Of a stretch of DNA of 64,000 bases, positions 1-64,000 are shown in pieces. Made by a program: the position numbers and the translations under genes. The first letter of the stretch is position 1; each line of letters starts with the position of its first letter. The DNA is taken from positions 284,952,001-285,016,000 of the forward strand of contig OZ024741.1 of NCBI GenBank assembly GCA_964016885.1. The letters run 5' to 3'. Under the pieces are notes generated by a model that saw only the letters and a list, made by a program, of their open reading frames with translations, was not told the origin of the DNA and ran no database searches. Source of the stretch: Eledone cirrhosa (taxonomy: Eukaryota).

Positions 1-59
1 TTTTTTTATTGAAGCATTTTTAATTAGAGCAATATTTAAATTCTTTGGAACACCATTTA

Positions 60-420
60 CTCGTATTTTCGGCTTTACTACATCTTACTCCGAACAAAAC
101 GATGGTCTGTCCAGCACTCAGCTCCTCGCAACACACGGATATCACAGATATCTCGAAAATTACGACTACGTACAAGAGCAATATCTATCATGTGATACTG
201 CTTTGAACATAGATGGATCCAGGTTGTATTGTACTTCTCGTTGTGTTGGAAGAAAGTGTTAGCTATATAAACAATTAATTCCTGGCATATTTGCAGGAGT
301 AACAAGCCATTGCTATTACATTTTCCAATCCCATGTTTACTAATTACATCCCACACTATTGGAGGGTCCTTGAATCTCCCGAGTTCCTCTGCTCTTTGAC
401 GGGCTTTGTTTTTCATTCTG
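60..420 (-). mobile_element. RTE-clade LINE fragment, AP-endonuclease C-terminal half
   Basis: ORF 78-416 has APE motifs HGIGKCNSNGLLLL, NTFFQH..TTW.H, IDI.LVR and GAECWTDH (SDH-equivalent), typical of RTE elements. Confidence 0.85.
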
Positions 421-539
421 CAGGATGTCCAATAATAACTTTCCTCGCTAAGCCTGGTTGGGCTGTCGGTTTAATTGCCGATGACTTGACCATATGAAAT
501 GATATACTGGGCTACATGTTATTAGTAGTGCTGAAGAGC

Positions 540-637
540 ATACATACATACACACATACATACATACACACATACATACATACATACATACATACATACA
601 TACATACATACATACATACATACATACATACATACAT
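540..637. repeat. (CATA)n microsatellite
   Basis: Directly visible. Confidence 0.97.
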
Positions 638-1099
638 GATGCATGATGTAGTGTCCAAACACTGTACAATGCAACCCCTAGAAAGGGTAGCACCGACAAT
701 AAACACTTTAAAAGCTACAGCAATGTGGAAGACATACATATACATAATATGAAAGAGTACTGGTGGAATGTTCCAGTCAAAATCCCAATAAAATGCAGGC
801 ATAACAGACCAGGAAAAAGAAGAGACAGGGAAAAGAAGGCATACACAGTGGAAGTTAACTGCCCAACAGATGCCAATATAATATTTAAAATTAGTGAAAA
901 GGAGAATATCTATGCAGAACTAATGAGAAATCTGCAGACACTCCACCCTGTCTCTACCTTCAGATTTATACCTGTGATTATTGGGGCACTGGGGTATGTT
1001 AGTAACTGCCTCAGTACAAATCTTGAGAAGCTAGGCTTCACAGAAACAGAAAGAACACAACTAGTTAGGAAATTACAAGTACAATCCAAAAAAATGTAA
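638..1099 (+). mobile_element. Decayed 3' fragment of an R4/Dong-like non-LTR element (restriction-like endonuclease domain)
   Basis: HD.V, EYWWN, HNRP, EV.CP.D.N, EKE.IY..L and F.FIP.IIGA.GY match the C-terminus of the ORF at 12434-14674; frameshifted; abuts (CATA)n. Confidence 0.85.
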
Positions 1100-1755
1100 A
1101 ACATTCCAAATATTCTACATGTAATAACTAAATATACACTTGCACAGATATAACACAAAACATACACATTCACATCCATATCTACACATGCATGCATGAA
1201 TACATATCTACCTAGTTGATGTTGTGTAAATTCCAATGAGAGAGTCTTGTATCTATGCTAGAAACCTACTCTTTCTCACACACACACATACACATACACA
1301 CACACACATACATACATACACATGTGTACATACATACACACATGCATACATACATGCGTAGATATATACATACATGAAAACATGCGTGCAAAAATGTATA
1401 CTACGCAAATCGCTTCGTTTCCGATGATGTGTGTTCCAGTTGTTTGATAAACAGACCAGCTTGTACATTAAATAAACGTGTAAGCGCCTGAGAACTCCAC
1501 AGACACGTGTACCTAATTCAGAGTAACACAATGAATCTAACGGGATTTCACACTGTTTCTGTCTGCCTAGTTTCACTCATATGAAATGGGCCGACCGGAC
1601 ACTTTGGTATACGACACTTGCTTTAGTGGCTACGCAGATAGATCGAACCTGTGACCCGATGATTGCAAAGCAAATCTCTCAACCATTCAGCCAGCCTGCG
1701 TCCCTGCATAACAAGGAATAATACAGAAATACACACACATTTCTAATCCCACACA

Positions 1756-2087
<332 letters not shown>

Positions 2088-2435
2088 CCGAAATACGATT
2101 CTCGCTAATTTATATTTGTATTAATCTCCAGAGTCTAGCTATTGACCAGTTAATTTTCTTGGTTTTTTTAGTTAATTCTATTAACTGATTAATAGCTCTG
2201 GTTAATTTTAAAACCATTCTGTTGAGAGCTTAATTCGTCTTGTGATATTTTGCAATTTTGCAATAACACACATACTGAATTCATCCGCCAAAACTAAGGG
2301 TTGTCCCCTTGTCAAGCCCCACGTGGGTTTTGATAACGGTCAGTCCTTGGCTTGGCACTGAACTAAAAGCCTATTGAGAAAGTGACTTCCTTGTTCGATC
2401 ATCATACCAAAAGCTTAACATTATTTGTACTTGCT

Positions 2436-2621
2436 AGGGCGGTGGATTGGCAGTATCGGTAGAGGGTCGGACGCCATGCTTTCCAGCATAGTTACGTCCC
2501 TTTACGATCTGAGTTCAAATTCCGCCGAGGTTGACTTTGCCTTTCATCCTTACGGGGTCGATAAAATAAAGTACCAGTAATGCACTGGGTAGTTGCTGGC
2601 CTTGTGCCTAAAGTAGAAACA
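2436..2621 (+). mobile_element. tRNA-derived SINE, family A (octopus OK-like), full length
   Basis: A-box-like TGGCAGTATCGG, B-box GAGTTCAAAT, core GCCTTTCATCCTTACGGGGTCGATAAAAT; 16-bp TSD ATTATTTGTACTTGCT at 2420-2435 and 2622-2637. Confidence 0.9.
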
Positions 2622-3021
2622 ATTATTTGTACTTGCTTTAGGAGTTGCAGAAACCCAATGCTGGATATTACCAACCTTCCAGGGGTCCGGGTATAATTTT
2701 CAATCATATTTTATTTGTTTGACTCGAATTACTTGGTCGTTTCTATGGCTGTGCGGATAATAGTTTAACCATCGTCTCAGTGTGTTTGGCCTTTTAACTT
2801 ATGTTGTAATTCTAGTTCACTAGCTTCTATGGAGCGCTTGCCACACATCTCGGAAGTTGTTTTTCGCTAATTTCCAATAGCCGAAATACGATTCTCTCTA
2901 ATTTATATTTGTATATATATATGTGTGTATTTTTCCTTTCCTTCTTCGTTTTCCAGCCTCACTTTCATATAGATTATATTTTTGTTTTTAAAATCCAATG
3001 TCAATAAATACACCAGGATTT

Positions 3022-3082
3022 TTTCATTCTGATGATTGAAAGCAAAATTTGTTTGCTTTCAAGAAACCACTGGTAAATGAAA
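3022..3082 (+). ncRNA. Type I hammerhead ribozyme
   Basis: Stem I TTTCATT/AATGAAA; core CTGATGA; stem II TTGAAAGCAAA/TTTGCTTTCAA; GAAAC-CACTG-GTA (GUA triplet). Confidence 0.88.
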
Positions 3083-3125
3083 TAATTGCCTTATGTTGTT
3101 TATTACATAACTATATATATATATA

Positions 3126-3158
<33 letters not shown>

Positions 3159-4787
3159 ACCCATTTACGTGCGCTGTATCGAAGCGAATAACAATGTGTA
3201 TACTCTGGGTATTTATTTAACATTACCTATTGAGTACGCTGAGATGCAACCGGTAATAGCAGTGATACCCATGCTAATTCCGTCAACCTATTATTATATA
3301 TATATATTTATATATATACCGACTCTTTAACAATGCAACAAAACCATCACCCCTCGGCTAGTACTTTTTTGGTTGGATTTGAAATCAGCGCGCAGAGAGC
3401 AGTAACAAAGACAACAACGCACCTTAATCAACTTTTAACATATCCACCAATCTAAAAATTCTGCTTGACTGGTACTTCATTTATCGACCCAGAAAAGATA
3501 AAAAACAAATTTGAGAAGACAATGGTATTTGAACTAACTCAGAATGTAGTGAACCTCAACAAATATACCGAGATATTGAACCCAAGGTTCTAACGTCTCT
3601 GCCAATACAATTACCCAGAAATGTAAGCATATCATAAACAAAACAAAGCGCCAGAAAATTAAGTTAATACTATTATGTTCAAGGTCAACAATAATCGAGA
3701 CACTCTAACAACTCTGCCAAAGGGTCAACAACAACAATGAGCAGAAACAGCTAGATCATTATACAGATGTGGAATATCCATTATACTAATATCAGTGGAT
3801 ATATAAGGTAAATCATTTAGAAAATGCTATGTAAATAAGCTGAATTCATATGCAAATCTTGGAATTCTAATCGTTTGCTCAAGTGAGCATTAATATTTGA
3901 AAAACTAATGAAAAAACATTACTTGATTATATTATAATGTATTTTGCTTCATTTCACGCTATAGTTATAAATATTTGTTGCTGTTGATGCATTTTGTTTA
4001 TTTACAGAATATTTAATTACGTATTAGCAATACCAATAAAATTCATATTCTCGAGATTGGATAACAATTTTGTGTCTGTCACATGAATGCTATGGAATAT
4101 TAAAACGCTCTAAACATCTTTATTCAGAATTCATTGAACAGTTAAAAGTATAAAATAGTGGGCATGAAGAAGGTTCAGATCATTTAGACGTTCTAAAATG
4201 CTTTCATTCATGACAATAGTCAGCGTTCCCTGCCAATAGTGTGTCCTCTATATGTCTCTATACGTCTTTATTTCTCTGCTTATATGTTGTTATTGACTTT
4301 CAGCGGTTCCAACGATGCCGACTACATTGATTCAACTGAATCGACGAAACTGCTTGTTTGTAAAATTAACGTGTAGTTGTCTGCCCATTTGATATATACT
4401 CTCAAGGTAGGTTTTAGGGAGGTTCAACATAACACAATGTATGAAAAGGCTGGCCCCATGAATTACAGTTGTAAACCATTTTCCCAGCTAAGTGAAGTGG
4501 AGCAACAAGAAATAAATTGTTATTCATACACCAATTGTTTATTGGTAGGTTGATTTCGCATTCAAAAACTACGAAGTAGCTTTTTTCTATCATGTTAAAG
4601 ATTTTTGACGACATAAATTACAAAATACATTTCAATTTAGTAATTATAGATAATTTTAACAACGTATATTACAAAGTCCATCATAATCATTATATTATCT
4701 ATATGCCACAGCAATGTCATATGGAAGAATTGAGATGGAGGAAAAGATACTTGTACATGTATCGGCAAATAAACCCTGGTGCAAATC

Positions 4788-4900
4788 TAGTGAAGGGACG
4801 TAACTTAGAGGGTAGGATGCTGGGCTCAAGATCATAAGGTCATGGGTTTGATTTCTTGGATGGGCTGCGCATTATGTCCTTGCGCAAGATACTTTATCTT
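4788..4900 (+). mobile_element. tRNA-derived SINE, family B, degenerate
   Basis: Similar to 52876-53020: GTGAAGG head, GGTTTGATT B-box, TGTCCTTG.GCAAGA.ACTTTAT core. Confidence 0.6.
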
Positions 4901-5262
4901 TGCCTGTAAATAGTTATATATATATATATATGTAGATAAATCTACCAAAAGTTTACGGTAGTGTCCAATCCGTATGAAGAACTCAATGTAATCCGGATAT
5001 CATGAAAAGAGAAGATGCATTCAAAAACTATTTTCGGTGAAAAATAAACGGAAAACAGAGTCAAGATAAATTAATAAAATAATGAATAAACAAAGAACCA
5101 GTTCCTTATATTAAAAAAAAAATCATCATTTTACGATCGTTTCTAGGATATATATGTGTTAGAGTTGGTATGCATATTCTATAGATCTATGTACAATATT
5201 TATACAAACTATCAGAGGGAATATACATACCTACACATATATATGCTGTCTTCAGAAATAAT

Positions 5263-5436
5263 TGTTTCTACTTTAGGCACAAGGCCAGCAATTACCAGTG
5301 CATTACTGGTACTTTATTTTATCGACCCCGTAAGGATGAAAGGCAAAGTCAACCTCGGCGGGATTTGAACTCAGATGGTAAAGGGACGTAACTATGCTGG
5401 AAAGCATGGCGTCCGACCCTCTACCGATACTGCCAA
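5263..5436 (-). mobile_element. SINE family A inserted in the left arm only
   Basis: TSD TCAGAAATAAT at 5252-5262 and 5437-5447; empty site in the right arm near 8214-8224. Confidence 0.92.
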
Positions 5437-6090
5437 TCAGAAATAATGATATTTGTTTATTGAAAAAAACAAAGATTCAATACAATAGGTCTGTTTGGGA
5501 ACAGGTTTTGAATTGACCAATAGAGAGATAGTGAGGGTCAGGATAGTAATATAGTAGTAGAAGAACCTTAAATTATGGGTAGAGGAAGGTAGATTTCAGT
5601 TTTGGATGGAAAAGAATATTATGAATGAAGGAATATTTTAGGGAAGAAATAGGTCTTATGCTGACCTCAGAAATAATTTTATTTTTTCATTTTTTCATTG
5701 AATAAAACCAACAAAGATCTAATATATTCTGTCTGTTTGGTAAGAGGTTTAGAATTAACCAATAGAAAGTTAATAATTGGCCAAATGGTAAAAATAGTAG
5801 TAATTGATGCTTATTTTAGGGGTGAAAATAGGTCAGGTGGTCAGTAAAAGGTATACAAGCAGTTGCTGTTATAAAATAGTAATGCCAATACAAATATCTA
5901 AGGTGACTAAAGTTTTAAGATAAGAATGTTAGTAAAAAAAAAAATATATATGAAAAGAATATAAATTAATTTAATTGATGGGTATATTTATATTGATAAA
6001 GTTATACTAATACATATAGATATGATAAATAAGAGTTAGATGCAGTTGAAAAATGCTGTTAAAGATGAGGGGAAATTAAAAGAATATAAA

Positions 6091-6166
<76 letters not shown>

Positions 6167-6194
6167 TTATACACATATATATATACATATATAT

Positions 6195-6238
<44 letters not shown>

Positions 6239-6430
6239 TTATATATATATATATACATATATATACATACACACACACACACACATACACACATATATAC
6301 ATATACATATATATACACATATATATATATATATATATACATAGATATATACATGCACATATACATACATACACATACATATACACACACATATACATTT
6401 ATATATACATATAATTATTGGGGGGGGGGG

Positions 6431-6859
6431 GAATGTAACTGTAGAAACAAGGCAAACTGTCCATTAAAAGGAAATTGCCTTGTTAATAACATAGTATATA
6501 AATGTAAAGTTAACACTAAGGACTCAATTTATTCATATATAGGAGCTACCTCTAACAAATTTAAGGTAAGATTTAATACCCACAAACATAGTTTTAAAAA
6601 TGCCGCACTAGCTAATACAACATCTCTAGCTGAAATAATAAATAGTTATAGAAAGAGGAATATAGAATATGACCTGACCTGGAGTGTGCTCAAAAGGGCC
6701 ACCCCTTATCAAAATAGTAGAAATGAATGTAGATTATGTTCCCAAGAACTTTTTGAAATAATGAAATCTAAGGATATCCTATTAAATAAGCGACAGGAAT
6801 TAATTATATCGTGTAATCATAAACTGAGAAAAACCTTTAAATATTATAAACCTAATTAA
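6431..6859 (+). pseudogene. Penelope-like GIY-YIG endonuclease domain (5'-truncated)
   Basis: CNC...CPL.G.CL..NIVY.C...YIG.T...FK.RF..H, W..L, C.LC..E, LNKR.E...C.H; followed by a 110-bp tandem duplication (about 6843-7062). Confidence 0.9.
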
Positions 6860-7402
6860 TAGACACTTTAGAAATTAATTTATAAATTATTTTTATTTAG
6901 TTAACCTATAATTAATATTCTACTACTGATGAACTACATAATTCTGCTTTAAAAATTATAAACCTAATTAATATACACTTTAGAAATTAATATATAAACT
7001 ATTTTTAATTTAGTTAACCTATAATTAATATTCTACTACTAATGAACTACATAATTTTGCTTTCCTTCTTACAAATATCATTTCCTAAAACTGATACCAT
7101 TAAGTAAACATATATAATGCTTAAACTTCAGGTTATGACTCTATGTTCCTTGAAAACTATATATATTTACTATTTCTCACTAATAAATTTAATCCCCCCC
7201 CCCCCAATAATTATATGTATATATAAATGTATATGTGTGTGTATATGTATGTGTTGTATGTTTATTGGCATGTATATATCTATGTATATATATATATATA
7301 TATAATATATATATATGTGTATATATATGTATATGTATATATATATATATGTGTGTATGTGTGTGTGTGTGTATGTATATATATGTATATATATATATAT
7401 AA

Positions 7403-7508
<106 letters not shown>

Positions 7509-8212
7509 ATATATATGTATATATATATGTGTATAAGTATATATATATATATATATATTATTTTTATATTCTTTTAATTTCCCCTCATCTTTAACAGCAT
7601 TTTTCAACTGCATCTAACTCTTATTTATCATATCTATATGTATTAGTATAATTTTATCAATATAAATATACCCATCAATTAAATTAGTTTAGATTCTTTT
7701 CATAGATGTATATATATATTTTTTTTTTACTAACATTCTTATCTTAAAACTTTAGTCACCTTAGATATTTGTATTGGCATTACTATTTTATAACAGCAAC
7801 TGCTTGTATACCTTTTACTGACCACCTGACCTATTTTCACCCCTAAAATAAGCATCAATTACTACTATTTTACCATTTGGCCAATTATTAACTTTCTATT
7901 GGTTAATTCTAAACCTCTTACCAAACAGACAGAATATATTAGATCTTTGTTGGTTTTATTCAATGAAAAAATGAAAAAATAAAATTATTTCTGAGGTCAG
8001 CATAAGACCTATTTCTTCCCTAAAATAATCCTTCATTCATAATATTCTTTTCCATCCAAAACTGAAATCTACCTTCCTCTACCCATAATTTAAGGTTCTT
8101 CTACTACTATATTACTATCCTGACCCTCACTAACTCTCTATTGGTCAATTCAAAACCTGTTCCCAAACAGACCTATTGTATTGAATCTTTGTTTTTTTCA
8201 ATAAACAAATAT

Positions 8213-8352
8213 CATTATTTCTGAAGACAGCATATATATGTGTAGGTATGTATATTCCCTCTGATAGTTTGTATAAATATTGTACATAGATCTATAGAAT
8301 ATGCATACCAACTCTAACACATATATATCCTAGAAACGATCGTAAAATGATG
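8213..8352 (+). ncRNA. Hammerhead ribozyme with a 105-nt extended stem II
   Basis: Stem I CATTATTT/AAATGATG; CTGAAGA at 8221; stem II includes ATATATATGTGT/ACACATATATAT and GGTATGTATATTC/GAATATGCATACC; GAAAC-GATC-GTA at 8333-8344. Confidence 0.75.
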
Positions 8353-8430
8353 AATTTTTTTAATATAAGGAACTGGTTCTTTGTTTATTCATTATTTTAT
8401 TAATTTATATATATATATATATATATATAT

Positions 8431-9036
8431 GGTGGCTGCCAACTCGTTTTCGAGTACGGCCACTACTTTATATCCACGTAGGAGAACCCCTACCGATGCG
8501 CTGAACGAGTGACTTTTTAGTCCAGCCAGCGACTTGAAAACTCTGGTACAAACACTACACTTGTGGCAATTATTGACACATCGTGCTTTGCCTTTGGTAC
8601 CATGTGACGACAAGTGCAGAGAGATCTCCAGATACAAAGCAATGCCTGTGCCGTGAAGCTTTTATAGTGAGCAAAGGCACTGCACAAAGCCAGTCCCACT
8701 CTCTTAACCAAGATGATATTTACCAAAAAGAAGAACAAGTCAACATCATTGGATACCATCAGGGTTGCAGGTGTTATATCAGAGTTTTCCTTCTCCTAGA
8801 ATTCTCCCTTGACAAAGGCTAAGGGGTCATCTCTCCCACTGATTTTGGATGGCCATTGACTCTTAAGAGCTCCTTTGCCCTTTGACAGGTTTTGTTTTTA
8901 GTCCTGCAGGATGTCCAAAGTCACCCTCCTCACCAAGAAACCTTGGTGGGGTTGCCAGTTTAGTCGCCAACGACCCGACCATGAGACAGGTTGTACTGGG
9001 ATACATGTTACCAGTAGCACCAAGTGGTGACCTGAC
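8431..9036 (-). mobile_element. Bipartite non-autonomous RTE-derived retroposon (about 600 bp), copy 1
   Basis: RTE 5' motif CTAGGAGAAGGAAAACTCTG joined to a 3' piece encoding [17 protein letters not shown]; terminal stem-loop CTCG-AAAA-CGAG then (TA)n; four copies in the window. Confidence 0.8.
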
Positions 9037-9160
9037 ATATATATATATATCCATACATACATATATATATATTCATACATATATATATATTCATACATAT
9101 ATACATACATATATATATCAATACATATATATACATACATATATATATCAATACATATAT

Positions 9161-9201
<41 letters not shown>

Positions 9202-9202
9202 C

Positions 9203-9237
<35 letters not shown>

Positions 9238-9311
9238 CATATATATATACATACATATATATATACATACATATATACATACATATATATATACATATAT
9301 ATATACATACA

Positions 9312-9349
<38 letters not shown>

Positions 9350-9352
9350 CAT

Positions 9353-9420
<68 letters not shown>

Positions 9421-9562
9421 TTAGGTTAGTAGGAGTTAGGTATTATATACCCGCGTCCCGTTAAGGTATTGGCAGCATAATAATTAGCTCTATGCTTTGG
9501 AGCAGAGCCGTATATATGAAAACGAACACAAGAGCGTCTACAACATCAAAAGATTTTTATTG

Positions 9563-9609
9563 GCTAACAATGTTTCTTCCTTACGTGTAACCGTAGGCTT
9601 CATCAGAGC
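9563..9609 (-). ncRNA. Type I hammerhead ribozyme (left-arm copy)
   Basis: GCT-CTGATGA-AGCCTACGGTTACACGTAAGGAA-GAAAC-ATT-GTT-AGC. Confidence 0.75.
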
Positions 9610-10045
9610 TATAAAAGGGGTTTGATTGGTGTTATGGACTCTACCAACCAAACACCCAAGAACAAAGAGTAAAGAGAGTAAAGAGCAAAAGTAGGGGACG
9701 ATAAGTCTAATTTTGGTGCGGGAGGGTGGGGTGTTGGTCCTTGTTTACTAGCTGCGGTCATATTCATTCCCGGGGGTCGGGTGGTTAGCTGAACCAGAGA
9801 TGGGGTGGCGTGGATAGTATGGTGCAGAGGGTGCGCAGAGGCTACACAAACACAAAGGGCGTAGAATACATATATACATATAGCGGAGGAGAAGGTACAT
9901 GAGGTAATTAGAAATGGAAAAAGAGTAATAATAATAATCTATGATTAATAGTGTATAATAAGGCATGGGGAAGATTACACTATAATAAGGTATAAAGGTA
10001 AGAATAAGGTAAAATATAAAGGAGGATAAAAGTGGAAATAATAAT

Positions 10046-10231
10046 TGTTTCTACTTTAGGCACAAGGCCAGCAATTACCCAGTGCATTACTGGTACTTTA
10101 TTTTATCGACCCCGTAAGGATGAAAGGCAAAGTCAACCTCGGCGGGATTTGAACTCAGATCGTAAAGGGACGTAACTATGCTGGAAAGCGTGGCGTCCGA
10201 CCCTCTACCGATACTGCCAATCCACCACCAT
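10046..10231 (-). mobile_element. SINE family A inserted in the left arm only
   Basis: TSD TGGAAATAATAAT at 10033-10045 and 10232-10244; absent from the right arm near 11000. Confidence 0.92.
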
Positions 10232-11432
10232 TGGAAATAATAATAAAGATAAAGTGGAAATAATAATAAAGATAAAAAATATATAGAGAATATATAAGGA
10301 AATATAAGCGAATATTTGGAGGGGAAAACACAACGTAAAAAAACCGATTTTTTTCAAACAATAATAAAAAATATAATAAAAATATAATAATTATGGGGGG
10401 AGAAAGCAGGATAGAGAAATATGATCAAGTGTGATTCGTTGAGAGAATATGGGATGATAACAGTTGTGTCCAGTTTATACATCTTAATAATAAATAATAA
10501 ACAATATGTGTATCAGAGTTGCAGAACCTTCAATTCACTTACGGGTTCAAGCCACGTGGCATGGTCCATTGTTTATCTGTGCGGTCATGTGCGTTTGTTT
10601 TTGACACCACAGCAGATGCACAAGTTTGTAAATTCCAATGCAGATAGAAGTCAATTTTTGCTCACCCGGACATTGACCGAGGATCCAATATTCCTAGTTC
10701 AATATGTGTTTGGTGTTATTTTGTTCGCACAAATCAATCAATTGGTTCAATATATGGAGTATGGTTTCCTGGTCTTCGTGACAGTGTCAGTGGTTGTATA
10801 TTTGGAAGTCACAATATTCTCTCAACGAATCACACTTGATCATATTTCTCTATCCTGCTTTCTCCCCCCATAATTATTATATTTTTATTATATTTTTTAT
10901 TATTGTTTGAAAAAAATCGGTTGTTTTACATTGTGTTTTCCCCTCCAAATATTCGCTTATATTTCCTTATATATTCTCTATATATTTTTTATCTTTATTA
11001 TTATTTCCACTTTTATCCTCCTTTATATTTTACCTTATTCTTACCTTTATACCTTATTATAGTGTAATCTTCCCCATGCCTTATTATACACTATTAATTA
11101 TAGATTATTATTATTACTCTTTTTCCATTTCTAATTACCTCATGTACCTTCTCCTCCGCTATATGTATATATGTATTCTACGCCCTTTGTATTTGTGTAG
11201 CCTCTGCGCACCCTCTGCACCATACTATCCACGCCACCCCATCTATGGTTCAACTAAACACCCGACCCCCGGGAATGAATATGACCGCAGCTAGTAAACA
11301 AGGACCAACACCCCACCCTCCTGCACCAAAATTAGACTTATCGTCCCCTACTTTTGCTCTTTACTCTCTTTACTCTTTGTTCTTGGGTGTTTGGTTGGTA
11401 GAGTCCATAATACCAATCAAACCCCTTTTATA

Positions 11433-11479
11433 GCTCTGATGAATCCTACGGTTACACGTAAGGAAGAAACATTGTTAGC
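11433..11479 (+). ncRNA. Type I hammerhead ribozyme (right-arm copy)
   Basis: GCT-CTGATGA-ATCCTACGGTTACACGTAAGGAA-GAAAC-ATT-GTT-AGC. Confidence 0.78.
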
Positions 11480-11524
11480 CAATAAAAATCTTTTGATGTT
11501 GTAGACGCTCTTGTGTTCTTTTTC

Positions 11525-11555
<31 letters not shown>

Positions 11556-11608
11556 CATACATATATATATATATATACATACATATATATATATACATAC
11601 ATATATAT

Positions 11609-12193
11609 GGTGGCGGCCAACTTGTTTTCGAGTACGGCCACTACTTTATATCAATGTAGGAGAACCCCTACCGATGCGCTGAACGAGTGTGACTTTTTAG
11701 TCCAGCCAGCGACTTGAAAACTCTGGAACAAACACTACACTTGTGACCATTATTGACACATAGTGCTGGGCTCATGGTACCATGTGACGACAAGTGCAGA
11801 GAGATCTCCAGATATAAAGCAATGCCTATGCCGTGAAGCTTTTATAGTGAGCAAAGGCACTGAACAAAGCCAGTCCCACTCTCTTAACCAAGATGATATT
11901 TACCAAAAAGAAGAAAAAGTCAACATCATTGGATACCATCAGGGTTGCTGGTGTTATATCAGAGTTTTCCTTCTCCTAGTATTCTGCCTTGACAAAGGTT
12001 AAGGGGTCATCTCTCCCGGTGAGTTTGGATGGCCATTGACTCTTAAGAGCTCCTTTGCCCTTTGACAGGTTTTGTTTTTAGTCCTGCAAGATGTCCAAAG
12101 TCACCCTCCTCACCAAGAAACGTTGGTGGGGTTGCCAGTTTAGTCGCCTACGACCCGACCATGAGACAGGTTGTACTGGGATACATGTTACCA
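11609..12193 (-). mobile_element. Bipartite non-autonomous RTE-derived retroposon, copy 2
   Basis: Highly similar to 8431-9036; TA/TACA tracts on both sides. Confidence 0.82.
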
Positions 12194-12277
12194 CATACAT
12201 ATATATATATATACATACATATATATATAAATACATATATATGTACATACATATATATATACATACATATATATTAA

Positions 12278-14674
12278 CAGGTTGAGAACTACTGGAGATC
12301 TGTATGGGAAACGGATGACGGATTCAACAGACAAGCTAATTGGCTAAAACAACTGGAACAGGACTACTGCCAACATGTCCAGACAAAACAATATGACATA
12401 GATTGGTCAATACTGGAAACAGCTCTACAGAAAATGTCGAATAGGAAATCGCCAGGCCCAGACCTCATTACAGGATACTGGTTGAAGAATTTCACTTTCT
12501 ATCGGCAAGATCTCATACGGCTGTTTACAGAAACCATTAAGGGCACACAAGAACTGCCCAGATGGTTATCAACTGCCACTACTCTCCTCATTCCCCAAAA
12601 TAGCCAAACCACCCTTGCTAAAAATTACCGCCCAATTGCCTGCCAAAACATCATGTATAAATTATATACTGGGTGCCTTAACCTGTTCTTACAGGATCAC
12701 TGTGCTACCAACAACATCATAACACCTGAGCAAGCTGGTGGAAAGAGGGAGGTCTGGGGTTGCATAGATCACCTACTAACTAACAAAATGATTCAGGAAA
12801 AAACAACAAAGAATCGCAGAAACATGACTGTCGTGTGGCTGGACTATCAAAAAGCATTTGATAGTGTACCTCATGGGTGGATTATTAAGGCTTTACAGTT
12901 AGCTAAAGTCCCACAACCATTAGTAGCTGCTGTTGAACGCCTGACCAAGAACTGGTACACCAATTTGATCCTTAGAGGTGAGAAGGAGCAGGTTAAGACT
13001 GATAGGATACATTACCAGAAGGGCATCTTTCAGGGTGATAGCTTGTCAGTACTACTCTTCGTTCTCTCACTGAATCCACTATCTTACCTACTCAGGAAAC
13101 AAGGTGGACAAAGAAGTGGGCCCAGAAGTATCTCCCATCTTTTCTTTGTTGATGACCTGAAGTTGTATGGGCCAAATATCAATGACATCAAGAAACAATT
13201 GGACCTCATTACACAATTTTCAACCGACATCAAAATAAAATTTGGTGAGTCCAAGTGTGCATATTTGGCAGTAAAACGTGGAAGAGCTGTGCCCTCCTCT
13301 AGAAATCTAGATATGAACGGCCTGACAATACAACCTGTGCAGTCAGGTGACAACTACAGATATCTTGGACAGGATGAGAATGTCAGATATGATGGACCCA
13401 TAAATAAGGAGAGAACCAGAACTGAATACCTCAGAAGAGTAAAAAAAATATGGTCATCAGAACTGTCAGCATACAACAAATACATTGCCCACAATACCTA
13501 TGCTGTGCCAATTATAACGCCAACATTTGGCCTACTGAACTGGTCATTGCAAGAACTAAGTGAGATGGATGTTAGAACTCGTAAACTTCTCAGTGTTACT
13601 GGGAACTTTAACATCAATGGTGATGTGGATAGGCTATACTTCTCACGCAAGGAAGGTGGCCGGGGTCTAAAATCAATATTAACAACATATGAGACCCGGA
13701 TAGTAACACTGAAGCAACACCTTCAACAGAGGAAAAAGGTTGGCGACCATCTTGCTCAGGTTTATGAGCATGAAAAAAGAAATATTAGAATAGCGACTGA
13801 TCTGGAGGAGAGATATGGAATAAAGCCTGATATAAATCTCTCACCCAGAGAAATCGGAAGATCCTATTCAATGTTCAAACAAGAAAAAAAAATTGACCAA
13901 TTTACAGAGAAAGTTGTGCATGGATACTTGAGGCGTAAAACACAGACCATAGAGGGGATAAACCACTCAAAAAGCCTGGCATGGAGTTCCGACAAGTTTA
14001 TGACATCACACCTTGAGGGATATCTCTATGCAATACAGGAACAAGAACTCCCTACCAAATATCTGCTGCACAAAAGAGGAGGGCCAGCAGCTGACAATAA
14101 ATGTAGGCTATGTAAAACAAAGATCGAGGATGTAAGCCACATTGTTGCCAGCTGCGAAAGAATGTCATCTCGCTACTACCTCCCCATGAGACACGATGGG
14201 ATAGCTAGAACTATCTGGAACGCACTTCGGAAAACAAAATTAACAACAAACGAGGAAGAATATATTGAGACAGATGGCACTAAGGAATACTGGTGGAACC
14301 TGAAAATAAAAACTGCCACCAAATTAAAGCACAACCGGCCTGATATTGTAGTTTGGGACCACACATTGAAAACGTGTTCTGTTGTGGAGATCAGCTGCCC
14401 ACTTGATGTAAACGTTGTCAGAAAAATACAGGAGAAGGAGGACATCTACGGACCATTGATGAGGAGCTTACAAATCCAGTATCCAAGATACACCTTTAGC
14501 TTCATACCCATCATTATTGGTGCTACGGGTTATATACCAACCCGCTTGGACCAAAGTATGACCGAACTTGGATTTGCGGACAAAAAGCGCAGCTCCCTAA
14601 TTCATAGTCTACAAATGGCTGCGATAGCTGGCACCTTCAAAATATGCAAAACATTCTTGCGATTCAAGGGATGA
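12278..14674 (+). CDS. R4/Dong-clade non-LTR retrotransposon ORF (RT, CCHC, RLE), 5'-truncated but uninterrupted
   Basis: [41 protein letters not shown]-x2-C...H...C, RHD, RPDIV..D, E..CP; frame is open from 12278; short 3' UTR to about 14756 with hairpin GCCACC/GGTGGC. Confidence 0.95.
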
Positions 14675-14756
14675 CAATTTCTTTTCTTTTACAACCTTGC
14701 CACCAGGAAGGTGGCCGGTCAAAAAAATATACTCGAAATTAAGAGAAAGAGAAAAC

Positions 14757-16171
<1,415 letters not shown>

Positions 16172-16833
16172 AATTAGACAATTATCAAAGTTGTGTTCAA
16201 ATCATTTAATAGCTGACAATCGTTTTTCCAAACTTTCGTTTGGAACCATCGGAGCATTATCAATGTTTGTACATATAGTTAACCTCCTATCCAACTGAAC
16301 AATAATATAGATACATATATATTGATGTTGTGAGCAACAGTTTCGTATTTATATGATGTACTGGATGCGACACTTATTAAACCAGAATTGTACAATAATT
16401 CAAATTAAAGTACAGAGTGGAATACATGCAACTGATAATACAAGAGAATAGTCTAATAATTAAAGAGTCATCGAGAAAGAAGCATTGAGAGAGGAATAGT
16501 ACATTAGCAGTACATATGCAAGTGTGTAGAAAGTGCACATGCGTTAGTCATATATATGAGAAGGAAATAAGCAAAGGTATTACGCATATATAGATAAATA
16601 AAAACAGTGTGGTAAGCAAATATGTTAATGTATTAAAATCTATGGCAGATGTAATATGTTGATAGTGTTTGAATTTGTGTGTTGAGAAAACAAAGTTATT
16701 GCAGTCCTTTCCATTACATATGTTGAATTATATTTTAGTTAATGTTTATATTGAATGTTTTAATTTAGTTACAGCAATGGATTGTAAATTAGTCTTATTG
16801 GATTCTTATTCATGGATTAGAGCTGTTCAACAG
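16172..16833 (-). mobile_element. Probable Penelope-like 3' region with a degenerate hammerhead (16212-16254)
   Basis: Minus strand GCT-CCGATGG-TTCCAAAC-GAAA-GTTTGGAA-AAACGATTGTC-AGC then ATTAAA; bounded by microsatellites. Confidence 0.5.
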
Positions 16834-16857
16834 GTACATACATACACATATATATAC

Positions 16858-16891
<34 letters not shown>

Positions 16892-16936
16892 ATATATACA
16901 TACATATATATATACATACATATATATATACATATA

Positions 16937-16993
<57 letters not shown>

Positions 16994-17127
16994 ATACATG
17001 CATATATATATATACATACATATATATATATACATACATATATATATATACATACATATATATATATACATACACATACATACATATACATACATATATA
17101 TACATACATATACATACATATACATAC

Positions 17128-17228
<101 letters not shown>

Positions 17229-17239
17229 AAAATATTTAC

Positions 17240-19480
17240 TGTAGAGTAAGTATTAACTGCCCTTCAAATGGTCACTGCCTCTCTAGGAACATTGTTTATG
17301 CTTGTGAAGTTAAGACTGATTCTTCTAATAGCACATATATAGGCTCCACATCTAATACTTTTAAAACTAGGTTCAATTCTCATATCTCTAATTTTAAGCA
17401 TGTTAAGTTTAAGAACTCTACTTCTTTAGCACACCATATCTGGGATCTTAAAGGGGCAGGCATGCCATACAGCCTTAATTGGCGTATAGTAGCACGCTCT
17501 AATAACCTATCAACACACACTAAATTCTGTAATCTCTGTATCCTAGAGACTCACTCTATAATTTCCTCTAGGGAAGTTTTGCTTAATAGAAAGTCTGAAA
17601 TATTTTCTTCCTGCCCCCATGCCATTTCTAATTCTTTCTTCTATTATAGACCTAAAAGTTCTGGTAGTTTAAATCCTATCCATTAACTGCTATATTTCCT
17701 TATCTTTTTTTGTTTAGGTTCATTTTGATTACCATCATCTTTATTATTATTAGTTTTTTTACTACTTTTCGATTTTAGTTTCCATAGTCTTTTGGCTACC
17801 ATACCCTATCTATCGTCTTAAGCATTATTATAGTTTCACTACTAACACCTTATGGGTTTATATCTTATTAAATACTTTGGTTGGAGTCTCATTCAACTAA
17901 TGTACCTCCACCTCTACACACTTAATATCCGCCCCTTCTATTATACTATATATAAATTTCACCTTTATGCTCCTTTTATGATATTATATAATATATTGAT
18001 TTTACTTTTATGCTCCTTCCTATCCTCCATAACCTCTCTTCTTTCTGTTCCCATTGGTTTACCATAGTTCTATTTAGAGTCCTTTTATTTGATAACGTTA
18101 TTCGACTGAACGGAGCATATTTTACTCTATTCTTGATAATTTTATTGAAATATCTCAAACTTATACGTTTTTGATGACTTAAACTATAACCAATTTTGAA
18201 GTGACTAAATATGTATTTTAAATACTTTTAATATTAATTAATTTAAAAAGGTTTTCTAGTCAATTCGCCGCTTACATTTCTATCTCTTCTTTTACTTAAC
18301 CGCTTGTGACACCTAAGTAAATATACTTGTTTTTGTTTTTCGATCTTCGGTTTATTTTATTTATTTTTTTACTACCACACGCTGTTCATTAATATATGTC
18401 TGTGTATCTCAACCACGTAAATATTTATTAAGCATTTCCTTAGACTCTGTTTGATATTTGATATTAATGTTGTTATATCATATAATTTTTATGTAATCGT
18501 ATTATAGATTTTAATATATGTTATTTGAAGTACTGTTCTTTTATATTTCGTAATATTTTGTGATATTTTGGTAATACTTATGCCAATGTAAAACGACTTG
18601 ACCTCCGTGTATTTGTTACAATGGTATAGATATTTTTTTCAACACAATTTTTTCAACACTATTTAGTTCTATATGATTTTTTTCTTACTCTGTGTAAAAC
18701 TTTATACTATTTGTTAACCTTGAATTATATATATGATGTAATTTTATATATCTTTTGATGCCAATATAATATAATATTGTTATTATAATGTTATTATAAT
18801 GTTTTTATATTGTTTATGCACACTGACAGGGAATTATATATTATATTTTATTTTTATTTTTATCTTTATTATTATTTTTATCTTTATTATATTATACTGT
18901 AAACAATATATATATATATATTTAAATACTTAATAACTGTTAGTTTGTGTTTGTACTAATGTATATATGTATATATATATATATATATATACATATATTA
19001 AGCTTTTTATTATCACCATCTATTATATTATATTATATTCTATATTGTACTGTAATTCTCGCATTATATTACCATTTGTGTTTCAAGTTTTTGCATTATA
19101 TAATATTTACAATGTGGGTTCAACATGTTAATCACTTCGTTGCTATTTGGTCTATATCTATGTCTGTAACTGCTCACTCTTAATCTTAGCCTACTTTTCC
19201 TTGATATCCTTCCCGGGCTTTAATAGATGTATACTCCATATTCTTCTGAGTTTTTGGCTTGTATTGGCCGATAGTGCTTCTTGTAGCTTTACTTGCCCTG
19301 ATGAGTCCTTAATAGGACGAAACATTGTTGGCTAATAAAGACTTTTGATGTATTGAAGGCTTCTTTGGTTTATTTTTTATAATTCTTCGGCTCTGTTTAA
19401 TTACATTGAGCTATATCTTATACTGTCATTTCTATAATATGAAGAGGGTATTTAACTCCAACACACTCTAGTATTTTAAT
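17240..19480 (+). mobile_element. 5'-truncated Penelope-like element: GIY-YIG (17255-17686), long AT-rich 3' region, hammerhead
   Basis: In-frame [17 protein letters not shown]...[16 protein letters not shown]...W.I...CNLC..E...LNRKSE...CPH; hammerhead at 19295; TA flanks. Confidence 0.85.
19295..19332 (+). ncRNA. Minimal type I hammerhead ribozyme
   Basis: GCC-CTGATGA-GTCCT-TAAT-AGGAC-GAAAC-ATT-GTT-GGC; its 3' half recurs at 49361-49430. Confidence 0.88.
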
Positions 19481-19483
19481 TAT

Positions 19484-19515
<32 letters not shown>

Positions 19516-19557
19516 CATACATATATATATACATACATATATATATGTATATATATA

Positions 19558-19615
<58 letters not shown>

Positions 19616-20280
19616 TATATATATATATATATATATGTATACATATATGCATATATATATATATATGTATATATATGCATATATATATGTATGTATGTAT
19701 ATATATATATATATATATATATGAATGAAAGGTATAGAAAATATTGTAGCAAAAAGCCAACAGTATTCCATAATATATAAGTGAATATAGCGTCAAAATG
19801 GGAAAAATAGTTAACGTAAGATGTAGGAAAAATAATTCAAACTCAACTCAAAAAGAATCAGGATATAGATTCATCCAACAGAATTTAGTGAAATCCAGGG
19901 AAAAATCAATTGAGCCTTAACTCATGATAAAATAAAGTTTAAAATACTCATCCTTCAATTTGGGACAACTACAAATGCTCTTGAAGACTATTTCACGAAA
20001 ACTTTCAGTGGAGATGGTCACGGTTGGAATTCGATCCTCAGCAGAGCTCAACTCGATAGCCAAATTTCTCACTGATTAATATGCCAAAAAGGGAATTAAA
20101 AGCAGGCTAGTTTACCATCATGCGTGATTATGAAAATAAAACGCACATGTGGAAAGACAGGGCTGGTGACGTCAGAATGATACGAATGTTTGTTTACAAG
20201 AAACAACAGTCAAAAACATTCTGAAAAAAAAACTCTACAACAAGGAGTTCAGCAAAAAGCAATATTATCGCGGTTTAAAA

Positions 20281-20341
<61 letters not shown>

Positions 20342-20535
20342 GAATAAAGTTAGTCCTTCATCAGTGATCTTCCAACCATCATCGGTATTTCATCGCTTCA
20401 AAGACCATATACCTCCGGTTGGTGCGAGCAACGGCTAAAGAAAGTCGTTGGGACACGTAAATAAAGGGAACAGCGAGAGTGTAAACGAACAAAGATCGTA
20501 AAGCAACGAAAAGTGAGGAAGAACGAGTCAAGTCC

Positions 20536-20635
<100 letters not shown>

Positions 20636-20682
20636 CATATATATATATATATATATAAATATACATATATACAAATATACAT

Positions 20683-21225
20683 GGTGGCTGCCAACTCGTT
20701 TTCGAGTACGGCCACTACTTTATATCCATGTAGGAGAACCCCTACCGATGCGCTGAATGTGTGTGACTTTTTAGTCCAGCCAGCGACTTGAAAACTCTGG
20801 TACAAACACTACACTTGTGACAATTATTGACACATAGTGCAGGGCCCATGGTACCATGTGACGACAAGTGCAGAGAGATCTCCAGATATAAAGTAATGCC
20901 TGTGTCGTGAAGCCTTTATAGTGAGGCCAGTCCCACTCTCTTAACCGAGATAATATTTACCAAAAAAAAAGAACAAGTCAACATCATTGGATACCATCAG
21001 GGTTGCAGGTGTTATATCAGAGTTTTCCTTCTCCTAGAATTCTGCCTTGACAAAAGCTAAGGGGTCATCTCTCCCGGTGATTTTGGATGGCCATTGACTC
21101 TTAAGAGCTCTTTTTCCCTTTGACAGATTTTGTTTTTAGTCCTGCAGGATGTCCAAAGTCACCCTCCTCACCAAGAAACGTTGGTGGGGTTGCCAGTTTA
21201 GTCGCCAACGACCCGACCATGAGAC

Positions 21226-21226
<1 letters not shown>
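20683..21226 (-). mobile_element. Bipartite non-autonomous RTE-derived retroposon, copy 3
   Basis: Similar to copy 1 with a small internal deletion. Confidence 0.82.
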
Positions 21227-21256
<30 letters not shown>

Positions 21257-21311
21257 CATACATACATATATATATATATACATATGTATATATATATATA
21301 CATACATATAT

Positions 21312-21913
21312 GGTGGCTGCCAACTCGTTTTCGAGTACGGCCACTACTTTACATCCATGTAGGATAACCCCTACCGAAGCGCTGAACGAGTGTGACTTTT
21401 TAGTCCAGCCAGCGACTTGAAACCTCTGGTACAAACACTACACCTGTGACAATCATTGACACATAGTGCTAGGCCCATGGTAGGACAATTATTGACACAT
21501 AGTGCTGGGCCCATGTGAGGACAAGTGCAGAGAGATCTCCAGATATAAAGCAATGCCTGTGCCGTGAAGCTTTTATAGTGAGCAAAGGCACTGCACAAAG
21601 CCAGTCCCACTCTCTTAACCAAGATGCTATTTACCAAAAAGAAGAACAAGTCAACATCATTGGATACCATCAGGGTTGCAGGTGTTATATCAGAGTTTTC
21701 CTTCTCCTAGAATTCTGCCTTGACTAAGGCTAAAGGGGTCATCTCTCCCGGTGATTTTGGATGGCCATTGACTCTTAAGAGCTCCTTTGCCCTTTGACAG
21801 GTTTTGTTTTTAGTCCTGCAGGATGTCCAAAGTCACCCTCCTCACCAAGAAACCTTGGTGGGGTTGCCAGTTTAGTCGCCAACGACCCGACCATGAGACA
21901 GGTTGTACTGGGA

Positions 21914-21917
<4 letters not shown>
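21312..21917 (-). mobile_element. Bipartite non-autonomous RTE-derived retroposon, copy 4
   Basis: Similar to copy 1 with a short internal tandem duplication near 21447-21514. Confidence 0.82.
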
Positions 21918-21944
<27 letters not shown>

Positions 21945-22008
21945 ACATACATATATACATATATATATACATACATATATATATACATACATATATATAT
22001 ACATATAT

Positions 22009-22098
<90 letters not shown>

Positions 22099-22171
22099 AC
22101 ATATATACATATATATATTTTTATATATATAAATAAATATACACGAGTGTGTATGATTGTGTATAGAAGAT

Positions 22172-22548
22172 TATATTAATAAAAGGAATTCCAACTTTGA
22201 TGATTTACTCGTTTTATTTACAATCATTTAAAATTATGATATCATAATGAAATAGTTTGGTAGAATGTTAAATGTTAAGTGTTAATTGAACAAGTACTTT
22301 CATGCTTTCGCAATCTTCAGGTTCACATTCAGTGGTGACAGTCATGTTTGCAATTTTCAACTGTGAAAATTGCAAACATGACTGTCACCACTGAATATGA
22401 ACCTGAAGATTGCGAAAGCATGAAAGTACTTGTTCAATTAACACTTAACATTCTACCAAACTATTTCATTATAATATCATTATAATTTTAAAGGATTGTA
22501 AATAAAACGAGTAAATCAGACAAAGTTGGAATTCCTTTTGTTAATATA
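22172..22548. repeat. Fold-back with 4-nt loop (22360-22363) and a hammerhead in each arm (22287-22325 minus, 22398-22436 plus)
   Basis: TGAAC-CTGAAGA-TTGC-GAAA-GCAT-GAAA-GTAC-TT-GTTCA; arms differ by small indels. Confidence 0.88.
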
Positions 22549-22593
22549 TTTATATATATATATACATACACACACATATATATATATATATAT

Positions 22594-22635
<42 letters not shown>

Positions 22636-22749
22636 TTCCTCGGGTATGGTTTGCTGATTTGTTAACTAACTCTATACTGAATTCGTCCTCTGGACTCGGT
22701 GTTCTATTTACTACGGATATAACCGCCCACTTTTTTGCCACTGTGTGTG

Positions 22750-22786
<37 letters not shown>

Positions 22787-22872
22787 CCCGCATTATTCTT
22801 TAGTGCGGGTGAAACATAATGTAAGAATTGTATAAATAATTTGTTATAACAGCTAGCGACTCCTTCATTTAT

Positions 22873-22941
<69 letters not shown>

Positions 22942-22945
22942 ACTG

Positions 22946-23026
<81 letters not shown>

Positions 23027-23063
23027 CATAAAAATATGTATAATCTACAAGTATAGCTTTATT

Positions 23064-23348
23064 ATAAGTATGTACACGTACATACATATATGTATACCGA
23101 CGTACAGTAGTATGTATATATATATATACATACATGCACACATATATATATGCACGTATGGATTCACCGAACATTTATTATAATGTATATACATACTACT
23201 GTACGTCGGTATACATATATGTATGTACATGTACATACTTATATTTAAGTAACAGCCGTACTAAGAGTGGGAAATGAAATATCGTTTCATTTTTTCCGTT
23301 TATCGTTTTCGGTGCACCCGGCCGATTAACCCACTCGATATGCAAATT
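23064..23348 (+). mobile_element. Retrozyme-like family R1, partial copy with inverted segment
   Basis: Homologous to 47685-48111 and 53828-54668; inverted arms 23064-23120 and 23186-23242. Confidence 0.75.
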
Positions 23349-24253
23349 TAGATTGAGAATAATGGAATGTAAAATAGGAAAATATAAAGAACATTTTTTA
23401 TCCTCCCATCTACCTCTTCTCCTCCCTTTCTATGCCTTACCCATTTCTATTTTCCAGTCATATTATTTCCTTCTAACTGCTAGCCTGCATAGACGCAGCC
23501 ACCATTTGTCAAACAAAATGAAGCGATACGATAGGAAATAAATGATAAATGGTTGGATGAGTCCCTGCCAGCTATAACAAACATAAATTGAAATTTTTAA
23601 AGCGTTTCATTAAAATAAATTTAAGAATACGCATTTGAAAAGATAATGAAAAATTATCATTATTATTATTTTCTTTGGTCTGTCAAGACGCATGTGGATA
23701 TCGCTCCGTAAGTGTTGTTATCTTCAAGTGTTTACATTGCACTCATTGTTATATTATATTTTTGTTACAAACTGTTAATAAGGTGCCACAAATTACCCTG
23801 TGTTAAGGCGAACCCATAATATTTGAGCCTTGGGTCCAAATATTTGGACTTTAAATTGTTTTTACAAATAATTTTTCGTTTATAAAATATGGACAGAATA
23901 CGACCCCTCTCATTGAGCCAGCTGTCACTGACAGTGACTCCAGTGTTGAGGCGAATAGCGCCGCCCCTCCCACAAAAATGTTCAGCTGTAACACCACACT
24001 GGGCAGTATCGCTTACACCAACACCAACAACAGCGACAACAGCACCAACAACAATTGTCAGTTTTCGTTTTTGTGTGAACCAGCCAGCCAACGATCCATC
24101 AAACATTTCTCTTTTATATTATGTATAGATTACTTGTATGTATAGACGTCTAGCATTTATTCAGTACATATAACTCTTCTACATTTGATTTGAACTCAGA
24201 GGAAACAAGCACCAACGAGCATTTGACCATTTCATATAAAGCACCTAGCATAA

Positions 24254-25362
24254 TCTATACTATAAAGCTGACGGCCGTGTGTAGGTAACAAACTTCCCGC
24301 CAAACGGCTGGACCAAACAGCACCAAATGTGCACCATAGATGTAACTTTTTCCAAGTAAGAAAGTGAGGGTATTTTTGTCTACTGAATTTTGTTAAAAAC
24401 ATTATTTAAATATTCACTTCTTTAAAATTTCAAATGTCATCACTTCCGGTTATACGTCATTCCTCATTTCTTCTCACGTCGCACAACATTCCTCTCTTTT
24501 TCTTAGTCTGTCTTTTTAGATAGATACATAGCTATAACGTAGCGCCCTTATAATATGTCTCTGTATGTCTGGCTGTCTGCATTAGATAACGCTTTTCGAA
24601 ATATTTACTTCTGCGTTCACAGACGGATTTTTTTAGTTTCAGAAGATCCCGTTAAGAGTGAAAGCAGCGATTCTTTGCTTAAACTTTAATCTGTTATTTT
24701 AATATATATATTCGTGTACAGATATTTTTGCATACACAAAAACAAAAACCTATTTATTTGACGAAAGCACAGACGGCTTATCGTCATTGTTACTGTTCGA
24801 GGTTAGAGGACTACAGTCTTTCCAAGATCTGAGAACCATCAATGGCCATCAATGTTCCAATTACCGTTTGGCTTGCCAGATGCGTAGTATGTTAGACGAT
24901 GACAGCCATTGGCACCTCACCCTGCAAGAAGCAGCAACTGCTAAAGTCCCTTCTCAACTGCGAAAACTTTTTGCTATTATGCTGCACAACTGCGATCTCG
25001 CCGACCCTCTCGCACTGTGGAACAACCATCGTGAAAGTCTAGCTGAGGACGTCCTCCACCACACACGCAGACACAATCCAAACGTAACATACGATGTCGT
25101 TTTCAATGAGGCGCTCATTTGTCTTGAAAACAGTGTCCTGGAGATTGGAGGTAGGCCTCTAAGTCACTACAGCTTACCTGCTCCTGACAGGAGTGCCCAG
25201 AGGTCAACGTCTACAGAGCTTCTCTGCGAGACGAGCTACGAAATCAGTGATTCTCCCATGGTCAATTGTATGCAGGATGCTCTAGGGAGAGCTCGCCAAA
25301 CAATCTCTTCATCTTTGCTCCGGAGGGCCGAACAAAAAATATTGTATACTCTGAGGCTCTAA
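24254..25362 (+). mobile_element. Helitron remnant with RepHel coding fragment (24787-25240); 3' end not defined
   Basis: 5' A|TCTATACTATAAAG; VRG..SF.DLRT.NG, ACQ...L.DD..W..TL.EA, P.QLR.LFA.ML..C....P..LW match the Rep-to-helicase linker of Helitrons. Confidence 0.85.
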
Positions 25363-26529
25363 CAATGTAATTTAAATATTTTCTGTTACTTGGAATTTCC
25401 ATTATAGTTGTACAAATTATTGTTTGTTAAAACAATTGTTCTCTGTTCAGTCTTTATTGTTGTAACTATCAATTTTCTTTAACGTACTGGCTGCTGAACT
25501 GGGGAATCCTAAAAACTATTCAAACCCAACATCAGAGCACGTTAACCCCCCCTCCCCCACGCACACACACCTCTCGCTGACTTGAGAGGGCGTGCGGTAT
25601 CTTTGTACTGAAAAGATAAAATGCCGGTATACCTAGCTGGGCGCCAGCCGGACGGTCGAGGGTCTATATATCATAAATATCATTACGTCGGCATAATACA
25701 TTTCTAGTTACATTAACAATTTAATTTTCATAGAACAGGGCCTTCCAGCAATTGCTTTGAATTGTAACGTCGTCAATGTTTGATGCTACAAGAAATATAT
25801 ATTTTTGTAAGTAAGACAATAGAACCGTGTGGAAATGGAAGCACCAATTGAAACATAAGTTTTAAATCTCCGAAGCCGTTTATGAAAGTATTGAAGAAGA
25901 AAAGAAAACACACTTCGATCTTCCGACGTGGAAGAGGCTCCTATCAGAAGAAACCGTCACCGAATCATCATTTTTCTTACCTCTTGTACAAACCTGGCTG
26001 GACACAGAACACTGCACAAACATTCTAATAGTTCTATAGAGTTATGAAATAATACATATGAAGAAGCCATAGATGACGAACATCATTAAGTAATGTCAGT
26101 TTCGTGAGGAGATAAAACGCCTCCATTCTTTTGAAGGAAAAAACAAAAAAAATGAGTATAAATCCTGGAAAACTGTAAGTCCGGTATTGAAAAAAAAAAA
26201 AAAATCACCAGGGATTGACACTCCAAATTCACTATTCTCCTTTTACTTTGCTCCACTTTTCAAATTAAATGACACGACGGTTCAGTTATATTCAAATATT
26301 GTAAGCGCGTCCATTGAGAATATCGTCTATGGCAAACTGCTCAGTTGCTCGCATGTGTGCGTGCTGAACTCTGGGTCTTTCCGCTGGGAACAACCCCTTG
26401 TTTTCTCCCGCCCCCCTTATTTTGTGTACATCCATCCACTCATTCATTTACTGCCATTCTACCTTCCTGTGTCTCCCCCTCCATGCAGCCCCTTTTCGCT
26501 CTCGTTTTCTGGCACCTCCATATATATAT

Positions 26530-29500
26530 ATAGGTGAACTATGCTGCCCTCTTACCAGCACTTTCCCTTCCACCCACACACACACCAGCCACCCACCCCT
26601 GATGCCGCTCGGTTCCCCAGTCCCCGGCCCCACCCCCACCCCTCCAAATCGACACCTGCAGCACTTGTGGCACCACTAACAAACGGAAGAGGGGCCGGAA
26701 CTGTTTGGGGTGCGGCTGCTTCCACCACCTCACCTGCGTTGGCTTGACTTGTCAGCTTCCAGTGCCCTCGCAGCGTGGAGGTGCAGGAGCTGCCTCTTCC
26801 CCACGGCTTCCCAGCCACGGCCGTCTAGCACACCACCAGATGGGATAGCGAGCTTGCCTGACGCCCGAACCTCGCTGGTCAACATCGCTCGGCTCAGGCG
26901 GCTCCGGAAGATCCCACTCAGGATCCCGAGAGCTGCACGGGTGCCGGTAGCCGATGCCCTCGCTTCATCGATTGAGAGCGCCCTGGACTCCAATCGAGCC
27001 AGTGATTGGGAGCGGCTGTTCTATTTCTCCCCACTCACCCTCGGCCTCCCCAGCTCTGGCGCTGACCAGGGCGCCCGGTCAACAGCAGCCTTCGTCAAGG
27101 CCAATGTCTCGTAATTTGGGCGAGCGCCCATTCCAAGCGTGCGCAGGGACGCCACACACCGCACCCTCAGGTACCCCCTTTCCTCCACTGATCTCAGACC
27201 CATACCCCCACCCGACCCCCACCTGCTCCTTATGGCTACTGATGCAGATATCATGTCCGCCATCAGGTCCTTCCCAGCTAACAGCTGCGGAGGTGTTGAT
27301 GGACTCCGACCAGGCCACCTCAAGGAGTTAACATCCCCCTTCTCTGCTGAGGCCAGGCGCCGCCTTCTGAGTGCAATTGTGGCGCTCACCAATAGGCTCA
27401 TTCATGGCGGCCTCGACCATTACGCCCGAGGCCTCTTTTTTTCGGCCAGCCTCACCGCTCTCAGGAAGAAAGAGGGTGGCATACGCCCCATTGCTGTGGG
27501 CAATGTCTTCCGGAGGCTGGATGCCAAGGTGATCTGCAAGTCCGTCACACACGAACTGGGTGAGAAGTTTAGTCCGGTGGAACTGGGTGTCGGCGTGTCC
27601 GGTGGCTGTGAGGGAGCCTGTCATGCAATCAGGCAGTTCTTCAGTAGCTGCCCATCGGTACCGGCATCCAGGGACTCCAGGTACCTCATTGTCAAGCTTG
27701 ACATGAGGAATGCCTTTAACTCTTTACGTCGGGATCATCTGCTCGAGGTTTGCCTCAGCCGAGCCCCCTCTGCCTACCCGCTGGCCCACCTGTCATATGG
27801 AGCCCCGATCATGCTCCTAGCTGCTGATTCCGTCATACCCTCGGCTACTGGGGTCCAACAGGGCGACCCTTTGGGACCCCTCCTGTTCGCCCTTGGTATT
27901 GACCACATCGCCCGGAGTATCACGGCCGCTCTCAACGTTTGGTATCTGGATGATGCTACGTTGGGCGGGCCCGTACGGACGGTCTGCCAAGACCTTCAAT
28001 CGGTGATTCCTGCCCTGGCGGGGATCGGCCTCCAGGTCAACTCGGCCAAGTCGGAGGTGGTGAACGTCAGCCTCGATGCTGCGAGCTTGGACGTGCGGTC
28101 CATCCTCCGCCAGGTTCAGGTGACCCCCAAAGAGGATGTCCTCATCCTCGGGTCACCGATCCACCCGCCGGTCATCCGCTCCACCATCAGGTCCAGGCTT
28201 CAACAGCTCCAGACTCTCACGAGCCGACTCGGCTTGATTGACGGCGATCAAGCTCTCTTTCTGCTGAGGAACTGTTTCGCCATGTCAAAGCTCCTCTATA
28301 CACTCCGTAGCGCTCCATGCTACACCCAGACATCTCTCCTCGCTGACCTCGATACTTGTATCCGAGCAGCAGCCGAGGGAATATGCAACGTCAAGTTTGA
28401 CGACATAGGGTGGCAACAGGCCACTTTACCGGTCAGGTATGGCGGCCTAGGCCTCCGATCCCCGATCTCACTAGCTTTGCCGGCGTATCTTTCGTCGGTA
28501 ACCTCGTGCCGCGTCCTCGTCAACAGGGTTCTTCAAAACACAACAGAATCCTCTGTCTTCAGAGAACGTGAGGCCGCCTGTGAAACGTGGGACCGGCTGG
28601 GACTTAGCCCAGTAGACGTCCCTCCTCCTTCTTCCCCTGTTGACATCAAGTCGCCCCAACGCACTTGGGATGCCATCTAGTGCAGTCTGGCCTCAGACAG
28701 GCTCACGCGCCAGCTCGACCAGCACCGCCTTGCTTGTTTTCGTGCGGCCTCCAAACCCCACAGTGGTGCCTGGCTCCATGCCCTGCCCTCCTTCTCCACT
28801 GGCACGCAGCTAGACAACCATAGCCTGCGAATTGGCGTTTCCCTGAGGCTCGGCCTCCGGATCTACCAGCCACACCAATGTCGCTGCGGTTCCACCGTGG
28901 ACTCCTTCGGCCTCCACCCGCTTTCCTGTCGCCACAGTGCCGGCCCCATTCCACGCCATACTGCCCTCAACGAGGTCATTAAACATGGCTTGGATGCTGC
29001 AGGCTTCCCTTCCCAGCTCGAGCCGGTGGGGCTGGATCGAGGGGACGGCAAAAGGCCAGATGGCATGACCATCTTCCCGTTCCGCGGTGGCAAACCCCTT
29101 GTCTGGGATGCCACTTGCACCGACACTTTCTGCAGCCGCAATCTGGTGAAGTCTGCGACTGACCCAGGTTCTGCTTCATGTCGGGCTGAGGGGGCCAAAC
29201 TCCTCAAATACCGGTCGCTCTCCGACAGGTTTGCGGTCGTTCCCCTGGTAGTGGAAACTTCTGGTGTCCTCGGCCCCAGGGCTACCTCCTTACTCACGAC
29301 CATAGGCGCTGTGCTGGCCAGCCGCAGGTGTGAGCCCCGCGAGTCGGAGTGGATTTTCCAGCGCGTTTCCTTTGCCGTCCCCCGGGGAAACGCCTTCTCC
29401 CTTCTGTCCGCTGGGGCTGTGGGTGGGCCCCATCGCGTACCAATACATTAGTTAAATACCATTCTTTCATCGTTACAACTTATATCCACATTCATGACGT

Positions 29501-29555
29501 ATTATCTTTGTTGTCACTGATCATATATCATCACATTTGTCCATAATCATATAAT
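26530..29555 (+). mobile_element. CRE-clade RLE non-LTR retrotransposon, near full length, with two premature stops
   Basis: One frame 26710-29451 with stops at 27112 and 28678: GGIRPIAVG..FRRL, LGVG..GGCE, KLD..NAFN, GVQQGDPLGP, YLDD, LP...GGLG, SGAWL.ALP, CRCG..H..SC, RH..LN, RPDG, LVWD.TC. Confidence 0.92.
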
Positions 29556-29585
29556 TGTGTGTAGGTGTATACAAACACACACGCA

Positions 29586-29620
<35 letters not shown>

Positions 29621-30645
29621 GGAGAGAGAAAGAGAGAGAGAGCGAGCTATACGTAAAAATTATTACCATCAAAGACACAAACATCATAATCGCCTACGTC
29701 ATCATTATCATCACAAACACAATCATCATCATCATCATCATCATCATCACCAACATTATTTATTTGTTTCCAACCGTCTTCCTTGTAAAGGAACATGATG
29801 TTATTAATATTATGTTGTTGTTGTGGGGAATAGGTAATATTTGGTTTCTCCACCAAATCGCTACAAAGCTATATTTGTGGTTTGTGCAATATCGAAAGAT
29901 ACCCTTCCCTCCTACTCATTACTCTATCAAATCTCACAGCACTTGCTATACGTTCTTAAATCATTCTTATAATCTCTCTCTCTCTCACACTCCCACATCA
30001 GTTGGAAGAATAACTAAGAACTCCTCTGCTGCACCTATTAAATGCTGTAAAATGTTTGGTGAGAAGGGAACCAGTCGTAGAAAGCTTGCGAAACAAAGGA
30101 TTGAGAGGACCCTTCAGTTGTGTCAAGAACATGACAAACTCGCTTGTGTTAGTAATCGAGAGGCGCACTAAGTACACACTGCAAAGTGGTGAGCGACACG
30201 AAAGACACCCAGTTGTTGAAAGCTTGCCAAACAAGTGGCTGGGAGGACCCTTTAGTTATGTCAAAGATATGACAACCATTCTTCCGCTGGCGTCGCGATT
30301 AAATGCACTCAGTAGAGCGTGGGAGGGTGTGTGAGTGAGATTCCAGTTTTCTTCGTCTGTACATTTTAATGTTAGCATATTTTATTGTACGTCTTCAGAA
30401 TAAAGATAGATATTTGTTCTTAATGAGACCGCCAGGTGTTGCATTGGATTACTCCACTGTTTTTTTAAATATTTCAGTTACCAAATTTTCTATGAAAATT
30501 CATACACATGCACATACTTAGATTTAAATACGTATACATATATACTAAATACATACTTACACATAAACAATCCATTACACATCCACACACAAAAAACATA
30601 CACAAAGATTTACACCGACACATACATATACCTATACCAAGACAT

Positions 30646-30757
<112 letters not shown>

Positions 30758-31067
30758 ACTCGTACAAACACACACATACTTAAATATTTGCAGAAATACA
30801 AACTTACTTATTCGAACCATTTTCACACACGTAATTGCATGAATACACAGAGGAATGAACTGACACATACAAACACACACGCATGTATACACATCGTCAT
30901 ATACAAATTGAAATATACAAATTGAATTCACAAACATATTTGTGTACATTCTATTATTACACACTTTCATATGTGCATACACATATACACATACACATTG
31001 ATATCACACATGATCTTATACACATGCCCACTGATATTATACCTGCACACACACACAAGTGTTTTGT

Positions 31068-31232
31068 GAAGATTGATGGTGCACGCTAGATAAATCTGCT
31101 ACGAGTAATCGGACGCCATCATGAAACTCTTCAAGTATATGGCAACTAAGCATGTGTACGTCGGTACTCAGAATTTTATCATGGTTTCCAATTCATCGTA
31201 GCAGATTTATCTAGCGTGCATCATCAATCTTC
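31068..31232. repeat. MITE-like hairpin
   Basis: Arms GAAGATTGATGGTGCACGCTAGATAAATCTGCTACGA and TCGTAGCAGATTTATCTAGCGTGCATCATCAATCTTC with degenerate inner pairing. Confidence 0.75.
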
Positions 31233-31268
31233 TGTCTTATTAAAAATATCTACACCCCACCACACACA

Positions 31269-31362
<94 letters not shown>

Positions 31363-32279
31363 CGTGTGTGCGTGTGCGTATGTGTGTGTGTGTGTGTGTG
31401 TGTGTGTTTGAGTGTCAATTGTGAGTGTCAATTGTAATTACGAAAGAATGAGCTCAGTTTGACCGGAAAAGGCAAACTGCCAATTCGGCCCTTCACTGTT
31501 TATAAAAAAGACGGCTTGAAGACGACAATTGCCAATGCATGCTGGCGAACTGCCCCATCCACAACACGGGTATGTGCTTACGGACATGCGTGGCATTCCA
31601 CATCCAAACGCGAATTTTACATCGGCAGTACTATCAAAGAACACCTCAATGCACACACATATATAAGAGCAAGAACGTAAATAAAGATATAACCGCCACT
31701 ATCGAAGCAATGGATGTGTATACCGATAATCTTAGAATAATGGAATTTATAATACCCAAACTGTAATCCTAAATCAACAATAAACTAGAATCAAGTGGCT
31801 AACATAGACATACACAATACAAGCTTTCAGTCCATTTCAAAAGGGAGACAACAATAGATCAGGACATAGATTAGTTCATATACTTCATGATCCATTCACA
31901 CTTCCAGCGTTGAAAGAAAAAAATTACCACCACTTTCAAATTTTGAAACATTGCAGCTTAAAGGGAGATAAGAAATATATAGCTAGTTTCTTCCATTAAT
32001 CTTTTGGTGAAAGGATTCTTTCCTGAACTATACGGACTTAAAAAGAACTGCAAAACAATGGACGTATTAAGTACTGTCATCACAACATCATTGTTATCTT
32101 ATTTTAAACGTTTACTGTCAAATTCACATTGTGATAGACAACAGAGTAGTTGTGGTTTTTTTTAGACTGAAGATATAACTGAATAACTGGTATTGATTAG
32201 CCTGTACATCGTATATTTTTCTCTCTGAAACGATCATAAACAATGGACTATGCATATATATATATATTTATGTATGCTT

Positions 32280-32428
<149 letters not shown>

Positions 32429-32462
32429 TATGCATATATATATATATATATACATATATATG

Positions 32463-32546
<84 letters not shown>

Positions 32547-32597
32547 CATTGCTCCGTCTAACCCATGCTAGCGTGGAAAATGGACGTTAAACTGTTT

Positions 32598-33705
32598 TCT
32601 CTTTTTTATGGGTTAGAACAAAATATTTTACTTTGTGTGAAGTGTTAAGGTATTAGTTAATTTATTTATTCATTAACAATATCATTTATTTATTTATTTA
32701 TTTATTTAATGATTATCACAATGAACCCTACAGTAAACAAAGGCCCAACTATGGTATATGCATAAATCTAATAGAAGGTTCAACATTCCACTTTAAACAG
32801 GGACACCATTTTACAGTTAAATACAACTTTACATGTGCATCTGAAAACCTAATCTATGTTTTGACTTGCTCAGGTTGTCGAGAGCACTACATAGGACAGA
32901 CAAAAAACAGCCTCCAACAAATCAAATTATGGGAATACAGAAAGATTGCTTTTAGTGAATATATCGCCAATTGTGCACGTAACCAACTACCAAACTTTAG
33001 AATTTTCCCCATTTACAAATTCATAGATAACGCTTCTTTCATCCATCGTGGAAACGTACTTCTTTAACATATTCCAACTTCTAAACTAAAACTGGAACGA
33101 ACAATGAACCATAGTCCAAAATCCCTACGTTCTCTAAAGAGTTACCTCCCTAATACCCTACCTAATCCTTTTTCTTATATAAATGAATTACCCCCTCTCC
33201 TCTCTTTCTCCTACCCGACCACCCTGAATTACTCCCCTTGCATATTAATTCTCTTAAAAGGGAAAACACTCGCAGACGAACATATGCCTCCAATATGGAT
33301 CAACATCTATAAGCGATCTTACCATAATAACATTTTTTGAACTGCTTATCCTCAAAAAACAATGCTTGTAAATAATATTATTCTTTCTTTCCCATTACAT
33401 TATCATGTTCCACATTACCCTTTTTTTAACTTCAAAAACCTTGTTTGTAAATAATATTATTCTTTCTTTCCCATTTCAATAACATGTTCAACATCACCTT
33501 AACCAATACAAACTCCCCTTTTTTTTCTCTCCCACTCACATAATTTGATAATGCATAAAATGCTGAAACCTGTAATTGATAATCATTAAATAAATAAATA
33601 AATAAATGCTATTGTTAATTAATAAATAAATTAACTAATACCTTAACACTTCACACAAAGTAAAATATTTTGTTTTAAACATTTTCTAACCCAGAAAAAA
33701 GAGAA
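32598..33705 (+). mobile_element. 5'-truncated Penelope-like element with an inverted terminal copy (32598-32718 vs 33577-33705)
   Basis: NFTCASENLIYVLTCSGCREHYIGQT GIY-YIG at about 32815-33090; degenerate hammerhead TTGATAA-TGCAT..ATGCT-GAAACCTGTA at about 33542-33578. Confidence 0.8.
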
Positions 33706-33764
33706 AAAAATAAGGAAAAAAAAATGTTTTCTTCCTAATAATCGATTTTTTCTCCCTATATACA

Positions 33765-33813
<49 letters not shown>

Positions 33814-33875
33814 TTCGAACTCGTGTGCTCCTTCTCCACATTTTATAATTATATATATATCTATATCTATATATA

Positions 33876-33961
<86 letters not shown>

Positions 33962-33965
<4 letters not shown>

Positions 33966-34788
33966 TGTGGTTGTCTGTCTGTCTATCGATTTTTGGCACA
34001 CATCTCCTCTTAGAATCTCTCACGGAATTGCACCGAAATTGCTATACTTGTACATTGAGCCCTAGCGAAGACATCGGAAAAAAAAATTTCAAATTGACCC
34101 ACCCTATGTGACGAAATCGAATATAATGTATCGATTTTTGAGCGTAAGTGATCAGTTATTTCCCTTTGTTCTGTTTACATTGAGCGTCTTACGTAAAAAA
34201 TTACGCTGGCTTTAACAGTTGTCGAGCCAGCAAAATATTGACCTGCAAAATTCATCAGTTCGAACACTAAACTTCCGTTTTGCTTCATTTCCATTTAAAA
34301 GCATTTTAAAACAATATTTTTACTTGAAAACAAGCCTATTTAAAGACTACGTAAAACAAGCAAATATTTCGTCGTTAGGCGTTCAGACAGACAGTCGTGC
34401 AGACAGACAGTCGTGCAGAGAGGTGATATAGGCGTGCAGACAGATAGTCGTGCAGAGAGGTGATATAGGCGTGCAGACAGACATAACTGATAATTTGGTT
34501 ACGCTAATGTTTTTCTCTGCGTTGCAGTGTTTACATTTTCGATCTTTGTTAATAAATAACCAGTGCAGTTTCTATCCCCAGCATCCTCTTTTGTTATAAC
34601 ATTCGGGTTATCGTTATGTTTTCTTAACTTCATAAGGCATATTGTTGGTTGAGGGAATATTAATCAAAAACACCACATGCAAGTCTGCACAGTAGACACT
34701 ACAGTTTTTAAGCCAAGAAAGAAACTTAACATTGTAACTTTAACACAGCTACTGAGCGACCCCGAGCAACGCCGGGCTTTACTGCTAG
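33962..34788 (+). mobile_element. Non-autonomous Helitron
   Basis: 3' hairpin CCCGAGCAACGCCGGG followed by CTAG|T; 5' GTCTGTCTGTCT and CACCGAAATT motifs; the uninterrupted copy of the right flank (near 35375) shows an A^T target. Confidence 0.8.
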
Positions 34789-34789
34789 T

Positions 34790-35675
34790 ACATTATAAAG
34801 AAAGAAGAAACATTAGATATAATTAATAAGATATACCATACCCAAATTCCTTCACTACTCCTCGACTACGTAGTTTCGTGGCATATTATGCAAAAACACT
34901 ACATCACAGAGATACAGTATTTTTGTGAGGTTTGCCGACTTATCAAGAGGATACCTCATTTAGAGTTTCAAAACACATCCGTAGGACGCGAGATAGAATC
35001 CCGAAAGGCGGAGGGGGAGTCAATCACGTGATACAGCGGTCAAGAAACAGAGCAAAGCCTCTTACAACCAAGAAAAAATACCACAAAAGGCGGCAGGGGT
35101 ATTTATATCAAAGCCGTAGAAGAGATGGCTAGGATGGCGAGAAGTATAAGTAATGATAGCTTTCCAGCAATCACTACACTTCAATGGTTACTCTACCATA
35201 TGGAGTTATAAACAATATAAAGAAATACACAGATACATGCGTACACATACATATACATGAATATATCCACATATATCCCTGAATTTGTGGTGCCAACCTC
35301 AACCGTTGTTGCTCTTTGAATAACTGGGACAAAATAATCCAAATGGATTAGATTGATTCAGTATCAGAGCTATATAATACATTATAAAGAAAGAAGAAAC
35401 AATAAGATATACCATACCCAAATTCCTTCATTACTCCTCGTAGTCGAGGAGTAATGAAGGAATTTGGGTGTGGTATATCTTATTAATTATATCTAATGTT
35501 TCTTTTTTCTTTATAATGTATTATATAGCTCTGATACTGAATCAATCTAATCCATTCGGATTATTTTGTCCCAGTTATTCAAAGAGCAACAACGGTTGAG
35601 GTTGGCACCACAAATTCAGGGATATATGTGGATATATTCATGTATATGTATGTGTTCGCATGTATCTTTGTATTT

Positions 35676-35683
<8 letters not shown>
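34790..35683 (-). mobile_element. ORF-less retrozyme-like unit R2 with terminal redundancy and a fold-back (arms 35215-35440 and 35445-35683)
   Basis: Minus-strand hammerhead 34859-34951: TCCTC-TTGATAA-long stem II-GAAAC-TACGTA-GTC-GAGGA; 34790-34864 is repeated at 35379-35440. Confidence 0.7.
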
Positions 35684-35744
<61 letters not shown>

Positions 35745-36099
35745 CATACATACATACATACATACATACATACATACATACATACATACATACATACATA
35801 CATACATACATACATACAAGCATACATACAAATAGGGTTGGATAATGGCGTTGTTTATACAAAACAGGAAACGGCGTGGTGGGAATTGAATTATTTGTTT
35901 TGGAAAGCGGATTTGATGATTCTTTGGTTGATTAATTTGTGTTACCCACACAGCTGATTACTATGATTAATTAAGGAAGGTAATGAGAGTTGTAGCACAT
36001 GTTTGGTAATTAAAGAATATGGGAATGGAGGTGGAACTATGTGTAAGTTGGGGCGCGATATAATTTGATGAATATTGCTCTCATCACAACACAGGGCAT

Positions 36100-36750
36100 G
36101 GTTACGGTGGTGGTGGTCCTGTCACGTGATATGTTAGTGGGGAAGTGAGGGTGATGTGGTGGTGGTATTGGTGATGGCGAACGGAGATGTTGGGGAGAGG
36201 ATACGGTGGTGGTGGTTGTGGTGGTGGTAGTAGCAATGTGGATAGAGATGATAAAGATGAAAAAGACGATGTTGGTGTTAGTGGTGAGGACGGTGATACA
36301 GTTGAACCTGTTGTTGGTGGCGATGGTGGTGGTAGTGTTGATAGTGTGATGGTGATGGTGATGGTTGCGGAAGAGATGGTGTAAGTGGTGATGGTGATGG
36401 GGGTGTTGGTGGTGTTGGTAGGGTTCGTTCGTGGTTTTGGTGGTGCACGTTTGTGCTGTTTGTGTTGCTGGTAGTGATGTTGTTGTTGTTGGTGGTGTTC
36501 GTTAGTGACGCTGGCAGCGTTCGCTGGCGGTGTTGCTGGGGTTGGTGGTGCTGATGGTGTTGTTTGTGGTAGTCTTCGTAGTGCTGGTGCTGGTGGGCCT
36601 GCTGTTGGTGTTACAGTTGGTGGTGTTCGGTGTTGAAAATAGTTATAGTGTTGGTGGTGTTGAGTATGTGCTACTGCTGCTGCTGAAGATAATGATGATA
36701 GTGTTGGGGTGGTGGTGATAACGATGGCTGTTGTGATGGTATTCATATTT
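36100..36750. repeat. Low-complexity GGT/GTT/GAT trinucleotide region
   Basis: Directly visible; a similar tract lies at 54950-55330. Confidence 0.85.
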
Positions 36751-37609
36751 AATCATGGAGCTGGAAAACGTAGTTTACTGTCTCTTGAAAGTCTGTTATG
36801 AAAGAGGACACACCTGTTAATAGATTATATGAAGGTGGCGAATTTGCATAATCGTTAGAACATGGGATATAATGTTTTGGGGATATTCGTTCTAGCTTTG
36901 TGCTCTCTGAATTCAAGTCACGCCGAGGCCAACTTTGCCTGTTATTCTTTTGAAGTCGATAAAAAAAGTACTATTCCATTACTAGAGTTGATTTTTCCTC
37001 TATATCTGCCTCACCTCCTCCATCTCTCTTTCTTTCCTTCTCTGGAAGAAATTGGCAGTGTTCAGATATGGAGAGGTGGTGGCTTCTACCAGGTTTAAAG
37101 TGTGTCCGGACATATGATAGCGCCGCTAAGACTCCATAAGGAATTATGGGTCCATATATACATATATACATACATAAATGTTTTATTGTGGAAGAAGTTA
37201 GACAACTTTTGACACACATAGTAGGGCAAGGATATAAAAGAACATTCCTCATACATTTTCGTCGTAGCCTTGGTAATAAAGAGGAGAGTCTGAGAATGTC
37301 GGTGCCTAATCACGTGATTTTCCTCAACCTATCAAATTATAATTTAAACAGATAGCAATCTGAGCCACATCTTTTATATAAAACTGAAATAAATTTCATA
37401 TATCAGTAAGATGCAAGTTAGAAGTCGGCATAGCCTCACATTTCTCTATCTTAACTTTTGGAAATCACGAAACTTCTGAAACCGGTAAAGTTATAAGTTA
37501 TTGCAAATAAACCTTCTTAAAGACTCCAATTGCATTTTCAACGTTTTTTCCTATATTTTACCTGTGTGGGATGTAACTAAAACACACACACATACAGAGA
37601 CACACACAC

Positions 37610-37642
<33 letters not shown>

Positions 37643-38619
37643 TGTGTGTATGTGTGTGTGTAGATAAATATAGATATATGCCTTGGGGAATATTTGTTTT
37701 ACGTTCTATTTATATAATTTCCTCGATTATTTTCCTTTTCTTATTAAAAATACTTTTCAATACATTAATTACTCTCCTCTTATTACTTATTGAAGCTGTT
37801 AATTTAGCAATTTCTTGTATAATGCAATTCTTTTGTAATGATTTTCAACAAGAAACTAGTGCGTAGTTACACCTGAAGGTTGTAATTTTAATTATCTAAA
37901 TGTTTATGGTTTACAAAATTAAGTATGCGACCACTTTAAATTATATTTTCATGCCGAGTTGTTACAGTGTCGAAACAAAATGATACTTAGTGGTATTTAC
38001 ACTCATTATCTGTTCTAATTGCGCCAGGGGCTACTTTGCATTTTACCCCCACGAAGTCGATTATATAGTACTAGTCCTGGGGCAGTGGATTGGTATGATT
38101 TTTTAAACTCAATGGTCTGTGTTATCTTTTCTTGCTCCGTAATATTTGAATTCAAATCTCGTCTCCGGTCATTGTGAAAGCGGCCGGCAAATGGCATCAG
38201 CCAACGAAACACGAAGGGAAACATGTATGATCTGGGAAATTAGCTTCATTCCATAAAAAGTAACATCGTTCTAAACTTCAATATCCAGAACAGTATAGAT
38301 AGAAGTTGTAGCAATTAAATGACCGTATTTCTAGGTATAAACATTCAGATAGAGAATAATTGATTGATTCCGTTTGTCTACTTTAAAGACACTAATGTAT
38401 GTACTTACATAGAGACAGTGATGTCCACATCACAACATACAAACACATTTATATTCTCCTCCTAAAGAGATAAATCAGATAATGAAATTAACAGAAATAT
38501 TGAAGCATTATTCAGCAACGGGTGTTGTAAATATTCTACTTCCATAGCACCTCCTTTCTTTTGTACACACGACGTCGACTCATCCATGATACTTCTCCCA
38601 GTATCTTATAAATGTTGAG

Positions 38620-39480
38620 CTTGCGGCGAGATTGGCTCTCGTAAAGCGCGACTGTTGCGTTGTCAGAGCTAGGGTGCGTGCTCTTAGACACGAGGATGAA
38701 AGCAGTTCGATGGGTACGAATGGTGGAGGTGCGGCGTGGCAACAAAGCCCCAATCCAGTATTTGCCGGGCCAGGACGGGCGCATGTTATTCAATCCCAAG
38801 CGATTGTATGTGGCTTTTCAGTAGGACTTCGCTCATCTAAAGGCCATCAAACACGCTCTGGTCCTCTGTCGAAGCGACCAAACCTTTTCTCTTTCATGTT
38901 TACGGAAAAGAATAAAAAGGTCAGAATTTCTAAAATTTCCCTAGAGTTGCATATCTGGTGGATCACCAACAGCAGACGCAGCAGCATCCCCACCACCGAA
39001 GTTAACAGAAATATACACCATAAAAAAATTCACCCAGTGTGTCTCCCGATGCAGCTCTCACTCTTGATCCCCATGTTCCAAACAAAAACACACACACACA
39101 CACAAGCGCATAGACATCATCACAAACACACTCCTACCCCTATCCGAGGCGGATTTCTCGGACAAACGTACATCGTCCCCTCACAGTGAATAGCCCTACT
39201 CTAATCACAGACTTGTATGCTGGAGAAATCAGCGTGGAAAGAAGCACTTTCCTATGCTGCTGATGCTGATCGGGGTAATTTCGCAGTCCTTCATTTAATC
39301 CTGGATGGTGCTACTCCCTATTGTGGAGTGTTGTTGTTATTAATTTAATGATATATTCTTACCTGTTTTGTTTTTCGGTCTATTCGAATTATGTAAATCA
39401 TTACTTTCTTTGGTCATTTGTAATGCTTCAGCCCTTGTGGCCAATAAAGGACAAATAGAAATCATAATTATTTCGGAAAT
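38620..39480 (+). mobile_element. Scrambled L1/Tx1 remnants (ORF2 linker piece and 3' end), tail-to-tail with the next element
   Basis: KRDCCVVRARVRALRHE resembles KHEGCIVRAKSRALRNE (42200s); 3' end CTTGTGGCCAATAAA is shared with 39665-39680 on the minus strand. Confidence 0.6.
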
Positions 39481-39511
39481 TTAGATTCTTCTTCTTACAA
39501 ATAACAACAAA

Positions 39512-39519
39512 TGCTACTA

Positions 39520-39551
<32 letters not shown>

Positions 39552-39570
39552 TCTACTACTACTATTGCGG

Positions 39571-39637
<67 letters not shown>
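39512..39637. repeat. (CTA)n/(CTG)n tract, the (TAG)n tail of the L1/Tx1 element
   Basis: Follows AATAAA of the minus-strand element. Confidence 0.9.
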
Positions 39638-39639
<2 letters not shown>

Positions 39640-42600
39640 TCTATCGTTAGTTTAATGATTTCATTTATTGGCCACAAGAGCCGACATATAGGGGACAATA
39701 CAAAAGACTGGGACAGTGGGGTTTTACAGAAAAATCGAGTAAATAATATGAACAACGATAACAAATTAACTATAAAAAATACAAGAAAAATTCCCCAATA
39801 TACACACGCGACAATTCCTCAGGGTTCACTCAGGCACCCCACCAATCCTGAACGACCCGACGCTTCAAGAGCACCCGAGAAGGGCACCCCTCTCCTCCTC
39901 AGATATACCCACCTACAGGCGCATGACCAGAGTAGGCCCACTCACACAGACCATTCTCGCCACATTCACCCACCTTTCAGCAAATGTACTGGGGGGCAGC
40001 ACTTCTCTCTCCACCCTCACCTTCCTTTCCAAATGAAACTTGAAAAAGTTGATGAGGGATTGGCCGAAGAGAAAAGTGTCTGTTTTCAGTCCTTTCAATC
40101 TCGTCCACCATACATCCTCTTTCGCTACTGCCACTAGACAGAGGAAAATTGCCTGCTCTTCCTGGCCAAAAGAAGGCGGCGGGTCGATCTTCACTATGGA
40201 CTCGGCCGATAGCCGGATCCGTTCTAAACGCGACAACAGCTGTTCGACATAACTCCACAAGTCAGTAATGCACGGACATTGGACGAGTGCGTGCAGAACG
40301 GCTTCGTCGTTCTGCGCGCATCTCGGGTAGGTCCGTCTGACAGCACTTCCGTGCCTGTAGAGTTTATCTCGATGGCAGTGCTCCCCGGTAGCACTGCCAA
40401 GCGAGGGATTTTTGGAAATTATCCATCGCCCGGCTCGAAAGTCCTCCGGTACAGACTGGTTAGTTCGACATCGTCGACGCCCAGAGCCTCTCCGAGTGCG
40501 TCGTCGCACTTGCCCACCACTAATCCTCTATAGAACTCGAGAGTGGAAGTTCCACTGACCGCATTGCCCGCCTGGTAGAGGGCAGTGAGTGCCTGGCAAC
40601 ATTCCAGATGCCCGTCACCCAGTCTTGGTCTCTTCTTGACCCAGGACTGCAGCTCAGTCAAAGAGACGAGCTGCGGAAAGTCCTGTCTGACAAACGGCGA
40701 CCGTTCACCGTTTAGACAGAATATCTGGAGATACCGCAGCCTCAGCGCGTGTCTGCGCATCATTAGCCACGACATGCCCAGCCCTCCACGTAGAGGGTGC
40801 TGGCAGCAGATGGACCGCGTCACCAACTTAACCTGACCCCTCGACAAGAATTTCAAAAGGAGCCGCTCAAAGATAGTGAAGCACGAACGGGGACAAGGGT
40901 CGACGGTCAGACGGTAGTAGATGACGGACGCGATGTTCGCGTTCGCCACCTCCGCTCGACCTTTCAGTGATAGCTTTCTCGAAGCACATTTCGGGGTGAG
41001 ACTGGCTACCCTGCCCATCATCTCGTCCCAATTCTTATCCACTTGGAGGTCTGGCCTGAACCAAATCCCGAGCAACTTCACCGGTACGTCCGACCAGCGA
41101 CTAACGACGCTGTTGGGAGGCATGGACTTGCCTCTCCAGGAGCCGAGTTGCAAGCCCACCGACTTTTCTGGGTTAAGTTTTGCTCCCGTCAACCTTTCAT
41201 ATTCCTCCAATAAGTTGCCGACCAACTCGATTTCTGAGGTGTCCGACACCATCACGGAGATGTCGTCTGCATAAGCCGACACAGCCTTTCCGCGTCCTGG
41301 TTCGAGCGGGATGCCCTGCAACAGCTCCAGCTTCCTCAGCAAAGGTTCGAGAGTCAATACGTACAGAAGGGAGGAGAGAAGGCACCCTTGACGGACTGAT
41401 CAGGAGACCTGAAACGGTTCCGAGAGGTGACCATTAATTTTGACCACGGAGCAGGTGCCGCTGTGCATTGCAGCGATCCAGCTTCTGAAGACGGGGCCGA
41501 AGCCAGCCGCCCTGATGATCGACCCTATCGAATGCTTTCGATTTATCTAAATTGATCAGAGCCCCACCGAAGCCAAGTTTACACCTTACCCTCTCTATGA
41601 TGTATAGCATCAGGTGGAGGTTGTCGTGTATGGACCTGGTTGGGATTGCGCAAGTTTGCGCCTCCCTAACCAAATCCCCGACGACAAGCGCCAACCTCTT
41701 CGCTAACACCCTGGCCAAAATCTTAAACTCTGTGTTGAGCAGGGTTATGGGCCTGAAATTGTCTAATGTGTCCCACTTGTTCTCGTCTTTCCTTATCAGC
41801 GTCACTACGCCCCGGCTCACAGAACTGGGAATCCTCCCGTTCTGCTGCCAGTTGCAGTAGAGCGCTTCAAGGAGATTGGAGAACAAGTCTGGCATATTTA
41901 CATAAAGCTCGTAGAGCAGACCAACCAAACCGGGTGACTTGCACCTCATGCAACCGACAAGGGCATCCTGAATCTCGGCCTTTCGCAGCGCCCAGCGTCG
42001 GCCGTTGAGACTTGCGGCAAGCCTTCGAGGTAGGGACTGAAGTCTGCCACCGTCTCTGACCCACCACTTCCCCCGAACAACCGAGCAAAATGTTGGCGAA
42101 AGGCCTCACACATCCGCTTGGAATTGCTCAGCTCGTGTTCATCTCGGTCCGTCAAAGACCGAATCATGGTTTTATTACCACGCTGCGCCTCTGCCACGCA
42201 GGCCCATCGAACAGCTTTGGTTCCCTCGTTTCTCAGTGCACGCGACTTAGCTCTGACAATGCAACCTTCGTGTTTCGCATTGAACAAATGGTCTAATGCC
42301 ATTCTCGCCGCTAGCATGTTAGTTGTAATGCCACTACAAATAGCCTCGTCTAACTTATCTACCATCTCGCACTCCTTTCTATTTTTCTCTAACGCTACTT
42401 CTTTTCTAAACTCTATCGACATTACTCTAACCTCTCTTTTGTGAGCCCCCCACTACCTATTCTTGACGACACCACCTGTCAACTTTTTCTTAACTAAATT
42501 GTTGACCTGGTCCCTGTAAGCCTTACGTGCCGGAAATGACATATTTCGCTTCCAGTAACCAGGTCCTAACCTACGCGTCTTATCTAGGTCGACTATACAG

Positions 42601-44680
42601 ATCACAAACTTGTGATCTGAATAGGCGATCGTTTTAAAACAGGAAAGCTGTCTCGTATTTCTTTGTATAAATCGAGCGACATTCGCACCAGAAACAAATC
42701 TTCCGGCACGCGAAATGTGCTCGATTTAAAAATGTCCTCCTCTTTTTGTATATCTTCACTTCGTGCTACGAGGGCCATCAGTTCCTTGTTGGCCCTCCTG
42801 ACGAGCACGAAGTTTTGTATGTTTTGTTGGTGTGATTTTATTTGTTTGCGTGGCTGTGGTGGTGATGGTTTTGATGGTGTTGTTTCGGTTGTGTCTGTGT
42901 TTGTTGTGAGTGTGGTGTCTGTGGTTTCAGATGGTTGTGTGTGTATTTGTTCTTGCGTCTGTTTAGGTTGTTTGCGTTTGGGGGGGGGGGGATTCTGGTG
43001 ATGTTGATGGTAGTGTTGATGTTGGTGTTGTTGGGGAGATGTTTGCGTCGGTGGTGTCTGCATTTTTTATTGTGGGTGTTTTTGTGCTTTGTAGAGTTTT
43101 GTTTTTCTTTTTGTGTTTCCTTTTTTGTATTTTGGGGGATTTTGGTTTTCCCTCATCTTCACTACTGGTAGATGAGGGGTCTGTGTCTGTAAGTGTGTCT
43201 GTGTGTGTGTTTATGTTTTTATTGATGTGTGTATTTGGGGGGGGGGGATTTGACAACTTTCCTCGTTTTTTCCCCTGGGTGGTCAATGTTGGTGGTGGTC
43301 TTTCTATTGGTGTTGTTGCTGGTTGTTTTTGCCGGTGCTGATGTTGGTTGTGGTCCTCTCCCCGGCGTCGGCAGCAGTGAACCCCATCGACCCCTTGCAT
43401 CTTTCAGCAGTTGAGGGCAGAAGGCTCGCAAATGGGTTTTTCCCCCAGAAACAAAACAATGCGGCCTTTTGCCCTCGGTCATAATATCAATGACCGTCCC
43501 ATTATGAAGGCAGATGTGGTCCGGGATTGTCTTCACATTATCCGGCCTGATCTGGAGAAGTATCTCCAGGCCAACCCCGGACCAGTCCTCTCTGAAAGTT
43601 CTTATCACTTCTATCGGGACGGTATTCGTCCCCTCCACAATCACACATCCCAGAAGCCACCACATGTCAAGTCCTGGTGGGATTCTGGGAATGCAGAGAC
43701 GGGCCGTTCTTTTTCCCATGTGGGAGAGGTACATTATGATCTTGCCGGTTTTGCAAGGTGTCATAGCGTGTTTCATAGCGAGGGCCTCTGACTTAAACAG
43801 CACCGAAATGGTGCCGTATTGTCTGCACCTCAGCGCGACTTCGACATCTGCTTGTGGAATTAAAGCTGCCATTTTGGTTTGTGCTGAGCTGCATCTGTAA
43901 TGCATCGTTCTGCGCTCCACTGCCTCAATAGCTTCTACCGGGACAGTTAAGTTGGCTCATGTTTGCTCTTGCTTGATGAGCTTCCAGGCCTCGGCCAACT
44001 TTTCATCTTTGTTTGAGAGGTCCATACTGAAGCATGACCTCTTTTTGGCTGCTGCCGCAGCGAAAGTGTTCTTCCTGTGGTCGTTGGTGTTGTTGTTGTT
44101 GTTGTCGTTGTTCTTTATGGTGTTGTTGTTATCACTGTCGCTGTTATCGTTGTTGTCTTTGGTGCCGTCGTTGTTCTCGGTGCAGTTGGTATTGTTGCTG
44201 TTGGTGTTGTGGCTATTTGTTTTCATGTTAGTGGTGTTGATATTGTTGTTGTATTTGTTGTCATTTTTTCTGTTATCTGTATTTTGGTTGTCACTGTTAC
44301 TGTCATTTGTTTTCTAAATTAGAGTTCTCAGTGTTGTTATCATTGCTGTCTTTGTTCACATTGTTTGTGGTGGTTTTTGTTGTATCAATTTCTGTTAATT
44401 TCGCCGTAACTCTCCTCTCAACTGTTACGTCGTTGTCGCACGACAGCAGACATATCGCTGGGGGCGTGGCTAGCCATGTTTTTTTTTTCTCGATAATTTT
44501 TTAAAATGTAAAAAAGTTCAAATATTTAGGACAAAAGGCCAAATATTATACTTTCCCCCTTCACAGGGCAAAGTCCAAGGGCTTGTATCCCTTACACTAC
44601 AACAAAAAATTCAATAAATAAGTTTGACAGGTAAATAAATAAATTTACGAGAGCGAGCAAAAAGACGTCCGTTCAGAGCC
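39640..44680 (-). mobile_element. L1/Tx1-clade LINE, decayed; ORF1 about 44477-42630, ORF2 fragments 42625-39913
   Basis: ORF1 knuckle CFVSGGKTHLRAFCP; SDHK; KSPG, NFRPITLLNTEFKI, DKSKAFDRVDH, RQGCLLSPLLY, AYADD, GGLG; C-terminal C...E...HAL..C. Confidence 0.92.
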
Positions 44681-44690
44681 AATAATAATA

Positions 44691-44835
44691 GTTTCTACTT
44701 TTGGCACAAGGCCAGCAAATACCCAGTGCATTACTGGTACTTTATTTTATCGACCCCGTAAGGATGAAAGGCAAAGTTAACCTGGGCGGGATTTGAACTC
44801 AGATTGGAAAGATTGTCTGACCTTCTACAAATACT
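44691..44835 (-). mobile_element. SINE family A, internally deleted
   Basis: Homologous to 2436-2621. Confidence 0.8.
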
Positions 44836-45031
44836 GCCACTGTCTCTCAATCTCTCTCTATCATTAATTAAATGATCTTCGTTTACTCCGTTAACGGTTC
44901 TTATCTCGTGGCTATTTCACTAACCTAGGCCAAGGTTATTACAGCTGTTAAGCCTTTAACAGCGGTTGAAATGGGGAAAAAGGAGTATGAGGGGGAGTAG
45001 AAGGAGGGGGATACGGGGTATGGGAGGTATT

Positions 45032-45085
<54 letters not shown>

Positions 45086-45094
45086 ATATATATG

Positions 45095-45178
<84 letters not shown>

Positions 45179-45249
45179 TTATATACATATTATATATATA
45201 CATATTATATATATATATATATTTATATACATATTATATATATACATAT

Positions 45250-45399
<150 letters not shown>

Positions 45400-45412
45400 C
45401 ACATATATATAC

Positions 45413-45462
<50 letters not shown>

Positions 45463-45463
45463 T

Positions 45464-46635
<1,172 letters not shown>

Positions 46636-46704
46636 ATAATATATATATATATATTATATATGCACACACACATATATATATACTATATATAACATATATT
46701 ATAA

Positions 46705-46781
<77 letters not shown>

Positions 46782-46803
46782 TATATATATAATATATATA
46801 AAT

Positions 46804-46882
<79 letters not shown>

Positions 46883-46962
46883 TAAATATATATATATATA
46901 CTCTTTTACTCTTTTACCTGTTTCAGCCATCCGGCTGAGGCCATGCTGGGGCACCGCCCTTG

Positions 46963-47056
<94 letters not shown>

Positions 47057-47339
47057 ATATGTTATATGTATTGCTAATTAATCACCTTGTATCTTGAATT
47101 TTATAGACAGTGAATTTTCTAATTAAGAATTCTCGTTTCTCACCCCCACTTCCTTTGAGCCTGACGTCTACATTCTTTTCCTCGCATAAAATGATTACTT
47201 ATTTATATTCTTTAATTGATTCTATTTTACCATTCGTTTGTAGAGATTGTCAGATTAAAAATCAGTAGTTTTTCATGAAATTGCTATATATATATGTGTA
47301 TGTAATTATATATATGTGTGTGTGTATATATATATATAC

Positions 47340-47433
<94 letters not shown>

Positions 47434-47556
47434 TAAAATAACAGATTAAAGAGATTGTCAGATCAAAATCAGTAGTTTTTCATGAAATTGCTATATATAT
47501 ATATTTATGTGTATGTATTTATATATATGTGTGTGTGTATATATATATATATATAC

Positions 47557-48111
<555 letters not shown>

Positions 48112-48169
48112 TATATATATATATTTATATATATATATATGTATACACACATATATATATATATATAAA

Positions 48170-49294
48170 ACGTTACAGTATCGTGGGAGAGGATGGAAAG
48201 AAGAGGTATAGAGAGAAACGATAGAGATAATTGTTTGGCAAAAGCAGGCGCATTCGTACTCGATGTTTATGTTTATGGTATTGTTCACAGATGCTTCATT
48301 TTGAGCCCACCGTTTTAAGTCCTGCCAGGGCGCGGTGTACGGGGCCATGCTGTTATGGTGTTTGACTATTATCCGGAGTCCATCTGTAGAAGGACTGCTG
48401 TAGTCTATGGCCGCAATTGATGATGGTTTCGGCCCGACTGTAAATGAGGTCCAGGCGTGCTTGCAATATATAGTACAGTTCCATAAGACAGAGCTGTCAT
48501 TTTTTCTTGAAGTTGTAGGGTGTTGACTGGTTGACAATTTCTCAAGAAGTGGAGAAGCTAATGCTAGAGTCGTTTAATTGGGTGATGTAATTGACGAGGG
48601 ACGTAGAGTGTCTTAGCTATTAAACGACTCTAGCATTAGCTTCTCCACTTATTGGGAAATTGTCAACCAGGCAACACCCTACAACTTCAAGAAAAAATGC
48701 CAGCTCTGTCTTATGGAACTGTACTATATAGTGCAAACAGCCCTGCATCTCATTAACAGTCGGGCCGAAACCATCATCAATTGCGGCCATAGACTACAGC
48801 AGTCCTTCTAAAGATGGACCCCGGATAATACTCAAACACCATAACACCAGGGCCTCGGCTTAATCCTACGTGGAAACTGCAGCTTTATACTAACTAAAAC
48901 TAGTGTATAGCCTTTAAATACCTTAATCATAATTAACGCTCACCTTCATACATTAACAATGCCCCATTAAATTGAATTGACAAAGCATCATTAAATTAGC
49001 ACCTTGTAACTAGAAGTAGGAAAAAATATTTTGTAATAGTGGTCATTAATTTAACAGATAACTCTAAATAGCACCGTAATTACCCCCCCCCCCCTGTTCT
49101 AAAAGATAAACACTAGACTCTGTAAAACTGAGGTATGAATTTCGATGTTAAAGTCTTACTCATACCCGTACAGGGTTCATTATTAAATTCTTTACTCTTT
49201 TAAAAGCCCCAGACGAGCCCCATTGGGTGAAACATGTGTAAGAGCTTTTTATAAATGTATTTTAACGAGTTGCTTTGCTTTCCTCAACTTCTTC

Positions 49295-49295
<1 letters not shown>
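48170..49295. mobile_element. Two head-to-head truncated Penelope-like elements (GIY-YIG C-terminus)
   Basis: Arms 48352-48578 and 48619-48845 encode WEIVNQ.TPYN..KKCQLCLME...NSRAE....CGH; variant hammerhead CAGACGA-GCCC..GGGT-GAAACATGTGTA at 49202-49249. Confidence 0.82.
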
Positions 49296-49364
<69 letters not shown>

Positions 49365-49435
49365 GGACGAAACATTGTTGGCTAATAAAGACTTTTGATG
49401 TATTGAAGGCTTCTTTGGTTTATTTTTTATAAGTT

Positions 49436-49491
<56 letters not shown>

Positions 49492-49496
<5 letters not shown>

Positions 49497-50625
49497 GTGG
49501 TTACACAACAGTTAGTTCACCTACCGAGAACAATTGTTTCACCTTAGCGGATCCTCAGCTCGTAATGGACATGGTTATACGGAACAGGAAGGACAACCGT
49601 ACGAACGCGCATGCGCAGAAACGATCGCTTCACACAGGCAATACTAAAATGCGTGCGAAAGTCCGAACAATTTTTAGTTGATAGCAAAATAAGGATGTTG
49701 TTGTAATTCAATCCGGAGCTTTGTAGTTACGTAAGAGATGTTTCCAGACGTGTGGACAACGTGTGAAGAATTCATTTCTCGTGTTTAGGCAATCGCTATT
49801 GCATAATCTCTTTAGAATATTTATTCGTTCATCAACACATAGTCTTACCTATAGCTTGGACTTAGTGATGGCTTTCCATTGAATGGAGTAGTCTATAGTT
49901 GAGTCCTTGAGGGACCATACGTGGCTCGCGAGTTTCGTGGATGAACGTCTGTCCGGGTACCTAAAGGTCGACTGGTGGTTCAGGAAGCGTTCCTTAAATC
50001 GGCCCTCCACCATACCCACATAGGATTTGACATCCTGTGGTTGATTTAGTCGGTTGGAAGTGACCACAGCTTCATAAACTACAGCGGGTGTGTTGCATCA
50101 GTCGACCTTTAGGTACCCGGACTGACGTTCATCCACGAAACTCGCGAGCCACGTATGGTCCCTCAAGGACTAAAGTATAGACTACTCCATTCAATGGAAA
50201 GCCATCACTAAGTCCAAACCATACGCAAGGGGAAATCCGTCGTGTGGACTATGCATTGATGAACGAATAAATATTCTAAAGATATTATGCAATAGCGATT
50301 GCCTAAACACGAGAAATGAATTCTTCACACGTTGTCCACACGTCTGGAAACACCTCTTACGTAACTACAGAGCTCCGGATTGAATTACAACGAACATCCT
50401 AATTTTCTTATCAACTAGACATTTTTCGGACTTTCGCAGTTATCTCCCTTACACCTCTCGCACGCATTTTAGTATTGCCTGTGTGAAGTGATCGTTTCTG
50501 CGCGTGCGCATTCGTACGGTTGCCCTTCCTGTTCCGTATAACCATGTCCATTACGAGCTGAGGATCCGCTAAGGTGAAACAATTGTTCTCGGTATGGTGA
50601 ACTAACTGTTGTGTAACCATTTCTA
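49492..50625. mobile_element. Penelope-like fold-back (arms 49492-49974 and 50099-50625) with GIY-YIG and twin hammerheads (49525-49562 minus, 50554-50591 plus)
   Basis: VVYEA...YVGM....FKERF..H...LASHVW.LK...W, CGLC..E, LNTRNE...CPH; CGAG-CTGAGGA-TCC..GGT-GAAAC-AATT-GTT-CTCG. Confidence 0.9.
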
Positions 50626-51058
50626 CCTAACTCGTCCCATGGACTGAGTGCTCTACCACTATGGATATTACCTTCCAGTGTTCTACCACTATATATATAT
50701 ATATAATTCTTTTGGGGATTTCTTTTGCAAGATTTCTTATCTGAAAACGTGTGATGAAACAGATATTGTTATACGTTAGGAGGGTCATGTTGCCAATGTA
50801 ACGCATTCGCAAACTAAGCATACAATACACAACACACAAAAACAAGATGGTGTAGGGCGAACAAAGGAGAGACACAAAATAAAAACCTAGTCACTAAGGA
50901 GGTCACAGAATGTGTGACGAAAGAGCGTTGACAATATATAAACAAACATCCGGTTATCGAAACAACCAACCGGAAATTTATAATAAATTGAAGTGAAAAC
51001 CAACAGGGCGTGTGTTTTTATTGGCAGCATGACCCTCCAAAAGTATAACAATATAACA

Positions 51059-51090
<32 letters not shown>

Positions 51091-51218
51091 GTATATATAT
51101 ATGTCAACGGCCATGCAAAGGTCTGTAAATATGTATATACACATGAACATATGTATGTATATGTATATGTGTGTATGCATGGGTGCATGTGTATGTATAT
51201 GCGCGGGGACATATAAAT

Positions 51219-51545
51219 AGTCGGGCTTGACACCCGATCACGCGGTTATGCCACTGGGAGTGAAGGACCCCTAGCTTTTCTCAGGGCATTCTTCTAGGAG
51301 AAAGCAACTCAGGAAACTGGGATAACTCCGATATAAAACCTGCGGCTCATTAGTTACCGATGATGTTGATCTTTTCTTCTTTTCGCGTTATAGCTACTGT
51401 CGCTCAGAGAGTGGGATTGGCTCAGTGCACAGTGTTTCCTCACATTAAAAAGTATCTTCACGCACAGGCATTACACGATAGAATTAATAATTATTAATAA
51501 TGGTATATTGTGCAATGGTCATACTCGATAACGAGGGGGCAGCCA

Positions 51546-51547
<2 letters not shown>
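51219..51547 (+). mobile_element. Second, shorter bipartite RTE-derived retroposon
   Basis: Shares CTAGGAGA, GATATAA.ACCTGC, GAGAGTGGGA.TGGCT, CACAGGCATT and 3' CTCG-ATAA-CGAG..GGCAGCCA-(TA)n with the 600-bp family. Confidence 0.72.
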
Positions 51548-51596
<49 letters not shown>

Positions 51597-51813
51597 TAAA
51601 ATAACAGATTAAAGTTTAAGCAAAGAATCGCTACTTTCACCCTTAACGGGATCTTCTGAAACTAACAAAGTCAATCTGTAAACGCAGAACTGGATATTTC
51701 AAAAAACGTTGCAACCGGAGGAAGACAGGAAGACGATACTTTGGTTCGTGGTAAGGTTCGCTGGCAAAGAACGGGAAAAAACGAATAATACGTCATTAAT
51801 AGGACAAAAACGG

Positions 51814-52580
51814 TCAAAAATACAGATATAAATACATATATATAGTCTAACAAACTTCTTTCATTGCACATCTGCTACATCATCAGTGGTACTATTATCA
51901 TGTTTCCCCTGCTGTATTGTACGTATTGTAGTGTCTATGCCATTTTTATCAGCTTGTGTTTTGTATAATAATTGTTTCTACTTTTGGCACAAGGCCAGCA
52001 ATTAATATCAGTATTACTGGTATTTTATTTTATCGACCTCGTAAGGATGAAAGGCAAAGTTAACCTCGGCAGGATTTGAACTCAGATCATAAAGGGCCGT
52101 AACTCTTTGCTGCAAAGCATGGCGTCTGACCCTCTACCGATAGTGCCAATCCATCGAATAATAAATTATTTACTTGCTTTGATATGTTTGTCGTGTATAT
52201 ATTGAAGGAAACACGGTGTTTTAAGAAGCGAATTTGTTCTGTCGTTATTGTAGTTTTTATATAACAGAAAACAGTGTCTTTCAATAAATAACCTTTCAGC
52301 TTGGCACAAGCTAATGCCATAATGGCGATGAATTTGTTTTGCAAGGTTTTTTATATGAAATCTTGTGTCGAAACAAATATTCAAAATATACACGACAAAC
52401 ATAACAAAACAAGTAAATAATTTATTATTAAACAAAACACAAGCTGATAAAAATGGCGTAGACACTACAATACATACAATACAGCAGGGGAAACAATAAT
52501 AGTACCACTGATGATGTTGCAGATGTGCAACAAAAGAACTTTGTTAGACTATATATATGTATTTATATCAGTATTTTTGA
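51814..52580. mobile_element. Older fold-back (arms 51814-52205 and 52380-52580) with degenerate hammerheads; SINE A (51972-52152, minus) in the left arm
   Basis: CTGATGA-TGTTGCA-GATG-TGCAAC at 52508; the mirror copy retains GAAA; arms visibly diverged. Confidence 0.75.
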
Positions 52581-52875
52581 AAGATGAGCAGACCTTTTCA
52601 ACACTTAATGTTAAATTAAAATTTTTTATCCGTTTAACCCATTTTTAATTGTAATATTCAACATTTAATAAGATGGTTGACACTGATACATTGAAACCGG
52701 TTATATTTTCTATATTTTATATACATTATAAAACTCATTTTTTAAAAAGAATTGTTGCTCTCATTATTTCAATAATGTCATTTTGACAAATCAAAGAAGA
52801 AAAGTAGAAAAACAGGTCCTTAAATATATTTTCCGTGCTAATTCCACCTTTTCGCTATAACTCACCTCCTCTCTG

Positions 52876-53020
52876 TGTGAAGGTGCATGACTTAGTGGTT
52901 AGAGCATTGGGCTTGCAATCGAAAGGTTGTGAGTTCAATTCTCAGACCGGGTGATGTGTTGTTTCCTTGAGCAAGAGACTTTATTTCACGTTGCTCCAGT
53001 TTATTCAGCTGTAGAAATGA
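52876..53020 (+). mobile_element. tRNA-derived SINE family B (other copies 59560-59800 minus, 1585-1705 minus-like)
   Basis: A box TGACTTAGTGG, B box GAGTTCAATTC, core TCCTTGAGCAAGA.ACTTTATTTCACGTTGCTCCA. Confidence 0.8.
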
Positions 53021-53199
53021 GATGATAGGACTGGGGTCCCTATCATTAAATTACCCAAGACACCTCCAACGAGATATACCTTGGAGGAGGCCAGCTAAAC
53101 CTGCATAGGTGTGGGCTGTCACACACTCCCACACTATAATCCCTGTTTTGTATAGAACCTTACACCCTTTTCAAATTTATATATATATATATATATATT

Positions 53200-53291
53200 C
53201 TCTTTTCTAAGGCGGGTAAAATTCCCGAGATCCATGGACGAGTTCTCTCCAGCGGTCTCTGTCCCTCATTATCGCTGCCATGTCCTGCGTC

Positions 53292-53296
<5 letters not shown>
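53200..53296 (-). mobile_element. RTE 3'-end fragment in (TA)n
   Basis: Translates ETQDMAAIMRDRDRWRELVHGSR, the DR..WR..V terminus of RTE ORFs. Confidence 0.6.
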
Positions 53297-53339
<43 letters not shown>

Positions 53340-53343
<4 letters not shown>

Positions 53344-53510
53344 ATAATATATATAGTAATAATAATGAATTAGTAATAATTAGTAATAATTAGTAATAAT
53401 AATATTAGTAATAATAATTAGTAATAATAATTAGTAATAATTAGTAATAATTAGTAATAATAATATTAGTAATAATAATATAGTAATAATATATATAGTA
53501 ATAATAATAA
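53340..53510. repeat. TAGTAATAAT minisatellite
   Basis: Directly visible. Confidence 0.92.
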
Positions 53511-53581
53511 ATTTGAAGACTAAAATGCAAAGAAGGCTCAATAAGGATAAATATATATCAGATATATAAGAACCGTAGAGC

Positions 53582-53737
53582 AAATATTTATTAAAATAAC
53601 AGATTAAAGTTTAATCAAAGAATCGCTGCTTTCACCCTTAACGGGATCTTCTGTAACCCAAGAGTTTCAGAAGATCCCGTTAAGAGTGAAAACAGCGATT
53701 CTTTGCTTAAACTTTAATCTGTTATTTTAATAAATAT
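53582..53737. repeat. Short fold-back of a dispersed terminus also found at 24587-24708, 47428-47450 and 51592-51712
   Basis: Arms share CAGAAGATCCCGTTAAG.GTGAAA.CAGCGATTCTTTG.TTAAACTTTAATCTGTTATTTTAATA. Confidence 0.8.
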
Positions 53738-53741
53738 ATAT

Positions 53742-53820
<79 letters not shown>

Positions 53821-53827
53821 TTGAAAT

Positions 53828-53932
53828 AAAATGAAAACGAAATTTCATTTCTCACTCTTAGTACGACACTTACTTAAATGTAAGTATGTGTGTATACGTA
53901 CATACATATATGTATACAGACGTACAGTAGCA

Positions 53933-54004
<72 letters not shown>

Positions 54005-54569
54005 GGTACACATACATATATGCACGTATCAGTTTAGCGGACGCTTATTATAACGCCGCTTTGTTCGTTTGTAAACAAACTGAACAGCCTGAATTTTTAT
54101 GCCGGACGGTGTTAAGGCAACCACGTCACCTTTTTGTTCAACACTGACACAGGAACGATGTACTAGTTTCAAGCTTGTTAGCTATCATCAGCACCGTATA
54201 CCCACCTGCCAGATAGTTGAACGTTCGAAAGTATATACTTTCCTTATGAAAATTAACGGCTGAGCAGCCTAATTTGCATATCGAGTGAGCTAAGTCGGTC
54301 AGGCATTAGCTCACTCGTTAATTTTCATAAGGAAAGTATATACTTTCGAACGTTCAACTATCTGGCAGATGGGTATACGGTGCTGATGATAGCTAACAAG
54401 CTTGAAACTAGTACATCGTTCCTGTGTCAGTGTTGAACAAAAAGGTGACGTGGTTGCCTTAACACCGTACGGCATAAAAATTCAGGCTGTTCAGTTTGTT
54501 TACAAACGAACAAATCGGCGTTATAATAAGCGTCCGCTAAACTGATACGTGCATATATGTATGTGTACC

Positions 54570-54613
<44 letters not shown>

Positions 54614-54663
54614 TGCTACTGTACGTCTGGATACATATATGTATGTACGTATACACACATACT

Positions 54664-54668
<5 letters not shown>
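53828..54668. mobile_element. Retrozyme-like family R1 fold-back with twin hammerheads (54155-54197 minus, 54377-54419 plus)
   Basis: ACGGTG-CTGATGA-TAGCT-AACA-AGCTT-GAAAC-TA-GTA-CATCGT; arms 53878-54258 and 54316-54668. Confidence 0.88.
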
Positions 54669-54706
<38 letters not shown>

Positions 54707-55473
54707 ATATATATATTGTGAACCTGACCGGTTAGGCTTAATTAGCTGTAGCAGTAACACAGCGTGGTTAGTAATTGGGGTTTGTATAACGGGATACTTA
54801 ACATACTATGTAGTATAATAAACACACGTGTTTCGTTATGAATATTTTAAGCTGTGATTATGTCACAACTATGCTAATAGCCGTATGATAATATCAAACA
54901 TTTGTTTCGGGATTTACTCACTCAGTACAGAGACATCAATAAAATTGTTCATGTTGTTGTGTTGTTTCTGTTGTGCTGGTAGTGGGGTTGGTGGAGGTGG
55001 TAATGGGGATGACGGTGTGTACAATTGTTTACTGTTGTGGCCTTGTTTTCAGCGGCGTTCACGGTGGTTGATTTTTGACAATGGAGGAAAATCAAATTCA
55101 TCAGCAGCATGATACTTCTGGTTGTTGTTGTTATTGTTGGTACTGCAACTGTTGCTACTGCTATTGTTGCTGCAGCTGCTGCTGTTGCTGTTGCCATTGA
55201 TGATCCCATTGTTGTTGACCTTGTTATCATTAGTGTTGCTATTGTAGTCGTTGTTGTAGTTGTTTGTTGTTGTGCTAGCGGCGGTGGTTGTGGTGGTGTC
55301 TATATTGGTATTGGTGATTATGGCTGTGACGGTGTCCTTAATTCACTTTTGTCTTTTGGCTGTTATCAAGAAAATATAACATACTTTTTTTCGTGTTGTT
55401 TTTCGCTTTCACTGTCCTGTCATGTAGACGGAGACGTGGTGTTCGCTTCTATTTATTATTATGATTATTATTA

Positions 55474-55810
55474 GGGTGGATTGGCAGTATCGGTAGAGCG
55501 TCGGACACCATGTTTTGCAGCATAGAGTTACGCCCCTTTACGGTCTGAGTTCAAATCTCGCTGAAGTTAATTTGCTTTTCATCTTTACGGGGTCGATAAA
55601 ATAAAGCCCCAGTAACGTACTGGGGTCGATTTAATCGAATTTCCCCTCCTCGCGAATTACTGGCTTTGTGCCTACACTAGAAATCATTATTATAATTGTA
55701 TAGGCGTGGTTAACTTTGCCTTTCATCCTTACGGGGTCGATAAAATAAAGTACCAGTAGTGCATTGGGTAATTGCTGGCCTTGTGCCAAAAGTAGAAACA
55801 ATTATAATTG
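55474..55810 (+). mobile_element. Two adjacent SINE family A copies (full 55474-55690; 5'-truncated 55708-55800)
   Basis: Homology to 2436-2621; direct repeat ATTATAATTGTATAGGC brackets the second copy. Confidence 0.85.
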
Positions 55811-57299
55811 TATAGGCATAATTTGCAATACAATTGCAACATTTGGGCCGAGAGCCCAAATGTGGTGTCGCCTTATCTTTAGAGCAATGTATAGCGCCCT
55901 ATTTACAATTTGTGCGAAAAATATTAACAATGAACGTTATGTAAACAAGTGAATATCAACAAAATATTAGGAGCAAATATATACTTGACAACAACTTGAG
56001 ATACCAATAACAATTATAATTATATGTTGAAACCCACGTGTACATATGTGTGTATGTGTTTGTACATGTGTGAATATGATACACATCTGATAATGTTGTA
56101 GAACTGGTCTTATTTGTTTCGTATATTTTGCGTACAGACATATTTATTCAGATTTAAGGACAAAGTCATTTTGAATTATGAGTATTTACTGCCCTTCTTT
56201 TTGCCCCTCTAGCTTTTATGAGTGACCGTATTTCACTAACAATAATTAGGTCAACACATGTCATTAATGTCGTCTATGCAAGACTTGTGCTGACACAATT
56301 CTCCTTTATCTATTTTGGCTTTCAGTCAAAATTAGCATAAAATTTTATGTGAGTTTTAATGTTAACATGGTTTTATGCCAATATGTAAGTTCCATGCTTT
56401 TATTGTTTTTAGTCTCTCCGTGAATGTTTTCTGAAGAAGAACAGCAGCAATTTGGGTTGGTTTGTAGCAGTACTCTGTGTATCCGATGTCGCTGAAGGGT
56501 TAATGTAAGCGTTCATATGGTGTATATTATAGTGTATATTATATGGTGTATATTATAGTCGATTAGAACGTCCCAGTATTTGACTACTGTATATTTTATT
56601 GACGTTGGTGCAGACGAAGCTGATGGGGTAAGAATTTCGCATCCTAATCATGAAGTCTTATGTTCAATCACATTATGTGGCATCATAGCCAAGCCCTTTT
56701 ATGTAAGTGAAATTGAGTTGACGGAAACTGTACCTGTAATTAAAATACGCAGCCTTGTTACCACTTTTCCGTTGATGCTTCTGCCAGCAATTGTGACTGG
56801 CAGATAGTACCAACATTGGGAAGAACAATAGAAATCGTTTATTTTATCCGATATGACAACCGGCTCGTTTCCTGTTTATTTAATGCACCATTTTAGTTAT
56901 AACACACCATTAATCGTTCATGCGTTTACATTAGGTGTAACAACTTATACAACTATTTAACTAGATACTATACAGCCGTGGGCAGCTTGAATTTAGCTAT
57001 AATGAATCTAAGGCAGCAATTTTCTTACTAGAAAACCAATAAATTTCTGTTTCATTTTACATTAAATCGTTTGCTATTTCAATTTAAGTATACCAAAACT
57101 AGATTTTTCTGCTAGTGCCAAGTTGAATAAGAAGAGAATCAATGATTATCGCACTGTAGTTATAGCAAACATATAACTGTATCTGTCAGTTATAACAGTA
57201 GTAGATGTAACAAAATTATAAGTATTCAATATATCACTGAAGTTAGTTGCTTCAAATTATTTATAGTCAGCTTGAGATCGATAGAAGGGGACAAATAGG

Positions 57300-60200
57300 T
57301 ACAGTCGTTAGAACGTCGGATAGAATGCTTTGCAAGTTCGTTTCGGCTCTCTGATCACTGAGTTCAAATCCCGCCGAGGAAACTTTGCCTTTCATCTATT
57401 CGAGGTCATAAAAAAGTACCAGTCTATTATAGAGATTGATTCTTCCTCTATATTTCTTTCTCGCTTCCTCTCTCCTTCCCTAGAACCATTGCTATGAATC
57501 GTATAGTATGGTCCTTGTTATAACTCACAAGGTATGCTATAACTAAAATAAAACTGAACAATTGAAAGTTAATTAGAAATAAATTGAAAAAAAAAATACT
57601 TTCCTTCCACCACTAAAAGATCTTTGAAACAAACAAACAATTCCTAATTTGTTTGCTATTTTTATTTTATTTTATTTTACTTTCCACAACAACACTGTCA
57701 CCAAGTGGGATTCAATCTTTAGTTTTCTGGAATTGTGAATAAATAAATACATTAACTCATTTATTGCTTCAACGCTTCTTTTAAATTTTAATCAACACTA
57801 AAGTAATTTTAACTCAAATGGTATAACTTAGGGGCAGGAAGAAAAATAATCACCTCATCTATACTAGGCAATGATTATCTTTGAATTATAGGTCTTCAAA
57901 TAGTACTTACACTTTTTCCTACAGCTTTTCATGAACACCAATTTCCATAGAATGCGAGTAATTTTCAACACACTGACATTTAATTAATATGAATACTTGG
58001 AAACTACAACAATCAGCAGGTTTCAGATTCATCGTTTTAAGATAAATATTGTCTAGTAAGTAATAACGGTGGAGCATCTGTAGTTCTTGACGATAAGTAT
58101 TCAACTGGTCGACCAATAGAATTCTAAAACTCATACTCATTAATTTCAACTTAACATGCAAACTTCTTCAGTATTTCACAATGGAACGAAATGGAACTTT
58201 GTCGGTTTCGACGATGTGGGTTCCAATTTTTCGATCAATGGAACAGCAGGATTATAAAATTAATGAACAAGTGATTGAGCATTCTACAAGCACATTTTCC
58301 TCATTACCTAATTCAGCGTATGATAAAGCTTGCCCTTTGATTGAAAAGTATAGTTAATTCGAGGCCTTCCAAACAGTTTCCACTTACTCAATTTTACTCA
58401 GAAAATTTAGGTGGGACTGAAACTATGGTAAAAATATTTGACAAAGATGCCATGCAGTAGGGTCGAATCCGGGACCTAATGATAGCAAAGAGATTTTCTT
58501 GATCATTCGGCCATGCTGCTGCGTCTACAGTATTCCACAGACATGTGCACCTTTAACGCAATTTTCAAGTCGTATTACCGTGGCACTATATTACACGCCT
58601 AGACATTTTTATTACAGACACAGTTCAAATAGAAAGAAATAAGAAGAGTAAGAGAAGAATTGAACTTACTTTATTTTCACTTGTGCTGGTAATAAGGCGG
58701 CGAATTGGCAGAGTAGTTAGAAGTTAGAACGTCGGATAGAGTGCTTTTGCGTTATTCGTTCCGGCTCGCTTCTCTCTCAGTTCAAACCCGCCGAGGTCAA
58801 CTTTGCCTTTCATCCATTCGAGGTCGATAAAAAAAGTACCAGTCTAGTACTGGAGGCGGTCCTTCCTCTATATCTCTTTCTCACTACCATTCTCTCTATC
58901 TCTACACGCATCCTTCTGAGAGTGGATTAACGATGCACCTTTAAATATTACTTCATCTGAGTCAAGCAAATAAATATGTAATTACTTGTTCTTAAATATT
59001 AAGATTCGTTTAGTTTATTCATTTTTTACTGGAATATAAATTCAGATGGTATGGGATGGCATTTTATTTATCGACCCCTGAAAGGATGAAAAAGAGAGTT
59101 TATTTCTGTGGGATAGGAACTCTAAGTGTAGACAGACGAATCAAATAAAAGAAGTCCTAGCTGAGGTTCTAATGATTTTGCCAATTCATCACCTTAGTAA
59201 GTAATGTAGCCAGAATATACATATCGGCATGTCATATAGAATGTTTTGTTGTATACGGTCCGGCTCCATGCATTCTCTGAGTTCAAATCCCACTAAAATC
59301 GACTTTCATCCCTTTGACCTCGATAAAAAAAAGTATCAATCCTCTCTATCTCGCCTACTTACTTTCTGTTTCTCTTCCTCTTTCCTTTTTGTTTTCCGAC
59401 CTGAGGAGGGAATTGGTTCCGTCAAGTTTCGAAGTGTCGAGGTGTTACAGGTCCATCCATCCCTCTATCCATACATACATGGAGGCCCTCCGTCATTTCT
59501 GACGTCGAGTGCTCCAGTTAATTCAATTAATGGAACTGTCTGCTCTTGTAATTAACGTGTAATTGGCTGAGTATTCCACAGAAAACGTCTACCTTAACGT
59601 AGTTCTCAGGGAGGGTCAGCGTGACATAGCGTGTAACTGGGTTGGAATTACAGGCACAACTCATTTCTGCCAACTGAATGGAGTGGAGCAACGTGAAATA
59701 AAGTGGTGTTTTCCTCAAGGGCACAACGCCCGAAATTACGACACTACGATCGTGAGTCAAACACCTTAACCACTAAACTACTAAGCCACGCACCTTCACA
59801 TATATGTGTATAGCTATATACGTACATATCGGCACATTTTACTAACTGCGAAATAAATACAGCTTAGACAATTAAAATATCTCCACACATTTAACTAAAT
59901 TATGAGGAATCCACTGTTGAGAATAAAGACTGTGAAACAATTTGACACCGAAACGATACCAATTCCTTTAATAACATTTGTTAATGCTTTTGGCAAACAC
60001 ATAAACTTCCCACAATTTTTTCCTCTTCCAGAAATTTGAGAATTTGCGTTCAAATGAAAAAATCAATGAACTAAACGAAACTTAATATTCAAGAAGGAAT
60101 TGCTTACTTTATTCATAATAAAATTTAATGCTGTGTCGTTAATCCTTTCCCAATGGTATTACCAGCATAAGTGGAAGTAAAGTAAGCTGGAACTTGTGAT

Positions 60201-60480
60201 TCGCAATGGGGCCATTTTTATATTAATCTATTTCGTATGGTAGCAAATTAGTAGAATCGTTAGGTTGTCAGATTAAATACCTCCATATTTGTTCCCGCTC
60301 ACTGCACTCTGTTCAAATCCCAAGTCCCATCAAGGCAACTTTGCCTTTTATCCTTTTAGGGTCGACAAGTAAAATACCAAACCATGGGCGGTGAGTAGGC
60401 AGGATGGTTAAAGAATTGGGCGTGACGCTTTGCGGAATCTAATCCAGCTCTGTGCATTCTGAGTTCAAATCCGGTCTGAT
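57300..60480 (+). mobile_element. Scattered old SINE A-related copies (57305-57430, 58695-58860, 59240-59340, 60240-60480)
   Basis: Repeated GAGTTCAAAT..GCCGAGG..ACTTTGCCTTTCATC..GTCGATAAAA core. Confidence 0.7.
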
Positions 60481-61069
60481 TCGATAGATAACATCAGCAA
60501 TAGAAACACCAATAAAAACAGTGTTTCTAGGTACGATCTGACAATAGGTTTGTCTTTCCTCTTTCTTCTGTTTTATTTCGTACAAGATGGGGTATGGAAC
60601 CTTGTGAAGATAATACCTTTCTCAAAGTTTGAATGACAAAAGCAATAAAGCAATAAATACTATGCTGTTTTCAATAACCTCTTTTATATCTTCATATTCT
60701 GAGTTCAAACACTCTTGTGCTTGAGTGTGCCTCTCATTCCCCTTCCAATATGTCAGTGTGGTAAAACCTTTTTACGATAATCATGCAATAAAATCATTCT
60801 AACTGAGAATCAAAGCTAATTTTAATTCTGCTTTCTATTTTATTAATTAAACAAAATGGAGCCCGAATATGATGCCATCACATAACAGAAATTTTTAAGC
60901 CTCTCATCTCATTGTGTGTTCTTTTTCTACGCTGTAATATTCATATTCAATACTTGCTAGTTCAGTTTTTAAATACTATCGGGAGTAAATCACTATAACC
61001 CTCTGTGAAATCCGAAGGGAAAATTCTTCAACCTCATGCAATAATCAATCATGCATTAAACATGTGCAA

Positions 61070-64000
61070 AATAATAATAATAATAATGTTTTCTTTATTA
61101 ACCAAAAGGGTTTACAAAAGGATAACATTAAAGACAGTGCGTGACGGTACAAATGAGGATTTCTGTGTGTAAAAACTAACATAAAACAAATACAAAGGTA
61201 GTAAAAAAAAGATCAAAAGAAAATTCCCCGATAGGGGAGAGACGTCCGAGGGTCATGCATGGAGAAAGCCAACAAAATTCCACAGTGAACCTGACTGCCA
61301 GGGCATGTGTCCTCTCCCAGGTGTCCTCATTCAATATATAGGCACAGGCTCAGAGTGTGCCCATTAACACGGGTCATTCTCACCTCTTTCACCCACATAA
61401 CAAAGTAGCACTGGAAGGTAGCACTTTCTTTCCACTTTGATTTTCCTTTTCAAGTGAAACCCGTTAATCAGGGCGTCACCGAAGAAGAAAGGGTCCCTCT
61501 TCGGCCCTTTTAGACGCGTTCACCATACAACCTCTTTCGCCATGGTCACCTGACAGACAAAAACAGCCTGCACTTCTTAGGTAAAGAAGGGTGGTGGTGA
61601 AATTTTGACGATGGACTCAGTTGATAGTCGGTTCCGTCCTACTCATGACAGCAGGTGTTCGACATAAACACACAAGTCAGCGATACTCGCACATGGAACG
61701 AGTGCGTGTATGACGATTTCGTTGCCCTTCGTGCATCGCGGGTAGGTCCGGCTGACGGCACTTCCATGCCTGTATAGTTTATCTCGAACCAGCAACGCTC
61801 CCCGGTAGCACTACCAGGCCATGGATTTCTGGAAGGTATCCATGGGCCCTGGACCGAAAATTCGGCAGAAGGGAATGGGTAGTTGATTTTCGTCGACACT
61901 CAGAGATTCGCCAAGAACGTCGTCGCTTTTACCCATCACCAACTTTCTATAGAACGCCAAGGTAGAGATTTCATTGGCCATAGTGTCCGAGTGGCTAAGG
62001 GCTGTGAGCGCTTGAAGACATTCTATCCCCCAAGCGCTGCTCCTCGGTTTCTACTTGAACCAGCACTGCAGCTCCGTCGTGAAGAGTTGAGGAAAACCGT
62101 GCTAAGTGAATAGCGATCACACCTGATCACCGTTCAGAATAAGCTGGAAATGTCATAGCCTCAGCGCATGTCTGCGCTTCATCAGCCATGGCATGCCCAG
62201 CCCTCCCTCAGTGGGTGTGGACAACAGATGAACTATCTCACCAGTGGAACCTGTACCTTCCACGGGAAGTTGAAGAGCAGACGCTCCAGCTTGATGAGGT
62301 GCAGACTGGGGCAAGGTACGAAGATTAGGCGGTAGTAGATGACGAACGCGATATACGTGTTCGCCACCTCCGCCCAACCTTTCAGGAATAGCTTCCTCTC
62401 ATATGATTTCATTTATAAACATGGTGATCTCTTCGCTGCGGAAGGGTGTGTTGGAGTTTGCCCTGCTTTTTGGTGGGTGGTGAAGAGACCATCCGCAGTG
62501 CCATATCTTATCACCCGGGCTATGTTATTTTATGAGCCCACACGGCACCCATAGTCTTTTGATCTTGAGACTCGCTCGCCCGTTCTACTCGGTGCGATGT
62601 CGTTCCATTCGTGCAGTACGAGATCGTACAAAGACGTCTGTTATCCATGATGTCGGATACAAACTGCTTGGTCTCATTCATTTCCTCCTCGCTGACATAT
62701 ACTCTTTTTACGGTGTTAGTCGCCTTCGTGAAGAATATGGACACCTTGGTGGCTCTTGCCTGCTTTGAGGCATCGTCATGTCTGCTACTGTTGTTGTTAT
62801 TGTTGTTCCCGTTGCTGTTGCTGTTCCCGTTGTTGCTGCTGTTGTTGTTGTTGTGGTTGTCACTTTTGTTAGTGTTGTTGTTGTTATCGTTGATGCTATT
62901 GTTGTTATTGCTTCTGTTGTTGTTCATGTTATTGCTGTTGCCATTGCTGTTTATTTCTGCTATGTTTATTGTTGCTATGTTGGTGTTTGTTGTTGCTGTT
63001 ATCGTTGTCAATGTTCTTATTCTTTGTGTTCTCTCGGTTGAAAGTGTTGCTTTGAATTTCTTTTTTTTATTTTTTTGTTTCAGCTGTTTGTTGTTGTTGT
63101 TGTTGGTGTGGTGGTGGTGGTGGTATTAGGGGTGTTGGATATACTTGCCGTCGTTATGGTAGTGGGGTTTACAAAGGTAAACATTGGTAAACAAAGGTAA
63201 ACCTTTTGGTTACTGGAAGACGAGGTGTCTGTGTCTAGAAGTGTTTTTATGTTTTTGTTTGTGTCAATGTGTGAATTTTTTGGGGGGTGGGGGTAATAGA
63301 AGAGCTTTATTTGTCTTCCTCCTGGCTGGTCATCATTGGCGGGGGAGTTTCCACTGCTATTGCTGCTGATAGTGTTGCCGGTACTGGTGTGGGTGGTGGC
63401 CCCCGCCCTGGCGTCTGCAGCAGTGGGGTATGATTTCAACCCATTCCAATCGTGAGCTGGGGCAGAAGGCTCGCAAATGCGTTGTTTCTCCGCAGACGAA
63501 ACTGCGGCCTTTTGCCCTCAGTCATTATTTACAGTACAGTCGGACATGGTCTGCAACATTTTCTTTAGGTCTTCTATCCAGATTTAGAGAAGTATCTCCA
63601 AATCGAGCCCGGACCAGTCTTGCCTGGCTGTTTGTGTTGCTTCTATCGGGCCGGCATCTGTTCCTTCAATCACGCATCACTGGAGCCACTACATGTACAC
63701 TCCTGGTGGAAAACTGGGAATGCGAACTCATATAGTTCTCCTCCTCACGTAGGAAGGGTGCATTGTTACCTTGCTGGTTTTATAAGGGGTGACGGAATGT
63801 TTCATAGTGAGGGCTTCCGACTTAAAGAGCACCGAGATGGTGCCGTATTGTCTGCCGCTCGCTATGGACTCGGTGTCTTGCCTGATGCATTTCAGCGCAG
63901 CGTCTAATCGGTTTGCGGAGTGATCTCCGCTTTGCGAGTCTGCGCTGTAATGCTTCTATAGCCGCTGACGCGACGGGTAAGTTGGCCCAGGTTTACTCTC
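61070..64000 (-). mobile_element. Second L1/Tx1 element, RT deleted, runs off the window; (TTA)n tail
   Basis: ORF1 homology at 63400-63990 (CFVCGETTHLRAFCP); ORF2 3' part 62400-61340 (GGLGMPWLMKRRHALRL) matches 39640-41000. Confidence 0.85.

Follow-up and report, generated by a model that had tools for sequence, protein, structure and literature searches.

The closest described counterparts of the element discussed here are the non-LTR retrozymes of animals (Cervera & de la Pena, 2020, PMC7229834; Li, Clavereau & Pollet, 2026, 10.64898/2026.07.22.740005), which form circles and for which the synthesis of tandem cDNA by Penelope-like proteins has been proposed. These retrozymes are non-coding and low in GC, carry one type I hammerhead per unit, and are dispersed as monomers to multimers beside Penelope-like elements; in all these respects, the family described below is like them.

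A second set of resemblances is to the EN+ Penelope-like elements. These occur as 5'-truncated partial tandems with an inverted, 5'-truncated copy at the 5' end and a tail at one end (Arkhipova et al., 2013, PMC3846280; Craig et al., 2021, PMC8557442), and they share with our family AT-rich or (TA)n targets, microhomology joints, and a hammerhead with a bulged stem II and a palindromic stem III, this last feature being regarded as a mark of dimer-dependent cleavage (PMC4209133). An AT-rich target is nicked on each of its strands by Penelope-type proteins, and reverse transcription begins internally, at two sites (Frangieh et al., 2024, PMC11167929); we liken these two start sites to the paired 3' ends found here. 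Head-to-head palindromes among such elements have been read as the result of self-priming on antisense RNA (PMC3846280). Finally, hammerheads in which a U3-A8 pair takes the place of C3-G8 exist naturally and are active in vitro (Perreault et al., 2011, PMC3088659), and one is found in the Penelope-like element Cercyon of Schistosoma (PMC4209133).

The window, by which we mean the whole stretch of 64,000 nt analysed (Eledone cirrhosa, contig OZ024741.1, positions 284,952,001 to 285,016,000) from a genome of 3.0 Gb, contains an element that joins the animal non-LTR retrozymes: its family has a predicted type I hammerhead in each unit, tandem units with at least two complete ribozymes in some copies, and no coding capacity. 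The unit, at 589–591 nt, compares with 170–400 nt (PMC7229834) or 51–972 nt (10.64898/2026.07.22.740005) in the published surveys, and the family appears to be set apart from the retrozymes described there by its U3-A8 core, its head-to-head arms and 3' ends that are fixed, paired and set in (TA)n. Unlike EN+ Penelope-like elements, it has no ORF, its tail measures 164 nt rather than 30–40 nt, and the homology between pseudo-LTR and autonomous partner is represented by no more than a low-complexity match to the one family compared. A literature search covering main texts and a few subscription papers yielded no description of head-to-head twin arms in retrozymes, and a search of similar reach for twin priming in Penelope elements yielded nothing relevant.

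Our overall reading, which we consider quite probable, is that the hammerhead repeat in the window, a non-coding unit of 589 nt in its family, is present as two arms joined head to head, that it probably entered a (TA)n tract in the Penelope manner, and that the position of its apex is likely to be due to chance.

The window copy and its hammerhead

The layout of the copy is given in Table 1, in which unit position 1 is the G directly after the GTC triplet of the hammerhead. A preliminary description had it that a unit beginning after this triplet is followed about 575 nt later by the full ribozyme and by a repeat of some 75 nt, and measurement bears this out. The monomer is shorter than the family unit of 589 nt, the first pass of this copy lacking 13 nt. 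The two arms show 92–97% complementarity, far above chance, and each is about 98% identical to the majority of its subfamily. The short arm starts 6–7 nt upstream of the cut, and at its other end (35683) it runs into (TA)n. The suggestion that no ORF is evident likewise holds, as no frame inside the element exceeds 66 aa (longer ones extend into the microsatellite), and no reverse transcriptase or GIY-YIG ORF of an autonomous Penelope-like element lies within it; a coding element was thus rejected. There is only one ribozyme in the copy, the upstream one being absent, so that a monomer would not be released by double cleavage and the copy is likely to be a dead end.

Table 1. Layout of the retrozyme copy and its immediate neighbours (coordinates of the window)
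Feature	Position	Strand	Remarks
Helitron-like non-autonomous insert (presumed)	33860..34788	+	5' TC; 3' hairpin 34761–34776 plus CTAG; left boundary approximate
Long arm	34789..35440	-	Unit 589/1, one whole unit, on to position 75; 3' end of the short type ('position 82')
Repeat of unit positions 1–75 after the ribozyme	34789..34863	-	
Type I hammerhead motif (predicted)	34859..34951	-	U3-A8 core, palindromic stem III
One monomer, cut site to cut site	34864..35439 (C of GTC to G1)	-	576 nt
Head-to-head junction	35434..35451	.	2-nt CG overlap 35439–35440; loop TAGT 35441–35444 on the GTC triplet
Short inverted arm	35439..35683	+	Unit 583 to about 238–246; long 'position 246' type 3' end
Right-hand target	35680..35830	.	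(TA)n, then (TACA)n microsatellite

The long arm is interrupted in its last bases by an insert which, from its TC, hairpin and CTAG terminal signatures, we take to be Helitron-like, and which arrived later than the retrozyme copy, near the long arm's 3' end. The 3' end of this element has at least 2,110 exact matches genome-wide, with a preference for AT-rich sites having TAAA or TATA some 6–10 nt downstream; the same site in the retrozyme is occupied in three of the 100 Helitron-like copies listed, and at one locus (L067) two different Helitron-like families are found there.

The hammerhead was located by a dedicated descriptor scan. An Rfam scan (E ≤ 1) gave no hammerhead among the matches listed (150 of 213), only microsatellite-driven miRNA matches. 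Stem I comprises 5 bp (TCCTC, 34951–34947, with GAGGA, 34863–34859), the core consists of TTGATAA (34946–34940) and GAAA (34877–34874), stem II is bulged, of 6 bp, and carries a long inserted hairpin, and stem III (34874–34865) is palindromic, with the predicted cut between 34864 and 34863. When constrained to the ribozyme fold, the sequence has a predicted energy of -23.8, against -24.9 when free, a difference of about 1 kcal/mol.

The preliminary description had called this core degenerate, and had looked to copies with an intact CTGATGA core as a check. In TTGATAA, U3 would pair with A8, and this core is present in 37 of the 44 motif matches in the first 30 loci and in 99 of the 100 matches listed of 6,724 to the genome-wide pattern; CTGATGA was found neither among the 44 nor among the 100. 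Since TTGATAA is the norm of the family, and since covariants of this class are reported to be active (PMC3088659, PMC4209133), the absence of CTGATGA is no valid argument against the ribozyme, and degeneracy can be ruled out: to judge from its sequence, the core of this retrozyme family is a compensated U3-A8 variant and not a decayed one. The compensation is that of the natural variants and of Cercyon, with the difference that a high-copy family has become fixed for it.

There is some indication of constraint on the RNA as a whole. Compared with 30 shuffles, the circular fold of sense monomers gives z scores of -5.2 (window) and -4.7 (young subfamily, see below), those of the antisense being -3.9 and -0.2, respectively, and, when ten copies are compared, both partners have changed in five of the 45 predicted pairs. 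The sense-fold scores and the two-sided changes would suggest selection at the RNA level. In the old subfamily, the 20 nt around the cut are 95–99% conserved, and the most variable stretch is unit 6–15 (window 34858–34849), just 3' of stem I. The window also contains a second, unrelated type I hammerhead motif (3022–3082, + strand) with a canonical CTGATGA core, and a similar motif is present at another locus (L139).

Paired arms and two fixed 3' ends

The family comprises an old subfamily, to which the window copy belongs (represented by no fewer than 215 exact occurrences of a 26-mer), and a younger sister subfamily with a unit of 591 nt, to which most of the listed matches to the TTGATAA pattern belong. 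Units of 589 or 591 nt are arranged in tandem, up to five per arm, and two arms are joined head to head in 111 of 156 old-subfamily loci and, as 25 pairs, in 48 young loci. The 3' ends of the arms are fixed at unit position 82 or 246, that is, 164 nt apart, and run into (TA)n.

After removal of three duplicate or mis-tiled loci and of arms with under 84% identity, 105 old pairs were available, of which 66 have one 82-end and one 246-end, six have two 82-ends, one has two 246-ends, and 32 have a non-canonical end. Among canonical pairs, therefore, ends are opposite in 66 of 73 in the old subfamily and in 22 of 22 in the young (22 of all 25 young pairs, with no same-end pair). Three of the six same-end pairs (L016, L046, L192) turn out to be 246-arms split by a Helitron-like insert. 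Insertions with identical breakpoints (L214; L039/L040; L155/L156) are probably segmental or tandem duplications, and were counted once.

The arms of a pair are often not nested one within the other: in 29 of the 66 opposite-ended pairs, each arm contains at least 20 nt that are missing from its partner, and ten pairs share nothing. Because sequence is private to each arm in both directions, the inversion is better explained by two separate primings than by one fold-back, a pure form of which is excluded for many pairs; for the same reason, two primings seem to us more likely than the antisense-RNA self-priming proposed for Penelope-like palindromes (PMC3846280). At the 105 joints, the arms overlap by 1–7 nt in 60 cases and by more in two, while ten joints are blunt and 33 contain filler. 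In the 72 filler-free joints the overlap averages 2.5 nt, against 0.7 nt at random, a value somewhat inflated by mismatch-tolerant extension. Tight apexes (within 8 nt) are found in four of the 25 young pairs (P = 0.003), at local palindromes and in two cases with a CG overlap; for the old subfamily, apexes close to symmetry are in no excess (5 of 104, P = 0.33).

How might such pairs arise? We suggest that the reverse transcriptase and endonuclease of a Penelope-type element would be borrowed for insertion into a (TA)n tract, and that both nicked target strands would then prime cDNA on the same template, one at each start site (82 or 246), in a form of twin priming. The two cDNA 3' ends would be joined by 1–7 nt of microhomology (CG in the window copy), some joints perhaps forming by tight snap-back at local palindromes.

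A comparable layout is seen in an autonomous element of the same genome, with a 713-aa frame, which also lies in (TA)n and has two 3' ends, about 88 nt apart; the ends are opposite in six of seven two-strand loci (read by eye). The 713-aa protein gave no match in a Pfam search, and its nearest Atlas clusters carry GIY-YIG and RVT_1. This is a young, high-copy family (L113:1345-3486 and L113-L141), in which a sequence that may be a variant hammerhead core (CAGAAGA...GAAA) precedes the short end. It is one Penelope-like family of many, and, compared with the retrozyme unit from its copy beside L028, it showed only low-complexity similarity and no convincing homology. At three places, retrozyme arms are fused in the same sense to Penelope-like pieces of at least two families (L029:2508-2870, L170:543-1647, L087:1649-2370); these chimeras could be template switches or later deletions between neighbours.

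Template for the tandem arms

Young arms extend to 2,907 nt, or about five units, with a stop rate that is roughly even along the unit, and all 101 crossings of the cut are without a scar (partly by ascertainment). Variants private to an insertion are informative here. In the 33 young loci where more than 100 positions are covered more than once, 39 rare variants occur in every pass, 74 in one pass and a single one in a subset of passes; of the 39, 19 are present on both arms and 13 extend over three to eight passes (up to eight of eight). An example is L241 (G000:C1:50594600-50601400), a young insertion of five plus three units head to head, in which six rare variants are common to all seven or eight passes. 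Old-subfamily copies with at least three passes are less clean, with 49 single-pass, three subset and one all-pass variant.

The all-pass variants are as expected if each insertion was copied from one monomer sequence, as would happen by rolling round a circle, and on balance we lean towards a single monomer copied repeatedly, probably a circle made by the ribozyme. The same variant pattern would be given by a homogeneous linear multimer or by precise template jumping.

A different view of the tandems is that an autonomous Penelope-like element is represented here by its solo pseudo-LTR, or that the unit descends from a linear tandem master, with linear multimers or later expansion in place of a circle and a ribozyme that rarely cuts. 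This accords with the poor cleavage of Penelope-like element ribozymes (PMC4209133), with the cleavage of only one of nine Xenopus dimers (10.64898/2026.07.22.740005), and with the fact that old-subfamily arms are shorter than two units. However, there is no shared upstream ORF among the solo-arm flanks listed, variants confined to a subset of passes are nearly absent (one, against 39 in all passes), unlike the outcome of stepwise expansion, and the private variants cross the inversion. We therefore regard this view as unlikely, while giving it more weight than the other alternatives considered below.

The cut site and the turn-around

The hairpin loop of the window copy does sit on the cleavage triplet, as the preliminary description had noted. 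The further proposal, that the copy records reverse transcription of a ribozyme-processed monomer or circle with turn-around of the strand at the cleaved 5' end, fares less evenly: a retroposed, ribozyme-bearing, non-coding unit, with a monomer or circle as its likely template, is upheld, but turn-around at the cleaved end as the mechanism of the family is not. Across the family, arms read through the cut site, and inversion breakpoints plotted relative to the NUH site are spread over the unit with no concentration at the cut. In an unbiased old-subfamily sample (136 loci and 212 arms, the loci being obtained by exact anchors on contigs C1–C7), five of the 164 arms that reach the first cut stop within 3 nt of it (3.8 expected, P = 0.33), and none of 11 stops at the second. 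The 48 young loci provide 101 encounters with the cut and no stop there (one, L226, is borderline), against an expectation of 1.0. Among 181 of the 214 genome-wide anchor matches, about seven of 39 breaks (read by eye, with three duplicates merged) lie within 6 of the 50 nt round the cut, where 4.7 were expected. Exact genome-wide patterns for tight apexes matched one place at the cut and two and four at control sites (one control match may not belong to the family), and the apex pattern of the window itself matched five places, the window being the only family copy among them. In the single young pair with a tight apex at the cut, one arm also ends exactly there, an observation that tells in favour of the cleaved end.

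Could the template nevertheless have been a linear RNA cleaved by the ribozyme, with reverse transcription proceeding to the 5'-OH end at position 1 and turning there? The long arm in the window begins exactly at 589/1, and some observations on other old copies point the same way. Nineteen old arms extend as far as the upstream cut; four of them stop at 589–4, namely that of the window and those of L002, L006 and L008, the other 15 passing it; leaving the window aside, three of 18 long arms stop at 1–4, where about 0.4 (from the mean hazard) or 1.3 (from the local hazard, by hand) would be expected. A separate calculation on 13 arms reaching the upstream cut gave P = 0.004. The arms of L002, L006 and L008 came from a search favouring long arms. 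There is also a hot zone for second-pass stops in the old subfamily at positions 26–77, inside the upstream cut (13 against 4.4 expected, and three against 0.3, in bins chosen post hoc), and no old arm is longer than 1,012 nt. From the cut stops, the hot zone and the limited arm length, it may be that some old insertions had as template a linear RNA whose end lay close to the upstream cut, the three of 18 being a weak residual hint in favour of the cleaved-end idea. A stall after one full round, judged by length, is suggested neither in the young subfamily (two stops against 2.2 expected, and one against 1.7) nor clearly in the 246-arms of the old (six against 2.9, P = 0.08).

Against the cleaved linear template stand the lack of any excess at the cut in the unbiased samples, the arms that pass the upstream cut, the independent priming of the arms, and the insertion of a Penelope-like element in vitro with no need for cleavage (PMC11167929). 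For the window copy there is a more direct argument against the turn-around: 6 nt that lie upstream of the cut are included in the short arm, and these could not have been templated by a cleaved end. Such a template seems to us a doubtful one, and less probable than a pseudo-LTR or linear master; at most, it might hold for the long arm of the window copy, with no true fold-back. The position of the apex is more likely to reflect chance and local CG complementarity than an RNA end, the CG join adjoining two local palindromes that would merely happen to flank the cut.

That the palindrome is an artefact of assembly or of long-read fold-back, or a later DNA rearrangement, is very improbable, since, although contigs from three runs of one sample covering the stretch include no listed piece that spans the apex (and no joints are listed), the arms differ at five sites and by the 13-nt deletion while having a rare variant in common (position 137), end at different canonical 3' positions, and follow the same asymmetric layout as more than 100 other loci, and an assembly artefact was rejected on these grounds.

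Returning to twin priming on a circle, the full scheme would have a Penelope-type enzyme copy one ribozyme-made circle round and round from both cut strands of (TA)n, with the work obligatorily divided between start sites separated by 164 nt, and with a minority of older insertions perhaps still templated on the cleaved linear form; taken as a whole, we hold this to be evenly poised between right and wrong.

As a single locus, the window copy is ordinary, and its most striking feature is likely to be due to chance. The interest lies in the thousands of young copies, whose fixed start sites, reading through of the cut and insertion-wide private variants make it possible to approach the copying of retrozymes statistically, and in which a U3-A8 hammerhead appears to be kept at high copy number together with a predicted strand-specific RNA structure. 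The same family statistics bear on the origin of Penelope-type inversions and tails. If the scheme is correct, the life cycle proposed for retrozymes would be united with the so far unexplained inversion and tail of Penelope elements under one testable mechanism of twin priming.
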